Part shown: positions 1-64,000 of the stretch, piece after piece
Layout of the letters: every line of letters begins with the position of its first letter
How positions within the stretch are numbered: the first letter of the stretch is position 1
Virus record (IMG/VR): IMGVR_UViG_3300033994_001756
Span: 64,001 to 128,000 of that record
DNA length: 64,000 bases
Source: a virus
Direction: 5' to 3' (one strand)
Notes under the pieces: model-generated
Seen by the model: only the letters and a program-made list of their open reading frames with translations
What the model was told of the DNA's origin: nothing
Database searches by the model: none
Made by a program: the position numbers and the translations under genes

Positions 1-309
1 GACGTAAGACTATTTAAAATTAAAAAGGAACAAGAATATAAAAGACTGCTCAGAGAAAAGTTTGAGTATTATACTGGAAAGTCAGACGTTCAAGTATATA
101 AAGAAAAGCCGTTTGATCTAAAAATTCTCAAACAAGATGTTCAGCTTTATATTGAAGCTGATGAAGAAATTCAGTCAGCTTTAAATAAACTAAATTATTA
201 TAAGGAGATGATATTTTTATTAGAAAGCATTCTAAGTAATATTAGTACTAGAGGATTTCAAATCAAAAATAGCATTGACTGGCAGAAATTTATGCAAGGA
301 AGTATTTAA
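1..309 (+). CDS. uvsY: UvsY recombination mediator, 3' part (truncated by window edge)
   Basis: Frame +1 reads ...FEYYTGKS...PFDLKILKQD...YIEADEEI...RGFQIKNSIDWQKF*; TAATG overlap with uvsW. Confidence 0.9.
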   Translation, partial: DVRLFKIKKEQEYKRLLREKFEYYTGKSDVQVYKEKPFDLKILKQDVQLYIEADEEIQSALNKLNYYKEMIFLLESILSNISTRGFQIKNSIDWQKFMQGSI

Positions 310-1781
310 TGGCTGATGTTATTATTCAGAAGAAAAACGAAGTATATTTGACTGTAGAGTGCGAACCACATATTAAATATGAGTTAGCTGAATACTTTAC
401 ATTTGATGTGCCCAATGCAAAATTCATGCCACAATTTAAAAACAGAATGTGGGATGGAAAAATTAGATTATTCAGTCCCCATGAAGGAAAAATTTATGTG
501 GGACTTTATGATTATCTAACTGAATGGTTGTGTGTTAGAAAGTACACATATCTAGATCAAGACAATAAATTTTATGGCCTACCAAAAGATTCAAATCACA
601 ACATCACTCCAGAAGGTCTTGTAGATTACATTAAATCTTTAAACATTCCATTCACAGTTAGAGATTATCAATACAAGGCAATCTACGAAGCAATCAAAAA
701 TAATAGGAAACTATTACTATCCCCAACTGCTTCTGGTAAATCATTGATGATCTATGCTATTGTTAGATATTATATTGACAGAAATTTGAATGTACTTATT
801 ATTACTCCTACTACATCTCTGGTAGAACAGCTATCAAAAGATTTTCAAGATTATGGTTGGGGTGAAGAAGTTCACAAAATTTATGCTGGAAAATCTAAAC
901 ACAGCACTAATCCAGTAACTATTACTACTTGGCAATCAATCTACAAGTTGCCCAAAACTTTCTTTGAAAAATATGATGTTGTTATTGGAGATGAGGCTCA
1001 CCAGTTCAAAGCCAAGTCTCTGATTACGATTATGGAAAAACTGCATAATTGTAAGCATAGAATTGGCTTCACAGGTACTCTGGATGGGTCCAACACAAAT
1101 CAACTCGTATTAGAGGGGTTATTCGGTCCTGTTAACAAGGTTATTAAGACCAAAAAACTGATAGACAAGGGCTACCTCTCAAACCTCAAAATCAATATCC
1201 TGTTGCTTCAGCATGGAGAATCTAGCTTTGAATCATATCAAGAAGAACTAGATTATATTTGTAGATCTGAAAAGAGAAACAACTATATCAAAAAATTAGC
1301 TATCAATCAAGAGGGTAATACTTTGATATTATTTGCTATGGTAGAAAAACATGGCAAGATACTTCACGAAATAATAAATAGTGATGTAGGCCATGAGCGA
1401 AAAGTATTTTTCGTATATGGTGGAGTTGATACTGAAGAAAGAGAATTAATCAGAAAACTAACAGAAGAAGAGTCTAATGCTATCATCATTGCTTCTTACG
1501 GCACTTTTTCTACTGGTATTAACATTAGAAATCTGCATAATGTTATCTTTGCTTCCCCTAGTAAATCAAGAATCAGAAACCTCCAATCAATCGGAAGAGT
1601 ATTGAGAAAAGGAGACAATAAATCAAAAGCAAAGCTATTTGATATTGCAGATGATTTCTCCAAAGGAGATAAAAAGAATTATACCTTAAATCACTTAGTA
1701 GAAAGAATTAAAACTTACTCAGAAGAAAACTTTGAGTACGAGATAATTCCAGTAAATTTTAAAAGGAAGGAACATGACTGA
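309..1781 (+). CDS. uvsW: UvsW SF2 RNA-DNA/DNA helicase
   Basis: SPTASGKS Walker A, DEAH box, QSIGRVLR motif VI; T4 synteny. Confidence 0.95.
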   Translation: MADVIIQKKNEVYLTVECEPHIKYELAEYFTFDVPNAKFMPQFKNRMWDGKIRLFSPHEGKIYVGLYDYLTEWLCVRKYTYLDQDNKFYGLPKDSNHNITPEGLVDYIKSLNIPFTVRDYQYKAIYEAIKNNRKLLLSPTASGKSLMIYAIVRYYIDRNLNVLIITPTTSLVEQLSKDFQDYGWGEEVHKIYAGKSKHSTNPVTITTWQSIYKLPKTFFEKYDVVIGDEAHQFKAKSLITIMEKLHNCKHRIGFTGTLDGSNTNQLVLEGLFGPVNKVIKTKKLIDKGYLSNLKINILLLQHGESSFESYQEELDYICRSEKRNNYIKKLAINQEGNTLILFAMVEKHGKILHEIINSDVGHERKVFFVYGGVDTEERELIRKLTEEESNAIIIASYGTFSTGINIRNLHNVIFASPSKSRIRNLQSIGRVLRKGDNKSKAKLFDIADDFSKGDKKNYTLNHLVERIKTYSEENFEYEIIPVNFKRKEHD

Positions 1782-2172
1782 ATTTTATGGAATAATTAAA
1801 TTAATTGACGGAGCAGAGTTAGTTGGTAATGTAGTTGTATGTGAAGAGGAAGATGGATTTGTTATAGAAAATCCATTTGAAATAACTGTAGAACAAATAT
1901 CAACTCCTGCTGGAGAGATGTACAAAGTTGATATGAGACCCTGGATTAAGTTCTCCAAAGAAGATATATTTTTTATTGAAAAGAATAAAGTATTTACTGT
2001 AGGAGAAGCAGATAATAAAATATTAATTTTGTATCGTAGTACTTTAAAGAAATATCTAAATCAAGATAACAACAATAAGGTATCACTAGATAAAGAACTA
2101 GGATTCAAGAATAAGATTGAAGAAGCAAGGAAGCTTCTAGAAAAATCATTTAAACTGAATATAGACTCTTAA
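1774..2172 (+). CDS. conserved cyanophage hypothetical protein
   Basis: 132-aa ORF with SD AGGAAGGA, in the usual slot between uvsW and g55. Confidence 0.75.
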   Translation: MTEFYGIIKLIDGAELVGNVVVCEEEDGFVIENPFEITVEQISTPAGEMYKVDMRPWIKFSKEDIFFIEKNKVFTVGEADNKILILYRSTLKKYLNQDNNNKVSLDKELGFKNKIEEARKLLEKSFKLNIDS

Positions 2173-2198
2173 AGAACTCTAAGTACTTAAAGTAAAGT

Positions 2199-2246
2199 TC
2201 TGAACCCTGACAGAGTTATTATACACACTTTCAGCAGTCTTGTCAA
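2199..2246 (-). promoter_or_regulatory. sigma70-type promoter on minus strand plus conserved leader (second copy at 31232-31279)
   Basis: TTGACA-17-TATAAT on minus strand; 27 nt identical to 31253-31279. Confidence 0.75.
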
Positions 2247-2263
2247 CCCCCCCCCCTCTCCTC

Positions 2264-2292
2264 TTGACAAGATGCTAGGAATGTGTTACGCT
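2264..2292 (+). promoter_or_regulatory. sigma70-type early promoter for g55
   Basis: TTGACA-17-TACGCT. Confidence 0.6.
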
Positions 2293-2318
2293 TAGTACAC
2301 TTGAAATAAAAACCTTGA

Positions 2319-2789
2319 ATGAAGAAAAAAGAACATTACGTAAATAACAAAGATTTTCTTGATGCTTTGATGGTTTACCGAAAGGAAGTTAAACTATCTA
2401 AAGAAGAAGGTAGAGACAAACCAAAGGTCCCAAACTATATTGGTGAATGCTTTTTAAAGATTGCTACTCACCTATCATATCGACCTAACTTTGTTAATTA
2501 CATGTTCAAGGATGATATGATTTGTGATGGCATTGAAAACTGCCTTCAGTATATTGATAACTTTGATCCAGAAAAGTCTACTAATCCTTTTGCATACTTC
2601 ACTCAGATTATCTACTTTGCATTCCTTCGTCGTATTCAAAAAGAAAAGAAGCAATTAGAAATTAAAACTAAACTTCTAGAACGATCTGGGTTTGATGAAG
2701 TATTTGCTGCAGATAGCAGTATCATGGGATATAATATGTCAGACATGAATAGCATTAAGGAAAACTTGGAGTATCGCAACAACCGATGA
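2319..2789 (+). CDS. g55: gp55 late-transcription sigma factor
   Basis: HYVNNKDF...YIGECFLKIATHLSYRPNF...NPFAYFTQIIYFAFLRRIQKEK. Confidence 0.95.
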   Translation: MKKKEHYVNNKDFLDALMVYRKEVKLSKEEGRDKPKVPNYIGECFLKIATHLSYRPNFVNYMFKDDMICDGIENCLQYIDNFDPEKSTNPFAYFTQIIYFAFLRRIQKEKKQLEIKTKLLERSGFDEVFAADSSIMGYNMSDMNSIKENLEYRNNR

Positions 2790-3835
2790 ATAGTGCCATT
2801 ATTACTGATCAACATCTTGACGGAAGAAAAGGATCTCAGGCATTCTGGGACTTCTTTCTAAAGTTCTACAATGAAGTATTTTTCCCCACGCTAGAAAAGA
2901 ATAATATCAAAATTCTTTTTGATCTTGGAGATACATTTGATAACAGAAAACAAATAGATTTTCTTGCATGGGATAGGATCAAGAAAAACTATTATGATCG
3001 ACTTCAGGAGATGGGTGTTCAAATTCATATGATTGTGGGTAACCACACTGCATACTATAAGAACACTAACAGAGTAAATACTCCAACTCTTCTTCTTGAT
3101 TGCTATGATAATATTACAATTTATGATGAAATTTGTGATATTGATGTTTTAGGAAACACCATTACAATGATTCCCTGGATTAACTCTGAGAATCAATTCA
3201 AAGTGATGAATCACCTAGAGAATACAAAATCAGAAGTATTGATGGGTCATTTGGAAATCAATGGATTTGAAGCTCACCCAGGACATATGTTTGAAGGTGG
3301 ATTAGACAGAGACATCTTTTCTAAATTTAAACGAGTTTATTCTGGGCATTTTCATCACAAATCAAGAAGTGATAACATCTATTATCTTGGCAATCCATAT
3401 GAAATGACATGGAGTGATTACAATGAAGAACGTGGGTTCCATCTTTATGATTTAGATTCCAGGAAACTTGAATTCATTCGTAATCCATTTAGAATGTTCA
3501 AGAAGTTTTATTATGATGATGCGAAGAATGATTATACCAAAGCAGATCTATCAGAATATGCCGATAGCTACGTTAAAGTTATCGTAGAAAATAAAAATGA
3601 CTTATATACCTTCGATAAAGTAATTGAGAAATTCTATACTATTGGAGTTCATGATCTAAAAATTATTGAAGATACTCAAGTATTTTCTGATCAAGATGAT
3701 CAAGAAGTTACTGAACATGAAGATACCCTAACCACTTTGCAGAGATATATAGAAGATATGAAAAATAATTATGATAAATCTCAATTGAAATCTATCATAA
3801 AATCTATTTACCTGGAAGCTTCTGAAATTCAGTAA
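2786..3835 (+). CDS. g47: gp47 recombination nuclease (Mre11/SbcD-like)
   Basis: TDQH, DLGDTFD, GNH and SGHFH phosphoesterase motifs. Confidence 0.95.
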   Translation: MNSAIITDQHLDGRKGSQAFWDFFLKFYNEVFFPTLEKNNIKILFDLGDTFDNRKQIDFLAWDRIKKNYYDRLQEMGVQIHMIVGNHTAYYKNTNRVNTPTLLLDCYDNITIYDEICDIDVLGNTITMIPWINSENQFKVMNHLENTKSEVLMGHLEINGFEAHPGHMFEGGLDRDIFSKFKRVYSGHFHHKSRSDNIYYLGNPYEMTWSDYNEERGFHLYDLDSRKLEFIRNPFRMFKKFYYDDAKNDYTKADLSEYADSYVKVIVENKNDLYTFDKVIEKFYTIGVHDLKIIEDTQVFSDQDDQEVTEHEDTLTTLQRYIEDMKNNYDKSQLKSIIKSIYLEASEIQ

Positions 3836-4110
3836 TGTACATACTAACTCTCAAAGACAAAAAGGAAGAAGGTGCATACGCAGTAGAAACTTCTGACGGA
3901 AGTAAAGTTTTACAAATGTTTGTTGACGAAGACGATGCACTTCGATATGTTGGTCTTTTAGAAGCAGACGGATTCCCTGAATTACAATTAGTTGAGATCG
4001 AGGAAGAAGATGCCGTGACTGCTTGTGAGAGTTTTGGATATAATTACTGTGTTATAACCCCTGATGATTTTGTAATTCCTCCTGATACCATTTCCTATGA
4101 TTTTATTTAA
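3835..4110 (+). CDS. conserved cyanophage hypothetical protein
   Basis: Acidic 91-aa ORF coupled between g47 and g46; EGAYAV...F.DEDDA.RY. Confidence 0.75.
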   Translation: MYILTLKDKKEEGAYAVETSDGSKVLQMFVDEDDALRYVGLLEADGFPELQLVEIEEEDAVTACESFGYNYCVITPDDFVIPPDTISYDFI

Positions 4111-5809
4111 GACTGTAACATACTCTAATTTTCTTGCAGTTGGTAATACTCCGATCACTGTCAATCTAAATGATTCCAATACTACACTCATAATTGGATC
4201 TAACGGTGCTGGTAAAAGTACAGTCATTGAGGCAATCATATTTGCACTGTTCAACAAGTCCTTTCGCAAGGTCAATAAAAACCAGTTAATTAACTCTATA
4301 AATGAGAAGGACTGTAAAGTAGACCTAGAGTTCAATATAGGATCAAAAGAATACCGTATTATTCGTGGACTGAAACCAAACATCTTTGAGATTTGGATTG
4401 ATGGTAAACTTCTAGATCAAGTTGCGGCTGCCTCCGATCAGCAAAAGTATCTGGAGCAAAACATCCTAAAGCTAAATTACAAATCATTTACTCAGATTGT
4501 AATTTTGGGATCCAGCACCTTTGTTCCTTTCATGCAACTTCCTGCAGCGCATCGTAGAGAAATTATTGAAGATCTTCTAGACATTCGTATCTTCTCGACA
4601 ATGAATGTCATTCTAAAAGATCGAATTAAAACCAATAATGATAACATCAAAACTTTTGAGACTGAGATTCAGTTTTTAAAAGAAAAGGTTGGAATGCAAA
4701 AGGATCACATTGATTATATTACCAGTCAGTCTCAGAAAAATATTGATGATAAAAAATCTCAAATACTAGATTACGAAGTGCAAATTAAAGATTGCAATGA
4801 GACCTACGATAAACTTTGCCAAGAGCTAGAAGTAAAACAGCAAGAACTCTCATCCCTTCCAAAAATTAATATCAAAGATCTAGAAAAATATAAGACTAAA
4901 TTCTCAACTAAACTATCTGATTATACTACCAATATCCAGTTTTATAATGAGAATGATGTATGCCCAACTTGTCAGCAAGATTTGACAGAAGAAGTTAAGA
5001 AAACTCATATCTCAAAATGCAACACTGAGATTGAAAAACTTGAATCTGCAATTCAAGAAGTCGAAACCAAGATTAAAGAATCTCAAATTATTATTGATAA
5101 ATCTCAAGAGATCTTGACAGATATAAATGATTTAAATGTAAAGATTGCTTCTCAAAATTACAACTGCAAAAGTCTTCAGAAGTTTATTGATGCATTAAAT
5201 GATGAAATTCAAAAAATCAATGAAACCGACAAAGACATTGCAACTGAAAAGCAAAAGCTAACCACACTTGCTTCTGAGGGAGTAGTATTAAAGAAGCAAG
5301 TGGACAAGATGAAGAATAATAAAACCTATTATGAAATTGTCTCAACTTTATTGAAAGATACTGGAATTAAATCCAAGATCATCAAGAAATATCTACCAGT
5401 GATGAATCAACTCATTAACAAGTATCTTCAGTTGATGGACTTCTATGTAAACTTCAATCTCGATGAGAACTTTGAAGAAACTATCAAATCTAGATTTAGG
5501 GATGAATTTAGTTACACTTCATTCTCAGAAGGCGAGAAAATGAGAATTGACTTAGCCTTGATGTTTACATGGAGGGCAGTTGCTAAACTAAAGAATTCAG
5601 CAAGCACAAATTTACTTATCCTAGACGAAGTGTTTGATAGTTCTCTAGATACATCTGGCACTGAAGATTTTCTAAAGATACTTCGTGGAATTGATAGTGA
5701 TACAAATGTATTTGTAATCTCTCATAAAGGTGACATGCTACATGATAAGTTTGAGAAAGTTCTTCAATTTGAAAAAGTCAAGAATTTCAGTAAAGTAAAA
5801 GAGCTATAA
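4097..5809 (+). CDS. g46: gp46 recombination ATPase (Rad50/SbcC-like)
   Basis: GSNGAGKS, CPTC zinc hook, FSEGEKMRID signature, LILDE. Confidence 0.95.
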   Translation: MILFKTVTYSNFLAVGNTPITVNLNDSNTTLIIGSNGAGKSTVIEAIIFALFNKSFRKVNKNQLINSINEKDCKVDLEFNIGSKEYRIIRGLKPNIFEIWIDGKLLDQVAAASDQQKYLEQNILKLNYKSFTQIVILGSSTFVPFMQLPAAHRREIIEDLLDIRIFSTMNVILKDRIKTNNDNIKTFETEIQFLKEKVGMQKDHIDYITSQSQKNIDDKKSQILDYEVQIKDCNETYDKLCQELEVKQQELSSLPKINIKDLEKYKTKFSTKLSDYTTNIQFYNENDVCPTCQQDLTEEVKKTHISKCNTEIEKLESAIQEVETKIKESQIIIDKSQEILTDINDLNVKIASQNYNCKSLQKFIDALNDEIQKINETDKDIATEKQKLTTLASEGVVLKKQVDKMKNNKTYYEIVSTLLKDTGIKSKIIKKYLPVMNQLINKYLQLMDFYVNFNLDENFEETIKSRFRDEFSYTSFSEGEKMRIDLALMFTWRAVAKLKNSASTNLLILDEVFDSSLDTSGTEDFLKILRGIDSDTNVFVISHKGDMLHDKFEKVLQFEKVKNFSKVKEL

Positions 5810-5831
5810 GCAATCCTTATGGTCCATCCCA

Positions 5832-5860
5832 TTGACATGGTGGGGTGGACCTGTTACTAT
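5832..5860 (+). promoter_or_regulatory. sigma70-type early promoter
   Basis: TTGACA-17-TACTAT upstream of ORF 5884. Confidence 0.65.
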
Positions 5861-5883
5861 ATGAGGACTGAATTGAGGCACCT

Positions 5884-8043
5884 ATGTCCGACATCAAACA
5901 GTCCAAGAGTATTCTTGCTAAACTTTTGGCAACAGAAAACCTTACTGTTGAACATCGTTCTGTTCCCACTGCAAGCTTCGATACTCACAATCGTGTGCTG
6001 ACTCTTCCTATTTGGGAAGGTACTTCTAACGATGTATATGACCTTCTTGTTGGTCATGAAGTTGGTCATGCCATCTATACTCCAGATCTATATGGTAGTG
6101 ATCTAAATCTTCCTCAGGGATATCTGAATGTGGTTGAGGATGCTCGCATCGAGAAGTTGATGAAGCGTAAGTATCCTGGTCTTGCTCGTTCATTTTATCG
6201 TGGATACTCAGAACTGAATGATCAGGACTTCTTTGAGATTGATTCTATTGATGTTAATGAACTGAAGTTTATTGATAAAATCAATCTCCACTTCAAACTT
6301 GGCAACGTCCATGCTGGAGTGTTTATTAACTTTACTCCAGAAGAGCAGGTATTTATTGGTAAAATTGCCAATGCAGAAACCTTTGAAGATGTAGTAAATA
6401 TTGTAAAAGAACTAGTAGAGCATACTGAAAAACAAGTTGAACTTCAACTGTCTTCTGCCACAGGAAACTCACTTGAAGGTGAAGGAGAACAGTCTGAATC
6501 TCAGGAGAATCAAAGTTCTGAAAGTAACGTAAGTGATAGTGAGAATCAGACTTCTGCTCAATCTGATTGCGATAATAAAGAAGATGCTCCTAAGGAATCT
6601 ACTCCTAAGGAATCTACTCCATCTTCTTCCAACAACTCTGGGAAGCAAGCAGATTTTACTTCTGATACAGATAAGGCATGGTCTAAAAATCAACAACAAC
6701 TTGCTAGTCTTACTGGCGACACCTACATCTATCTGACTCCACCATCTATTGATATTGATAATCATCTTCTTCCCTGGAAAGAATGTGTCAAAGATCTTCC
6801 TAAGATTTTCACAAGCATGATTGATTATGCTAATCAGTCTGGGTATAAAAGCAAAAGTTATTACAAGAGCATGTTTGATAGAGCAGAGAGTAACTATAAA
6901 AATTACAAGGATGATTGTAAGAAGTCTGTATCATATCTGATTAAAGAATTTGAAATGAAAAAGCGAGCAACTGAATACAATCGGTCTGCTACCGCTGGAA
7001 CTGGTGTTCTTGATACCAACAAAATGCATTCCTATAAGTGGAATGATGATATCTTCAAGAAGGTAACTGTAGTTCCTAAAGGTAAGTCTCATGGTCTAAT
7101 CATGTATCTTGACTGGTCTGGTTCCATGCAAGGAAACCTAGTAGGTACTATCAAGCAACTGTTCAATCTGATTCAGTTCTGCAAAAAAGTACAGATTCCC
7201 TTTGAAGTGTATTCCTTCAATGACAGGAATACCGCAAAGAATTATAATCAAATATCTCGCAGTAAGAAATTATCCGTAAAGGAAAATCAAATTTTTATCA
7301 ATAATGATTTCCTTCTTGTGAATTTGCTGAGCAGTAAAATGAATACTGCTCAACTGGATAGTCAGATGAAGAATCTCTGGAAACTTGCACATGCTCTAGA
7401 TCTGCAATCATATCTAACTACTGAGTATACTCATTATGATCTAGGTAGCACTCCTTTGAATGAATGCGTATTTGCAGCGATTGATGTGTTTGATAAATTC
7501 AAGAAAACTTATAAAGTAGATAAAGTTAACACAGTTTTCTTGACTGATGGGGAATCTAACTCAGTTGCATACAATCGTTCAACTTATGGTAATACGAACA
7601 TTGTTCATTCTGGTTGGCTAAGTGCAAATGAAATTCTATGTCTTCAGGACAAGAAAAACAAAATTACTATGATGAATATCAGTAAAAATGGAAGTATGGG
7701 AATTACCAGTGCATTTGTAGATTACTATCGTCAAATCACTGGATCAAATGCTGTAGGATTCCGACTTATTGATTTCTATGGTGCCAAGTCTTTTGTTGCT
7801 CGATATCTAAAAGATGAGTTTTCAAATTGGACTGCAGTATCTTCCGAGTGGGCAAAAACTAGGTCATTTACTGCAACTTCTTTGGGGTACAACGAACTCT
7901 ACTTTATTGAGATCGGCAATAGTACTCCCACAGACATTGCCCCTGCAATCCCAGCAAATCCGTTGACCGCATTCAAAACTCAAATGAGTAAGAAGGCTTT
8001 CAATAAGATCATCTTATCGAAATTCATCGAGCAAATCGCTTGA
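5884..8043 (+). CDS. HExxH metallopeptidase-like plus vWA domain protein (CobT-like partner of CobS)
   Basis: HEVGH, NVVEDARIE, acidic linker, DWSGSM MIDAS motif, TPL, LTDGES. Confidence 0.85.
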   Translation: MSDIKQSKSILAKLLATENLTVEHRSVPTASFDTHNRVLTLPIWEGTSNDVYDLLVGHEVGHAIYTPDLYGSDLNLPQGYLNVVEDARIEKLMKRKYPGLARSFYRGYSELNDQDFFEIDSIDVNELKFIDKINLHFKLGNVHAGVFINFTPEEQVFIGKIANAETFEDVVNIVKELVEHTEKQVELQLSSATGNSLEGEGEQSESQENQSSESNVSDSENQTSAQSDCDNKEDAPKESTPKESTPSSSNNSGKQADFTSDTDKAWSKNQQQLASLTGDTYIYLTPPSIDIDNHLLPWKECVKDLPKIFTSMIDYANQSGYKSKSYYKSMFDRAESNYKNYKDDCKKSVSYLIKEFEMKKRATEYNRSATAGTGVLDTNKMHSYKWNDDIFKKVTVVPKGKSHGLIMYLDWSGSMQGNLVGTIKQLFNLIQFCKKVQIPFEVYSFNDRNTAKNYNQISRSKKLSVKENQIFINNDFLLVNLLSSKMNTAQLDSQMKNLWKLAHALDLQSYLTTEYTHYDLGSTPLNECVFAAIDVFDKFKKTYKVDKVNTVFLTDGESNSVAYNRSTYGNTNIVHSGWLSANEILCLQDKKNKITMMNISKNGSMGITSAFVDYYRQITGSNAVGFRLIDFYGAKSFVARYLKDEFSNWTAVSSEWAKTRSFTATSLGYNELYFIEIGNSTPTDIAPAIPANPLTAFKTQMSKKAFNKIILSKFIEQIA
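6589..6620 (+). repeat. 15-nt tandem duplication in acidic linker (PKEST x2)
   Basis: cctaaggaatctact repeated twice. Confidence 0.85.
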
Positions 8044-8068
8044 CACCCCACTCCTTTTGCCCTATACT
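8040..8068 (+). promoter_or_regulatory. sigma70-type early promoter for cobS
   Basis: TTGACA-17-TATACT. Confidence 0.7.
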
Positions 8069-8097
8069 ACTTTCATACCAAACGAGGTAACTTCATT

Positions 8098-9204
8098 ATG
8101 ACTCAAATGATTGATCAGCTTGTTCAAAACCTGACTGCTCTTTACGGCGAAACTGTGACTCGCCAACAACTGATTGAATATGCTGCAAACTCAAACACTT
8201 CCCTTGCAACTATTTGCAAGACACTTGAACCTAACAAATCTGGTCGTGGAGTCTGGAATTTGACTGTAACTGAACAACTTGAAAAGACCTTTAATTCTAT
8301 GTCTGCAACTCCTGCTACACCTGTAGTTAGCTTCATTCCCCAGAAAGACAAAAACTATGTCTCGTTTGGCAACTTCAGTGATGTGAAGCGAATTGTCAAG
8401 TCTGGGATGTTCTATCCTGTTTTCATCACTGGTCTTTCTGGTAACGGTAAAACTGTCAGCGTGGAGCAAGCTTGTGCTCACCTGAAGCGTGAACTGATTC
8501 GTGTCAACATCACTATTGAGACCGATGAGGATGATCTGCTGGGTGGCTTCCGACTTGTTGATGGGGAAACCGTATGGCATGATGGTCCTGTAGTCAATGC
8601 CCTGAAGCGTGGTGCAGTCCTTCTGCTTGATGAGATCGACCTTGCTTCTAACAAGATCATGTGTCTACAGTCTGTGCTAGAAGGTAAGGGTGTTTTTCTA
8701 AAGAAGATCAACCAGTATGTAACTCCCACTGCTGGCTTCAACGTCATCGCCACTGCCAACACCAAAGGTAAAGGTTCTGATGATGGTCGTTTCATTGGCA
8801 CCAACGTGATGAACGAAGCATTCCTTGAGCGTTTCCCCATCACGTTTGAGCAACCTTATCCTTCTATGGCGACTGAGAAAAAGATTCTCATGAACCTGAT
8901 GAACTCTTTTGAAGTTGTTGATGAAGAGTTTGTTGACAAGCTGATTGTCTGGGCAGATACTATTCGTAAGACCTTCTATGATGGTGGCGTAGATGAAATC
9001 ATCACCACTCGTCGTCTGGTTCATATCGTTCAGTCATTTGCTATCTTTAAGAATCGCAAGAAGGCTATCAATGTTTGTATCAATCGTTTTGATGATGACA
9101 CCAAGAGTTCCTTCCTAGATCTCTACAAGAACATTGATGCTTCTGCTCTAGATACCACTGAGGAAAGTGTGGTAGATCAAGAAGCACTTGACAGCTCTAT
9201 CTGA
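8098..9204 (+). CDS. cobS: CobS-like MoxR/AAA+ ATPase
   Basis: GLSGNGKT, LLLDEID, ATANTKGKG, NEAFLERF. Confidence 0.9.
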   Translation: MTQMIDQLVQNLTALYGETVTRQQLIEYAANSNTSLATICKTLEPNKSGRGVWNLTVTEQLEKTFNSMSATPATPVVSFIPQKDKNYVSFGNFSDVKRIVKSGMFYPVFITGLSGNGKTVSVEQACAHLKRELIRVNITIETDEDDLLGGFRLVDGETVWHDGPVVNALKRGAVLLLDEIDLASNKIMCLQSVLEGKGVFLKKINQYVTPTAGFNVIATANTKGKGSDDGRFIGTNVMNEAFLERFPITFEQPYPSMATEKKILMNLMNSFEVVDEEFVDKLIVWADTIRKTFYDGGVDEIITTRRLVHIVQSFAIFKNRKKAINVCINRFDDDTKSSFLDLYKNIDASALDTTEESVVDQEALDSSI

Positions 9205-9216
9205 TTGATGTATACT
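9188..9216 (+). promoter_or_regulatory. sigma70-type promoter
   Basis: TTGACA-17-TATACT. Confidence 0.7.
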
Positions 9217-9257
9217 AGGGGAGTTCTCTCCCCATTTTTTATTCGGAGATTTTAATT

Positions 9258-9572
9258 ATGCAATGGAAGTACAACGAAGACAGAATCTTCAAGGATATTG
9301 AGGAGTATGTAGTAAGTACTTATGGAAGCCATTACTGTGGTCACGATGAAGATTATCGTGATGTTCAGACTATTGATCTTATGGCAGCCAAAGGATTGGC
9401 TCAAGACTTCTGTCAAGCCAATATCCTGAAGTACGGCTCACGCTATGGTGATAAAGATGGTCACAACAAACGTGATCTAATGAAAGTCATTCACTACGCT
9501 ATGCTTCTGCTTCATTTTGACAAGCATTATTCACGTACCAATAACGGTCTCCAGGAGTTCAAATCTGTATGA
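9258..9572 (+). CDS. conserved T4-like hypothetical protein (DUF3310-like)
   Basis: TYGSHY...FCQANILKYGSRYGDKDG...DLMKVIHYA. Confidence 0.75.
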   Translation: MQWKYNEDRIFKDIEEYVVSTYGSHYCGHDEDYRDVQTIDLMAAKGLAQDFCQANILKYGSRYGDKDGHNKRDLMKVIHYAMLLLHFDKHYSRTNNGLQEFKSV

Positions 9573-10237
9573 AAATTTCTAACGAAACACTGAATGTTCT
9601 AAAGAATTTCTCTACCATCAACTCTTCACTTGTCGTGAAATCGGGTAGTGTTATTCGTACTGTTTCTCCAGTAAAAAATATTCTTGCAGAGTATACTTGC
9701 ACTGAAACCTTTGAGCAGAATTTTGCTCTGTATGACTTGAACGAATTCCTTGGTGGACTTACTTTGTTTAAGGATCCTGAATTTGTATTTGACAACCCTA
9801 GTTATTTGACTATTAAAAGTGGTCGTTCAAAGGTAAAGTATTTCTTTTCAGATCCGAATCTGATTGCCAGCCCATCTGACAAGCAAATTCCAATGGATGG
9901 GGAAAATGTAGAGTTTGAACTTGGAGAAGAGGTTCTTTCTTCGCTTTTAAAAGCTGCGAGCGTGTATCAGCTAAAAGATCTATCTCTAATTAGTGAAGAT
10001 GGAGAAATCAATCTTGTAGTTCGCAACAAAGACAACGACACATCAAATAGTTTCTCAGCTAAAGTTGGTGAGACTGATAATCAATTTGTCTTCAACTTTA
10101 AAATTGAAAATATCAAGATCATTCCTGATGTGTACAAAGTCTTAGTGTCTCCGCAGAATGTATCTCAGTTTATTAGTTCCAAATACAATCTTCAATATTG
10201 GATTGCCCTTGAACCAGATTCTACTTTTGGAGGTTGA
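9569..10237 (+). CDS. g45: gp45 sliding clamp
   Basis: MKISNETLNVLKNFSTINSS...YDLNEFL...YWIALEPDS. Confidence 0.95.
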   Translation: MKISNETLNVLKNFSTINSSLVVKSGSVIRTVSPVKNILAEYTCTETFEQNFALYDLNEFLGGLTLFKDPEFVFDNPSYLTIKSGRSKVKYFFSDPNLIASPSDKQIPMDGENVEFELGEEVLSSLLKAASVYQLKDLSLISEDGEINLVVRNKDNDTSNSFSAKVGETDNQFVFNFKIENIKIIPDVYKVLVSPQNVSQFISSKYNLQYWIALEPDSTFGG

Positions 10238-10241
10238 TTAA

Positions 10242-11189
10242 ATGATTCGTAATGATTTTCTGTGGGTTGAAAAGTATCGTCCACAAAAAGTAAGTGACTG
10301 TATTCTTCCAAAAAATGTAAAGGATACATTTCAAAATTTTGTAGAGAAGGGAGAAATCCCTAATCTACTTTTGTGTGGTCCTCCAGGCATTGGTAAGACC
10401 ACCATCGCCAAGGCACTATGCAATGAACTAGGAGTAGATTTTTATGTCATCAACGGATCTGATGAAGGACGATTTCTGGACACGGTACGGAACCAAGCAA
10501 AAAACTTTGCATCGACCGTCTCACTTCAAGGAAATGGTAAACCAAAAGTCATCATCATTGACGAGGCAGATAACACAACCAACGACGTTCAACTCCTCCT
10601 ACGGGCTAATATTGAGACGTTTCATAGCAACTGCAGATTCATCTTCACCTGCAACTACAAGAATAAAATCATTGAACCGCTACAATCTAGGTGTGCCGTC
10701 TTCGATTTCGGTATCACAGGGAAGGACAAGCCAAGAGTTGCAGGACAATTCTTCAACCGTATCCGGACTATTCTTGAGGAAGAGAATGTCCAATATGATG
10801 AAAAGGTTGTTGCAGAAGTAATCAATAAATTCTTTCCTGATTGGCGTAGGGTTCTCAATGAACTCCAACGATATGCATCTTCTGGAATTATTGATATTGG
10901 AGTTCTGGCTTCGGTTAGCGATATCAACCTGAAGAATCTTGTAAATTCTCTAAAGGAAAAGAACTTCAAAGAGGTTCGTAAGTGGGTTGTGGAGAATCTT
11001 GATAATGATGTGAATTCTATTATCCGAAAGATCTACAATACTATGTACGAGTGTTTGGATGCTGGGTCGATTCCTCAAGCAGTATTGATTCTTGCTAAGT
11101 ATCAGTATCAATCAGCATTTGTTGCTGATCAAGAGATCAATACTCTTGCTTGCTTCACTGAAATTATGTGTGACTGTAAATTTAAATAA
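10242..11189 (+). CDS. g44: gp44 clamp loader large subunit
   Basis: LWVEKYRP, GPPGIGKT, IIDEAD, SRC. Confidence 0.95.
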   Translation: MIRNDFLWVEKYRPQKVSDCILPKNVKDTFQNFVEKGEIPNLLLCGPPGIGKTTIAKALCNELGVDFYVINGSDEGRFLDTVRNQAKNFASTVSLQGNGKPKVIIIDEADNTTNDVQLLLRANIETFHSNCRFIFTCNYKNKIIEPLQSRCAVFDFGITGKDKPRVAGQFFNRIRTILEEENVQYDEKVVAEVINKFFPDWRRVLNELQRYASSGIIDIGVLASVSDINLKNLVNSLKEKNFKEVRKWVVENLDNDVNSIIRKIYNTMYECLDAGSIPQAVLILAKYQYQSAFVADQEINTLACFTEIMCDCKFK

Positions 11190-11578
11190 TGTACGATCTC
11201 AAAGACTATCTAAATTCAATCAATACCACTAAACAGAACTTGATCGACTCCGACGCAGAGGCGGAGTCCAAGTATCTTCCATACATTGTTAATAGGTGCT
11301 ATTCTGGTTTTATTGATACTATTCTTCTTGCTAATGAGATGAATTTAAATTCTCATATTGACAAGAAACTTCAATATGATTTTTATATAAATATTATCAG
11401 ACCAAAGAAACGTTTCTCTCCTTGGTTAAAGAAAGAGAAATTAGATTCATTGGAATGCATTAAAGAATATTATGGCTATAGTGATGAAAAGGCTAAGGTT
11501 GCCTTGAAAATATTAACAGACGAACAAATTGAATTTATCAGAACGAGATTGAATCGTGGAGGAAAAAATGAACGTTGA
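11189..11578 (+). CDS. g62: gp62 clamp loader small subunit
   Basis: YLPYIVNR...ANEMN...LQYDF...KKRFSPW; synteny. Confidence 0.92.
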   Translation: MYDLKDYLNSINTTKQNLIDSDAEAESKYLPYIVNRCYSGFIDTILLANEMNLNSHIDKKLQYDFYINIIRPKKRFSPWLKKEKLDSLECIKEYYGYSDEKAKVALKILTDEQIEFIRTRLNRGGKNER

Positions 11579-11990
11579 TAGTGAAGTGAGTTGGTCACCA
11601 GATCAAATGGTTGAAGTAACTCTAAATGAGCCAGATGACTTTCTAAAAGTCAGGGAAACTCTAACTCGTATTGGAGTTGCATCACGAAAAGAAAAGAAGC
11701 TATATCAATCTTGCCATATTCTTCATAAGCAAGGTAGATATTATATTGTACACTTTAAAGAGCTTTTTGCATTAGATGGCAAAAGAGCCAATCTATTCTT
11801 GAACGATGTTCAACGAAAGAATAGAATTGCTCAGCTACTTCAGGATTGGGGTCTTGTACAGATTGTAAATGCTGAACAAGTAGCAGACGCAGCACCGCTG
11901 AGTCAGATTAAAGTTCTTTCATTCAAAGACAAACCAGAGTGGACTCTGGAAAGTAAATACAACATTGGCAAAAAGAAACAGCCAGAATAG
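11568..11990 (+). CDS. regA: RegA translational repressor
   Basis: DDFLKVRETLTRIGVAS...LYQSCHILHKQGRYYIVHFKELFALDG; start moved to ATG 11568 after GGAGG. Confidence 0.95.
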   Translation: MNVDSEVSWSPDQMVEVTLNEPDDFLKVRETLTRIGVASRKEKKLYQSCHILHKQGRYYIVHFKELFALDGKRANLFLNDVQRKNRIAQLLQDWGLVQIVNAEQVADAAPLSQIKVLSFKDKPEWTLESKYNIGKKKQPE

Positions 11991-11992
11991 TA

Positions 11993-12021
11993 GAAAGGGG
12001 GCTTTAAGCCCCTTTTTTTTA
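11993..12021. terminator. bidirectional intrinsic terminator
   Basis: AAAGGGGGCT-TTA-AGCCCCTTTTTTTT between convergent genes. Confidence 0.85.
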
Positions 12022-12165
12022 TTTCATTGCCATTACAAGTTGTGCTTCTTTCAGTTTATTTTCTTTTTCAATCTGACTGCGAATTACTGCTAGCCAGTTA
12101 GAAGCAATTTGATTTTGGCGTGTATCGGTGTCGTATTTGGCACCACGATAAGTTGCTTGTGACAT
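12019..12165 (-). CDS. DUF4278-like small protein (48 aa), not in ORF track
   Basis: MSQATYRGAKYDTDTRQNQ...MAMK*; SD AAGGAG; TYRGxxY motif; follows glnA-type aptamers. Confidence 0.8.
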   Translation of the reverse strand: MSQATYRGAKYDTDTRQNQIASNWLAVIRSQIEKENKLKEAQLVMAMK

Positions 12166-12195
12166 TAGGTTTCTCCTTAATTTTTAGGCTAAAGA

Positions 12196-12293
12196 GCGTT
12201 CCTTCAGTCGGCTTTTGCGTCCTCTATGAGGATGAACGATCCGTTCCGAGTCGGCTTACTTCCGTTCGCTATTTGCGAATAGCGAATGAACGT
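12196..12293 (-). ncRNA. tandem glutamine (glnA-class) riboswitch aptamers
   Basis: Two units CGTTCA-stem-(CGGAAGTA/CGCAAA)AGCCGAC..GGAACG upstream of the DUF4278-like ORF. Confidence 0.8.
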
Positions 12294-12335
12294 ATTATTA
12301 TATATGCAAGTATAATTGTAACATTTGATACTGTT

Positions 12336-12656
12336 TTAATCTCGTTGTCTCCAGTCTTCTGGTTTATCTTCGGTGAAAAAATCTACAATATCATCTACGG
12401 TATCAAATCTACTGATTCCTTTTCGTTCATTTCCAAATCCACCAATATCAAGTTGATTTAAGAAATCATCTAGATCACCTTCTTGCATGTCTGGGTTTTC
12501 TGCTCTACGTCTTGCCTGGCGGAGCATAGTTCCTGCAGTTCTGTTTGCTTGTGCCAATTTCTCTGCCCAAATAATATCTTGCAATGAAACTTCGTTCCCA
12601 TCCACGATGTTATTGCAAATTGCTTCTAGTTTGAGTCGATAATTTGTAGAGAGCAT
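12336..12656 (-). CDS. conserved cyanophage hypothetical protein
   Basis: MLSTNYRLKLEAIC...IWAEKLA...LRQARR...DWRQRD. Confidence 0.8.
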   Translation of the reverse strand: MLSTNYRLKLEAICNNIVDGNEVSLQDIIWAEKLAQANRTAGTMLRQARRRAENPDMQEGDLDDFLNQLDIGGFGNERKGISRFDTVDDIVDFFTEDKPEDWRQRD

Positions 12657-12736
12657 AATATGTACACTGATTATACTGTATTTATTTTCGGAAATCCGAA
12701 CTGGACATTCGACGATAATTATATATATAATTGTGA

Positions 12737-12784
12737 AGAGATGCCTTCGGGGTCTCTAGAAATAACTCTCGCTTACCAAGGAGA
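12737..12784 (+). promoter_or_regulatory. ROSE-like RNA thermometer in hsp20 5' UTR
   Basis: TTCG hairpin, then TCTC-G-CTT/AAG-GAGA stem with bulged G pairing the SD. Confidence 0.6.
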
Positions 12785-12793
12785 TTAATAACA

Positions 12794-13258
12794 ATGAGAT
12801 TCACTACTCAATCACTAGACACATTTTGGACCGAATACGCTCCACTTGCTGTAGGTCTGGATGAAATGTTTAACCGATTAGATTCAATGCAAAATTCGGT
12901 AAACGTAAACTATCCTCCCTACAACATCGTCAAACATGACAACAGTAACTACACAGTTGAAGTCGCTCTTGCAGGATTTAAACCAGAAGAGATTGAAGTC
13001 TTTACAGAACAAAACATTCTCACAATTGCCAGCAAAGTTGAGGAACGAGATACTACAAGACAGTATGTACACCAAGGTCTATCAAAACGTTCCTTCACCC
13101 GTAAGATTCAACTCTCCGATGAACATAGAGTATCCTCTGTGAATTTTGAACATGGACTATTATCTGTAGACATTGAAAAAATTATTCCCGATCATCAAAA
13201 GAAAACAACCTGGGATATTCCAGGAGTCAAGACTGAAAAAGCTCTCTTGACAGAATAA
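12794..13258 (+). CDS. hsp20: small heat shock protein Hsp20
   Basis: NYPPYNI, EVALAGF, HQGLSKRSF, FEHGLL. Confidence 0.95.
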   Translation: MRFTTQSLDTFWTEYAPLAVGLDEMFNRLDSMQNSVNVNYPPYNIVKHDNSNYTVEVALAGFKPEEIEVFTEQNILTIASKVEERDTTRQYVHQGLSKRSFTRKIQLSDEHRVSSVNFEHGLLSVDIEKIIPDHQKKTTWDIPGVKTEKALLTE

Positions 13259-13292
13259 ATAGAGTTGGGAAATCCCCAAATATCGTCGGCAC

Positions 13293-13331
13293 AGACCCAC
13301 CCTGGCAACTTTCAGGGATCGGGTCTTTTTT
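13293..13331 (+). terminator. intrinsic terminator after hsp20
   Basis: AGACCC-A-CCCTG...CAGGG-ATC-GGGTCT followed by T-tract. Confidence 0.7.
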
Positions 13332-13332
13332 C

Positions 13333-13361
13333 TTGACATGGGCTCCTGGGTATGCTATACT
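13333..13361 (+). promoter_or_regulatory. sigma70-type promoter for g43 operon
   Basis: TTGACA-17-TATACT with extended TG. Confidence 0.7.
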
Positions 13362-13389
13362 ACATAGAGTTGTTCCCATGGACCCTGCC

Positions 13390-13755
13390 ATGAATATTAA
13401 ACTGATTCAACTTATCAACAATGATTATATTATCTGTGAATATGAGGAGCTAGACGAAGAACCTTCTCTATACATGAAAAATCCATATCGAGTTCTAGAC
13501 CTGACTTATTGGGATTACAATGATAAGGATAAACATTTCCCTCCAGATAATGCAGTATTTTTACGGACCACGGAAGAAAAAAATATCAAAGACGAAAAGG
13601 AAATTACAACTATTCAAACTGATTATGCTCAACTGGTTAGGTATCCTCTATTTACAGAAGACGTAGATATTCTTCTCAATTCAGATAAAATCATGACCAT
13701 AGTAGAACCCTGTCCAGAAATTCTAACCCTATACACTCAACTGATTGCTAAATGA
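13390..13755 (+). CDS. hypothetical protein upstream of DNA polymerase
   Basis: Start moved to MNIKLIQL because the track start lies within the promoter; overlaps g43 start. Confidence 0.7.
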   Translation: MNIKLIQLINNDYIICEYEELDEEPSLYMKNPYRVLDLTYWDYNDKDKHFPPDNAVFLRTTEEKNIKDEKEITTIQTDYAQLVRYPLFTEDVDILLNSDKIMTIVEPCPEILTLYTQLIAK

Positions 13756-16244
13756 GGTTTTACACCAATGTACAACTAATTCGTGATGTAGTCCACTATC
13801 GTGGGTACAACAACGGAGTCAAGGAAATCTTCCAAGATACCTTTTCTCCCACATTGTTTGTGCCCTCGCCAAAACCTACTAAGTATAAAACCCTTACTGG
13901 TGATTATGTTAGTCCTATTGAATTTACTAGGACTAACGAAGCAAAAGACTTTCTAAAAAAGTACGATGGTGTAGACAACTTTACAGTGTATGGATATGAA
14001 AGGTTTTTGTATCAATACATAGCAGATCAATTTCCAGAGGACGAGATCAAATTTGATATCTCTTCTATGCACATTGTATCTCTAGACATTGAGGTGGCTT
14101 GTGAAAACGGGTTCCCGAATGTAGAGGCAGCTGCAGAAGAAATGCTCTGCATTACTGTAAAGGATATCAATACTAAACAAATCATTGTGTGGGGTGTCCG
14201 TGAATATGAAAACACTCGCTTAGATGTAGAATATCGAGTATTTTGGACCGAGCAAGAAATGCTTTCAAACTTTCTTGAATGGTGGGTTCAAAATACTCCT
14301 GATGTGGTTACTGGGTGGAACGTGACTTTGTATGACATCCCATACATTATGAGAAGGTTGGAGAAGGTACTGTCCACCAAACACATGAAGTCGATTTCCC
14401 CCTGGACAGTTGCCACCAACAGGGAAGTTGTGATCATGGGTAGGGCTCATATCATTTATGAGATTGCAGGACTATCTGTACTGGACTATCTGGATCTGTA
14501 CAAGAAGTTTACTTATACAAACAGAGAATCCTACCGACTAGATTACATCGCCCAAGTAGAACTAGGAGAACAAAAGCTCGATCACTCTGAGTTTGAAAAC
14601 TTCAAAGAATTTTATACCAGGGACTGGCAGAAGTTTATTGATTACAACATTCGTGACGTAGAACTTGTCGATCGTCTCGATGACAAGATGAAGCTGATTG
14701 AACTTGCTATTACGATGGCATATGACGCAAAAGAGAATTTTGAAGATGTATATTCTCAGGTAAAAACTTGGGACAATATTATCTTCAATTATTTGAAGAA
14801 GGGTCACATTGTAGTTCCCCCAAAGATTAGCCAGAAGAAAGATTATGCATATGAAGGAGCTTATGTAAAGGATCCCATAATCGGTAAGCATGATTGGGTG
14901 GTGAGTTTTGACTTGAACTCACTATATCCACACTTGATCATGCAGTACAATATTTCTCCTGAAACATTATTGACTGAACGATTCCCTGGTATAACAGTAG
15001 ATAAAATCCTACAGAAATCAGTAGATACAAGTTCACTAGAGTGTGCATCGGTCTGTGCAAATGGTGCAATGTATGATACCCATGAGATGGGGTTTCTTCC
15101 AAAGCTTATGCAGAAGATGTATGATGACCGAGTTATCTTCAAGAAAAAGATGCTTGAATCTAAAAAGCTTTATGAAGAAACTAAAGATAAGAAGCATCTG
15201 AAAGATATCGCACGATATGAAAACAATCAGATGGCACGTAAGATTGCACTAAACTCTGCTTATGGTGCGATTGGAAATGAATACTTCAGGTATTTTCTAA
15301 TTACTAATGCAGAAGCAATCACCCTATCTGGTCAAGTTTCAATCCGCTGGATTGAGAACAAAATGAATGCATATCTAAATAAACTGTTGAAAACAGATGG
15401 GGAGGATTATGTTATTGCTTCTGATACCGATTCCATTTATCTTAATCTGGGTCCTTTGGTTCAAACTATATACAAGGGAAGAGAGGAAGCTCCTGAGAAA
15501 ATTGTCGGGTTCCTTGATAAGATCTGTAAAGTGGAACTTGAACCTTATATTGAAAGTTGCTACCAAGAACTGGCAACGTATGTGAATGCGTATGACCAGA
15601 AGATGAAGATGAAACGAGAGAACATTGCAGACAAAGGAATTTGGACTGCGAAGAAACGTTACATGCTCAACGTCTGGGATTCAGAAGGTGTACGATATGA
15701 AAGTCCCAAGATGAAAATCATGGGATTGGAAACTGCCAGATCATCTACACCATCATATTTTAGGGACAAGTTGTTCAAAGCATTTCAAATTATTCTAACC
15801 AAAGATAATGATACATTGATCAATTTCATTAATCAGGTTAAAACTGATACGAGGAAACAAGATGTTGTAGACATTTCATTTCCAAGAAGCCTGAACAATC
15901 TTCATAAGTATAAGGGATCTTCTACTTTATATGCAGAGAAAACTCCAATCCAAGTACGGGGTGCTATTCTGTACAACCATCTGGTAAAAACTAAAAAACT
16001 GAATAACAAATATCCATATATCCAGGAAGGGGAAAAGGTTAAGTTTGTATACTTGAAAGTTCCTAACCCCATTCAAGAAAATGTAATTTCATATTTTCAA
16101 ACACTTCCATCAGAGTTTAACCTAGAAAAGTATATTGATTACAATATGCAATTCTCCAAGAGCTTCCTTGAACCACTAAACTCTGTGTTAAATTCGATCG
16201 GATGGGTATCCGAAAGACGTGGTACACTAGAAGCATTCCTATAA
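13752..16244 (+). CDS. g43: gp43 family B DNA polymerase
   Basis: DIE exonuclease, [24 protein letters not shown]; no intein-sized insert. Confidence 0.97.
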
Positions 16245-16260
16245 AATTAATGAGGTAATT

Positions 16261-17301
16261 ATGAGTTTCTTAAATAGTGTAATTAAAGAACTGGACAATG
16301 AGTATGCAGGAATCGTCGAAGATGGAGTCGCCGCAGGAGATTGCGGTGGCTTTGTTGACACTGGGAGCTATATCTTTAATGCTCTCCTTAGTGGTAGTAT
16401 TTTTGGGGGGCTACCTAACAACAAGATTACAGCTCTCGCTGGTGAGTCATCTACTGGAAAAACTTTCTTTGCTCTGTCAATCGTTAAATACTTCCTTCAA
16501 CAAAATCCTAATGGAGAAGTAATTTACTTTGAAACTGAGTCTGCTATCACAAAAGATATGATGACTAGTCGTGGCATTGATGCCAAGCGAGTTGGTCTAG
16601 TCCCAGTATCTACTGTGCAGGAGTTTCGTACTCAGTCAATCAAAGTAGTTGATGAGTACATGAAACTTAAGAAGGATGAGCGCCCACCCCTCATGTTTGT
16701 GCTAGACTCTCTTGGAATGCTTGCCACCACCAAGGAGATTGAGGACGCCTCTGCGGGCAAGGAGACCCGTGATATGACCCGTTCGCAGGTCATCAAGTCT
16801 GTGTTCCGTATCCTGTCTCTGAAGCTTGGCACAGCGGGCATTCCGATGATCGTGACCAACCACACCTATGATGTGATTGGATCATACATGCCAACCAAAG
16901 AAATGGGTGGTGGATCTGGTCTTAAATATGCTGCTTCAACCATCGTTTACCTTTCTAAATCAAAGGAGAAAGATGGAACTGAAGTAGTAGGAAACATCAT
17001 CAAATGTAAAGCATTCAAGTCTAGGTTCACAAAGGAAAATTCACTAATCGAAACGAGGTTGTTCTATGATGAGCGTGGACTTGACAAATACTATGGATTA
17101 CTGGAACTGGGTGAGAAGTACGGAATCTTCATTAAGTCTGGGGGTCGTTATGAAATTAATGGGGGCAAGTTTTATGCTAAGGCTATTCTTTCAGAGCCTG
17201 AGAAATTCTTCACTCCCGAAGTGATGGAAGCACTTGACGAATGTGCCAAGAAGGAGTATAGTTATGGTACAGTGGACACCCTTGATGGAGATGATGCTTG
17301 A
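16261..17301 (+). CDS. uvsX: UvsX RecA-like recombinase
   Basis: [27 protein letters not shown]. Confidence 0.95.
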
Positions 17302-18680
17302 TGGATCGAATTGAATCTAAAATTCTTTCAAATTTAATTTATGATGAAACATACACACGAAAAGTAATTCCCTTCATTAAAGAAACATATTTTGAACTCC
17401 TTCCAGAAAAAGTTGTATTCCAGGAGATTCAGAAGTATGTTATGAAATATGATGATATTCCATCTCAGTCAGTATTGAAGATTGAGATTGAGAATAGAAA
17501 AGATATTTCGGATGATGCTTTTCAAACTTCAGTCAATTTAGTAAATGATTTGAAGGAAGAAAAATTCGATGATCAATGGCTATTAGATACCACTGAAAAG
17601 TGGTGTAAGGACAGAGCCATTTATTTGGCTCTACTAGACTCAGTTAAAATTGCAGACGGAAAGGACAAGACTAGAAGCAAGGATTCAATCCCTTCTATCC
17701 TTTCCGATGCACTTGCAGTTTCATTTGATGACCACATTGGTCACGACTACATTTCAGATTCACAATCCCGATATGATTTCTATCACAAAAAAGAAGACAA
17801 AATTCCATTCGACCTTGAGCTATTCAACAAAATTACAAAAGGTGGCCTCCCTAACAAGACTCTCAATGTCGCTCTTGCTGGTACGGGTGTCGGCAAAAGT
17901 TTATTCATGTGCCACATGGCTAGCTCCATCCTCTTGCAGGGGCGCAATGTTCTCTACATTACACTTGAAATGGCAGAGGAAAGGATTGCTGAACGAATTG
18001 ATGCGAATCTCTTGAATGTAAATATTCAAGACATCACCAATCTACCTAAAGCTACATATGAATCTAAACTAGCAAAGATATCAGAAAAGACTAGAGGTAA
18101 ATTAATCATCAAGGAATATCCTACTGCTTCCGCACATGTGGGACATTTCAAAGCATTGCTAACTGATCTAGCTTTAAAGAAAGGATTCAAGCCAGATATG
18201 ATTTTCATTGACTATCTAAATATCTGTGCTTCTTCACGATACAAAGGAACTATTGTAAACTCCTACACTTACGTCAAAGCTATTGCTGAGGAGTTACGTG
18301 GACTTGCGGTAGAATGCAATGTTCCGATTGTATCTGCCACTCAAACTACTCGATCAGGTTATGGTAACTCTGACGTTGAGCTTACTGATACATCTGAATC
18401 ATTTGGTCTTCCCGCTACTGCTGATTTTATGTTTGCTCTTATCAGCACCGAAGAGCTTGAGAATCTAAATCAGATCATGGTCAAGCAGTTGAAGAATCGT
18501 TACAATGACCCCACTGCCTTCAAGAGATTCGTGGTGGGTATTGACAGGGCGAAGATGAAGCTGTATAATGTGGAGGACAGTGCTCAGCGAACCCTGATCC
18601 AAAGTGGTCAGCCAACTGAAGATGAGTACGAATCTAAATTTACTAAATCACAACGATCATTTGAAGGTTTTAAAGTATGA
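17298..18680 (+). CDS. g41: gp41 replicative helicase
   Basis: [35 protein letters not shown]. Confidence 0.95.
18541..18569 (+). promoter_or_regulatory. consensus sigma70 promoter inside g41, driving mazG
   Basis: Perfect TTGACA-17-TATAAT. Confidence 0.65.
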
Positions 18681-19117
18681 CAAAAAAACTAATTAGTCTC
18701 GACGCATACCAAAATTTTGTTGGCGATACTACTAGTATTGCATCTAGCAATCCAGAAGAATTTGTTAATCGGGTAACTGAACTGGAACGCAAGGTGCCTG
18801 AAGACCACGTAAATGGTGTTGGCGTTGACTTGAACCGACTTCTCACTGCTGCAATTGGTCTTACTGCTGAAGGTGGTGAGTTTGCAGAAATTGCAAAGAA
18901 GATTGCATTCCAAGGTAAGCCATATAACGAACAATCTCGTACACATATGATTAAAGAGATGGGAGACGTGATGTGGTATATTGCTCAAGGTTGTATTGCT
19001 CTAGGTACTAATATTGAAGAAGTCTTAGAAACTAATGTAGAAAAACTAACTGCTCGTTATCCTGAAGGAGCATTCCGAGTATTCCATTCCGAAAACCGTA
19101 AAGAAGGAGACATCTGA
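18677..19117 (+). CDS. mazG: MazG-like NTP pyrophosphohydrolase
   Basis: GLTAEGGEFAE...KEMGDVMWY...NVEKLTARYP. Confidence 0.92.
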   Translation: MTKKLISLDAYQNFVGDTTSIASSNPEEFVNRVTELERKVPEDHVNGVGVDLNRLLTAAIGLTAEGGEFAEIAKKIAFQGKPYNEQSRTHMIKEMGDVMWYIAQGCIALGTNIEEVLETNVEKLTARYPEGAFRVFHSENRKEGDI

Positions 19118-19530
19118 TGAACAATAATGATTGCCTAAAAGATGTATTTGGCAAGAACTCTACAATGATTTTGTCTGATGTAGAAAAACTACGATCTATT
19201 GGGCAGTCATTTAACTTCACAGTTTCTCAGCATAAGATGTTCATGATTGCTCTTAGAAACGCAGAGAATTCAATCAAGAAAAACTCTGCGTTTCTAAATT
19301 TTATTTTCAAGAATCAGACGTTTTATTTGTTTGTAATATTCAAATCATTTATACAAACGCCAGGAAATTTAGATACATTTGAAGAGTATTATTCCAAAGC
19401 TACTCGCAATAATAAAAATGCAAAGTATGGATTGGACTTCTTCAAATTGTATCAGCAAAACTTTGAAGAGATTTATAGACTAGCAAAGTATTTGACCACC
19501 GCTAAATCCATTGTAAGAACTAAGTTTTAA
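19117..19530 (+). CDS. hypothetical protein
   Basis: 137-aa ORF coupled to mazG (TGATG). Confidence 0.65.
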   Translation: MNNNDCLKDVFGKNSTMILSDVEKLRSIGQSFNFTVSQHKMFMIALRNAENSIKKNSAFLNFIFKNQTFYLFVIFKSFIQTPGNLDTFEEYYSKATRNNKNAKYGLDFFKLYQQNFEEIYRLAKYLTTAKSIVRTKF

Positions 19531-19562
19531 CCTAAATAATAGATGTAGAACTTTTGTTTTTG

Positions 19563-20756
19563 ATGAAAACTTTTAGGCAATTTATAACAGAAGCACGAAC
19601 TCCTGCGGGAAAGGAAGCGGAGAAAAAAGGTCTTGCCCATGCAGGAAAAGGATATTACACTGACGCTAAGGGAAACGTTGTAGCCAAGAGTGAAAAGGGT
19701 GGACAGAAGCTAGTACCTATTTCAAAGGAAGATAAGAAGAAGTTAAAAGATGGTAAACCTCTTATGGGACCATCTTCTGTTGCAGACATGCAAAACATGT
19801 CTCAACCACCACAACCCCAGTCACAATCACCAGAAACCACTGCAGAACAACCTCCAGAGCAACTTGAGCCTGGTGATGGTCCTGCAGTGGTTATTACTTT
19901 TGGAAGATTTAATCCCCCTTCAATTGGGCATGAAAACCTCATCAATGCGGTTCAGGAACAGGCAGAAGAACTGGAAGCAGAGTATAGAATTTATCCAAGT
20001 AGAACATCAGATAAAAAGCAGAATCCGTTAGACTTCAAAACCAAGTATAATATTCTCCAGCATGTATTCACCGATCATGCAGAGAATATTATCAATGATC
20101 CCGAAAATGGAGATAATATTTACGACATTCTGACTTCACTGCATGATGAAGGATATCACCATGTAGTCATTATGTGCGGTGACGAAAATGTTCAAAAGTA
20201 TGAAAAGATTGCACAAAAATATAATGGTACAGTTTACGATTTCTATGGAGTAGAAGTTGTTGGTGCTGGAATGCCAGATCCAGATAATGATAAATCTGAA
20301 GGCATTACAAGTTCTATGATGCGTAAGTCAGCACTTGAAAATGATTACGAGACATTCAAGCAAGGTCTTCCCGGCAATGTAAGTAAAAAGGAATGCCGTG
20401 CAATCTATAGTCAAGTTCGTAAGTCTATGAGTTTGAAGGAAGAACTTTGGATGATCGCTCCAAATCTAGATAGTAGCAATCTTCGTGAAGAATACTATCA
20501 AGGTAATATTTACAATCTCGGTGAGCATGTAATAGATTCAGTTACTGGCATATCTGGAAAGATTGTTACCAGAGGATCTAACTATGTAATCTTTGTAGAT
20601 GAGCAAAAGAAAATTCACCGTACATGGATTAAAGATCTAAGCTATCATCCAGGTCCACTTGAAATTGGAACTGATGATTACAGAGAATATCTACAACGAA
20701 TGCATCCTACCGAGCCAGTTAAGTCATTTACTAAAGGTAAGCGAAAAGATAAATAA
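19563..20756 (+). CDS. cytidyltransferase-like (HxGH nucleotidyltransferase) protein with capsid-targeting-like N-terminus
   Basis: ITFGRFNPPSIGHE, NPLDF, ITSSMMR; starts MKTFRQFITEA after late-promoter-like CTAAATA. Confidence 0.85.
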   Translation: MKTFRQFITEARTPAGKEAEKKGLAHAGKGYYTDAKGNVVAKSEKGGQKLVPISKEDKKKLKDGKPLMGPSSVADMQNMSQPPQPQSQSPETTAEQPPEQLEPGDGPAVVITFGRFNPPSIGHENLINAVQEQAEELEAEYRIYPSRTSDKKQNPLDFKTKYNILQHVFTDHAENIINDPENGDNIYDILTSLHDEGYHHVVIMCGDENVQKYEKIAQKYNGTVYDFYGVEVVGAGMPDPDNDKSEGITSSMMRKSALENDYETFKQGLPGNVSKKECRAIYSQVRKSMSLKEELWMIAPNLDSSNLREEYYQGNIYNLGEHVIDSVTGISGKIVTRGSNYVIFVDEQKKIHRTWIKDLSYHPGPLEIGTDDYREYLQRMHPTEPVKSFTKGKRKDK

Positions 20757-20787
20757 TAATAAATAGAACTTCAATAACGTACAGAAT

Positions 20788-23103
20788 ATGGATTTATCTA
20801 TTGTCTCACAGTTCATGTCACTAACTCCTGACATGATGTATAAGGCTACAAAGATGGTTGAAACTGTTCAATCATATTTTCCAGGTGATGTGGAATCTCA
20901 AGAGGAGTATCTAAAAGAAAATCTAATTGATCAAACTCTTGAGTATGCTTTAACTCTTCTTGAAGATAAAAAGGTTAGAGATTACATGGGTACATCAGTG
21001 TACACCAATGGAACTACTTTTAGTGCTCCAACTCTAGCACTTTATAATGTTCCTTCTCTGCCAGAAATGAAGAAGCGCATTCAGGCTAAGCTAAATGCAA
21101 GAGGTAATAATGCAAATGTACGTAGGGAAGAAGTTGAAATTATTGATGAAAAGCTAAAAGGTCTCAAGTTCAATGGTGAGAATCCTTGGTGGGATAGTGA
21201 TGGCGATGGCAAGCCATATGAGCCAGGTGATGATGTACGTAAGACTAGAAAAGCACGTAAGACTAGAAAGGAATCTGTAGATTATGTAGCGGATCTTTGG
21301 AGAAATAGACATTCTGATGATCAGTTAGATGAAGTAAAAGGATATGGTGGACATGTTGATCCAAAGACTGGAAAATCATCTGGCCTAAGATCACCTTCTC
21401 AGCAAGCACATACACAATATTGGGATAATGTAAGACGTGGAAAACAAGCACCTGATCCTAGAAGATCCAAGTTTTATTCTGGTGGATCAAAGGGATCGAC
21501 AACTGGTGCTCAACAAGGTGAACCACCAGAATATTTTGCGAAAAACCAAAATCCTGATCTTGCAACTACTCCTGCAAATAGAATGCGAGCAAGAGCAACT
21601 TCATTAGCAGCAAAAGGTAAGACCAAACAGGCAAATAAAATTCGTTCTGTTATGAATCGTCCAAACATGGGCGAAGAGTTTACCGTTGAAGCAAAAAATA
21701 AAGAAGGTAAAGAGCAAGGTCTTGATGGAAAAGCTTGCTGGAAAGGTTATAGAAGAGCTGGCACTAAAATGAAGGGTGGTAAGCGTGTAGACAATTGTGT
21801 GAAAATGGAAGATGTAGATTTCGTTGCAGACTATCTAATTGCAGAGGGACTCAATGAATATGGCATTGATATCCTAATTGAAGAGATGGGTCTTGATGAT
21901 TTCTGTGATTTTGTAGATGAAATTTCATCTGAAGAGTTTCTTGTAGAATGGAGACGTGGTGCTGGTGGAACTAAAGTTCGTGGCTCAGGAATGTCCAAGA
22001 GTGGCAAGTCAATTGGTTCACTAAAGGGTGGTGCTAAAGCATCTGCTATTCGTGCAACTCCTGAACACAAATCAAGAAAGGCAGAAAGAGAAAGAGAGCC
22101 ATCAAAATCTTCTGGAATGAAGGATGCACTTCAGAGTCAGTCAAAAATTGCAAGGGCTAAGAAATCACAGCCAGCAACTAAATCAACCCCAACACAAACT
22201 AAAGAAAAGGCAAAAGGTGGTATTCTTGGAGCACTCAAAGCAAGGGCAGAAAAGGATATTGCATCTGTTGGTCAATCAGTACAAACATTAAGAAACGTAG
22301 GAGCAAGACGTGCTGCAGAAGTTCAAGCAACTTATCATGCGGTTAGGGAGAAGGGAAGACAAGCAGAAACATCTCCACAAGCAACTAGGGCAAGAAGACA
22401 AGCTACTGTTGCAGTTGGTAGAACAGCTCAGGCTACAGGTAGAAATGCAGTCAAAGCTGCAGGCGCTGCTGGAGCGGCTGCAGGACAAGCAGTAGCTGCC
22501 AGAAGATCTGGAGCAACTGTAGCTCAGGCTTTAGGTAGGGGTGTTGGAACCTTTGTTAAAAGAATGAAGAAGGAAGAGAGAGAACTTCTAACTCATTACT
22601 TCATCGAATCTGAAATTGCATTTAATTATGATGAAGTTCAGGAAATCTTTGAGACTCTAGATCAAGAGCACTTTGATTATTTCATGGAGCAAGCAATTCT
22701 CATGGTAGAAGAATCTGGTCCTTCTGCTCGTGAAATCATCGAAGAAACTCTTTATAATACTTTTGATATTGAAAGATTTCATTTCGCTGACTGGAGGCAG
22801 TTAACCGAAAAAAAGTCTGATGATGACGCAACTGGAAAGTTCGTCAATCTAACTCAGACAAATAGAACTGACAACACTCCTGGTGTAAGGGGTAAAAGAA
22901 AGGATGGTGTAATCATCAATCCTCAGGTTGATATGAGATGTGAAGAAGTTGAGAACATTGAAGAGAAAGCACCTCCAGGCGCTAAGTATAAAAGAATGGC
23001 TAAACATATTAAAGCTGGTTATGCAGAAGATGGACTAACCAAAAAAGAAAAGTCAATTGCATATGCAACTGCATGGAAAGCCAAAAACAGGAGTCGTAAA
23101 TAA
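20788..23103 (+). CDS. large low-complexity late protein (probable internal head protein)
   Basis: Alternating acidic and K/R/A-rich blocks; KACWKGY...NCVK motif; upstream ATAAATA. Confidence 0.7.
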   Translation: MDLSIVSQFMSLTPDMMYKATKMVETVQSYFPGDVESQEEYLKENLIDQTLEYALTLLEDKKVRDYMGTSVYTNGTTFSAPTLALYNVPSLPEMKKRIQAKLNARGNNANVRREEVEIIDEKLKGLKFNGENPWWDSDGDGKPYEPGDDVRKTRKARKTRKESVDYVADLWRNRHSDDQLDEVKGYGGHVDPKTGKSSGLRSPSQQAHTQYWDNVRRGKQAPDPRRSKFYSGGSKGSTTGAQQGEPPEYFAKNQNPDLATTPANRMRARATSLAAKGKTKQANKIRSVMNRPNMGEEFTVEAKNKEGKEQGLDGKACWKGYRRAGTKMKGGKRVDNCVKMEDVDFVADYLIAEGLNEYGIDILIEEMGLDDFCDFVDEISSEEFLVEWRRGAGGTKVRGSGMSKSGKSIGSLKGGAKASAIRATPEHKSRKAEREREPSKSSGMKDALQSQSKIARAKKSQPATKSTPTQTKEKAKGGILGALKARAEKDIASVGQSVQTLRNVGARRAAEVQATYHAVREKGRQAETSPQATRARRQATVAVGRTAQATGRNAVKAAGAAGAAAGQAVAARRSGATVAQALGRGVGTFVKRMKKEERELLTHYFIESEIAFNYDEVQEIFETLDQEHFDYFMEQAILMVEESGPSAREIIEETLYNTFDIERFHFADWRQLTEKKSDDDATGKFVNLTQTNRTDNTPGVRGKRKDGVIINPQVDMRCEEVENIEEKAPPGAKYKRMAKHIKAGYAEDGLTKKEKSIAYATAWKAKNRSRK

Positions 23104-23135
23104 TAAATATAGATGATCCATTATAGGAGAAAATC

Positions 23136-23309
23136 ATGGGAGTATTAGTAGACGTAGTTAAGCCACTACTCTTAGCTGCAATGAATAGTTGCCACACTAA
23201 GAGACTTGTTTGTGAACTACTTGATCGTTATGTAAATACCACTGATAATGATATTGATAATGTACTTGCTGCAACTGTAAGAACTGCACTTCTTAGAGAT
23301 TGTAAGTGA
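23136..23309 (+). CDS. small conserved cyanophage protein (57 aa), not in ORF track
   Basis: SD AGGAGA; MGVLVDVVKPLL...TDNDIDNVL...CK*. Confidence 0.75.
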   Translation: MGVLVDVVKPLLLAAMNSCHTKRLVCELLDRYVNTTDNDIDNVLAATVRTALLRDCK

Positions 23310-23458
23310 TTGAATGTTTACTTCTGAACTGGGGAGTAGAGTTAATTTTAATTCTACTCTTAGCAGGTTCAGAGTACTTAGGTAAAACAAAACGATTTAA
23401 AGAGAATACTATAATAGATTTTACTAAAAATACAATTAAACGTATGTTGGGGAGGTGA
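23306..23458 (+). CDS. small membrane protein (50 aa), not in ORF track
   Basis: GTGA overlap; hydrophobic N-half then SEYLGKTKRFKEN. Confidence 0.55.
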   Translation: MIECLLLNWGVELILILLLAGSEYLGKTKRFKENTIIDFTKNTIKRMLGR

Positions 23459-23470
23459 CTCCCCATTTTT

Positions 23471-23478
23471 TATAAATA
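23471..23478 (+). promoter_or_regulatory. T4 late promoter
   Basis: TATAAATA after GGGGAG/CTCCCC terminator hairpin. Confidence 0.75.
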
Positions 23479-23511
23479 TTAATAGAATAAAAATTTCAAG
23501 AGGATTTTTAG

Positions 23512-24114
23512 ATGTCTTTATACGGAAGAACTGACTCTAACGCAAACAAGACCAAAGTTGAAAGAACTATTGCTCCTTCATCCCAGGCTAAAACTATTGT
23601 TTTTGTTGATGAAACTGAGGCTCGTTTAAACGAAAACCGTCAGCGTGGTATTGATGGTCCTGGCTGGTGGGCGTATTTTACCTATACTGATAATGCAGGG
23701 AATACTCGCCACAAGGCAGAGAAGCTAGTTGCACTTGGAAATCCAGATACTACTGAAACTCAGGCTGATGACGCTATTGTAGCTGACGTTGCATCTTCAG
23801 TAACAATTAATGTTGCATATCCACAGAATGCTACTACAACATCTGGCGGGGCAACATTTACTGTATCTGGACAAACTACTACCACTGGAACTCCAGGAAC
23901 TTTACTATACCAGTGGCAAATTCAAACCCCAACTGGTACTCGTTGGACCAACCTAACAAATACTGGAATTTACACTGGTTCTACCACTCATACCCTAACT
24001 TTAACTGGAGCAACATCTGCAGTTTCTGGAAGTAAGTATAGAGTAAAAATCACCTCTACTGGTGGTACTGAAGAAGTAATTTCTAGAACTGCCACACTAA
24101 CATTTGGAACCTGA
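23512..24114 (+). CDS. virion structural protein with C-terminal Ig-like domain
   Basis: GPGWW...RHKAEKLV; LLYQWQ...LTLT...YRVKI Ig pattern; late promoter. Confidence 0.75.
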   Translation: MSLYGRTDSNANKTKVERTIAPSSQAKTIVFVDETEARLNENRQRGIDGPGWWAYFTYTDNAGNTRHKAEKLVALGNPDTTETQADDAIVADVASSVTINVAYPQNATTTSGGATFTVSGQTTTTGTPGTLLYQWQIQTPTGTRWTNLTNTGIYTGSTTHTLTLTGATSAVSGSKYRVKITSTGGTEEVISRTATLTFGT

Positions 24115-24120
24115 TAATAA

Positions 24121-24483
24121 ATGAGATTTAATGAGTTGAATGATGATAACTTTTTGTTATTTGCAATTAAACATTATGACAACCCAAATGCGATGACAAA
24201 AGATGATTTTCTTGAAGACCTGAAACGATTTAAGTATATCAAAAGATTACTTAAAAGATATGATAAAACAGGAATTCTGAAAACTCATCTTTTGTTAAAT
24301 CATATTATAGTTGTATATAATATTTTCGGTGACGCTGCGACCCCTTTATTGTTTTTCAAAATTGAAACTCAATATTGGACATATTTGAAGTCCTTTATAT
24401 TATTTTTAGATCGACTGGAACCAGACACTATTCCCCATATAAGTCCAGATAATTATTGTTTAGAAGAACTCAACAAGATATGA
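24121..24483 (+). CDS. conserved T4-like hypothetical protein
   Basis: FLLFAIKHYDNP...DLKRFKYIKRLL...LLLNHII. Confidence 0.8.
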   Translation: MRFNELNDDNFLLFAIKHYDNPNAMTKDDFLEDLKRFKYIKRLLKRYDKTGILKTHLLLNHIIVVYNIFGDAATPLLFFKIETQYWTYLKSFILFLDRLEPDTIPHISPDNYCLEELNKI

Positions 24484-24866
24484 ATTACAACGAAGAAGTT
24501 GCTGCTAATAGTGTTGGTGATGGATCAGCAGTATCAATCCCTCCAAGTGTTGAGCCACCTGGAATTCCTGCGTCTAAAAGAAAAAAGAGAAAAAAAGTAA
24601 ATGAACAAACATTATTTGAAAGTGGCGGTAAAGTAATTGACCAATTAAAGCAAATTGCATTAGCTGGCCAGCAAGGAGTTGTCATGTTTGATAATGGAGA
24701 GAAAGCTCAAGTTTCTCCTGATGGTGCAAATAAATTAGTTGACTTGTATCGAAACTTAAACGCTAGTAATAGAGTTAAAATGATTAAAACAATCAATTCA
24801 TCTTCTTCTGGATTTGAAAAGATTTCGACATTCGCATCCACTAGAGGTTCCCAACCAGCACAATAA
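24480..24866 (+). CDS. hypothetical protein
   Basis: EE.AANS.G motif; ATGA overlap at 24480. Confidence 0.65.
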   Translation: MNYNEEVAANSVGDGSAVSIPPSVEPPGIPASKRKKRKKVNEQTLFESGGKVIDQLKQIALAGQQGVVMFDNGEKAQVSPDGANKLVDLYRNLNASNRVKMIKTINSSSSGFEKISTFASTRGSQPAQ

Positions 24867-24880
24867 CCAATAGAGGTAGC

Positions 24881-25297
24881 ATGTTTCAGTCTCAAACTAC
24901 AGAAACTAAATTAGCTTTACTGGAAGAGAAGCTAAACATATACGAGCAAATGATGAGAAAGATTGAATCTGCAATAGAAAAGATTAGCGAGACTAGTCAA
25001 ACAATCAGTAAAATGTTGGCTATTCATGAAGAGAGACTAGAGCAAACATCTAAATCTGATGAAGTTATTATTAGTATGGTGCATGATATCAAAAAAAGTA
25101 ATACTGAAGAACATAAAAACGTTATTGAAAGAGTAGAAGAAGTAGAAAAAACAGTTGGAGATTTATTAAAGTTTAGGTGGCAGGTGGCCGCCATCTCAGG
25201 GGCAGTTGTCCTAGTGGTCGGCCTGGTGGTCCCATTCATTGACAACATGCTCGCAATGCCCTATAATGGAGGGACTGAGCAAACCACCAAAAAATGA
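24881..25297 (+). CDS. coiled-coil protein with C-terminal TM helix
   Basis: IESAIEKISETS..ISKMLAIHEERL; FRWQVAAISGAVVLVVGL. Confidence 0.75.
   Translation: MFQSQTTETKLALLEEKLNIYEQMMRKIESAIEKISETSQTISKMLAIHEERLEQTSKSDEVIISMVHDIKKSNTEEHKNVIERVEEVEKTVGDLLKFRWQVAAISGAVVLVVGLVVPFIDNMLAMPYNGGTEQTTKK
25239..25267 (+). promoter_or_regulatory. sigma70-type promoter for g61-nrdAB
   Basis: TTGACA-17-TATAAT. Confidence 0.7.
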
Positions 25298-26274
25298 GTT
25301 ACATTGACATCAAATACATTAATCTCATTTCAATTAGACTAGACAAATTTGCAAAGAAGAAAGATAATCTATATAACTTTAGGTGTCCTTATTGCGGTGA
25401 CTCTACGAAAAATAAAAACCGTGCAAGGGGATTCCTCTACCGAAAAAATGCAGACATGGTATTCAAGTGCCATAACTGTGGGGTAGGACGTTCATTAGCT
25501 AATTTTCTAAAGGATCTAGATGTCACTGTCCATGATGAATATGTCATGGAGAGATTTAAGTCTGGATTGACTGGTCGTGGTTCAAACACTGCAGAGCCTA
25601 AGTTTGAGTTTCAGAAACCAGTATTTAAAAAGACTCCATTATCAGAGCTGGAAAAGATATCAGAACTAAATAATTCACACCCAGCAAAAAAATACCTTCT
25701 CAACAGACAGATCCCAGAAAAGTTCTTTTCTAAATTCTATTACGCCGAGGATTTTCATGCTTGGGCCAAGACTGAAACAAAAATCAAAGAGTCTAGAATC
25801 ATCATCCCACTCATGTCCAAAAGTGGAAAACTTTTTGGATATCAGGGGAGGGCTCTTGACAAAACTGCAAAACTACGCTATATTACTACCATCCTGGATG
25901 ATAAGTACGCTAAACTATTTGGACTTGATTCTTTAGATTTCGACAAAACCATCTATGTCACAGAGGGTCCTTTCGACTCTCTTTTTCTGTCTAATGCAAT
26001 TGCCATGTGTGGATCTGATGTATATCTAGAAAAGTCTATCTACAAAGATAGAGTTTTCATTTTAGACAACGAACCTCGCAATCTTCAAATTGTTCAACGC
26101 TATGACAAACTTATCAGTGCAGGAGAGAAGGTGGTTATTTGGCCTTCTAATGTCAAAGAAAAGGATATAAACGATATGATTATTGCTGGACTCAACCCAC
26201 AGCAATTAGTTACAGACAATACCTATCAGGGGTTGGAAGCTAAAGTTAAATTTACTACATGGAAGAAAGTATGA
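25294..26274 (+). CDS. g61: gp61 DNA primase
   Basis: CPYCGDS...CHNC zinc finger; VTEGPFDS; DNEPRN TOPRIM. Confidence 0.95.
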   Translation: MSYIDIKYINLISIRLDKFAKKKDNLYNFRCPYCGDSTKNKNRARGFLYRKNADMVFKCHNCGVGRSLANFLKDLDVTVHDEYVMERFKSGLTGRGSNTAEPKFEFQKPVFKKTPLSELEKISELNNSHPAKKYLLNRQIPEKFFSKFYYAEDFHAWAKTETKIKESRIIIPLMSKSGKLFGYQGRALDKTAKLRYITTILDDKYAKLFGLDSLDFDKTIYVTEGPFDSLFLSNAIAMCGSDVYLEKSIYKDRVFILDNEPRNLQIVQRYDKLISAGEKVVIWPSNVKEKDINDMIIAGLNPQQLVTDNTYQGLEAKVKFTTWKKV

Positions 26275-28571
26275 GTAACGGTACTAAAGTTAAAAAACGT
26301 AATGGTACTTTTGAATCTCTAGATCTAGACAAGATTCATAACATGGTTGAATGTGCTTGTGGTGGATTAGCAGGTGTTAGTGCATCTCAAGTGGAGATTC
26401 AGTCTGGTCTTCAATTTTATGATGGGATTACAACAGATGAAATCCAAGAAATCCTGGTTAGGTCAGCTAGCGACCTTATCAGTCTCGATAATCCAAATTA
26501 TCAGTATGTTGCTGCTCGTCTCTTGCTTTTCGGTTTATATAAGCAAGTCTTTGGAGCTAATTGGAAGAACGGGTTCCCCTCAATAGGAGATCATCTATAT
26601 CATGGGGTAATGAAAGGTGTTTATGATAAAGCCCTTTCTGGAAAGTATACTGATGATGAATGGGACAAAATTAATTCTTGGATTGATCATGAAAGAGATT
26701 ATATCTTTACTTATGCTGGACTCAGGCAAGTAGTAGACAAATATCTTGTACAAGACAGGAGTTCAAAGACAATATATGAAACTCCCCAATACATGTACAT
26801 GCTAATTTCTGCAACCATGTTTGCAGAATATCCAAAGGAAACTAGACTTGATTATGTCAAACGATACTACAACGCAATCTCCAAACACCGAATTAACATT
26901 CCCACGCCAATTATGGCAGGTGTTAGAACCCCTCTTCGTCAATTTGCTTCTTGTGTGCTTATTGATTCTGACGATTCTCTTAACTCTATCTTCAGCTCTG
27001 ACATGGCTATTGGCCGTTATGTGGCTCAGCGTGCAGGAATCGGTATCAACGCAGGCCGAATCAGGGGTATCAATAGCAAAATCCGTGGAGGAGAAGTCGC
27101 ACATACAGGAGTCATTCCGTTTCTCAAGAAATTTGAAGCGACGGTCAGGTGTTGCACTCAAAACGGCATACGAGGTGGCTCAGCTACAGTTCATTTTCCT
27201 ATTTGGCATCAAGAAATTGAAGACATCATAGTTCTAAAGAATAATAAAGGAACTGAAGATAACAGAGTTCGTAAGCTAGACTATAGCATTCAAATTAGCA
27301 AGATCTTCTATGAACGATTCATTCAAAACGGAGAAGTCTCACTCTTCTCTCCACACGACGTTCCTGGTTTGTATGATGCTTTTGGCACTGATAGATTTGA
27401 CGAGCTATATGTATCTTATGAACGAGATACATCTATTCCAAGAAAAACTATCGGCGCTCAAGAACTATTTCTAAACATCCTCAAGGAACGTGCAGAAACA
27501 GGTCGTATTTACATCATGAATATCGACCATTGCAATTCACACTCTTCCTTCCTTGATAAAGTGAACATGTCTAATCTCTGCCAAGAGATTACACTTCCAA
27601 CAGTTCCCATCAATCATATTGATGATTCAAGTGGCGAAATTGCACTTTGTATTCTATCTGCAGTTAATGTAGGTAAGATTAGCAACTTTGATGAGATGGA
27701 AGAACTATGCGATCTGTCTATTCGTGCCCTAGATGAACTGATTGATTATCAAGATTATCCAATCGAAGCTGCACGTATTTCAACCAAGGCACGTCGTTCT
27801 CTTGGTGTTGGCTACATTGGTCTTGCTCACTTCCTTGCTCGTAATGGAGTAAAGTATGAAGACCCCCAAGCATGGAAACTAGTTCACGATCTGACAGAAG
27901 CATTCCAGTATTATCTTCTCAAGGCATCCAATCAACTTGCTATTGAAAAGGGTAAGTGTGATTATTTTGGTCGTACTAAGTATTCTCATGGTGTTCTCCC
28001 AATCGATACATACAAAAAAGATGTAGACGAAATCACACCAAACGATCTTCAGTATGATTGGGAAACTCTTAGAACATCCATCCTGGCTCACGGTCTCAGG
28101 CACTCAACATTGTCCGCACAAATGCCTTCTGAGAGCAGTTCCGTTGTGTCAAATGAAACAAATGGAATCGAGCCACCTAGAGATTACTTGTCCGTTAAAA
28201 AATCAAAGAAGGGACCACTTAAGCAAATTGTTCCCAGCTATCAATCTCTCAAGAAGAACTATACGCTTCTCTGGGATATGCCTAGCAACACTGGTTATAT
28301 TAATATTGTTGCTGTGATGCAAAAGTTCTTTGACCAGGCAATCTCTGGTAACTGGAGTTACAATCCAGAGAACTATCCAGATAATGAAGTTCCAGTATCT
28401 GTTATGGCTCAAGATCTTCTATCAACATACAAGTATGGCTGGAAGACAAGCTACTATCAGAACACCTATGATAGTAAGTCTGACGGAGATGTAGAAGAAA
28501 AAGGTGAAGCATTAACTCAATTACTTGCTCAACTAGAATCAGACGACGACTGCGAAAGCTGCAAAATCTAA
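26271..28571 (+). CDS. nrdA: class Ia ribonucleotide reductase alpha subunit
   Basis: ATP cone VKKRNG, QFASCVL, SNLCQEI, MPSESSS, C-terminal CESC. Confidence 0.97.
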   Translation: MSNGTKVKKRNGTFESLDLDKIHNMVECACGGLAGVSASQVEIQSGLQFYDGITTDEIQEILVRSASDLISLDNPNYQYVAARLLLFGLYKQVFGANWKNGFPSIGDHLYHGVMKGVYDKALSGKYTDDEWDKINSWIDHERDYIFTYAGLRQVVDKYLVQDRSSKTIYETPQYMYMLISATMFAEYPKETRLDYVKRYYNAISKHRINIPTPIMAGVRTPLRQFASCVLIDSDDSLNSIFSSDMAIGRYVAQRAGIGINAGRIRGINSKIRGGEVAHTGVIPFLKKFEATVRCCTQNGIRGGSATVHFPIWHQEIEDIIVLKNNKGTEDNRVRKLDYSIQISKIFYERFIQNGEVSLFSPHDVPGLYDAFGTDRFDELYVSYERDTSIPRKTIGAQELFLNILKERAETGRIYIMNIDHCNSHSSFLDKVNMSNLCQEITLPTVPINHIDDSSGEIALCILSAVNVGKISNFDEMEELCDLSIRALDELIDYQDYPIEAARISTKARRSLGVGYIGLAHFLARNGVKYEDPQAWKLVHDLTEAFQYYLLKASNQLAIEKGKCDYFGRTKYSHGVLPIDTYKKDVDEITPNDLQYDWETLRTSILAHGLRHSTLSAQMPSESSSVVSNETNGIEPPRDYLSVKKSKKGPLKQIVPSYQSLKKNYTLLWDMPSNTGYINIVAVMQKFFDQAISGNWSYNPENYPDNEVPVSVMAQDLLSTYKYGWKTSYYQNTYDSKSDGDVEEKGEALTQLLAQLESDDDCESCKI

Positions 28572-28582
28572 GGAGAACTTAC

Positions 28583-29746
28583 ATGCAATTCATCAAAAAT
28601 ACCAACAGTGAAATCAAGGGTATGACCGTATTCAACAGCAATCATGTAGACACCAAAAAGCAACCAATGTTTTTTGGTGCTCCTCTTGGAGTTCAAAGGT
28701 ATGATTCATACAAGTATCCTATCTTTGAAAAGCTCACCCAGCAACAGCTTGGATATTTCTGGAGACCTGAGGAGGTCTCCCTCCAAAAAGATCGTGCAGA
28801 TTATCAAACACTTCGCCCTGAACAAAAGCACATCTTTACTTCAAATTTGAAGTATCAGATCATGCTTGATTCCGTTCAGGGTCGTGGTCCTGGCATGGCA
28901 TTTCTACCATACTGCTCACTTCCAGAACTGGAAGCTTGTATGACCATCTGGGAAACTATGGAGATGATTCATAGTCGCTCATATACCTATATCATCAAGA
29001 ATGTATACTCAGATGTATCTGAAGTATTTGATACTATTCTTGATGATGAAAAGATTCTAGAACGTGCAACCAGTGTAACTCAAGCCTACGATGAACTAAT
29101 TGAGTCTGCCCAGCAATGGGGTGGCGGTAAGCTATGGGAACTTGGCGATCATACTACTGCAAACATTGAACTCAAAGAACTAAAGAGAAAACTATATCGT
29201 GCTGTCATGAATGTGAATATTCTTGAGGGCATTCGTTTCTATGTTTCCTTTGCATGTTCGTTTGCATTTGGTGAACTTAAACTCATGGAAGGATCTGCTA
29301 AGATCATTGGCTTGATTGCTCGTGATGAATCTCAGCATCTAGGTATTACTCAGAACATTATCAAGAATTGGAAGAATGGTGATGATCCACAGATGCTAGA
29401 AATCATTGAAGAAGAGCAAGATAATGTACGTCAAATGTATGCCCGTGCAGTAAATGAAGAGAAAGCTTGGGCAGAGTATCTGTTCAAAGATGGTTCAATG
29501 ATTGGCTTGAATGCAAAACTACTATCCTCCTATGTTGAGTACATTGCAAACCGTAGGATGAAGTCTATTGGACTGAAGCCAATGTTTGATATTTCAATGT
29601 CAAACAATCCACTTCCTTGGACTGAGCATTGGCTAAATTCTAAGATGATGCAGAATGCTCCCCAAGAAACAGAGATTGAATCTTATGTGATTGGTGGCAT
29701 CAAACAAGACATGAAGAACGATACTTTCTCTGGGTTTAAACTGTAG
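28583..29746 (+). CDS. nrdB: ribonucleotide reductase beta subunit
   Basis: FWRPEEV, EMIHSRSY, LEGIRFYVSF, RDESQH. Confidence 0.97.
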   Translation: MQFIKNTNSEIKGMTVFNSNHVDTKKQPMFFGAPLGVQRYDSYKYPIFEKLTQQQLGYFWRPEEVSLQKDRADYQTLRPEQKHIFTSNLKYQIMLDSVQGRGPGMAFLPYCSLPELEACMTIWETMEMIHSRSYTYIIKNVYSDVSEVFDTILDDEKILERATSVTQAYDELIESAQQWGGGKLWELGDHTTANIELKELKRKLYRAVMNVNILEGIRFYVSFACSFAFGELKLMEGSAKIIGLIARDESQHLGITQNIIKNWKNGDDPQMLEIIEEEQDNVRQMYARAVNEEKAWAEYLFKDGSMIGLNAKLLSSYVEYIANRRMKSIGLKPMFDISMSNNPLPWTEHWLNSKMMQNAPQETEIESYVIGGIKQDMKNDTFSGFKL

Positions 29747-29762
29747 TCAATGCGGGAGTTTT

Positions 29763-29770
29763 TATAAATA
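29763..29770 (+). promoter_or_regulatory. T4 late promoter
   Basis: TATAAATA. Confidence 0.75.
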
Positions 29771-29801
29771 ATACTATAAAGTAACATTTATAGAAACTCC
29801 A

Positions 29802-31109
29802 ATGACAAGTACCCAAAAACTTTATGAGTCTTACTTCGCCGTATATGACGACGAACTAAGAGAAGATATTTTCGCAGTTGAAGAAGATTTATCATTTGTT
29901 GATGATCTTTCCGATAATGAGCTTACCATAATTATGGAAGCCATTTTTTCTGAAGGTGAGTTCAAACTTAACGAGTGTGTGCAATTACTTGACTCTCAGA
30001 TTCTTTCCGAAGAAAGTGAAATGGAAAGAATGAATAGACTGCAAAACAAAGCAACTCGTGAGAGAAAATCCGCAGCGGCAACCGCAAAGAGAGAAAAGTC
30101 TGCTGAGCGTGAAAGAGTTGGCAGAAAACATGCAATAAAAAGAATGCAAGTTGCTGCAGTTCGTGCTGGTCGTAATATTGCAGATAGAGCAAAGACTTTA
30201 GGTGCTGGTGCTGCTTCTGCTGCTATGGGAGGCGCTGCTGAAGTTGGACGCAAACTATCATCTGCCAAGGAGAAAGTTAAAGGATTTTTGAGTAATGTTA
30301 AAAAATCCGCAAAAGCTGGGTATAGTGCTGCCAAGAAAGAATTTAGTGGACAAGCAGCAAAGGAAGCAAAGGCAAGAGAAACTGGTCGTCAAATGAGAAG
30401 AGCAGCAAGAGCCCAAGCTTCTGCTGCAAGACGTGCGGATACTTCTGAGTTTGAATCAAAACCATCATCATCAGCATCATCATCAAAACCAACATGGAGA
30501 CCTGGTGGGCAGAATGTAAACAGAACATTCAAACCTCAGCAGGGTCCAAAACCAGCATCATCATCATCATCATCAAAACCAACTTGGAGACCTGGTGGAC
30601 AGAATGTAAACAGAACATTCAAACCCCAACAAGGTCCATCTCCAGCACCAAAAGGTCCAAGATCTCCTGCTCCTTATAGGAATGTAGGCGGTGCAATTAA
30701 AAATTCTGTTGAACCTTCTTCAACCGGAAGAGCACTTCCTCCTGTGGGTGCAGGAACACGAACTCCTGGTGGAAATCTAAGACGCCCATCTCAAAGAGCT
30801 TTAGCTATGAGTAGAGCTATAAAACAAGGAAGAAAGAGACTCGGTGAGGATTTTGATTTTATTCTTGAATATCTAATTAACGAAGGTTATGCTGAAACCT
30901 TTGACCAGGCAGTTGAAGTTCTTGATTCATTTAGCGATCATGAAGTAAATCAGATTGTTGAAAACTATTATTCAGAAGAAAGAGAAGATCTTTATGATGT
31001 AGTTCTTGCTCATCTCCTAGATGAAGGCTATGCCGATACTCCAGAAGATGCTCAATCTATCATGGCTAACATGTCAGATGCATGGATCTCTGAGATTCTA
31101 GAAGGCTGA
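29802..31109 (+). CDS. late low-complexity protein (probable internal head protein)
   Basis: Acidic ends, basic A/K/R/S core; two YL..EGYA.T modules. Confidence 0.7.
   Translation: MTSTQKLYESYFAVYDDELREDIFAVEEDLSFVDDLSDNELTIIMEAIFSEGEFKLNECVQLLDSQILSEESEMERMNRLQNKATRERKSAAATAKREKSAERERVGRKHAIKRMQVAAVRAGRNIADRAKTLGAGAASAAMGGAAEVGRKLSSAKEKVKGFLSNVKKSAKAGYSAAKKEFSGQAAKEAKARETGRQMRRAARAQASAARRADTSEFESKPSSSASSSKPTWRPGGQNVNRTFKPQQGPKPASSSSSSKPTWRPGGQNVNRTFKPQQGPSPAPKGPRSPAPYRNVGGAIKNSVEPSSTGRALPPVGAGTRTPGGNLRRPSQRALAMSRAIKQGRKRLGEDFDFILEYLINEGYAETFDQAVEVLDSFSDHEVNQIVENYYSEEREDLYDVVLAHLLDEGYADTPEDAQSIMANMSDAWISEILEG
30457..30637 (+). repeat. 90-nt tandem duplication (SSSKPTWRPGGQNVNRTFKPQQGP x2)
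   Basis: Two near-identical units with mostly synonymous differences. Confidence 0.9.
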
Positions 31110-31130
31110 TTTTAAGCTCAAACCTTTTCC

Positions 31131-31157
31131 TGAGACCCTATGGGGTCTCTTTTTTTA
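31131..31157 (+). terminator. intrinsic terminator
   Basis: GAGACCC-TATG-GGGTCTC then T-tract. Confidence 0.8.
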
Positions 31158-31231
31158 TGGCTGAGAACCCTAGTAAAACCGTAGAAAAAAAGCATGTTTT
31201 CTGGCTTATTAAGGATTTTCGATATGGGGGC

Positions 31232-31279
31232 TTGACAAGACCCGTAAAACCCTGTATAATAACTCTGTCAGGGTTCAGA
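31232..31279 (+). promoter_or_regulatory. sigma70-type promoter plus conserved leader (inverted copy at 2199-2246)
   Basis: TTGACAAGAC...TGTATAATAACTCTGTCAGGGTTCAGA. Confidence 0.8.
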
Positions 31280-31311
31280 TAAATATCTTAGATATTACTT
31301 AGAGATATATT

Positions 31312-31656
31312 ATGAAACCTCAGAGTGCTAAAGCTAAAGGTAGGAATCTACAGAAGTGGGTTAGAGATCAACTCATAGAACAACTAGATGTACATCCTGA
31401 AGATATTGAATCAAGATCTATGGGTGCTGGTGGTGAAGATTTAATCATGGCCAGAGCTGCTAGAAGTAAGTTTCCTTTTTCTATTGAATGTAAGAATGTT
31501 GAGAAGTTGAATGTATGGGAAGCTTATGAACAAGCTAAAGCTAACTGTGGAAATTATGAACCTATTGTAGTCATGAAAAAAAATCACAAGAAACCTTTAG
31601 TCGTTGTTGATGCAGAGTACTTTATCAAACTATTCGGAGAGACCAATGCAAATTGA
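31312..31656 (+). CDS. PD-(D/E)XK nuclease / resolvase-like conserved phage protein
   Basis: SAKAKGRNLQ...MGAGGEDL...SIECKN. Confidence 0.75.
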   Translation: MKPQSAKAKGRNLQKWVRDQLIEQLDVHPEDIESRSMGAGGEDLIMARAARSKFPFSIECKNVEKLNVWEAYEQAKANCGNYEPIVVMKKNHKKPLVVVDAEYFIKLFGETNAN

Positions 31657-32338
31657 CTTACACAACTTTTTTAAACACTACGACGAAACTAATCCAAAGC
31701 ATGTAGCTGCGGTAGAGCAATTTGAAAAGGATCTAGTTATCAAAGCTCAGGAGCTAATGCAGGATGAAGCTAACTGGGTTAGAATTTTTAGGACTAAGCC
31801 AGATAAACCAAAATCAAATATCCTAGAAGTTCCATTCTTCCCACAGACAGATAATTACAGAGATGCTAACCGTACTTGTAACAGTTCTGCTTGTGCTATG
31901 TGTCTTGAGTATTTTAAACCTGGCACTTTAAAAGGACCTAAGGGTGATGATGCATATGTTCAAAAGGTATTCTCAATCGGTGATACAACTGATCATGTGG
32001 TTCAAACCAAAGTTCTTGCAAGCTATGGTATTAAGTCACACTTTAGTTACAATCTCACTTTTAATGCTCTTGATAGTGAGCTATCCAAAGGCAGACCTGT
32101 GGTTATTGGTATCTTGCACAGGGGTTCTTTATCTGCACCTACTGGCGGGCACATGGTTGTAGTAATTGGTAAGACTCCAGCAGGAGATTATGTAGTCAAT
32201 GATCCATACGGTTCACTTAATGATGGCTATACTGGAGCAGTAACTAATGGTAAAGGAGCTGTATATAAGAGATCAGAACTATCCCGTAGATGGTGCCCTG
32301 CAGGAAACGATGGATGGGGTAGGGTTTTCCAACCCTGA
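31646..32338 (+). CDS. C39-like cysteine peptidase (putative cell-wall hydrolase)
   Basis: VPFFPQTDN...CNSSACAM...GGHMVVVIG...VNDPYG; start moved to MQIDLH. Confidence 0.8.
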   Translation: MQIDLHNFFKHYDETNPKHVAAVEQFEKDLVIKAQELMQDEANWVRIFRTKPDKPKSNILEVPFFPQTDNYRDANRTCNSSACAMCLEYFKPGTLKGPKGDDAYVQKVFSIGDTTDHVVQTKVLASYGIKSHFSYNLTFNALDSELSKGRPVVIGILHRGSLSAPTGGHMVVVIGKTPAGDYVVNDPYGSLNDGYTGAVTNGKGAVYKRSELSRRWCPAGNDGWGRVFQP

Positions 32339-32402
32339 GAAACGGTATAAATATCCCAAGCACCTTGACAACTGAATGCGAGTGTGGTAACATTTTGTTA
32401 TC

Positions 32403-32484
32403 GGGTAGGTGTCCGAGTGGTTAATGGAGGCGGACTGTAAATCCGCTGGCTCTGCCTACGGGGGTTCAAATCCCTCCCTGCCCA
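32403..32484 (+). tRNA. tRNA-Tyr(GTA)
   Basis: Cloverleaf, GCGGA-CTGTAAA-TCCGC, long variable arm. Confidence 0.95.
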
Positions 32485-32529
32485 TTGGTAACACCAACTT
32501 TTATCATAAGCGATTGAGTGTTATCATTT

Positions 32530-32594
32530 AGAGCCTAGGAGATTCCCCCTTGAGAGAGGGGATGTGTGGTTTCTCTATTAGGATGTAGAGTTCA
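32530..32594 (+). ncRNA. candidate structured 5' leader of RlpA-like gene
   Basis: Nested stems GAGC/GTTC, CCTAG/TTAGG, GAGA/TCTC, TCCCCT/AGGGGA. Confidence 0.5.
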
Positions 32595-32604
32595 ATTTAA
32601 ATTA

Positions 32605-32967
32605 ATGCGTTTTATTTCAACCCTTTTAATTGCTTCAACACTTCTTGGATTTACGCCCCAAAAAGCTGAGGCAGCCAGCGGATGTTCCCTGGCATCACAT
32701 TATGGTGTAGGTGATGGATATCACGGCCAAACCACCGCAAACGGTGAAACATATAATGCATATGGTCGATCTGTGGCACATAGGTGGCTTCCATTCGGCA
32801 CTAGATTACGTGTTACAAATCAACGAAATGGAAGATCAGTTATTGTGCGAGTGAATGATAGAGGTCCATATGTCGGAGGACGAGACCTCGACCTGTCCTA
32901 CGGGGCATTCTCTACTATTGCGTCTCCAGGACAGGGAGTGGCAAGAGTCTGTTACTATAGAGTTTAA
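32605..32967 (+). CDS. RlpA-like (DPBB) lytic transglycosylase with signal peptide
   Basis: ASHYG...TANGE...AHRWLPFGT...VRVNDRGPY...DLSYGAF. Confidence 0.9.
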   Translation: MRFISTLLIASTLLGFTPQKAEAASGCSLASHYGVGDGYHGQTTANGETYNAYGRSVAHRWLPFGTRLRVTNQRNGRSVIVRVNDRGPYVGGRDLDLSYGAFSTIASPGQGVARVCYYRV

Positions 32968-33026
32968 CAGATAAATAATGGGGAGATAAGTTCTCCCCTT
33001 CCTCATAAAGAACTATAAAGAGCATC

Positions 33027-33320
33027 ATGAAAACCTTTCAAGAGTTTTGTTTAGAAGCATATATAGTAAATCTTAATGAATCTATTTTAGATGGGTTTGA
33101 TGATGCTCATAAAAAACTTATGCAACAAGATCTAGAACGACATCAAAGACAACTAGATAGAATTAAAAAAATGAGACAAATGGCTGCATCGGTTGTTGGT
33201 GATGAACCATCAAAACCCAGTAAGCCGTCTTCTAAAAAAACAACAAAAAGTCCACAAGAAAGAATCAAAAAAATCAAAGGTATAATAGACCGTGAGCTAT
33301 CACATGATGACCCAAAATGA
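33027..33320 (+). CDS. putative internal head protein with T4-type capsid-targeting sequence
   Basis: MKTFQEFCLEA resembles T4 IP N-terminus MKTYQEFIAE; upstream ATAAATA. Confidence 0.65.
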   Translation: MKTFQEFCLEAYIVNLNESILDGFDDAHKKLMQQDLERHQRQLDRIKKMRQMAASVVGDEPSKPSKPSSKKTTKSPQERIKKIKGIIDRELSHDDPK

Positions 33321-33327
33321 TTAACCT

Positions 33328-33732
33328 ATGAAATTTAATTTTTCTTTTGGTAAAAAGAAAACATCTATTAGAACTATTCTAGTTTTATCTTTAATAGTAG
33401 CATCACTCTCTTCTTGCTTAAAGATAGAAGAAAAACATATCTGGGATATTGTTTATGAATATTTTCAAACATATCAACCAGATTCTCCACTAATCCCAGA
33501 ACTTCAAAAAAATCCTGGTGTAGTGGAACGAGATGTCGAGCGAACCGTGGACAAAGCAATCCGTGATTATGAACGCTTGACAAAAGACGATAAATATGCT
33601 AAGGTATTAACTCCACGGTACTCAGAGAAACCAGTTGACACTGATGTGTGTTATACTGATGAGTGTCGAGCACTTGGCGGGGAAATGAGGTTGTGTGCCC
33701 CATGGGTTGACAACTGCCCCAAGACATGGTAA
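33328..33732 (+). CDS. conserved cyanophage hypothetical protein, possible lipoprotein
   Basis: Basic N-terminus, hydrophobic stretch, LSSC; C-terminal CYTDECRALGGEMRLCAPW. Confidence 0.7.
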   Translation: MKFNFSFGKKKTSIRTILVLSLIVASLSSCLKIEEKHIWDIVYEYFQTYQPDSPLIPELQKNPGVVERDVERTVDKAIRDYERLTKDDKYAKVLTPRYSEKPVDTDVCYTDECRALGGEMRLCAPWVDNCPKTW

Positions 33733-33735
33733 ACT
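33707..33735 (+). promoter_or_regulatory. sigma70-type promoter for tRNA operon
   Basis: TTGACA-17-TAAACT with TG. Confidence 0.65.
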
Positions 33736-33812
33736 AAATCAGTTGGTTCGGAAGTCCTCTAATACTTCTGGTAATATACATAAGGTAAATATCTTATGAG
33801 TTTCCAACAATT

Positions 33813-33886
33813 GACTCAGTAGCTCAGTTGGATAGAGCATCTGCCTTCTAAGCAGTTGGTCGGGGGTTCAAGTCCCTCCTGAGTCG
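33813..33886 (+). tRNA. tRNA-Arg(TCT)
   Basis: Cloverleaf, loop CTTCTAA. Confidence 0.93.
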
Positions 33887-33915
33887 TGACAACTGAATAT
33901 TTAAGGTATGAAACA

Positions 33916-34170
33916 ATGTACACAATCAGATGTAAATGTTGCAATGCAACACTTCAGGTAGCAACACCAAACAGAGGTCAGTCATGTAAGTGTCCTAACG
34001 AGACCTACATAAGACTTGACAACAATGGGTTACCTGTTATAATAGGACAAGACATCAGCCAAGTTGAAATGGTAAGTGGATTTATGAAACCAAAACCAAA
34101 ACCCAAAGTTATTGATCAAGTTGATGTGCCGAAAAGGCGAATACGTAGACTAGATTACGAAGTTCGATAA
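33916..34170 (+). CDS. small Cys-rich hypothetical protein
   Basis: CKCC...CKCPN; C-terminal RRIRRLDYEVR. Confidence 0.7.
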   Translation: MYTIRCKCCNATLQVATPNRGQSCKCPNETYIRLDNNGLPVIIGQDISQVEMVSGFMKPKPKPKVIDQVDVPKRRIRRLDYEVR

Positions 34171-34179
34171 TTTAGTCTA

Positions 34180-34250
34180 GGGAGCATAGCTTAATGGTAG
34201 AGCGGCCTGCTTATAACGGGTTGGTCTGGGTTCAATTCCCAGTGTTCCTA
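34180..34250 (+). tRNA. tRNA-Ile(TAT)
   Basis: Cloverleaf, GCCTG-CTTATAA-CGGGT, T-arm CTGGG-TTCAATT-CCCAG. Confidence 0.85.
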
Positions 34251-34253
34251 TTT

Positions 34254-34328
34254 CGGGATGTAGCTCAGTTTGGCTAGAGCGCCGCTTTTGGGAAGCGGAA
34301 GTCGTAGGTTCGAGTCCTATCATCCCGA
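34254..34328 (+). tRNA. tRNA-Pro(TGG)
   Basis: CCGCT-TTTGGGA-AGCGG. Confidence 0.95.
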
Positions 34329-34447
34329 TTACCGTTAACAGAACTTCCATTCTGACGGTAAATTGTCGGTGAACTGCAAAGTCAGTATACGGATAGAGAT
34401 TAAGTCCCTGTTATATCCTTATGAGATATATCACACTTAATCCATCT

Positions 34448-34520
34448 GGGGAATTAACTCAGTTGGTAGAGTGCCTGCTTTGCAAGCAGGATGTCAGGAG
34501 TTCAAGTCTCCTATTCTCCA
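34448..34520 (+). tRNA. tRNA-Ala(TGC)
   Basis: CCTGC-TTTGCAA-GCAGG, G3:U70. Confidence 0.95.
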
Positions 34521-34539
34521 TCCCCACTATATAATTAAC

Positions 34540-34779
34540 ATGGGCGATTCAGTTAAGTATCAAATTGAAAAGGCTGAACATGCACTTCGTTCTGCACTTG
34601 AACTAGGTGCAATGCATGAAGATCCTTATACTCTTCATTCTATTGCTGAAGCACTACAAAAATTAGGTTACATTATTGTAATGAATAAAGCTCAAGAGTC
34701 TGGTGCAAAATACCAAATTAAACTAGGAGATACCGTAATTCCATCATCAACACCTGATGTAATTACATTTAATAAATAA
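34540..34779 (+). CDS. hypothetical protein
   Basis: MGDSVKYQIEKAE...; track start overlaps tRNA-Ala, so start moved. Confidence 0.7.
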   Translation: MGDSVKYQIEKAEHALRSALELGAMHEDPYTLHSIAEALQKLGYIIVMNKAQESGAKYQIKLGDTVIPSSTPDVITFNK

Positions 34780-34828
34780 AATCAACACCCCTCAAGCCTA
34801 TCGACGATGCTCAAACAGAGGGGTCACT

Positions 34829-34899
34829 GCGGGAATAGTGTAGCGGTAACACGCAATCCTTCCAAGTTTGAATCACGGGTTCGATCCCCGTTTCCCGCT
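34829..34899 (+). tRNA. tRNA-Gly(TCC)
   Basis: GCGGGAA/TTCCCGC acceptor, loop CTTCCAA. Confidence 0.92.
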
Positions 34900-34918
34900 T
34901 CCTCATCTTGAGGTTATT

Positions 34919-35077
34919 ATGTCACTTATTTCACAAACTGATCGTCAGATGGTCATTGAAGCTCTTGAGTTTTACATTCATCGACTTAAAGAAGATAATT
35001 GTACTCAAGCATCCATCAATGCATTTCAGACACTTCTTAATTGGATTGAACTAGAGTATTATAAACATGAAGATTAA
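34919..35077 (+). CDS. small hypothetical protein
   Basis: SD GAGG; MSLISQTDRQMVIEALE...TLLNWIELE. Confidence 0.7.
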   Translation: MSLISQTDRQMVIEALEFYIHRLKEDNCTQASINAFQTLLNWIELEYYKHED

Positions 35078-35231
35078 TCTTTGGTATTGTAAAGATATGG
35101 ATCAGTGGAGGTGGACTCTAACTGATGATCATAGACCGGTTATTAAACAAGAGTCTGGTCAACGTCCCAATCTTCGTGATGCTATGAATGATGTAGCAAA
35201 TACAGTTGAATATCTTCTAGGTGAAAATTAG
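35067..35231 (+). CDS. small hypothetical protein (54 aa), not in ORF track
   Basis: MKINLWYCKDMDQWRWTLTDD...ESGQRPNLRDAMNDVANTVEY. Confidence 0.7.
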   Translation: MKINLWYCKDMDQWRWTLTDDHRPVIKQESGQRPNLRDAMNDVANTVEYLLGEN

Positions 35232-35236
35232 TTAAT

Positions 35237-35308
35237 CCTCTGTTAGTCTATTGGTAAGGACAGGCAGACAATGCACTTGGAAACTGGGTTCGATTCCCAG
35301 CCAGAGGT
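35237..35308 (+). ncRNA. tRNA-like RNA without a canonical anticodon arm
   Basis: CCTCTG/CAGAGG acceptor, D-arm GTCT..GGAC, T-arm CTGGG-TTCGATT-CCCAG; anticodon region only GCA-GACAA-TGC. Confidence 0.7.
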
Positions 35309-35311
35309 ACT

Positions 35312-35530
35312 AAGAGCCCTAGACTGATAAACTAGAATGCTGTAGTAAAGGGTGCAACAAGGAACGTTGTATTAAACAAAGGATCCCCTCGGCCACATCG
35401 TAGATTTTATCGTAGGTGGACATTCTTGCCCTTAAAAATCGTAGGTGCCAAAACCTCTCGCTGGTCTAGTATTCTGTGGCTGGATGAAGTAAAGAGGGAT
35501 AACATAGGCAAAGTTATTCCCACCTACCAC
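35312..35530 (+). ncRNA. candidate structured ncRNA
   Basis: No ORF in track; multiple stems including GTAGGTG/CACCTAC, CCTCT/AGAGG, GATAAC/GTTATT. Confidence 0.5.
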
Positions 35531-35535
35531 AATTT

Positions 35536-35865
35536 TTATCTATGATACATAGATAAGTCAGAGTGAATTTCACGATGACAATTAGCACAGACAAGAATGC
35601 ATTTTTTTGCTTCCTCTCTTTGCTTTGCTAAAGATGCGGTGGAACCAATAATTCCACCTTCTTTAGCATCTGGGTCTACATGATGAAACTCTAGTGCTGC
35701 CGTGCATTTGTTGTATCCACACATACAGCATTTTCCTCCAGCTTCTTCTTTAATTAAAGATACATTTTTTCTTCTAGTTGCAGATACTCTTTCTGTCATT
35801 TTTTTAGCCCAGTTAGGATTTTTTGCTTTTCTATCAGCATAAGTTCTAGTTTCTTTTTTATTCAT
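35536..35865 (-). mobile_element. free-standing HNH homing endonuclease gene
   Basis: CCMCGY...LEFHHVDP...CILVCANCHREIH; inverted in tRNA cluster; own late promoter. Confidence 0.85.
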
Positions 35866-35902
35866 GTTGGTATAACTTTTTAAATTAATACCAACTATTT
35901 AT

Positions 35903-36020
35903 TCCCCTGTAGCTCAATGGCAGAGCAATCGGCTGTGGAAAAGAAGGTTCCTTTAGTTCTGGTTCGATTCCAGTTTTTTCCTTAACCGATGGGTTATAGG
36001 TTCAAGTCCTATCGGGGGAG
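35903..36020 (+). tRNA. tRNA-Asn(GTT) interrupted by a 46-nt insert (35937-35982) in the anticodon loop
   Basis: TCCCCTG/CGGGGGA acceptor, D and T arms intact; ATCGG-CTGT[insert]TAA-CCGAT; removing the insert gives a 72-nt tRNA. Confidence 0.88.
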
Positions 36021-36054
36021 TTACCGATAAATATCAGTATCGGTGGATACAGTT

Positions 36055-36315
36055 ATGAAATACAAAATTTCCTCAAACTATTGTTACTACAACAATGAAA
36101 TTGTGGAAATGTATTTCATCAACAATGTACCTTTTACTTTTGAAGAGATTCCTCAAATCATGCAGGATGACCCTTACATTCAAATAGATGCATCAAATAA
36201 TCAGGAATATGCTCCAGAAGATTTATATCGTACTTCATTTTATTTGATTGATGAAGAATGTCATCCTTGTTTATTTCCAGTTGATCTAGAAAATCCTGAA
36301 GATATGCCTGAGTAG
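36055..36315 (+). CDS. conserved cyanophage hypothetical protein
   Basis: MYFINNVPFTFEE...YLIDEECHP; stop codon lies inside tRNA-Thr. Confidence 0.75.
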   Translation: MKYKISSNYCYYNNEIVEMYFINNVPFTFEEIPQIMQDDPYIQIDASNNQEYAPEDLYRTSFYLIDEECHPCLFPVDLENPEDMPE

Positions 36316-36379
36316 CTCAGTTGGATAGAGCAACGCTTTTGTAAAGCGTAGGCCATCGGTTCGAGTCCGATCTTGGGCT
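36306..36379 (+). tRNA. tRNA-Thr(TGT)
   Basis: ACGCT-TTTGTAA-AGCGT. Confidence 0.93.
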
Positions 36380-36398
36380 TTACAATTAAATAACTGCC

Positions 36399-36602
36399 AT
36401 GTACGAAGATTTAACAACTTTTGAAAAGCAACTTGCTCAGTTTGGAGATCGAGTTCAAGTTATTGTTGGACTTGAAGTTGGTGGAAAACTCCATGCAGAT
36501 GATGCATACAAACAAATCAAAGATCTAGTAAAGGAGCTTAAGAAGCTTCGTAAACAAGAGTTAAAGCACGGCAAAGATTTAGACAACTTTGGATTTCATT
36601 AA
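36399..36602 (+). CDS. hypothetical protein
   Basis: FEKQLAQFGDRV..IVGLEVGGKL...AYKQIK. Confidence 0.75.
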   Translation: MYEDLTTFEKQLAQFGDRVQVIVGLEVGGKLHADDAYKQIKDLVKELKKLRKQELKHGKDLDNFGFH

Positions 36603-36604
36603 TT

Positions 36605-37195
36605 ATGACGTTATCGCAAGGACTAGTTGATCAAGAAAACGAAGAGGCTGGATTTGAAATAATCCACCTCTCTTTTCGTAAGAGGCTATCTGAAAGCATG
36701 TATGGGGGTCCAGTAAACTACTACATTGGTAATATTGTATTTCGATTGACAGACCCAGATGCAATCAATCGCATGAAGTATTACATGGAGGAGAATGAAG
36801 AACTTCGTGTAGCACCAGACCTAGAGTTGATGGAAAAGTATTATGAAGGTCTTCACTTTGTATTTGAAAAACCAGAACATGCAATTCTTACTGATGATAT
36901 TCCAGAAGAAGAAAGGTATGTGCCATTAGATATTCGCAATAAGCATGGCATCAAAGATGAAGATGTATTCATTCATGCTCATCGTCGCAACACAGCACCA
37001 TTACATGACTTCATCCAATACAATGAAAAGTTCAATTGTTACAGAATGCACGAATACTTCCAGGACACCCCCGTGGTTCGTGGCATAATTCAGTATCTAC
37101 AGGACATGAAAGATGGTAAACCGAATCCTAGCCGCACTGTCTACCATGAACAGTTCATCAACACCCTTGAAAACCTCTGTTGGTGGTGGGACTAG
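36605..37195 (+). CDS. hypothetical protein
   Basis: 196-aa ORF ending LENLCWWWD. Confidence 0.7.
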   Translation: MTLSQGLVDQENEEAGFEIIHLSFRKRLSESMYGGPVNYYIGNIVFRLTDPDAINRMKYYMEENEELRVAPDLELMEKYYEGLHFVFEKPEHAILTDDIPEEERYVPLDIRNKHGIKDEDVFIHAHRRNTAPLHDFIQYNEKFNCYRMHEYFQDTPVVRGIIQYLQDMKDGKPNPSRTVYHEQFINTLENLCWWWD

Positions 37196-37319
37196 ACAGT
37201 GTGCTAAGTGCCACACCGAACAACCCCTTGACAAAGACCACTTCCAGGTGGTAAAATCATTTCGTACAGGCTTCTCGTATTACTGCAACGAGTGTAACAA
37301 ACCAAAACCAAAGGACTAA
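37146..37319 (+). CDS. small CxxC..CxxC zinc-binding protein (start uncertain)
   Basis: RQCAKCHTEQPL...GFSYYCNEC. Confidence 0.55.
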   Translation: MNSSSTPLKTSVGGGTRQCAKCHTEQPLDKDHFQVVKSFRTGFSYYCNECNKPKPKD

Positions 37320-37393
37320 TACAACAATAAATAACCTGAGAGACATGGAGAGTCTTTAAAAACCCTGGTCGGGAGCAACCCCTTAGAAATCAA

Positions 37394-37591
37394 ATGGAAC
37401 AAACAAACTACCGTTCTTTCAAGTTATCAAATGTTTGTGCTGAAATTGAAAGTGTGATTACTACACTTAAGCAAATCCAATCCCAAATGGATTTAAAAAA
37501 TTATACTAAACTTCACGAAACAATTCAGAAACTTCAAGAACACAAGCAGTATATCTGGCAAATATACAAAGATCTAGAAGTCTTGGAATGA
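37394..37591 (+). CDS. hypothetical coiled-coil protein
   Basis: 65-aa ORF between two RNA-like motifs. Confidence 0.55.
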   Translation: MEQTNYRSFKLSNVCAEIESVITTLKQIQSQMDLKNYTKLHETIQKLQEHKQYIWQIYKDLEVLE

Positions 37592-37736
37592 CTTAAAAAT
37601 TACCCTGGTGGAGTCAACATGACCCAAATAGTCCTCGTCGGATTGGACAGTAAATATGCCGACTGGTGCGGATGAGGAGTGCTTACTCCCGCCTGGTTTC
37701 TTGCCTCCAGTCAAAGGGCAAGTGGCGAGCCTGCAA
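37585..37736 (+). ncRNA. manA-like structured RNA
   Basis: GC-rich stems GACTT/GAGTC, CGCC/GGCG, CTTGCCT/GGGCAAG with CTGG/CCAG pseudoknot; resembles the cyanophage manA motif from memory. Confidence 0.6.
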
Positions 37737-37742
37737 AGGGGG

Positions 37743-37771
37743 TTGACAGCCCCCACCTTTTACCCTATAAT
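37743..37771 (+). promoter_or_regulatory. sigma70-type promoter for porin-like gene (late TATAAATA also at 37811)
   Basis: TTGACA-17-TATAAT. Confidence 0.7.
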
Positions 37772-37845
37772 ATTGGGGAAGGGACCGAACCACGTTATGG
37801 TTCCTAACAATATAAATAAAATCTGTACTTAATCATTTTCAAATT

Positions 37846-38724
37846 ATGATTCGTTCACTTATCACTGCTGGTGTTGTTGCTACTACTGCGATTACTCCTG
37901 CCATGGCACAAGTCACTAGCGTTTCTCAGCTACGTGACGTTCAGCCTACTGAATGGTCCTATCAGGCTATCTCTAACCTAGTTTCACGTTACGGTTGTGT
38001 TGCTGGTTTCCCTGATGGCACTTTCCGTCCTGGTCAACCTGCAACTCGTGCTCAACTAGCTGCACTAACAAATGCATGTCTAGATCGTATCACTGAGTTT
38101 GAAACTGCTGCTGATGCACAACTAGCAGCCGCACTTCGTGCTGAGTTTGCTAAAGAACTAGGTGCTACTAATGCTCGTGTATCTGCACTAGAACTTGCAG
38201 TTGCACAAAAGGCTCAAGGTGTTGGTAACTATCTAGGTGCTGGTGTTCTACTGAACAAGCAAGGTGTTGCTGGTAATGGTTACACCGAAAACCGTACTGT
38301 ATCTGGTGCTACCATCCAAGGTCGTTATGCAGTAAAGACTTTCAGCAATCAGAATGCTGTTGCTGTTCGTCCTTATGCTAACCTAGTTGGTACTCCTGCT
38401 GGTCAGATTGGTGCAGGTGGCGGTGCTCTAGTGTCCTATGACTGGAGTATTTCTCGTGCTCCTTCTGGTGTAAGTCGTGCTAACATCTACACTGGTGTAG
38501 GTTATCAGATTCCTTTCGTAAACAATACTGATGCTAACTATCAGTCTGCTGTTGGCGAGAAGGGTCAGGTAGTTCTAGCTCTAGGTGTAGAGGGTCGTCT
38601 CACCAACTCTCTAGTTGGTTTTGCTGATCTCAAGTTCCCTACCACCAATGCTTCTAATAGCTATGGTGTTACTAACGGTACTTACTCACCTGTATTCACT
38701 ACGGGTCTGGGGTTCAAGTTCTGA
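37846..38724 (+). CDS. SLH-domain outer-membrane protein related to the cyanobacterial porin N-terminus
   Basis: Signal peptide; QVTSVSQLRDVQPTEWSYQA...YGCVAGFPDGTFR; beta-strand C-terminus ending in F. Confidence 0.85.
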   Translation: MIRSLITAGVVATTAITPAMAQVTSVSQLRDVQPTEWSYQAISNLVSRYGCVAGFPDGTFRPGQPATRAQLAALTNACLDRITEFETAADAQLAAALRAEFAKELGATNARVSALELAVAQKAQGVGNYLGAGVLLNKQGVAGNGYTENRTVSGATIQGRYAVKTFSNQNAVAVRPYANLVGTPAGQIGAGGGALVSYDWSISRAPSGVSRANIYTGVGYQIPFVNNTDANYQSAVGEKGQVVLALGVEGRLTNSLVGFADLKFPTTNASNSYGVTNGTYSPVFTTGLGFKF

Positions 38725-38796
38725 TTTTCTGACAATTGGGGGTTGACAAAACCCCCTGTTTCATATATACTAGTGCAACAATTCTTAATAATTTAA

Positions 38797-38991
38797 ATGA
38801 CTGTAACAAGTAATGACCGTGGGCAAATGAATATGTGGGCAAAAGAACCCACTATGTATTATGAAAACTACGGTATGGATACCCCCAATCAAGTAAAGGA
38901 AAAGTACAATGGGCGCTGGGCAATGGTCGGTTTTGTTTCTGGTCTTGTTTCTTATCTGGTCACAGGTAATTTCTTCTTCGGGGTCTTCTAA
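38797..38991 (+). CDS. hli: high-light inducible protein
   Basis: EKYNGRWAMVGF chlorophyll-binding motif; promoter TTGACA-17-TATACT at 38743-38771. Confidence 0.9.
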   Translation: MTVTSNDRGQMNMWAKEPTMYYENYGMDTPNQVKEKYNGRWAMVGFVSGLVSYLVTGNFFFGVF

Positions 38992-39078
38992 ATGACTGAA
39001 CTAATTTTCACTGTAACAAGCATTGTATTCTTTGTACTTCTTGCCCATTCTGTAAATCAACTTTCTAAAACATACTGA
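38992..39078 (+). CDS. 28-aa single-TM peptide, not in ORF track
   Basis: [28 protein letters not shown]; exactly fills the hli-petF gap with TGATG coupling. Confidence 0.6.
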
Positions 39079-39371
39079 TGGCTACTTACAACATTACACT
39101 TCAATCCCCCGATGGCACCGAAACTACCATTCAGTGTGCCGATGATCAATATATCCTTGAAGCGGCTGAAGAAGCTGGCGCTGATCTACCTTCCTCTTGT
39201 CGTGCTGGTGCTTGCTCTGCTTGTGCTGGTAAACTGATTAGTGGTACAGTAGACAACGAAGAACAATCATTCCTTGATGATGAACAAATTGAAGCAGGTT
39301 GGGTTCTAACTTGTGTAGCATATCCCACCAGTGATTGTGTTATTTTAACTGAACAAGAAGAAAACCTTTAA
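39078..39371 (+). CDS. petF: [2Fe-2S] plant-type ferredoxin
   Basis: [13 protein letters not shown]...VLTCVAYP. Confidence 0.97.
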
Positions 39372-39386
39372 TTTAGGAGAACAACT

Positions 39387-39506
39387 ATGAAATTCGGTTT
39401 TACCCCTGAGGCAGAAATCCTCAATGCACGTCTAGCAATGCTTGGTTTTGTAATTGCAGTTGGCACTTACTTGACGACTGGGCAAATTATTCCTGGAATT
39501 CTTTGA
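39387..39506 (+). CDS. hli: high-light inducible protein (39 aa), not in ORF track
   Basis: SD AGGAGA; FGFTPEAEILNARLAMLGF...TGQIIPGIL. Confidence 0.92.
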   Translation: MKFGFTPEAEILNARLAMLGFVIAVGTYLTTGQIIPGIL

Positions 39507-39544
39507 ATTAAATAAATACAGGAGGTTCAATACCTCCTTTTTTT

Positions 39545-40177
39545 ATGTCTATAAAATTAACTGATGCAGCGAAGAACACCAAAGATTACATGCATCAAAT
39601 GGATGCATGGGAATACCTTCAGCAGAATACACCACCAAATGTTCTAGAAGAGTTTGCTAAAAGGTTTAGGAATCAATACGCACAGCCTAATACATCTGTA
39701 GTTCCTCTGTGTGGTGTAGATTTAATTAAGCAATTTGAAGGGTGTGTATTAAAGGCTTATTATGATCCACATACTGGAGGACTTCCTATCACTATTGGTT
39801 GGGGAAGTACCAAAGATATGAATGGAAATCCATTTAAGATTACTGATAAGATTACATTGCAACAAGCAGATCAACTTTTAGAATATCAAATTCGCAATCA
39901 ATTTCTACCACCACTCACTAAGATTCCATACTGGAATGAAATGAATGATGAGATGCGAGGAGCACTACTTTCATTTGCATATAATCTTGGTGCTAATTTC
40001 TATGGGTCAGATGGATTTGCTACCATCACCAAAACACTGAAAGAAAAGTCTTGGCACATGGTTCCAGAGGCACTATATCGCTACCGTAATCCAGGATCTA
40101 GCGTAGAGAAGGGTCTTGCACGTAGACGTAGAGCTGAGGGTGCATTATGGGATTCTGGATTATCTAAGATCAAATGA
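39545..40177 (+). CDS. GH24 lysozyme / endolysin with N-terminal accessory domain
   Basis: LIKQFEG...AYYD...TIGWGST...ALLSFAYNLG...GLARRRRAE. Confidence 0.9.
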   Translation: MSIKLTDAAKNTKDYMHQMDAWEYLQQNTPPNVLEEFAKRFRNQYAQPNTSVVPLCGVDLIKQFEGCVLKAYYDPHTGGLPITIGWGSTKDMNGNPFKITDKITLQQADQLLEYQIRNQFLPPLTKIPYWNEMNDEMRGALLSFAYNLGANFYGSDGFATITKTLKEKSWHMVPEALYRYRNPGSSVEKGLARRRRAEGALWDSGLSKIK

Positions 40178-40178
40178 T

Positions 40179-40289
40179 TTATTGTTTACTCTCTAAGTAG
40201 TCTAACATCATAATATAAACTATACAACATAGGGTTCCTAATAGAACTATTCCAAGTCCTATTGCAACTCCCCAGGGAAAATCATTCAT
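40179..40289 (-). CDS. 36-aa single-TM peptide, not in ORF track
   Basis: MNDFPWGVAIGLGIVLLGTLCCIVYIMMLDYLESKQ*; SD GAGG; overlaps the upstream minus-strand ORF. Confidence 0.6.
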   Translation of the reverse strand: MNDFPWGVAIGLGIVLLGTLCCIVYIMMLDYLESKQ

Positions 40290-40482
40290 GGTGTTCCTCT
40301 TTGTGAATCCAAGTTTTTAACTCATGCAGATATGTTCTTAACGTATCTGCTTTTTCTTTATGCCAAGGATCTCCAGTCTTTAGATATTCTCTTGTATGAT
40401 TATCTATAGCTTTTAGCATTTGATGGATTGGAGCATTCCAAGGCTCTCTAATTGGAGTGTTAAATGTCCTTCTCTCGTTCAT
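40282..40482 (-). CDS. conserved cyanophage hypothetical protein
   Basis: NTPIREPWNAPIH..LKAIDNH...LKTWIH. Confidence 0.75.
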   Translation of the reverse strand: MNERRTFNTPIREPWNAPIHQMLKAIDNHTREYLKTGDPWHKEKADTLRTYLHELKTWIHKEEHHE

Positions 40483-40515
40483 GAGAACAGTTTATATGTA
40501 TTTAGGCTAGCCCCC

Positions 40516-40549
40516 TTGACAAGTCACCAAACCTGTGGTACTATAAATA
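40516..40549 (+). promoter_or_regulatory. overlapping sigma70 and late promoters of psbA
   Basis: TTGACA-17-TACTAT overlapping TATAAATA (40542-40549). Confidence 0.75.
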
Positions 40550-40612
40550 GGTCGAAGGGACGTTACGTTTCTTCACATACTTTTTAATAAACCTTTACGT
40601 TCTTTTAAAACT

Positions 40613-41692
40613 ATGACTGCATCCATCGCTCAACAGCGTGGAAGTAACACTTGGGACCAATTCTGTGAGTGGGTAACTTCTACCGAAAACCGTCTTTATG
40701 TCGGTTGGTTTGGAACTCTAATGATTCCAACCCTTCTCGCTGCTACTATTTGTTTCATTGTTGCTTTCGTTGCTGCTCCTCCTGTCGATATCGACGGTAT
40801 TCGTGAACCTGTAGCTGGTTCACTCATGTATGGAAACAACATCATCTCTGGTGCTGTTGTTCCTTCAAGCAATGCTATCGGTCTACACTTCTATCCCATC
40901 TGGGAAGCAAACTCACTCGATGAGTGGCTATATAATGGTGGACCATTCCAACTGGTCGTCTTCCATTTTCTAATCGGTATCTATGCTTACATGGGTCGTG
41001 AGTGGGAACTTTCCTACCGTCTGGGTATGCGTCCTTGGATCTGCGTTGCTTATAGTGCTCCTGTTGCCGCCGCTTCTGCAGTTTTCCTTGTCTATCCTTT
41101 CGGTCAAGGTTCCTTCAGTGATGCAATGCCTCTCGGAATCTCAGGCACCTTCAACTACATGCTCGTCTTCCAAGCAGAACACAACATTCTCATGCATCCT
41201 TTCCATATGCTCGGTGTGGCTGGGGTATTTGGTGGCAGTCTCTTTAGTGCTATGCACGGAAGTCTGGTTACGTCTTCACTCGTTCGTGAAACAACTGAAA
41301 ACGAATCACAAAACTATGGATACAAGTTCGGACAAGAAGAAGAAACCTACAACATCGTTGCAGCCCACGGTTACTTCGGACGACTCATCTTCCAATACGC
41401 CTCATTCAACAACTCTCGCAGTCTTCATTTCTTCCTGGCTGCTTGGCCTGTTGTTGGTATTTGGTTCGCTGCTCTGGGAGTTAGCACGATGGCCTTCAAC
41501 CTAAACGGTTTCAACTTCAACCAGTCTATCCAGGATAGTCAGGGACATGTGATTAACACTTGGGCAGACATCCTGAACCGTGGTGGTCTTGGAATGGAAG
41601 TGATGCACGAGCGTAACGCTCACAACTTCCCTCTAGACCTTGCATCCGTTCAGACCACTCCTGTGGCCCTGACCGCCCCTGCAATCGGTTGA
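40613..41692 (+). CDS. psbA: photosystem II D1 protein
   Basis: [10 protein letters not shown]...[13 protein letters not shown]; uninterrupted, Glu130. Confidence 0.99.
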
Positions 41693-41719
41693 CAAGCACT
41701 CTCTAACGTGCTATGATAT

Positions 41720-41743
41720 GGGAGCCTCTAGAGGCTCCTTTTT
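41720..41743 (+). terminator. intrinsic terminator after psbA
   Basis: GGAGCCTC-TA-GAGGCTCC then T-tract. Confidence 0.8.
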
Positions 41744-41755
41744 CATGAGTAAACT

Positions 41756-41986
41756 ATGGAAGACCAAATTATTGATGTAGAATCTGTTGAAGTTTCAGAA
41801 GAAGAAACCGTATTAACTCCAGAACTTAGTCTGAATGAAGACAAAATCAAAAGTCCTGCAGAAATTCAAAGGGATCTACAGCAACTAAAACAACTTAATA
41901 AGCAACTTAAAAAAATTAAACGCTACATGAAGAGTCCAATCTATACTGTACGTCAGATGGACGCAAGAACTCAATCTAATCTTTGA
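41756..41986 (+). CDS. hypothetical protein
   Basis: 76-aa ORF, acidic N-terminus and basic C-terminus. Confidence 0.6.
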   Translation: MEDQIIDVESVEVSEEETVLTPELSLNEDKIKSPAEIQRDLQQLKQLNKQLKKIKRYMKSPIYTVRQMDARTQSNL

Positions 41987-42040
41987 TATATAATATGTAA
42001 CCTTTTAAAAGTATAAATAATACCAGTATACTATACAGGT

Positions 42041-42427
42041 ATGTTTGATAATCTTCCTCCAGTAGCTCAAGGAACTATAGGATTATCCTATGCTATTGCA
42101 TATTTGACAAAAAAAGGTTACAATGTTTCAGTTCCTCTAGTAGATAATCAAAGTTATGATTTAGTGTGTGAGATTGATGGCAACTTAAAAAAAGTTCAAG
42201 TTAAATCTACACGAACTAAAGAAAATTCAAATTATTGTATTCAGTTAAGATCTATTAGATCTAATAGAACAGAAAATACAATTCATAAATTTGACAATAA
42301 TTCTTGCGATTATCTACTAGCAGTTACTGAAGTTGGAGATATATACTTTATACCAACTTCAGAAATTAAATCAAAATCTACTTTATCTTTAGGTGAAAAA
42401 TATCAATCATTTAAAGATAAACTTTAA
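42041..42427 (+). mobile_element. free-standing PD-(D/E)XK homing endonuclease (I-Ssp6803I-like)
   Basis: GTIG...YLTKKGYNVSVPLVDNQSYDLV...KVQVKS; late promoter TATAAATA at 42012. Confidence 0.82.
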
Positions 42428-42510
42428 GGAGAATAGCACCGATGGTCGGTAAATCGTCTTGAAAACGATGCCAGGTTAATAGCCTGATAGTTCGATTCTA
42501 TTATTCTCCG
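42428..42510 (+). tRNA. tRNA-Ser(TGA)
   Basis: GGAGAAT/ATTCTCC acceptor, ATCGT-CTTGAAA-ACGAT, long variable arm, G73. Confidence 0.85.
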
Positions 42511-42527
42511 CTGTCCGTTATTATTTT

Positions 42528-42683
42528 ATGAACGAACAATTCTACAAAGAATTTTATGAACGGATCCAACACAGCATACAGATTTCAATTAAACATGGGC
42601 ATAATGAATATGCTCTTGGATTAAAAAAATCTGTTATGATTGTCAACGAATTAAAACACAAATATCACCCTGAGACTAAATAG
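42528..42683 (+). CDS. small hypothetical protein (51 aa), not in ORF track
   Basis: MNEQFYKEFYERIQHSIQ...HPETK*. Confidence 0.55.
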   Translation: MNEQFYKEFYERIQHSIQISIKHGHNEYALGLKKSVMIVNELKHKYHPETK

Positions 42684-42706
42684 TATCACTATTGATCGGG
42701 GTGGCT

Positions 42707-42913
42707 ATGAAACAGTGTCCTGCATGTGGGGTAGTTATTGAAGACGGTGTTGCTAAGTTTTCCTTTGGGAAGCCTGGAGATCTAGAATACTTGGCAAAAC
42801 GAGTGTGTCAATATCGTAAAGTAGATTCTCCATGTGCCAACCCATGCTATGATGAAGAAGCAAACTACCCGCCAGGATATGATGAAAACCCTTATTTTAA
42901 TTTACCATCATGA
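42707..42913 (+). CDS. small Cys-rich protein
   Basis: MKQCPACG...RVCQY...CANPC. Confidence 0.65.
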   Translation: MKQCPACGVVIEDGVAKFSFGKPGDLEYLAKRVCQYRKVDSPCANPCYDEEANYPPGYDENPYFNLPS

Positions 42914-43095
42914 CTACTGAAAATGAACAGATTGAAATTGAACTAGATGATAAGACTGCCGCTATTGCTCACATCTTGGCAGAAGAAAAAGGTATCTCAG
43001 TAGACCAATTTATTACCGAGCTTCTAACAGAAGCCATGGAAAATGGTTACTTTGATCGACCAGAAAATGTCACTACCGATGATCCACTAGTATAA
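42910..43095 (+). CDS. small protein, possible ribbon-helix-helix
   Basis: IEIELDD...LAEEKGISVDQFITELL. Confidence 0.6.
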   Translation: MTTENEQIEIELDDKTAAIAHILAEEKGISVDQFITELLTEAMENGYFDRPENVTTDDPLV

Positions 43096-43250
43096 TGCAA
43101 CTATACTTTCTTTTATTTGTAATGGTAGTTACTTATGTTTGTGTTAGCGATCCAAATGTATTGGATTGGATTTCCATAAAGATAAATCATTTTCTAGTAT
43201 ATTTGCAATTACGATATATCAAATTCAAGTGGATGTTCAAGAAATTTTAA
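43095..43250 (+). CDS. small membrane protein (51 aa), not in ORF track
   Basis: TAATG coupling; hydrophobic N-terminus. Confidence 0.5.
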   Translation: MQLYFLLFVMVVTYVCVSDPNVLDWISIKINHFLVYLQLRYIKFKWMFKKF

Positions 43251-43263
43251 TTCTTCGGAGGGC

Positions 43264-43292
43264 TTGACAGCCCTCCTTTTTTCTGGTATACT
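43264..43292 (+). promoter_or_regulatory. sigma70-type promoter overlapping a terminator hairpin
   Basis: TTGACA-17-TATACT; GGAGGGCT/AGCCCTCC stem. Confidence 0.7.
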
Positions 43293-43313
43293 ACGGAGGC
43301 AAGTCAAGGTCCT

Positions 43314-43550
43314 ATGCAAGTCACTATTTACAGCAAAGAAAATTGTCCGTATTGCGAAAAAATCAAACAAGTTTTTGGATTACTTGAAGTTCAATTTGTT
43401 GAATACAAACTAGATACTGATTTTACCAGAGAGAACTTTATTCAGGAGTTTGGAGAAGGTTCTACATTTCCACGAGTTGTTATTGGCGATAAGCTAATTG
43501 GTGGAGCTTCTGATACTATTGAATACCTAAAGGAAAACAACCTACTATGA
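43314..43550 (+). CDS. nrdC: glutaredoxin
   Basis: CPYC, TFPRV, IGG. Confidence 0.92.
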   Translation: MQVTIYSKENCPYCEKIKQVFGLLEVQFVEYKLDTDFTRENFIQEFGEGSTFPRVVIGDKLIGGASDTIEYLKENNLL

Positions 43551-44248
43551 GTGAGATCGCAGCTTTTATTGACACAGTTATTGATAGCTTTGTCGTAACC
43601 CGTAAAAAACCAAAAGCCAGCTTTACTCAATTTCTAAAGTCTCAAGACATTGATCGTAGGACTATCAATGATTTTGTAGATAACAAACTCAATTTTATTA
43701 CAGATCAAATTGAGGAACTATCTATTGCATTAGATGGTGATGATGAAGTAGTCAAAGAAGGTTATGGTAACTTCCGTCGTCCAGAGCTTCGTGATTTCAA
43801 AGAACTTCTTAATCAGATTGTAGATGATCTGTATGCATATAAAAGTGCCAAAAAGATTACTCGTAAGAAGCGTCGAGTTACGCCAGAAAAACTGGTTAAA
43901 CTCGTCACATTATACGACAAAGAACTTGTCTTTGGAACTGATGTCTATAAGCCACAATCTCCTACAGAAATCATCGGCTCAAAACATGTTTTCCTCTATA
44001 ATGTAGAGAAGCGAGAATTATGTTATTATACTGGACGATCTTTATCAGTTCGACGTACTATGGTAGATGGGTTTGATCCCGACAAATCTTGGGTACGAAC
44101 TCTCAGGAAACCAGAAGAGTTTCTATCTGAAGTACTATCAGCTAGCAAATTTAATGTAGAGAATATTGGTAGTCATCTAACTACCAAACCAAAAACTCCA
44201 ACTGGACGAATGACATCCAAGCACATTCTAATCAAGGTCATTACATGA
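43547..44248 (+). CDS. conserved T4-like hypothetical protein
   Basis: EGY...PTEIIGS...LYN...RTLRKPEE...TGR. Confidence 0.75.
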   Translation: MSEIAAFIDTVIDSFVVTRKKPKASFTQFLKSQDIDRRTINDFVDNKLNFITDQIEELSIALDGDDEVVKEGYGNFRRPELRDFKELLNQIVDDLYAYKSAKKITRKKRRVTPEKLVKLVTLYDKELVFGTDVYKPQSPTEIIGSKHVFLYNVEKRELCYYTGRSLSVRRTMVDGFDPDKSWVRTLRKPEEFLSEVLSASKFNVENIGSHLTTKPKTPTGRMTSKHILIKVIT

Positions 44249-44403
44249 GCGAAAAGTTACTAAATAAAAATGTAAGAGCAATGATAAGTGGGAGGAAAAA
44301 AGACTTGCAAAAGCCTGACTTCCACTTCGATAAATTAGTTTCCATATTCAAGAGAAACTATAGAGTGGAAGTTAAGATCTTCGTAGAAGAAACACAAGAC
44401 TAA
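44245..44403 (+). CDS. small hypothetical protein (52 aa), not in ORF track
   Basis: ATGA overlap; MSEKLLNKNVRAM...FKRNYRVEVKI. Confidence 0.55.
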   Translation: MSEKLLNKNVRAMISGRKKDLQKPDFHFDKLVSIFKRNYRVEVKIFVEETQD

Positions 44404-44423
44404 AACTCTAAAGGAAAAGAACC

Positions 44424-44657
44424 ATGGGCAATCTATTACTTTTGCTTACTGTATTTGCAGTAGGATTCGTTTTAATAGGATTATCATTCTTAATTGGTAT
44501 GGTTTTTGGATGGTTCGCAAACGAATATTTCAATCCAGTCTCAGCTCATGCAACTGGGCATCCAGAAATGTATGATGAGAATGGAAACTATATTACCGAG
44601 GAATTAATTGCTGTACGTTTTGAGGAAGAAGACGACGAGGACGACGAAGAGGATTAA
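44424..44657 (+). CDS. conserved membrane protein with acidic tail
   Basis: TM helix, HPEMYDENGN...LIAVRFE. Confidence 0.75.
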   Translation: MGNLLLLLTVFAVGFVLIGLSFLIGMVFGWFANEYFNPVSAHATGHPEMYDENGNYITEELIAVRFEEEDDEDDEED

Positions 44658-44660
44658 TTT

Positions 44661-45542
44661 ATGATACTGGTTGATATGAATCAGTGCATGATTAGTAATT
44701 TGATGATGCAAACTAGACTGAGTGACGGACTAGATGAAAATATGGTCCGTCACATGGTACTTACATCTCTCAAATCATACAAAAAAAAATTTCATGCCGA
44801 GTATGGCAACTTAGTTCTTTGTTACGATAGCAAGCACTATTGGAGGAAAGAAATTTTTCCATACTATAAACAAAACCGAAAAAAAGATAGAGAGAAATCT
44901 TTATTTGATTGGTCTCAGATCTTTGAAATCTTGAATAAAATTCGAGATGAAATTCGAGATAACTTTCCATATATTGTAATGGAAATTTATGGAGCTGAGG
45001 CAGATGATATTATTGCCACTCTATCAAAACATGTTACAGTCCACAACATCAAAAAGCAAAAAGAAAATTTAAAGACTGAAAAGGTCTTAATTTTATCAGG
45101 CGATAAAGACTTCATTCAATTATCGAAGTATCCCTGTGTAACTCAATATAATCCTGTTCAAAAGAAGTATGTAAATGATGGGATAGATCCCAAATTATAC
45201 ATCAAAGAACATGTGATCAAAGGTGATAGGTCAGATGGTATTCCAAATTTTCTATCTGAATCAGATACCTTTGTTTCTGGTAAAAGGCAGAAACCCATTA
45301 GCAAGAAGAATATTGCAAAATGGATTACTGCAGAACCAGAAAGTTATTGCAATGAACAACAGTTAATTAACTATCATCGCAATCAAAAACTTATAGACCT
45401 AGCCTGTATCCCATCTGAAATAGAGGATAAAATTATCACTGAGTACAACTTGTTAAATAGTAGTACACCAAATAAAATTTCAATGAACTACTTCATTGAA
45501 AACAGGTTAATAACATTATTAAATGAATTGGAGGATTTTTAA
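44661..45542 (+). CDS. rnh: T4-type RNase H (5'-3' exonuclease)
   Basis: ILVDMNQ, YWRK, EADDII, SGDKDFIQL, GDRSDGIPN. Confidence 0.93.
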   Translation: MILVDMNQCMISNLMMQTRLSDGLDENMVRHMVLTSLKSYKKKFHAEYGNLVLCYDSKHYWRKEIFPYYKQNRKKDREKSLFDWSQIFEILNKIRDEIRDNFPYIVMEIYGAEADDIIATLSKHVTVHNIKKQKENLKTEKVLILSGDKDFIQLSKYPCVTQYNPVQKKYVNDGIDPKLYIKEHVIKGDRSDGIPNFLSESDTFVSGKRQKPISKKNIAKWITAEPESYCNEQQLINYHRNQKLIDLACIPSEIEDKIITEYNLLNSSTPNKISMNYFIENRLITLLNELEDF

Positions 45543-45545
45543 CTC

Positions 45546-45998
45546 ATGGCTGAACTACCAGTAGAAAGACTTCTGATTTCGGAAGTTCTACAAAAAGTAT
45601 CTAATGCAAAAACAAAAAAAGAAAAGATTGAACTACTACGTAAGTATAAAAGCGCAGCACTTCAATCAATTTTAATTTGGAACTTTGATGACAGTGTAAT
45701 TACTCTTTTACCAGAAGGTGAAGTTCCGTACACTCCAAACGAAGCTCCAGTAGATACAGAGCACACTCGACTACTACATGAATATCGAATTCTGTATAAC
45801 TTTGTAAAGGGCGGAAACGATGGTCTTGCAAACAACAAACGAGAGACCATGTTTATTCAATTACTAGAAAGTCTTCATCAAGATGAAGCTAAAGTTCTTT
45901 GTATGGTAAAGGACAAAACCCTAGGTAAAAAATATAAGATTACTAAAGCTTGTATTGAAGAAGCCTATCCTGAAATTAAGTGGGGCAATAGGTCGTGA
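45546..45998 (+). CDS. conserved T4-like hypothetical protein
   Basis: LPEGEVPY...FVKGGN...RETMFIQLLESLH. Confidence 0.8.
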   Translation: MAELPVERLLISEVLQKVSNAKTKKEKIELLRKYKSAALQSILIWNFDDSVITLLPEGEVPYTPNEAPVDTEHTRLLHEYRILYNFVKGGNDGLANNKRETMFIQLLESLHQDEAKVLCMVKDKTLGKKYKITKACIEEAYPEIKWGNRS

Positions 45999-45999
45999 C

Positions 46000-46257
46000 A
46001 TGTGTAAAATCGTACATCAAGATTGCAGCAGAGATTTAGCAAAGGATAAAACACTACCATTAAATTCATACCTAGTCACCTATGAGGTTGACAACCAGAC
46101 AAGGTATGATATAATAGTGTGTAACAAGCGGGCTCAGATCTTTGATATGTACTGGGACAAGTACCGTGAAGGTCTGAAAGACATCCGCTGGACCGATGGC
46201 AAGGTCAACCCCAAACTATGGGGAGTTCAACCAAAGGAACCCAAAAAGAAAAAGTAA
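46000..46257 (+). CDS. conserved cyanophage hypothetical protein
   Basis: LPLNSYLVTY...IFDMYWDKY...GKVNPKLWG. Confidence 0.75.
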   Translation: MCKIVHQDCSRDLAKDKTLPLNSYLVTYEVDNQTRYDIIVCNKRAQIFDMYWDKYREGLKDIRWTDGKVNPKLWGVQPKEPKKKK

Positions 46258-46259
46258 CT

Positions 46260-46922
46260 ATGAGCAATGTTTTTTTGATTTCGTTAAGTCAAGGTGCTGG
46301 AAAACTAGAAGGTAAGACAGCCCAAGAAGTGATTACTTATACTGCTCGTGTAAGTAATCCAGCAAACCAAGAAAAGTTTGATACTGCTGCTGGACTTCTT
46401 CGATACTGCATTCGTGAAAATCATTGGAGTATCTTTGAACAAGCTGATATGACTCTGGAGATTAATACTACCAGAGGAATCGCGGCTCAAGTGCTTCGTC
46501 ACCGTTCATTTACATATCAAGAATTTTCACAGCGATATGCTGATACGAAACTTCTCACTGATAGACCATCAGTTCCAGATCTTCGCCGTCAGGATACCAA
46601 GAATCGCCAGAACTCAATTGATGACTTTGGTGATTATGTGAAGCTAAAAATGCAAGGTGAAATTCAAGAACATTTTGAGAAGAGTCAACAACTATATGAT
46701 TCTCTTCTCAAACAGGGTGTGGCAAAGGAATGTGCAAGGTTTGTGCTTCCTCTAGCCACCCCAACAAGGATTTACATGAAGGGCTCAGCCAGGTCATGGA
46801 TTCATTATATCAATCTACGATCTTCAAATGGAACCCAAAAGGAACATATGGATATCGCAAATGAATGTAAAGATATCTTTAAGACCTGCTTCCCTGATAT
46901 TGCAGAAGCACTAGACTGGTAA
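46260..46922 (+). CDS. thyX: flavin-dependent thymidylate synthase
   Basis: HWSIFE, RHRSFTYQEFSQRY ThyX motif. Confidence 0.95.
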   Translation: MSNVFLISLSQGAGKLEGKTAQEVITYTARVSNPANQEKFDTAAGLLRYCIRENHWSIFEQADMTLEINTTRGIAAQVLRHRSFTYQEFSQRYADTKLLTDRPSVPDLRRQDTKNRQNSIDDFGDYVKLKMQGEIQEHFEKSQQLYDSLLKQGVAKECARFVLPLATPTRIYMKGSARSWIHYINLRSSNGTQKEHMDIANECKDIFKTCFPDIAEALDW

Positions 46923-46939
46923 TGTGAAATTTCTTTGTT

Positions 46940-47488
46940 ATGAACATCTTTTATTTGAATTACAATCCAGCTATATGTGCTCAAGAACATTGTGACAAGC
47001 ATGTAGTCAAAATGATTGTCGAGTATGCACAACTTCTATCAACCGCTCATCGAGTTCTTGACGGTATTGGTTATTACGAACTTTCTAATAAGAATCGACA
47101 AGTCAAGAGATTCAAACTCGATGAGCCAAGAGAATCAAATCTCTATAAAGCTTGTCATATTAACCACCCTTCTGCTATCTGGGCTAGGAGTTCTAGATCA
47201 CATTACAACTGGCTCTATGAACTCTTTGAACAATGTTGTATTGAATACACCAGAAGATACGGCAAGTTTCATGCTACTGAATCTTTGAGAGCATATTTAA
47301 AACATCCTCCTAATAATCTTCCTGATTTGGGGTGGTCTGATCCACCTCCAGCTATGCCCGATAAATATAAGGAAACTGACACAATTCAGTCTTATCGTAA
47401 TTATTACATTGGAGATAAAATTGCTTTTGCAAAATGGAAATCTCCTTCTACTATCCCTGAATGGTTTAAGACAAATGCCAACCTATAG
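46940..47488 (+). CDS. pyrimidine-dimer DNA glycosylase-like protein (DenV-related)
   Basis: MNIFYL...HCDKHVVKMIVEYAQLLSTAH...HINHPSAIW. Confidence 0.75.
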   Translation: MNIFYLNYNPAICAQEHCDKHVVKMIVEYAQLLSTAHRVLDGIGYYELSNKNRQVKRFKLDEPRESNLYKACHINHPSAIWARSSRSHYNWLYELFEQCCIEYTRRYGKFHATESLRAYLKHPPNNLPDLGWSDPPPAMPDKYKETDTIQSYRNYYIGDKIAFAKWKSPSTIPEWFKTNANL

Positions 47489-47708
47489 ATTCAAAGATAA
47501 TAACACTGGTGAAGAGTTTGAGAAGTGGATGTATATGGCTGACCGAGAGCCATATCTAAAAGAAAACCCACACATCACCCAAGTTCCAACAGGAATGTAT
47601 TCTATCAGCGAAGTTGGGGACTGGAAAAACACGAAAGTCCCTGGCTCATTTAAAGATGTGTTAGGTCGCATCAAAAAATCATATCCCAACTCAACTTTTG
47701 ACGTATGA
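47475..47708 (+). CDS. small conserved protein (FmdB-like N-terminus)
   Basis: MPTYRFKDNNTGEEFE...YLKENPHI. Confidence 0.75.
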   Translation: MPTYRFKDNNTGEEFEKWMYMADREPYLKENPHITQVPTGMYSISEVGDWKNTKVPGSFKDVLGRIKKSYPNSTFDV

Positions 47709-48460
47709 CAAGTTCCCGTAGAAGAAAGAATGAAAGTTCATTTGCAGATTTATCATCTAAAAAAATGAGGAGAAAAAAGCCAATTGATGCTGAGCATATG
47801 GTTGATATTCAACCTCTGACTCCAGCTCAAGAAAAAGTATTTGAAGAATACGCAAACGACAAAAATCTATTTCTATATGGAGCTGCAGGTACAGGTAAAA
47901 CATTTGTTAGTCTCTACCTAGCACTAAAGGATGTATTAAACGATAAAACTCCATATGAAAAAGTATATATGGTTCGTTCTCTAGTTTCTACTAGGGAGAT
48001 TGGTTTCCTTCCAGGAGATCATGAGGATAAGTCAAGCCTTTACCAGATTCCATATAAGAACATGGTAAAGTACATGTTTGAGATGCCAGATGATGCTTCA
48101 TTTGAAGCTTTGTATGGTAATCTAAAAGGACAAGGAACTGTAAGTTTCTGGAGTACATCATTCATCCGTGGTACTACTCTTGATAACTGTATCATCATTG
48201 TTGATGAAAGTCAGAATCTTAATTTCCATGAACTAGATTCTATCATCACTCGTGTTGGGCAAGATGCTAAAATTATTTTCTGTGGTGATGTTCAACAAAC
48301 TGACCTTGTAAAGACCAACGAAAGAAATGGTGTTCTGAATTTCATGAGCATTCTTCAAACTATGGATGAATTTTCCATGGTAGAATTTGGAATCGCCGAC
48401 ATCGTTCGTTCAGGTCTAATCAGAAGTTATCTAATCAGCAAACTTAATTTGGGATTCTGA
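47705..48460 (+). CDS. phoH: PhoH family ATPase
   Basis: GAAGTGKT, IGFLPG, FIRGTT, DESQN, GDVQQTD. Confidence 0.95.
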   Translation: MTSSRRRKNESSFADLSSKKMRRKKPIDAEHMVDIQPLTPAQEKVFEEYANDKNLFLYGAAGTGKTFVSLYLALKDVLNDKTPYEKVYMVRSLVSTREIGFLPGDHEDKSSLYQIPYKNMVKYMFEMPDDASFEALYGNLKGQGTVSFWSTSFIRGTTLDNCIIIVDESQNLNFHELDSIITRVGQDAKIIFCGDVQQTDLVKTNERNGVLNFMSILQTMDEFSMVEFGIADIVRSGLIRSYLISKLNLGF

Positions 48461-48462
48461 TA

Positions 48463-49128
48463 GTGTTTGTACATTTAAATAATGAACCTCTGATTGATTT
48501 ACAAGCTATAACTACAGATAGCGGGAGGCTATACTTAACTCCAGATGGAAATAAGTATCCTTCCGTTACTACTGTTATTGGTACCACTTCAAAGAAGTCA
48601 ATTCTACAATGGAGGAAAAGGGTAGGGGAAGCAGAGGCTAATCGTATTTCTTCCAGAGCAGCATCTAGAGGTACAAATCTTCACCTAATGAATGAAGACT
48701 ACCTAAATAATATGTTCAATGAAGAGAAGTACAAAGATAAAGTACTGCCTCTATTCATGTTTAAACATTTAAAACCTTTCCTAGATAGAATTAACAACAT
48801 TCATGTCTTGGAAGGAGCACTATACAGTGATAAACTAAAACTTGCTGGACGAGTTGACTGCATTGCAGAATATGAAAACGAGCTAGCAATTATAGATTTC
48901 AAGTCTTCTACTGAACCAAAAAAGAGAGAGTGGATTGAAAACTATATTGCACAAGAGTGTGCATATGCAATGATGTATTATGAACGTACTGGTATCAAAG
49001 TAAAAAAACTTGTAACTTTAATCGCCTGTGAGGATGGAGAAATCCAAGTCTTCCAGGAGTACGATATCATGAAATACATGAAAGTACTAATGGAATACAT
49101 CAGAGCCTATGAAGAACAACGAACTTAA
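48463..49128 (+). CDS. PD-(D/E)XK exonuclease (Cas4/lambda-exo-like)
   Basis: YPSVTTV, RGTNLH, AGRVDCI, IIDFKS. Confidence 0.85.
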   Translation: MFVHLNNEPLIDLQAITTDSGRLYLTPDGNKYPSVTTVIGTTSKKSILQWRKRVGEAEANRISSRAASRGTNLHLMNEDYLNNMFNEEKYKDKVLPLFMFKHLKPFLDRINNIHVLEGALYSDKLKLAGRVDCIAEYENELAIIDFKSSTEPKKREWIENYIAQECAYAMMYYERTGIKVKKLVTLIACEDGEIQVFQEYDIMKYMKVLMEYIRAYEEQRT

Positions 49129-49372
49129 TGAATTATTTGAAGACAAATTTATGACAGCATCTAAATTTTCCATGGAAGTGGAAGAGATCGTCCGGTCAAA
49201 TCAGGGCGGTCTCAATTATATTGATGCAGTATTAGTTTACTGCGAAGAGAATGACATTGAACTAGGAAATGTTTCAAAATTAATTTCTAAACCACTTAAA
49301 GAAAAAATTAAAGTTGATGCTCAACGTATGAACTTTATGAAACGAACTTCTCGTGCCAGACTTCCTTTATGA
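49109..49372 (+). CDS. g33: gp33 late-transcription coactivator
   Basis: FSMEVE...YIDAVL.YCE...LISKPLKEKI. Confidence 0.9.
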   Translation: MKNNELNELFEDKFMTASKFSMEVEEIVRSNQGGLNYIDAVLVYCEENDIELGNVSKLISKPLKEKIKVDAQRMNFMKRTSRARLPL

Positions 49373-49959
49373 ATGGGTTTGATGTTTATCGAACATATCT
49401 AGCAATAAAACTACACTTTAGTAAAGATAATTTTGATTTTTTTAAATGTGGTACAGGTAAAGCCAAAGCTTCACTAGAGGCATTTGAAAAACGAAAAGAC
49501 AAATACTTTTTTAAGAAGTTGGCTACAAAATTTAGTCAAGATGAATTGATTCAATATTTTGTAGCTCACTTTGTACAAAACAGAGACACTTGGATTGGAG
49601 ATATTTCTAGGATAGAAAACACTTCAGTCTATTTAAATTGGCTAAAGAAAATTCAGAGCATGAGCTTTGTCTTTTCAAATGATTTAGATATCTTATTGAA
49701 GGAACATTCATTTGAAGATATCTTTAAGGTAACTAATACACATCCTCCAGTTATAAAACAATACCTTTCAAGTTCTATAAACTTGGAAACATTAGTTATT
49801 CTTAACCAATTATTAAACTTCATTAAAGACTTTGATACTTCAATTAATGATCCTGTAGTTTGGCCAGATATCAAGAAGAAGGTACTGAAATACGAACCTT
49901 TCCTTTCACTAGATAAACCTAAATATAAGCAGATAGTTTTGTCGAAGGTTTCTAGCTGA
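49369..49959 (+). CDS. g59: gp59 helicase loader
   Basis: YLAIKLHF...FEKRKDKYFF; synteny. Confidence 0.9.
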   Translation: MNGFDVYRTYLAIKLHFSKDNFDFFKCGTGKAKASLEAFEKRKDKYFFKKLATKFSQDELIQYFVAHFVQNRDTWIGDISRIENTSVYLNWLKKIQSMSFVFSNDLDILLKEHSFEDIFKVTNTHPPVIKQYLSSSINLETLVILNQLLNFIKDFDTSINDPVVWPDIKKKVLKYEPFLSLDKPKYKQIVLSKVSS

Positions 49960-50294
49960 TGTCTTTTTTTGAAAACGAATTAATTCGTGATGAATTAGAA
50001 GAAATGACTTTATTATATAAAGAAATTTCTTTTATAATGTATAGTCCTCATGAAAAATCTCAAGAGACTCGTAGAGAATGTCTGGATAAATTAAACAGAC
50101 TTGTAGAACTTCAAGAGCTTCTTTATTTCAGAGCAAAGTATTCTAGCGATGAAGAAGCTGAAGAGTTCGTTGACATGTTAAGGACATCTGCTACATTCCT
50201 TGGGGTGCCCCCAGATGTGGATGTGTCACAAATCTTCACCCACATGAAGCAAGACATCATCCGAGCCAAGGAGGCACTTGACAAATCTCTCTGA
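49959..50294 (+). CDS. conserved cyanophage protein (DUF1825-like)
   Basis: MSFFENELIRDELEE...LVELQELLYFR..SSDEEA. Confidence 0.7.
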   Translation: MSFFENELIRDELEEMTLLYKEISFIMYSPHEKSQETRRECLDKLNRLVELQELLYFRAKYSSDEEAEEFVDMLRTSATFLGVPPDVDVSQIFTHMKQDIIRAKEALDKSL

Positions 50295-50368
50295 CTCTGC
50301 TACCATACTCTCATGGGTTGGGGCACACGAGCCAAATCCATTTAATCCAACTAATACGGAGAATCCAC

Positions 50369-51274
50369 ATGTCTTTTGCAACACTCAAGCGTAACTCATC
50401 CAACTCATTTGATAAGCTAACCCAAGAAATCGAAAAAATGTCTAGCACAGAAGGTGGTGCAGACGAAAGGTTCTGGAAGCCTGAGATGGACAAGTCAGGC
50501 AATGGCTACGCTGTCATTCGTTTCCTCCCAGCTCCAGAAGGTGAAGACGTACCCTGGGCGAAGGTATGGAGCCATGCTTTCCAAGGTCCTGGTGGCTGGT
50601 ACATTGAAAACTCTCTAACTACTCTCAACAAAAAAGATCCTGTAGGTGATCTCAATCGTCAGCTCTGGAACACTGGTAGTGATAAAGATAAAGAAGTTGC
50701 TCGCAAACAAAAGCGTAAGCTAACCTATTACACTAATATCTATGTCGTAAAGGATCCTGCTCACCCAGAAAACGAAGGTAAAGTATTCCTTTACAAGTTT
50801 GGCAAGAAGATCTTTGATAAGATCACCGAAGCTATGCAACCTGCATTTGCAGATGAGCAAGCTATCAATCCATTTGACTTCTGGACTGGTGCAGACTTCA
50901 AAATCAAGCTTCGCAAAGTAGAAGGTTACTGGAACTATGACAAGTCTGAGTTTTCTACTCCTGGTACTCTAGGTGATTTTGATGATGCTAAGCTAGAGCA
51001 AATTTATTCAAAGGCTCATAGTCTAACTCAATTCTCTGCAGATGATAACTTCAAAACTTATGAAGAACTAGCTAAGCGTTTAAACGATGTTCTAAACTCA
51101 AAGCCAGTTCAACGAATTGATCGTGAAACTTACGAAGACGAAGAGCAGAACGTAATTGAAACCGTTGCTTCTTTTGCTTCTACTTCTACTCCATCCTTTG
51201 CTTCACGTTCTACTAGCAATGATGATGAAGATGATACCCTCAGTTACTTCGCTCGACTAGCTGAAGAAGATTGA
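50369..51274 (+). CDS. g32: gp32 single-stranded DNA-binding protein
   Basis: DERFWKP..DKSGNGYAVIRFLP, acidic tail; start at 50369 after GGAG; promoter at 50278-50306. Confidence 0.96.
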   Translation: MSFATLKRNSSNSFDKLTQEIEKMSSTEGGADERFWKPEMDKSGNGYAVIRFLPAPEGEDVPWAKVWSHAFQGPGGWYIENSLTTLNKKDPVGDLNRQLWNTGSDKDKEVARKQKRKLTYYTNIYVVKDPAHPENEGKVFLYKFGKKIFDKITEAMQPAFADEQAINPFDFWTGADFKIKLRKVEGYWNYDKSEFSTPGTLGDFDDAKLEQIYSKAHSLTQFSADDNFKTYEELAKRLNDVLNSKPVQRIDRETYEDEEQNVIETVASFASTSTPSFASRSTSNDDEDDTLSYFARLAEED

Positions 51275-51281
51275 TAATATT

Positions 51282-51308
51282 AAAGGAGGCTTAAAGCCTC
51301 CTTTTTTT
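51282..51308. terminator. bidirectional terminator between g32 and g53
   Basis: AAAGGAGGCT-TAA-AGCCTCCTTTTTT. Confidence 0.85.
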
Positions 51309-51960
51309 ATATAGAAGTTTCGGGAAATCTAATACCAGCAGAATCAATCTTGTATTCAGTATCATATGCAAACAGAGATGCAATCTCTTCTTCCATCGTG
51401 GTTAAGAATTGTGGTCTAATTAAAAATATTTCCTTTTTATTTTCATTCTCTCTATATTCAAACTCTCTATTGGTAATTGGAGTCATTACTTGAGATCCGG
51501 ATTTCAATGAGCCAGTTGAAGTAGTGAATGTATATGATGGATAATAGCCAACTACTTCTTGTGTGGATCTTCCTTCATTATATTCAATAATGATTCCACC
51601 TTGTAAAACAAGATTATTTCCTTCATATAATTCTTTAGTTTCCCAAAATTTAATTTTGTCTTGATTATTACCGTACTTCTTTTCTATAGCTAAATCTAAT
51701 TCGTAATCTGACACTGGCCAATCATTATTCACATCAATAATGTTATTAAGGATTAGAATGGTCCAGTACCAATCAGGAGATCCATATTGTTTATTTGATA
51801 CTTGCTCTGGAGTCTCACCTTGTTGGATTGTGTATCGAGTAGATGCCACATATAAAGCGTTTAGGTTATCTCTAAATCTAACTCTACGAAACAGATTTTT
51901 AGATAACTTTAACCCACCTTTGTATGGATAATAAAAATTTGGTTGTGAGTTAAAAAACAT
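51307..51960 (-). CDS. g53: gp53 baseplate wedge protein (LysM-like)
   Basis: YTIQQGETPEQVS...YGSPDWYWTILILNNI...WP. Confidence 0.88.
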   Translation of the reverse strand: MFFNSQPNFYYPYKGGLKLSKNLFRRVRFRDNLNALYVASTRYTIQQGETPEQVSNKQYGSPDWYWTILILNNIIDVNNDWPVSDYELDLAIEKKYGNNQDKIKFWETKELYEGNNLVLQGGIIIEYNEGRSTQEVVGYYPSYTFTTSTGSLKSGSQVMTPITNREFEYRENENKKEIFLIRPQFLTTMEEEIASLFAYDTEYKIDSAGIRFPETSI

Positions 51961-51972
51961 TGGTACTCTCCA

Positions 51973-52959
51973 TTAATTTCCTTGAAGAACATTATCTGCT
52001 GTAACGATTTCTGTTTCTGCAAATGACATTGTAACTTCATACGCAACTGGAGCTGGTCCACTCAATGCGTTGCCGGCAGTATTGATATGAGTAGCCCATA
52101 CATTGTCTGGAGTATAATTAACCTGAATGTTCTTTAGAACACATGGTTTAATTTTTGGGAGTGATTGAATTGCTGTTTCAGTTCCAGCTTGCTTCCAGGT
52201 TAAATCAAATATGTTTGGGACAGTTAGCCATCTATCTTCTAATTTACTTATTACTTGAATTGGAGAATTTAGTGCATCTTGAACTGGTCCAGTTCCACTA
52301 TAATTTGGCAATGAATAATATCTGAGAGTTTTAATAATGTTATGAATTCTATTTTGTTCAGATGCATTTCTAGGAACTAACTTCCAGGAAAAGCTGAATT
52401 CTCTCATTGCAATTCCTTTGAATATTTGCTCAACATAAGGATTTAATACCTTTCCTCCAATACCACTTGTTAATGCTTCTGCAGGTGGGGCTCCTGGAAT
52501 ATTTGAAATTGCTTTCAAAATAAATTCTGGAGTTCCTGCACCCGCCATTTTACTAATCAATGTTCCAATGTTTCCTGGGTCATTTATTGCGGCGCCAGCT
52601 AATATAGGTAGCATTTTACCTAGCATTCCAATATTTTCTGCCGACCAAGATAACTGATCATTGTAATTAATATCATTGGGAACTGGTAGTAAAATTTTTG
52701 CTAATTTTTTATTTCTTGGTCTAGATCCTAGTGTACTATTTACTGCTTGCCACCTACCAGTTTGTACTGTATCGCCACTTTGAATATCAGTAATAAATTG
52801 TAATGTAGCACTTCCACTAGCATCTTTTGCACTTGCAATAGGTACGTATTCCATTACATTAATTTGAAGCATATCAAACATTTCATTTTTATCAGGCCAA
52901 TATAAATCATCTCTATTGAGTATGTTTTGGGTATATCCTTTATTTACTGTAACGGCCAT
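51973..52959 (-). CDS. g48: gp48 baseplate tail-tube cap
   Basis: NPYVEQIFKGIAMREFSFSWKLVPRN...CVLKNIQVNYTP. Confidence 0.85.
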   Translation of the reverse strand: MAVTVNKGYTQNILNRDDLYWPDKNEMFDMLQINVMEYVPIASAKDASGSATLQFITDIQSGDTVQTGRWQAVNSTLGSRPRNKKLAKILLPVPNDINYNDQLSWSAENIGMLGKMLPILAGAAINDPGNIGTLISKMAGAGTPEFILKAISNIPGAPPAEALTSGIGGKVLNPYVEQIFKGIAMREFSFSWKLVPRNASEQNRIHNIIKTLRYYSLPNYSGTGPVQDALNSPIQVISKLEDRWLTVPNIFDLTWKQAGTETAIQSLPKIKPCVLKNIQVNYTPDNVWATHINTAGNALSGPAPVAYEVTMSFAETEIVTADNVLQGN

Positions 52960-52995
52960 AAATATTTTATGATAAGCCTTTTATAATAAGTATTT

Positions 52996-53433
52996 ATGAA
53001 TACTCTAAAGGGAAAATTTACCCCAACGAATATTCGCAAATATAAAGGAGACTATAGGAATATAATTTATAGGTCTTCCTGGGAATTAAAGTTTATGAAG
53101 TACTGTGATACTAGATCTAATGTATTAGAATGGGCATCAGAAGAATGTGTTATTCCATATAGATCTCCATTAGATAATAAAATTCATAGATACTTTGTTG
53201 ATTTTTATGCTAAAATTCAAGAAGCTGATGGCACTATCACTAAGTATTTGATTGAAATAAAACCCAGTAAACAAACAGTTCCACCAAAGAAACCTCAAAG
53301 ACAAACTAAAAGTTATATCTATGAAGTGACTGAATACGTTAAGAATCAAGCTAAGTGGAAAGCTGCCAAAGAATTCTGTGATGATAGAATGTGGAAATTT
53401 AAAATTCTCACGGAATCGGAGCTAAAGGTATGA
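52996..53433 (+). CDS. g4: gp4 head completion nuclease (TnsA-like)
   Basis: YRSSWE...WASEE...HRYFVDF...IEIKP...NQAKW. Confidence 0.92.
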   Translation: MNTLKGKFTPTNIRKYKGDYRNIIYRSSWELKFMKYCDTRSNVLEWASEECVIPYRSPLDNKIHRYFVDFYAKIQEADGTITKYLIEIKPSKQTVPPKKPQRQTKSYIYEVTEYVKNQAKWKAAKEFCDDRMWKFKILTESELKV

Positions 53434-53993
53434 GAAGAGAAGTATCAGCTAGAACAAAAAATACGTCACCACTTAATATATTTGAACAGGTAGATGAAAT
53501 AGCAAATAAAAAACGAAAAGGATTTCATGTCCTATCATATAGTTGGTATAAAGATACTGTTGCTGAAGTTGCTAGAAAGAATGATATTTACAAAACATTA
53601 GTTACGCTTGATGAAACTCTCATTCCTTCTGGGGGAAATCTGTATTTGTTTGAGTATAAAGCAACTTGGGCTAGAAAACTTCCATATTATGATGAGTTTC
53701 CTTTAGTGTACATGTTACAGGGTGGGAGGAAATTTTTTGGAGCTAATCTTCACTATTTAAATTATCCAACACGTTATAAAGTTCTACAGAGTATTATAGA
53801 TGGACGACCAACAATTCCTAAGCAGTGCTTTCATAATTATGTTTATGAAGGTCTTGATACACCACTATTTAAAATAAATAGTGACGACTGGATGAAATCT
53901 ATTTTTCTACCACTTGAAAGTTTTGTAAGTAGACAAGCAGGTTCATATAAGCAAGTTAGTAAATCCTTTGTCTGGGGAGACAGCCGTAAATGA
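53430..53993 (+). CDS. g2: gp2 DNA end protector-like protein
   Basis: YLFEYKA...LPYYDEFPLV...GANLHYL. Confidence 0.8.
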   Translation: MRREVSARTKNTSPLNIFEQVDEIANKKRKGFHVLSYSWYKDTVAEVARKNDIYKTLVTLDETLIPSGGNLYLFEYKATWARKLPYYDEFPLVYMLQGGRKFFGANLHYLNYPTRYKVLQSIIDGRPTIPKQCFHNYVYEGLDTPLFKINSDDWMKSIFLPLESFVSRQAGSYKQVSKSFVWGDSRK

Positions 53994-54823
53994 GCATCAA
54001 TACTACTCCTACAAATTTTAAAGAGTTCAAAGGTTTTGTACAAAAGCATGGCTTTTCATTAAGTAACTTTTATGATGTGCAATTTTATCTTAGTAATGAT
54101 TCTAGTAACTCTCAACTATTAAAAAATATATTTAATCTTGGGATGTCTGGTAATCCAAATAATACCAGTGCGTCTTTTATGGAAGGACTTTTAAGATTGT
54201 ATGCGGATGAATGTTCTATTCCTGGATACTCAATTTCAACTGGAGATTATAGAATAACCAATACTCCATCAATGAAATATGCATACGGTATAGTAAACAA
54301 TGAAATCACAATATCATTTATTTTAGATGCAGATGCTGAGATCAGAAGAATATTTGATGCCTGGGGTAATTATATTTACGGTAGTGTTTCATTGGCAGGA
54401 GGAGTTGTATCAAATACTAATTTGAATTTTACTACTAAAATAGATCTTGGAAGAACTAGATATCGTGATGATTATGTAACAGATATTGTTGTGGCTAAAT
54501 TGGAAAGACATAGAAGCAGTAAGAAAAATACTAGACCACGAGTTACTAATATTGATTCACAACGTAACTTCTATGATAACAAACAAATTATACCAGATTA
54601 TAATGGACCACTTCTTCCTGGATTTGGAAAACCATTTTACACATATTCAGTTAGGCTGAGGAATTGTTTTCCTACCACTATCTCTTCAATTCCATTGTCC
54701 AGTGGATCTTCTCAGTTAGTTAGAGTGCAGGTAACATTTGAATATGAACTTGCAGTGCCATCATCTCAAACTGCAGGTGGAAGTGTTCTGGAAGCATCAA
54801 ACTGGTTACAGATAACTAACTAA
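53990..54823 (+). CDS. gp54/tail-tube-like baseplate protein
   Basis: LYADECSIPG...ISFILD...NCFPTTIS...VQVTFEY; synteny. Confidence 0.7.
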   Translation: MSINTTPTNFKEFKGFVQKHGFSLSNFYDVQFYLSNDSSNSQLLKNIFNLGMSGNPNNTSASFMEGLLRLYADECSIPGYSISTGDYRITNTPSMKYAYGIVNNEITISFILDADAEIRRIFDAWGNYIYGSVSLAGGVVSNTNLNFTTKIDLGRTRYRDDYVTDIVVAKLERHRSSKKNTRPRVTNIDSQRNFYDNKQIIPDYNGPLLPGFGKPFYTYSVRLRNCFPTTISSIPLSSGSSQLVRVQVTFEYELAVPSSQTAGGSVLEASNWLQITN

Positions 54824-54858
54824 CCTAAATAAATTGAGATTATGTTATAGTATACACT

Positions 54859-55569
54859 ATGCCTTTACCTAAAATTGTAACTCCGACGTATGAATTGCGT
54901 TTACCATCAACTGATCAATTAATTAAATATAGACCATTTCTAGTAAAAGAAGAAAAAGTTCTTCTGATGGCGATGGAATCTGAAGATGAATCTCAGATGA
55001 TTAATGCAGTGAAAACCATCCTAAGAAATTGCATTAACTCTAAAATTAAAGTTGATGACCTAGCAGTATTTGATATCGAATATTTGTTCCTCAATATTCG
55101 TGCTAAGTCTGTGGGAGAACAAATCGAACTCAACATCACTTGCCCAGATGATGGGGAAACTACAGTTCCACTAGAGATTAATGTTGAGGATATTCAGATT
55201 CAAAAGTCTGAAGATCATTCTAGAATTATTTCATTGAATGATACTATTTCTGTTGTAATGAAATACCCTAGTATGGAAATGTTTGTTAAGTCAAACTTTA
55301 CAGCTAGTGTAAAAACTGAAGACGTATTTGAGATTGCTGCATCTTGCATTGAACAAGTTGTAGAAGGGGAAGATGTTTATGAAACCAAGAGTTTCTCTAA
55401 AAAAGAAATTAACGATTTCCTTGATAGCTTAGATACTGCACAGTTTTTACTGATTCAAAAATTCTTTGAGACTATGCCAAAGCTATCTCATACAGTTAAG
55501 GTTACTAACCCAGTAACAAATGTAGAAAGTGATGTGGTACTAGAAGGTCTTGCAGCTTTTTTCGCATAG
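54859..55569 (+). CDS. g26: gp26 baseplate hub assembly protein
   Basis: MPLPKI.TPTYEL...YRPFLVKEEK...IRAKSVGE...FFETMPKL...GLAAFF. Confidence 0.92.
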   Translation: MPLPKIVTPTYELRLPSTDQLIKYRPFLVKEEKVLLMAMESEDESQMINAVKTILRNCINSKIKVDDLAVFDIEYLFLNIRAKSVGEQIELNITCPDDGETTVPLEINVEDIQIQKSEDHSRIISLNDTISVVMKYPSMEMFVKSNFTASVKTEDVFEIAASCIEQVVEGEDVYETKSFSKKEINDFLDSLDTAQFLLIQKFFETMPKLSHTVKVTNPVTNVESDVVLEGLAAFFA

Positions 55570-55751
55570 CCCTAGCGCACGAATCGCTAGAAAATTACTT
55601 TAGAATTAATTTTATATTACTTCAACATCATAAGTGGTCTCTTTCCGAAATTGAATGTATGTTACCATGGGAAAGAGAAATTTATGTTCAGATGTTAGTT
55701 GACTATATTGAAGAGGAAAATAATAGAAACAGAACAACAACATCGTTGTAG
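55557..55751 (+). CDS. g51: gp51-like ORF without its own start codon; probable -1 frameshift extension of gp26
   Basis: -1 frame reads RIALAHESLENYFRINFILLQHHKWSLSEIECMLPWEREIYV...; T TTT TTC slippery site at 55557-55563. Confidence 0.75.
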   Translation, partial: FFRIALAHESLENYFRINFILLQHHKWSLSEIECMLPWEREIYVQMLVDYIEEENNRNRTTTSL

Positions 55752-55755
55752 TTAA

Positions 55756-58416
55756 ATGCCAGCCAGACAAACTCAGACATCATTTAGATCATTTTCTGAG
55801 TCACTCAGATCTAGAAGACTATCTCCAGTAAATCCATCTGCGATTACTGGAGGGAGAGTGTCTGGCGCAAATATTACAAAGAAAGAAGTAGAAGAATTCG
55901 GCCAGGTCAGAAAAATCCTTGGTGGATTATTAGCATTAGAGAAAAGATATTATCAATTTTTAGGGGATAGGATTCTACATTTTGCTAAAGAAGACGAAAG
56001 AAATAAATTAAAGCAAGAAGAGTCTGAGCAAGAAAAGAAAAAGAAACTAGGAAAGGATAAAGAAAAGAACCCTGTTTTAGAAAAAGCAAAGTCTGATCTA
56101 TCAATGATCGGAGGATTCTTCAAAAATCTTCTGAAGTTTTTCGTTGGGTATAAAGTTCTTGAGTGGGCATCCAAAAAAGAAAACATAAGCAAAATTCAAG
56201 ACTTTGCCAATCTATTCATAACGTTATTTAAATTCATTAGTGCAGTCACCAACTTTGGTGTTGATGTATTAATGAAAACTCTTACGGTTACTTCTAAAGT
56301 AATCAATGGAGTCTTTGATTTCATAGGAAAGGTAGCAGAATTTTTCAGCTTTAGTTGGCTGGGCGGTGGAGTAGAATGGCTATTATCCACCATTGAAAAT
56401 GCTACTTCTGTTATTGCAAGTATTCCAAATGCAATTACATTAGCAGTAAAATTCATGACTGATTTGATTCCAAATTTCCTGGAATCAGTTTTAACCCAAG
56501 GACTATTTGGTAGCCAGAAAGAACTAGAAGGTCAGGCTGATCAAGCAGTAGAAGCAAAGAAACCAGCAGAACCACAGACTCCATCAACAGAATCTGATAC
56601 TGGTAAAAAAGATCTAGGAGAAAAGGCAAAAGAATCACTTTCTAATATTGGAAAGAACATCCTGAAGACTCTGTTCCCAGGGATGGATGTTGCTGCGAAT
56701 ATTGGAGCCAAGATTGGTGGTTCTATTAAATCATTATTCAGTGGACCTAAAACTCAAGAGTCTCTTCCTAAGTTAGCTAAGGGTGGTATCGTAACTAAAC
56801 CAACTGAAGCGATTGTTGGTGAGGCAGGACCAGAAGCAATTCTTCCACTGGATAAATTGGGATCATTTGGTATTGATGGCTTCAAGGCATCTACCAATAA
56901 GATGATTCCTAAATTCATGAAGCTATTGACTTTACCATTTAATATTGTTGGTGCAGGAATCGTAGCATTAATTTCATCTGCAGTATCTAAAATTCCTGGT
57001 GTAGGACAATTTATACTTCCACTGATTTCTAATATTGCATCTAGCTTTGGTTTGCCTGCAGGATTGGTTGCGGGAATGAGTAATTTTGTAGGTGGTGTTA
57101 CATCTGCAATTTCTGGAGGACTTGGCAATGTAGCTGAATTATTTGGGAAGAATGAAGTCAATATACGTCAGCAGAAAGGAGAAGAGTTTTCTCCAACCAA
57201 TGATACTTCAGTTAAAGGATTACTTGGAAACATTCTTGGTGCTCTGATCAGCAAGCAAAAGAAAGCTGCCACCACACCTGGAACCACGCCTCCTCCACCC
57301 CCTTCCACCCCACCAGCCCCATCTGGAACCCCTTCTAGTGGCACTTCAGGGAGCACTCCTCCAGCTACTAAGCCGAGTTCCATATTCACGTATCCAACTC
57401 AAGGAGAGGGTGGTGTTCCTGGGCAAGGCGGTGGAGATAAAATTCCTGCATTGTTAGAACCTCAAGAGTATGTCCTGAATCGAAATGCTGTCAAGGGAAT
57501 GGGTGGTCCAAAAGTATTAGATGCTATTAACTATGGAATGTATCCAAGATTTGGTAGTGGTGGTCCAAATGTTTCAACTAAAAAGTTTTTAAAGCTTGGT
57601 GGTGGATGGGCTCCTGTACCAGAAGATTCTTCTGGTGTATCGTTAGGCAGAGGAATGAGTTCACGACATGGCGGAACAGATATTCCAATGCCAGTAGGAA
57701 CTCCGCTACTTGCACCTTTCGATGGAATGGTGAAAGAAACCGGAAAGAATCCTGATGGGTGGGGAAATTTCATGGTATTAAAAAGTTCCAATGGAGTTTA
57801 TTCTCTGTTTGGACATGTAAGTGATTATTCTAAAAAGCAAGGTGAACAAATTAAAGCGGGTGAACAAGTTGCATTAAGTGGGCATCGACATGGAGGAGGA
57901 AGAAGTAGTGGACCACATTTACATTGGGAAATTGGTAGTTCTTGGAATGGAACTATTGGTGGAAAGATAGATCCAATTAGTTGGTCCTCTGGCAAAGCTA
58001 TTCCATCTGTAAGTGGAAAAACATCATCCAGAACTAATACAGACTCTCCTGATGATTCCACAGAATCTACACCAACATTTACTGCTGAGATGGGAGCCAA
58101 AGCTGCTGAGCAGTTGGGCAAACTATTCCAGATGTTAAATGGTCCTGCACCCACTACAGTCCCAGAAGTTACCACTCCGCAGACTCCTAAAATAACAACT
58201 GCAGTTTCTGGAAACTCCCAAAATCTACAGAGAGTTCAGAGAGAAAATCTAAAAGTTCAGGCTCAAGCTAAACAGCAAACTAAAGCTGGTGGTAATGTAA
58301 TAACTCTAGGCGAGCCAAATAAAACTATTACAGAATCAAGATCTCAACCAATGACATCTACATTAGGAGGCACAACTCCACCGAATTCATTAATCAATTA
58401 TCCATTAGCACCATAA
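55756..58416 (+). CDS. tape-measure-like virion protein with M23 peptidase domain
   Basis: LAKGGIVTKPT..VGEAGPEA; HGGTDI...GPHLHWE. Confidence 0.8.
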   Translation: MPARQTQTSFRSFSESLRSRRLSPVNPSAITGGRVSGANITKKEVEEFGQVRKILGGLLALEKRYYQFLGDRILHFAKEDERNKLKQEESEQEKKKKLGKDKEKNPVLEKAKSDLSMIGGFFKNLLKFFVGYKVLEWASKKENISKIQDFANLFITLFKFISAVTNFGVDVLMKTLTVTSKVINGVFDFIGKVAEFFSFSWLGGGVEWLLSTIENATSVIASIPNAITLAVKFMTDLIPNFLESVLTQGLFGSQKELEGQADQAVEAKKPAEPQTPSTESDTGKKDLGEKAKESLSNIGKNILKTLFPGMDVAANIGAKIGGSIKSLFSGPKTQESLPKLAKGGIVTKPTEAIVGEAGPEAILPLDKLGSFGIDGFKASTNKMIPKFMKLLTLPFNIVGAGIVALISSAVSKIPGVGQFILPLISNIASSFGLPAGLVAGMSNFVGGVTSAISGGLGNVAELFGKNEVNIRQQKGEEFSPTNDTSVKGLLGNILGALISKQKKAATTPGTTPPPPPSTPPAPSGTPSSGTSGSTPPATKPSSIFTYPTQGEGGVPGQGGGDKIPALLEPQEYVLNRNAVKGMGGPKVLDAINYGMYPRFGSGGPNVSTKKFLKLGGGWAPVPEDSSGVSLGRGMSSRHGGTDIPMPVGTPLLAPFDGMVKETGKNPDGWGNFMVLKSSNGVYSLFGHVSDYSKKQGEQIKAGEQVALSGHRHGGGRSSGPHLHWEIGSSWNGTIGGKIDPISWSSGKAIPSVSGKTSSRTNTDSPDDSTESTPTFTAEMGAKAAEQLGKLFQMLNGPAPTTVPEVTTPQTPKITTAVSGNSQNLQRVQRENLKVQAQAKQQTKAGGNVITLGEPNKTITESRSQPMTSTLGGTTPPNSLINYPLAP

Positions 58417-58417
58417 A

Positions 58418-61396
58418 ATGGAAAACTTAACACCAGTTAGACCAGCTTCCATTATAGGTAATAGTCGTCTAAGAGAAATCAAGACGATAAAGGGTATTGC
58501 ACAAGATTTAGTAAAGCAGAAAAAACAGAATTTTGAATTGGAAAAAAAATTCTTCAAAATTCAAAAGGATACTATTGATAGAAATAAATTAAGAGACAAA
58601 GAAAGACTTCAGGAAGCAAAGAAACCAAAAAGAAAAGCTGGATTTGTTCGTGAAGAACTTAAAGATAAGTCTATAAAACTATTTGATTTGTTCAAGTTCT
58701 TTGTAGGATATAAAGTATTACAGTGGATGTCTCGCAAAGAGAATATTGAATCTATTGGCGAAATCGCCAAAGCCATGAAAAATATTTTTAAGATTATAGA
58801 TCATCTTGCTGGTATTGGAGTTGAAGGAGTTCTTGGTGGACTTCATAGTGTTCTATTTGGAAGCAACTTTTTAGAAAGATTTTTCGGAATATTTAAACTC
58901 ATAGGTGGCTTTTTCATTATCAGGAGACTATTGTTTCCAGGTAAAATACTTAAAGACATTACTTGGATATTAAAGAATAGAAAGTCTATTGGTAAAGTAT
59001 TCCAAGCATTAGGATCTGGAAAACTTAAAGAAGCTCTTGGAAGACTATTTAAACTATTAACTCCAAATTTATATGTTGTATATACCAGAGGATTGACTGC
59101 AGGAGTTAAGCGAGTAATTCTTAAAGTATTTGGAAAGAATACTTTAAAACTCCTGACTAAGGTAGCTTCTAAAATTGGATTCAGAAGTGCAAAAGAGTTT
59201 GTAAAAAATACTGCAAAAAATATTGCCAAGCCTTTAACTAGAATACCTTTCATTGGACCTATACTTGGCTTTGGATTAAATCTAATTTTTGGTGATCCAC
59301 TAGACAAGGCTGCAGTCAAAGCAATTGGTGCTGGGATTGGAGCATGGCTAGGTGGTATTGTAATGGGCGCATTGGGAAGCATCGTTCCTGTTGCAGGAAC
59401 TGCAGCTGGTGCTGGACTTGGTGCATTTGTTGGTGGATTTATTGGAGACTGGGTTGGTGATAAATTATACGGATTCTTTAAAGGATTCACCGCACCTAAA
59501 GAACCTGCACTTGCTGTTGGTGGTATTGTAACCAAGCCAACCAGGGCTTTGATTGGTGAGGCTGGGCCAGAAGCAGTTATTCCGCTACCAAAAATTTATG
59601 ATAGAACTATATTAAATGCTCCTATGGGTATAGTTGCATCTTCTATGATTGGGGGGATAGATGCAGTTATATCTTCATTGGGTCCTGTTGGCTTAACGAT
59701 TAGACCATATGCATCTAGTTTACTAGCTCCATACAGAAGAGAGTTTGGATCTACCAACTATGTGTTCACTTCTAATATTGGAGGTAAGACTACACCTTTA
59801 ACTACTAAACTTCCAGAGCAAAATGACAACGAGGAAGTTGCTAAAATACTTGGTCTGAATAAAACCATTAATTTAATCAAGAAAAAGGAAACTGCAGAAG
59901 AGGCTAAAAAAGCCAGATACAATTCTGGGAATAGTGTTCGTGAAATTCTTGGAGATATTCTAAACAATATTATCAATCTAGACTTTACTAAAAAGTCTAA
60001 AAAGAAAACACGCCCAGGTGATACAACTAGAAATGGGGATATTGGTGAAGTTGGTGGGGAAGTAGATTTATCTGACGCTGACGATAGAACTTTATTAAAG
60101 CAACTAGCACTTGCAGAAGCTGCAGGTGAAGGTGTTGTTGGAATGGCATTGGTTGTCAATTCTGTGTTGAATAGAAAGCGAATTTTAGATGGTGGTGCTT
60201 CTCCTGGATTATTCCATGCAACTGATAAAACTATTCGTGGAATAATATACGCCAAAGACAGTGTTCAATATACTCCAGTTCAAAGTGGCACTATTAACAA
60301 GCAGTGGGGTGAAGGATCACTGAACCTTGCAGAGAAAGCTTTGCAAATGGGAATGGATAAGTCTAAGTTGAGACAAGCATTGGAAGCTGAAGGAGTTAGT
60401 GAAAATAGTATAAAATTTCTAATCAATTCAACTGGATTTAGAAACTATGATGCAGGTGCAAGCAATGATAGATCTCAGAAGGTTAATGAGACTGTATATA
60501 AACGGCACACCTTTAATACTGCGGGTGTCCCTAAGATGCAACAAGGTGGTTTAGTTTCAAGAGGAGATATTACGAGTAAGTTTGGAAATAAAGAATCATT
60601 TAGAAAAAATTCTCATGAAGGAATTGATATTGCATTTCCATCTGGAACTCCTTTATCATTTACTTTAGGTGGAAAATTTCTTAAAGTTGCTAGAAGTTCC
60701 AGTAAAGAAAGAGAAGCAAATGGTGGCTATGGTCAATACATGGATCTTAAGTTATCCGATGGAAAGATTGCCAGACTTGCACACCTAAGCTCTATCCCCA
60801 ATTGGGTAAAGCAGGGTGGCGATTTCACACCAAATGCAATTGTTGCATTAAGTGGTGGCGCACCAGGAGCACCTGGCTCTGGTAGATCTGGTGGGCCACA
60901 TTTACATTTAGAGCAACACACAACTCAAAAAGATTTAGCAGAGACTTTAAATGGTAAGGTTGATCCATTATCACAAGGTCTATTTGGATTATTGAGGAAA
61001 GGTGGTGCCCCTGGAAGTGCAACTAGTGGACCTGCTCAACCTTCACAATCTCCAGCTGCATCCCCGAATACAGTAAAAGAGTCGGAAGAATCTCAGCAAG
61101 AATCGCAACCGCCACCAATTAATTATGATGACATTGCTAAAAATCTAGGAGAATTGTTCCAGATGTTAACTGGAACTCCAAAGACAAATGGTGCTCAGTT
61201 ACAAAAAAATAGTATGGATTATGTCCAAGCATTCAAAGACTTCAAGCCAAATCCAGATACATATATTATGATGGGTGGAACTAATATAATTTCAAGTACT
61301 ACATTGTTGACTCCAATTGAGCAACTAGATTATTCTTCTGGATCATTCTCAAGTATAGATAGCGCAACTGCGTTTAAACTCAACACAAGACTCTAA
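58418..61396 (+). CDS. tape-measure-like virion protein with SleB-like hydrolase and M23 domains
   Basis: LAVGGIVTKPT..IGEAGPEA; LALAEAAGEG..GMALVVNSVLNR; HEGIDI...GPHLHLE. Confidence 0.8.
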   Translation: MENLTPVRPASIIGNSRLREIKTIKGIAQDLVKQKKQNFELEKKFFKIQKDTIDRNKLRDKERLQEAKKPKRKAGFVREELKDKSIKLFDLFKFFVGYKVLQWMSRKENIESIGEIAKAMKNIFKIIDHLAGIGVEGVLGGLHSVLFGSNFLERFFGIFKLIGGFFIIRRLLFPGKILKDITWILKNRKSIGKVFQALGSGKLKEALGRLFKLLTPNLYVVYTRGLTAGVKRVILKVFGKNTLKLLTKVASKIGFRSAKEFVKNTAKNIAKPLTRIPFIGPILGFGLNLIFGDPLDKAAVKAIGAGIGAWLGGIVMGALGSIVPVAGTAAGAGLGAFVGGFIGDWVGDKLYGFFKGFTAPKEPALAVGGIVTKPTRALIGEAGPEAVIPLPKIYDRTILNAPMGIVASSMIGGIDAVISSLGPVGLTIRPYASSLLAPYRREFGSTNYVFTSNIGGKTTPLTTKLPEQNDNEEVAKILGLNKTINLIKKKETAEEAKKARYNSGNSVREILGDILNNIINLDFTKKSKKKTRPGDTTRNGDIGEVGGEVDLSDADDRTLLKQLALAEAAGEGVVGMALVVNSVLNRKRILDGGASPGLFHATDKTIRGIIYAKDSVQYTPVQSGTINKQWGEGSLNLAEKALQMGMDKSKLRQALEAEGVSENSIKFLINSTGFRNYDAGASNDRSQKVNETVYKRHTFNTAGVPKMQQGGLVSRGDITSKFGNKESFRKNSHEGIDIAFPSGTPLSFTLGGKFLKVARSSSKEREANGGYGQYMDLKLSDGKIARLAHLSSIPNWVKQGGDFTPNAIVALSGGAPGAPGSGRSGGPHLHLEQHTTQKDLAETLNGKVDPLSQGLFGLLRKGGAPGSATSGPAQPSQSPAASPNTVKESEESQQESQPPPINYDDIAKNLGELFQMLTGTPKTNGAQLQKNSMDYVQAFKDFKPNPDTYIMMGGTNIISSTTLLTPIEQLDYSSGSFSSIDSATAFKLNTRL

Positions 61397-62718
61397 TGAA
61401 TCAACAATTTGCTGGAGATTTTTCTCTAAAAACAATAAAGTTATATCCACTTACTGCAGTTAATGGAGATAAACGTCCGTTTATTGACATCAAAGAACTT
61501 GTTAAAGAAGTTACTTTTTACCAGAGTATTATATCCACTAGTTTATATTGTGAACTTGTAGTTAATGATATTGGAGAAAACTTAATCGAAACTCTTCCCC
61601 TGATTGGACGAGAAAGAATTGAATTAAATATCTCAACTCCATATGCAAATTATGATTTGAATTTTTACATTCATAAGATTGATGGTCGAGTAATGCAAGA
61701 GAAGAACCAAGTATATGTGGTTCATGCAATAAGTAAAGAAGCTTTAGACAACGAGTACACTAGAATTCGTGAACGAGTAAATGGAAAAAAAGCAGAAGTA
61801 TTTCTAGAAGAAAAATTAAAAACCATAAGCCAAAAAGAGTTTAAAAAGAATGTAGATGATACATTATATCCTTTTGACATGTATGTTCCCAACTGGAGAT
61901 TGTTTGATACTGCAATCTGGATGTCTCGCAGAAGTGTTCCAGTAAAAAATAAATCTTCCGTGGGATATGTATTTTATGAAACCTTTGAGGGATATAATTT
62001 TAAATCTCTAGACGTATTATTTGATGCGGGTACATATCCAAATAACAAAACAAAATATGCGTTTGTTCAGGGAAATACATCTGCATCCAAGACTGAGTTG
62101 AATAACTATAGAATTATGAATTATTCATCTACAAAGGCATTTGATATTTTAGATGACCTTCGTAATGGTGCATTTGCACATAATGCACTGTACGTAGATA
62201 TCAACAATCGTAACTTTCAAAATTGGAGTACTAATGCCTCAACATACTGGAAAGATATGAGTCATCTTAATAAAATGACTCCATATCAAGATGAAGATTT
62301 GTTGAAGCGACCATCTAGATTAATCTATAGACCTACCACAAATTCTACATTTGGTTGGAAAGATTTATCCAATGAAGAAATTGAAAATTTAAACAACATA
62401 GATGAAGTAAATAAAAATTATGAGAAGTCAATTTACAGATATTACTTCTTGGAATATAATAAATTAGAAATCGCTGTTCCTGGAGACTTAAAACTTCAAC
62501 CAGGGTACGTAATCAATGTTTCTATTCCTTCTCCGAAGAGAACTAGCGATAATAAAATAAAAGAAGATACTAGATTAAGTGGCAGATATATTGTTCATTC
62601 TGTTAAGCATACCATCCTAAATAGAACTGAACTTAGAACTATTGCTACATTAACAAGAGATTCATTTGGTGGTAATGAAATCAAAAAAACTAATGTACCC
62701 AGCGGAGCAACATTCTAA
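61396..62718 (+). CDS. baseplate hub protein (gp27-like)
   Basis: LPLIGRE...YVFYET..GYNFKSL...VPGD...SGRYIVHSVKH. Confidence 0.7.
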   Translation: MNQQFAGDFSLKTIKLYPLTAVNGDKRPFIDIKELVKEVTFYQSIISTSLYCELVVNDIGENLIETLPLIGRERIELNISTPYANYDLNFYIHKIDGRVMQEKNQVYVVHAISKEALDNEYTRIRERVNGKKAEVFLEEKLKTISQKEFKKNVDDTLYPFDMYVPNWRLFDTAIWMSRRSVPVKNKSSVGYVFYETFEGYNFKSLDVLFDAGTYPNNKTKYAFVQGNTSASKTELNNYRIMNYSSTKAFDILDDLRNGAFAHNALYVDINNRNFQNWSTNASTYWKDMSHLNKMTPYQDEDLLKRPSRLIYRPTTNSTFGWKDLSNEEIENLNNIDEVNKNYEKSIYRYYFLEYNKLEIAVPGDLKLQPGYVINVSIPSPKRTSDNKIKEDTRLSGRYIVHSVKHTILNRTELRTIATLTRDSFGGNEIKKTNVPSGATF

Positions 62719-62934
62719 ATGGAACAAGATATAAATCAACACATCGATCGAAATAAAGATCAACTAGAAGATTCAAATACTAGTTCTCAAAGACGTAGAT
62801 TTTTAGAAAGCGAACTAGAGTCTCTAATTAAATATAAAGAAAATCACCCAACCAAAACAAAAGATCCTAGCCCACTAGATCTATTCTGCAACGAAAACCC
62901 AGAAGCTCCTGAATGTCGTATATACGAAGTGTAA
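62719..62934 (+). CDS. cp12: CP12 Calvin-cycle inhibitor
   Basis: DPSPLDLFCNENPEAPECRIYE C-terminal CP12 motif. Confidence 0.88.
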   Translation: MEQDINQHIDRNKDQLEDSNTSSQRRRFLESELESLIKYKENHPTKTKDPSPLDLFCNENPEAPECRIYEV

Positions 62935-62937
62935 TAC

Positions 62938-64000
62938 ATGTCAATTAATCCTACATTACAAAATTCTGCATTCCTTGGTAATAATGATTTCACTTGGTGG
63001 TTAGGCACTGTAGAAAATCCAGATGATCGAGATGCGAAACTAGGTAGAGTTCGTGTAAAAATTCTTGGCTTTCATGATCCATTTGAGAAGCCAGAGAATT
63101 TACCTTGGGCACTCGTTCTTCAACCAACTACTAATGCTGCAGTAAGTGGTATTGGAAATGCAGCTAATGCAGGATTAAAAGCAGGTAGTTTTGTGATGGG
63201 ATTTTTCCTAGACTATCCTGACTGCCAACAGCCCGTAGTAATGGGCTCATTCTATAGTCAAATCAGACCAATTTTTGGAGACCCAAATACTCCTGCTACT
63301 GCTAATACTCCTGGAATTGCAAATACAGTAACTTCAAAAGAATCCAAAACAGGTCAGCCACAAGATGCCGAGAGAACTAATGATGCAGGTGGACTAGCAT
63401 CTGATTCCGTTGCAGCTGCTTCTCTTCCTGCATCTCCATCTAATCCATCTGGAAATGTTGGAGCCACATCTATTGCAGATGGAAAAGATGGCCCTGCAAA
63501 TACACTTGTAGAAGATATTAAAAGATGTATTGAAGGACTTGGTAATATATTTAAAACTGGAGTTATATATAATCCAAATGCAACTAATCCAAAATTAACT
63601 AGAGATTTATCTATCGAAGAAAATTATATTACAATTAGTAGTGTAGATGCGTTTCCTCCAATTGGAGTAATTCAAATAGGAAATGAAAAGATTGGATATA
63701 ATGGAAAGAATGAAAAGTCTTTAGTCAATGTAAAAAGAGGACTACAAGGAACAACACCAATTGCACATTCTTCAGGTGCATCTATTAGATATATTAAGAA
63801 GACTGATACTCCAATTGAAATCTATGGTAAGTTTACAAATAAAGTTGTAGATTTAAAAAGTGCCGTAGATAGATGTATTCAAGTAATTAGAAATTTAGTT
63901 TGGTATATTGTCAACAAAGTTAAGTCTTGGTTGATGGCGGAAGTTACCAGAATTTTAAATGATATTGGGCTAGGAGCAAGTAGCCCCATTCCATATTTTG
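62938..64000 (+). CDS. g5: gp5 baseplate hub/spike, 5' part (runs off window)
   Basis: FTWWLGTVENPDD...LGRVRVKILGFH...LPWA...VMGFFLD. Confidence 0.88.
   Translation, partial: MSINPTLQNSAFLGNNDFTWWLGTVENPDDRDAKLGRVRVKILGFHDPFEKPENLPWALVLQPTTNAAVSGIGNAANAGLKAGSFVMGFFLDYPDCQQPVVMGSFYSQIRPIFGDPNTPATANTPGIANTVTSKESKTGQPQDAERTNDAGGLASDSVAAASLPASPSNPSGNVGATSIADGKDGPANTLVEDIKRCIEGLGNIFKTGVIYNPNATNPKLTRDLSIEENYITISSVDAFPPIGVIQIGNEKIGYNGKNEKSLVNVKRGLQGTTPIAHSSGASIRYIKKTDTPIEIYGKFTNKVVDLKSAVDRCIQVIRNLVWYIVNKVKSWLMAEVTRILNDIGLGASSPIPYF

Follow-up and report, generated by a model that had tools for sequence, protein, structure and literature searches.

A tRNA-shaped insert in the anticodon loop of a cyanophage tRNA-Asn gene suggests an intron removed by tRNA end-processing enzymes

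Results

A tRNA-Asn gene split by a 46-nt insert

In a freshwater phage related to Synechococcus T4-like phages, the tRNA-Asn(GUU) gene was found to be divided in its anticodon loop by 46 nt that resemble the acceptor/T-arm half of a tRNA. The insert ends exactly at the sites where tRNA-trimming enzymes would cut, which suggests a splicing route in which trimming is followed by resealing. On balance, we favour the reading that the insert is a protein-dependent tRNA intron, which mimics the acceptor/T-arm half and would be excised by RNase P and RNase Z before a phage ligase reseals the flanks.

The window, i.e. the whole stretch of 64,000 nt that was analysed, corresponds to positions 64,001 to 128,000 of the IMG/VR record IMGVR_UViG_3300033994_001756, a complete virus of 172,253 bp with terminal repeats and a G+C content of 36.7%. 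The stretch was present in many lake and freshwater metagenomes, in runs from many studies. Positions 35903 to 36020 on the plus strand hold the whole tRNA-Asn body, the anticodon loop of which reads CUGU, 46 nt and UAA (Table 1). The outer tRNA has a 7-bp acceptor stem, a D-arm, an anticodon stem (AUCGG/CCGAU), a variable loop, a T-arm and a discriminator G, and RNAfold of the 118 nt recovered this outer cloverleaf. An earlier note, made from the letters alone, had described this arrangement, a tRNA-Asn split between CTGT and TAA by a tRNA-shaped insert at 35937-35982, and the present analysis bore it out. Neither ARAGORN at its default settings nor Rfam made a call for the split gene, and ARAGORN with introns allowed forced a canonical intron at 37/38 and miscalled the gene as tRNA-His. 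The split gene is the only tRNA-Asn gene in the phage genome, and CCA is encoded by none of the phage's tRNA genes.

Table 1 Features of the split tRNA-Asn gene and its neighbour (window coordinates)
Feature	Position	Strand	Remarks
Free-standing HNH endonuclease gene, 109 aa	35536..35865	-	Divergent, 37 nt upstream of the split tRNA; phrog_2255
5' exon of tRNA-Asn(GUU)	35903..35936	+	Acceptor 5' strand, D-arm, anticodon-stem 5' strand, loop C32-U35 (CTGT)
46-nt tRNA-shaped insert	35937..35982	+	Equally 35936-35981 (one-T slide); missing from L084-L087
Inner acceptor 5' strand GGAAAAG	35937..35943	+	G at +1, U35 at -1; partner 35975-35981
Inner T-arm UCUGG-UUCGAUU-CCAGU	35958..35974	+	Four pairs and U.U; equivalents of G53-C61, U54, C56 and A58
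Inner acceptor 3' strand UUUUUCC	35975..35981	+	Pairs with GGAAAAG
Unpaired U at the discriminator (N73) position, final insert base	35982..35982	+	13 nt past the T-loop
3' exon of tRNA-Asn	35983..36020	+	U36-A38, anticodon-stem 3' strand, variable loop, T-arm, acceptor 3' strand, discriminator G; starts TAA, no encoded CCA

Other elements were noted around the gene. ARAGORN reported a 'tRNA-His(atg)' at 35237-35308 (+), between the upstream ORF and the HNH gene, with a good acceptor stem and T-arm (CTGGG-TTCGATT-CCCAG) and an unconvincing anticodon stem; the Rfam tRNA model gave no match, the element was not in the intron-less relative L086, and it may represent a decayed tRNA or a mere look-alike. 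Two further elements scored above the Rfam gathering threshold, namely an abiF RNA motif directly upstream of tRNA-Gly (34788-34824 (+), 48.6 bits) and a wcaG RNA (37629-37736 (+), 68.9 bits). Contigs from two lake metagenomes (X5 and X12) joined 36010 to 36312 with 30 other letters between, and these variants are without the 90-aa ORF (phrog_4134) that is sited between tRNA-Asn and tRNA-Thr. A T-arm-like hairpin at 39521-39537 was rejected as a second nested tRNA and assigned to an intrinsic terminator after a high-light-inducible gene. The scan for promoters and terminators gave nothing informative.

Boundaries and authenticity of the insert

Four IMG/VR contigs of a related cyanophage (L084-L087) carried the same 72 exon bases as the window, with the loop CTGTTAA and without the insert, and ARAGORN called this allele tRNA-Asn(gtt); the genes around tRNA-Asn were only ca. 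70-79% identical to those of the window. Since the intron-less exons are identical, the insert is exactly 46 nt between U35 and U36, or the same length placed one T to the left, a slide of the junction that the earlier note had stated correctly. The split gene of a second phage (L006) was identical to that of the window. Moreover, a contig from an independent lake metagenome (X5) spanned 35408-36210 with zero differences from the window, and an assembly chimera, which the earlier note had named as a possible source of the insert, was therefore ruled out. The identical insert in L006, this contig and the recurrence of the stretch in runs from many studies leave a negligible chance that the insert is an assembly or sequencing artefact.

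Fold and layout of the insert

In the RNAfold prediction, the insert formed an 8-bp helix directly stacked on the 4-bp stem of the UUCGAUU loop, giving 12 stacked pairs and one unpaired 3' U. In the tRNA register, the inner acceptor stem consists of six Watson-Crick pairs and one G.U, and the inner T-stem of four pairs and a U.U mismatch. The miniature tRNA drawn in the earlier note was thus recovered in its acceptor, T-arm and discriminator, but not in its AAG-GTTC-CTT hairpin, which was absent from the minimum-energy fold; an equivalent AAG-GAAA-CUU hairpin was predicted in phage phiM7. The inner helix is rich in A/U and of low stability (-8.8 kcal/mol), and the folding energy did not differ significantly from that of shuffles (z = -0.25 for the insert and -1.17 for the whole gene), whereas the layout was very rare by chance: of 2,000,000 shuffled versions of the insert, one combined a terminal 7-bp helix with a T-arm in register. 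The case for tRNA-likeness therefore rests on layout and not on energy.

The features of a minihelix layout for RNase P and RNase Z were all found, i.e. ca. 12 stacked pairs, G53-C61, U54, A58, G+1, U-1 and a single discriminator. The bases after the 3' end of the insert are UAA, and there is no CCA at positions 74-76. The inner element has neither a D-arm nor an anticodon arm and is not a four-arm cloverleaf; compared with canonical tRNA (RF00005), it gave no Rfam match at E up to 1, and ARAGORN called no gene. As had been argued in the earlier note, the insert is not a group I intron, being 46 nt long, ending in U rather than G and having no Rfam match, and it does not form an archaeal bulge-helix-bulge, its two junctions facing each other directly at the foot of a single helix. 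No match to the splicing endonuclease family PF01974 was found in the phage genome, and to our knowledge bacteria do not have the archaeal/eukaryal tRNA splicing endonuclease.

A family of tRNA-like inserts between U35 and U36

Related inserts were gathered by a pattern scan of IMG/VR and by BLAST of cultured phages, and many unrelated phages proved to carry one between U35 and U36 of tRNA-Asn. Complete tRNAs occupy the site in L027 (Asp-GUC) and L042 (Thr-UGU), and in both the ARAGORN span runs from insert base 1 to the terminal CCA. Minis of 43-71 nt occurred in three Sinorhizobium phages, namely phiM12 and phiM7, where they measure 46 nt, and phiM19, as well as in L003, in the L005 group of over 15 contigs, and in L018, L034/L060/L068 and L043. 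When 13 tRNA-like insert types were aligned in one tRNA register, the inner pairs 3-70, 4-69, 5-68, 51-63 and 52-62 were each represented by three to five pair types, while G53-C61 was invariant (13 of 13) and U54, C56 and A58 were kept throughout. Since the pairs vary compensatorily while these bases are kept, the shape of the insert is under selection, and the selected shape is specifically the one read by tRNA end-processing enzymes. The earlier note had proposed a search for covarying inserts in related phage tRNA-Asn genes, and in this search the acceptor/T-arm pairing proved to be maintained through compensatory changes.

The outer cloverleaves were intact in all 13 insert types, which come from diverged phages, and the outer stems within the L005 insert family differed by compensatory changes. 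The integrity of the exons and the compensatory outer-stem differences argue that the outer tRNA is used, although recombination with intron-less alleles could be an alternative source of the outer-stem pattern.

A scan of IMG/VR for the discriminator-ended type, using a pattern from the T-loop to the exon, returned only L006, L027 and chance matches in coding sequences. Metagenomes were scanned for the 5' exon with a base other than T after it; no additional tRNA-Asn insert came up, and the matches consisted of tRNA-Tyr-like genes, of which some have unrelated anticodon-loop inserts, and an unrelated sequence. No cultured carriers of the L005, L027 and L034 insert types were matched in the phage collection.

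Inserts of other kinds were also observed. In L015, L050 and L069, group I-like introns of 183-200 nt with a terminal G occupy the same site, and the U35/U36 position of phage tRNA-Asn is thus a hotspot for unrelated intron types. A different class, found at this site in L049 (2284-2433) and L072, is a 78-nt insert with no T-loop or tRNA shape, which starts with CTACAGACAG and ends with CATCTGC; in L049, it adjoins a PD-(D/E)XK-like gene. In L077 (5876-6068), the tRNA-Asn gene carries a 121-nt insert composed of a 29-nt leader and, reaching to the 3' junction, a complete type-II tRNA (Ser-AGA by ARAGORN), and a weak GIY-YIG gene lies upstream; this 5' leader is at odds with a simple RNase P model. 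tRNA-Tyr-like genes, the anticodon loops of which are enlarged by ca. 12-50 nt of non-tRNA-like sequence, were found in IMG/VR (L047, L048, L054 and L064) and in metagenomes (L101, L103 and L105).

Agreement of the insert ends with the ends of tRNA genes

The 5' end of every tRNA-like insert corresponds to tRNA position +1 directly after U35, and the base is G except in L060/L068, where it is A. Where CCA is encoded in the neighbouring tRNA genes (phiM12, L003, L005/L010/L031, L018, L034/L060/L068, L027 and L042), the 3' junction falls 16 nt beyond the T-loop, at position 76; in the window phage and L006, whose tRNA genes are without CCA, it falls 13 nt beyond the T-loop, at position 73, the discriminator. 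The offset between the two classes is exactly the length of CCA. The end of the insert agreed with the ends of the phage's own tRNA genes in 12 of the 13 insert types, and a U follows the 3' cut position. The exception is L043, where the tRNA genes are CCA-less, yet the insert has a 4-nt tail; since two further intact tRNA-Asn genes lie beside the split copy in L043, that copy may be dispensable. Because the position-73 form rests on one lineage (the window phage and L006), this 73/76 end rule, which is new as far as the literature was searched, is suggestive and not proven.

In the minis of the CCA-encoding phages, positions 74-76 are purine-rich and not CCA (GAG, GAU, AGU and others), the 4-nt tail can pair with C32-U35, and a G1.A72 mismatch that closes the helix is conserved. 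In L060 and L068, this mismatch is swapped to A1.G72 relative to L034, which suggests selection for a non-canonical pair at the 5' junction in minis of this type. No known endonuclease would be expected to cut precisely after position 76 in minis without CCA, and this counts against the route proposed here as a mechanism for the whole family. A bulge-helix-bulge or kink-turn at the junction of these minis was rejected, its geometry being unfit and different from that of the window; RNase III was rejected since its cuts would be offset by 3-4 bp, as against the 2-nt stagger that this enzyme leaves.

The neighbouring HNH gene and mobility

The HNH gene beside the split tRNA was assigned to phrog_2255 with E = 4.1e-23, and its match to the Pfam HNH family was weak. 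From the HNH gene to the split tRNA (35500-36000), the window and L006 were 95-100% identical, as against 57-92% in the flanking 100-nt bins, the two phages being otherwise diverged. This high-identity tract is the pattern that recent homing or co-conversion would leave, and an adjacent endonuclease gene together with a local high-identity tract between diverged genomes is what characterises a collaborative homing cassette. The intron-less allele of L084-L087 is without the HNH gene. S-WAM2 and S-H38 have HNH homologues that reach into the 5' end of tRNA-Asn genes with different anticodon stems and no intron, and nuclease-like genes lie beside other carriers, namely HNH (phiM12 and L034), weak GIY-YIG (L077) and PD-(D/E)XK (L049). 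The insert and the HNH gene bear the mobility signature of a DNA cassette whose parts would travel together. A link between the two had been suggested in the earlier note, and it drew circumstantial support from the adjacency, the shared tract and the homologues abutting tRNA-Asn; the insert probably protects the tRNA-Asn gene from the adjacent nuclease.

RNA ligases and related enzymes of the phage

Phage RNA ligase genes had been named in the earlier note as a check on the idea of splicing, and two were found in the genome, i.e. a full-length T4 Rnl1-type ligase (PF09511, 98.8 bits; T4_Rnl1_C, 26.9 bits; phrog_562, 1.6e-73) and a second RNA ligase (phrog_968, 3.2e-85). In genome coordinates, the two genes lie at 1869-3098 and 164534-165595, respectively. 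The Rnl1 gene is followed by a 166-aa polynucleotide-kinase-like gene that overlaps its end, and no 3'-phosphatase domain was seen beside the kinase. No RtcB, splicing endonuclease (EndA) or CCA-adding enzyme was found in the genome of the window phage.

Each of the four complete phage lineages with minis (the window phage, phiM12/M7, G001 and G006) had Rnl1. It was missing in S-WAM2 and S-H38, where the HNH gene occurs with an intron-less tRNA-Asn, and in two complete phages with full nested tRNAs, of which G008 has another ligase and G007 a weak match only. Since Rnl1 is a general repair enzyme common in phages without introns, e.g. T4, its presence is not specific. The closest Rnl1 was that of cyanophage B23 (55% identity), in which no tRNA-Asn of the window's type was found. 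Synechococcus phage B23 carries a 110-nt 'tRNA-Undet' (L090:1009-1118; MN695335.1 220408-220517) with a tRNA-Asn-like D-arm and T-arm, where ca. 40 nt of hairpin-forming, non-tRNA-like sequence replaces the anticodon loop. B23 does not help the correlation with Rnl1, because it has no such tRNA-Asn and its insert is not tRNA-like.

Discussion

Proposed splicing route

Bacterial RNase P, like RNase Z, accepts minihelices composed of an acceptor stem and a T-arm and leaves 3'-OH and 5'-phosphate ends, and T4 Rnl1 seals anticodon-loop nicks that have such ends. Based on these properties, the removal of the insert was hypothesised to proceed as described below. Host RNase P would cut between 35936 and 35937, 5' of the inner G+1 and after U35, leaving a 5' exon with a 3'-OH, and host RNase Z would cut between 35982 and 35983, after the inner discriminator U and before U36, leaving a 3' exon with a 5'-phosphate. 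The outer cloverleaf would keep the halves together as a tRNA nicked in the anticodon loop, which is the natural type of substrate of T4 RNA ligase 1, and the phage Rnl1-type or second RNA ligase would then reseal the loop to CUGUUAA, freeing the 46-nt mini-tRNA. We infer both cleavages and the ligation from established enzyme properties, and we infer the role in immunity as well. Part of the splicing interpretation of the earlier note was supported by the insert family, the positions of the ends and the ligase gene, and the action of RNase P, RNase Z and the ligase stays a prediction. The evasion of host anticodon nucleases, another role raised in that note, found no support.

Some features fit this route less well. 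The inner leader and trailer extend just 4 nt before the outer anticodon stem is reached, and this may hinder both enzymes. The kinase beside Rnl1 suggests the repair of breaks with 5'-OH ends, a type that neither RNase P nor RNase Z produces, and it would be idle in the proposed route.

As to transcripts, the contig of the only RNA run, a freshwater metatranscriptome (X13), covered the HNH region up to 35909, short of the tRNA; it has no bearing on splicing, and no spliced RNA, free intron or cleavage product was seen. A 46-nt 'joint' from 35935 to 35982 in run X20 was rejected as a sign of splicing, its shorter side consisting of 23 letters at 90% likeness; because the adjoining loose ends have a different tRNA-Asn T-arm, it was read as the intron-less tRNA-Asn of other organisms, and the run is probably DNA and not RNA.

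Alternative explanations

The insert might instead be an unspliced insertion scar that disrupts the target of the HNH nuclease and is kept as an immunity determinant or as selfish DNA, the transcript perhaps being cut by RNase P and RNase Z but its halves never rejoined while the host tRNA-Asn serves; we regard this as unlikely, though deserving serious attention. Consistent with it, the sole RNA contig stops before the tRNA and no spliced RNA was seen, the split copy in L043 is accompanied by two intact tRNA-Asn genes, and Rnl1 is missing from some carriers. In addition, since the cassette is recent and mobile, as its identity to L006 indicates, the intact exons could reflect mere youth. Against the scar stand the 13 distinct insert types in diverged phages with all outer cloverleaves intact, and the compensatory outer-stem differences among intron-bearing alleles. 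A mere disruptor of a target site would have no need of a tRNA-like shape or of exact ends at +1 and 73/76, yet these are kept, and the split gene is the only tRNA-Asn of the window phage.

A true intron could also be removed by some other phage or host endonuclease that leaves 5'-OH and cyclic-phosphate ends, with healing by the kinase and subsequent sealing. The kinase-like gene overlapping the end of the Rnl1 gene fits such a scheme, and the pairing of the tail with C32-U35 and the swap between G1.A72 and A1.G72 hint at a junction structure read by a factor other than RNase Z. On the other hand, there is no candidate nuclease, EndA and RtcB not having been found in the phage, and the kinase has no visible 3'-phosphatase domain beside it. 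The junction spacing, moreover, differs between the window phage and the phages of the CCA type, which disfavours a single enzyme of fixed geometry and fits the rules of tRNA ends. We therefore consider this explanation rather improbable. It is very improbable that the insert is a small self-cleaving or self-splicing ribozyme: group I introns do occur at the same site in L015, L050 and L069, but the insert is 46 nt long, ends in U rather than G and matches no Rfam family at E up to 1, and the family has no conserved core besides its tRNA features. Excision by the tRNA end-processing enzymes followed by ligation is the reading that we prefer.

Implications

More generally, and with doubt and confidence about evenly balanced, we propose a third phage tRNA-splicing route. 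A tRNA-mimicking intron would be released by the universal tRNA end-processing enzymes, with RNase P cutting at its 5' junction, the machinery for 3' ends cutting at the other, and Rnl1 or Rnl2 acting as the ligase, and the 3' boundary would be tuned to how the host finishes 3' ends (73 in CCA-less cyanobacterial systems and 76 in CCA-encoding ones). The inserts would derive from whole tRNA genes that were captured at breaks made by homing endonucleases and then shrank to a minimal recognition module.

Self-splicing is the only route of tRNA intron removal known in bacteria and their viruses. If the proposed route is true, the removal of a 46-nt non-catalytic intron by RNase P, RNase Z and an RNA ligase would be a new pathway made up of housekeeping and repair enzymes, phage Rnl1 would gain a constitutive job beyond countering anticodon nucleases, and a selfish insertion would have been rendered harmless by imitating a tRNA. 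The example in the window is useful since it is small, has a perfectly matched intron-less allele and belongs to an ordinary-sized T4-like cyanophage. Its discriminator-ended form leads to the prediction that the 3' boundary depends on whether or not the tRNA genes of the same phage encode CCA, and the cultured Sinorhizobium phages that carry the same kind of insert (phiM12, phiM7 and phiM19) make the question of splicing testable at the bench.

Comparison with known systems

mascRNA is a tRNA-like RNA released from MALAT1 by RNase P and RNase Z, and the proposed route resembles this in that a tRNA-shaped element would be cut out of a longer transcript by two end-processing enzymes. The mascRNA type is eukaryotic and its flanks are not rejoined, whereas the flanks here are the halves of another tRNA. 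Group I introns of anticodon loops occupy the same kind of host gene, and those in L015, L050 and L069 the very same site; they are 183-200 nt or longer with a catalytic core and a terminal G, in contrast to the window insert with its 46 nt, no core and a terminal U.

In collaborative homing, known from cyanophage F-CphI with the psbA intron and from Aeh1 MobE with the nrdA intron, a free-standing nuclease gene lies beside a gene with an ORF-less intron. The window locus is alike in this, in the absence of the intron from related phages and in the high-identity tract centred on the nuclease-intron pair. The F-CphI and MobE introns are self-splicing group I introns in protein-coding genes, whereas the insert here is 46 nt of non-catalytic tRNA-like sequence in a tRNA gene, and the HNH nuclease is a putative partner.

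In T4, the PrrC anticodon nuclease is countered by tRNA repair with Pnkp and Rnl1. The final step proposed here is likewise the sealing of an anticodon-loop nick by Rnl1, and the window phage genome has an Rnl1 with its C-terminal domain and a neighbouring kinase. Unlike in T4, the proposed break would be constitutive and made by tRNA-maturation enzymes rather than by a host defence nuclease, and the route would need no end healing and would remove 46 nt.

The nearest relatives are the introns of Lak megaphages. The earlier note had treated the insert as possibly a new type of intron, but tRNA-containing introns in phage tRNAs had already been noted in 2019, when 'enigmatic' tRNA introns, i.e. 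anticodon-loop inserts predicted to be or to resemble tRNA, were described in Lak megaphages (Devoto et al. 2019, PMC6784885); alleles with and without these inserts exist, and the insert is highly conserved (PMC6784885). A 2026 survey of jumbo phages repeats the remark on tRNA introns (PMC13037316). As in the Lak phages, the window insert is tRNA-like, it splits the anticodon loop of an otherwise intact phage cloverleaf, and alleles with it (the window and L006) and without it (L084-L087) occur among related phages. Neither the Lak nor the jumbo-phage paper offers a mechanism or an account of the minimal acceptor/T-arm form, and full-text literature searches turned up no proposal or test of a mechanism, no description of that form and no such insert in a T4-like cyanophage. 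The Lak and jumbo-phage carriers exceed 200 kb and many of them use alternative genetic codes, whereas the carrier here is a 172-kb T4-like freshwater cyanophage with standard tRNAs, and the window insert, in contrast to those of Lak phages, ends at the discriminator and not at CCA and is linked to an HNH gene. The insert is a variant of a barely described kind, whose minimal form and discriminator end are new as far as the literature was searched.
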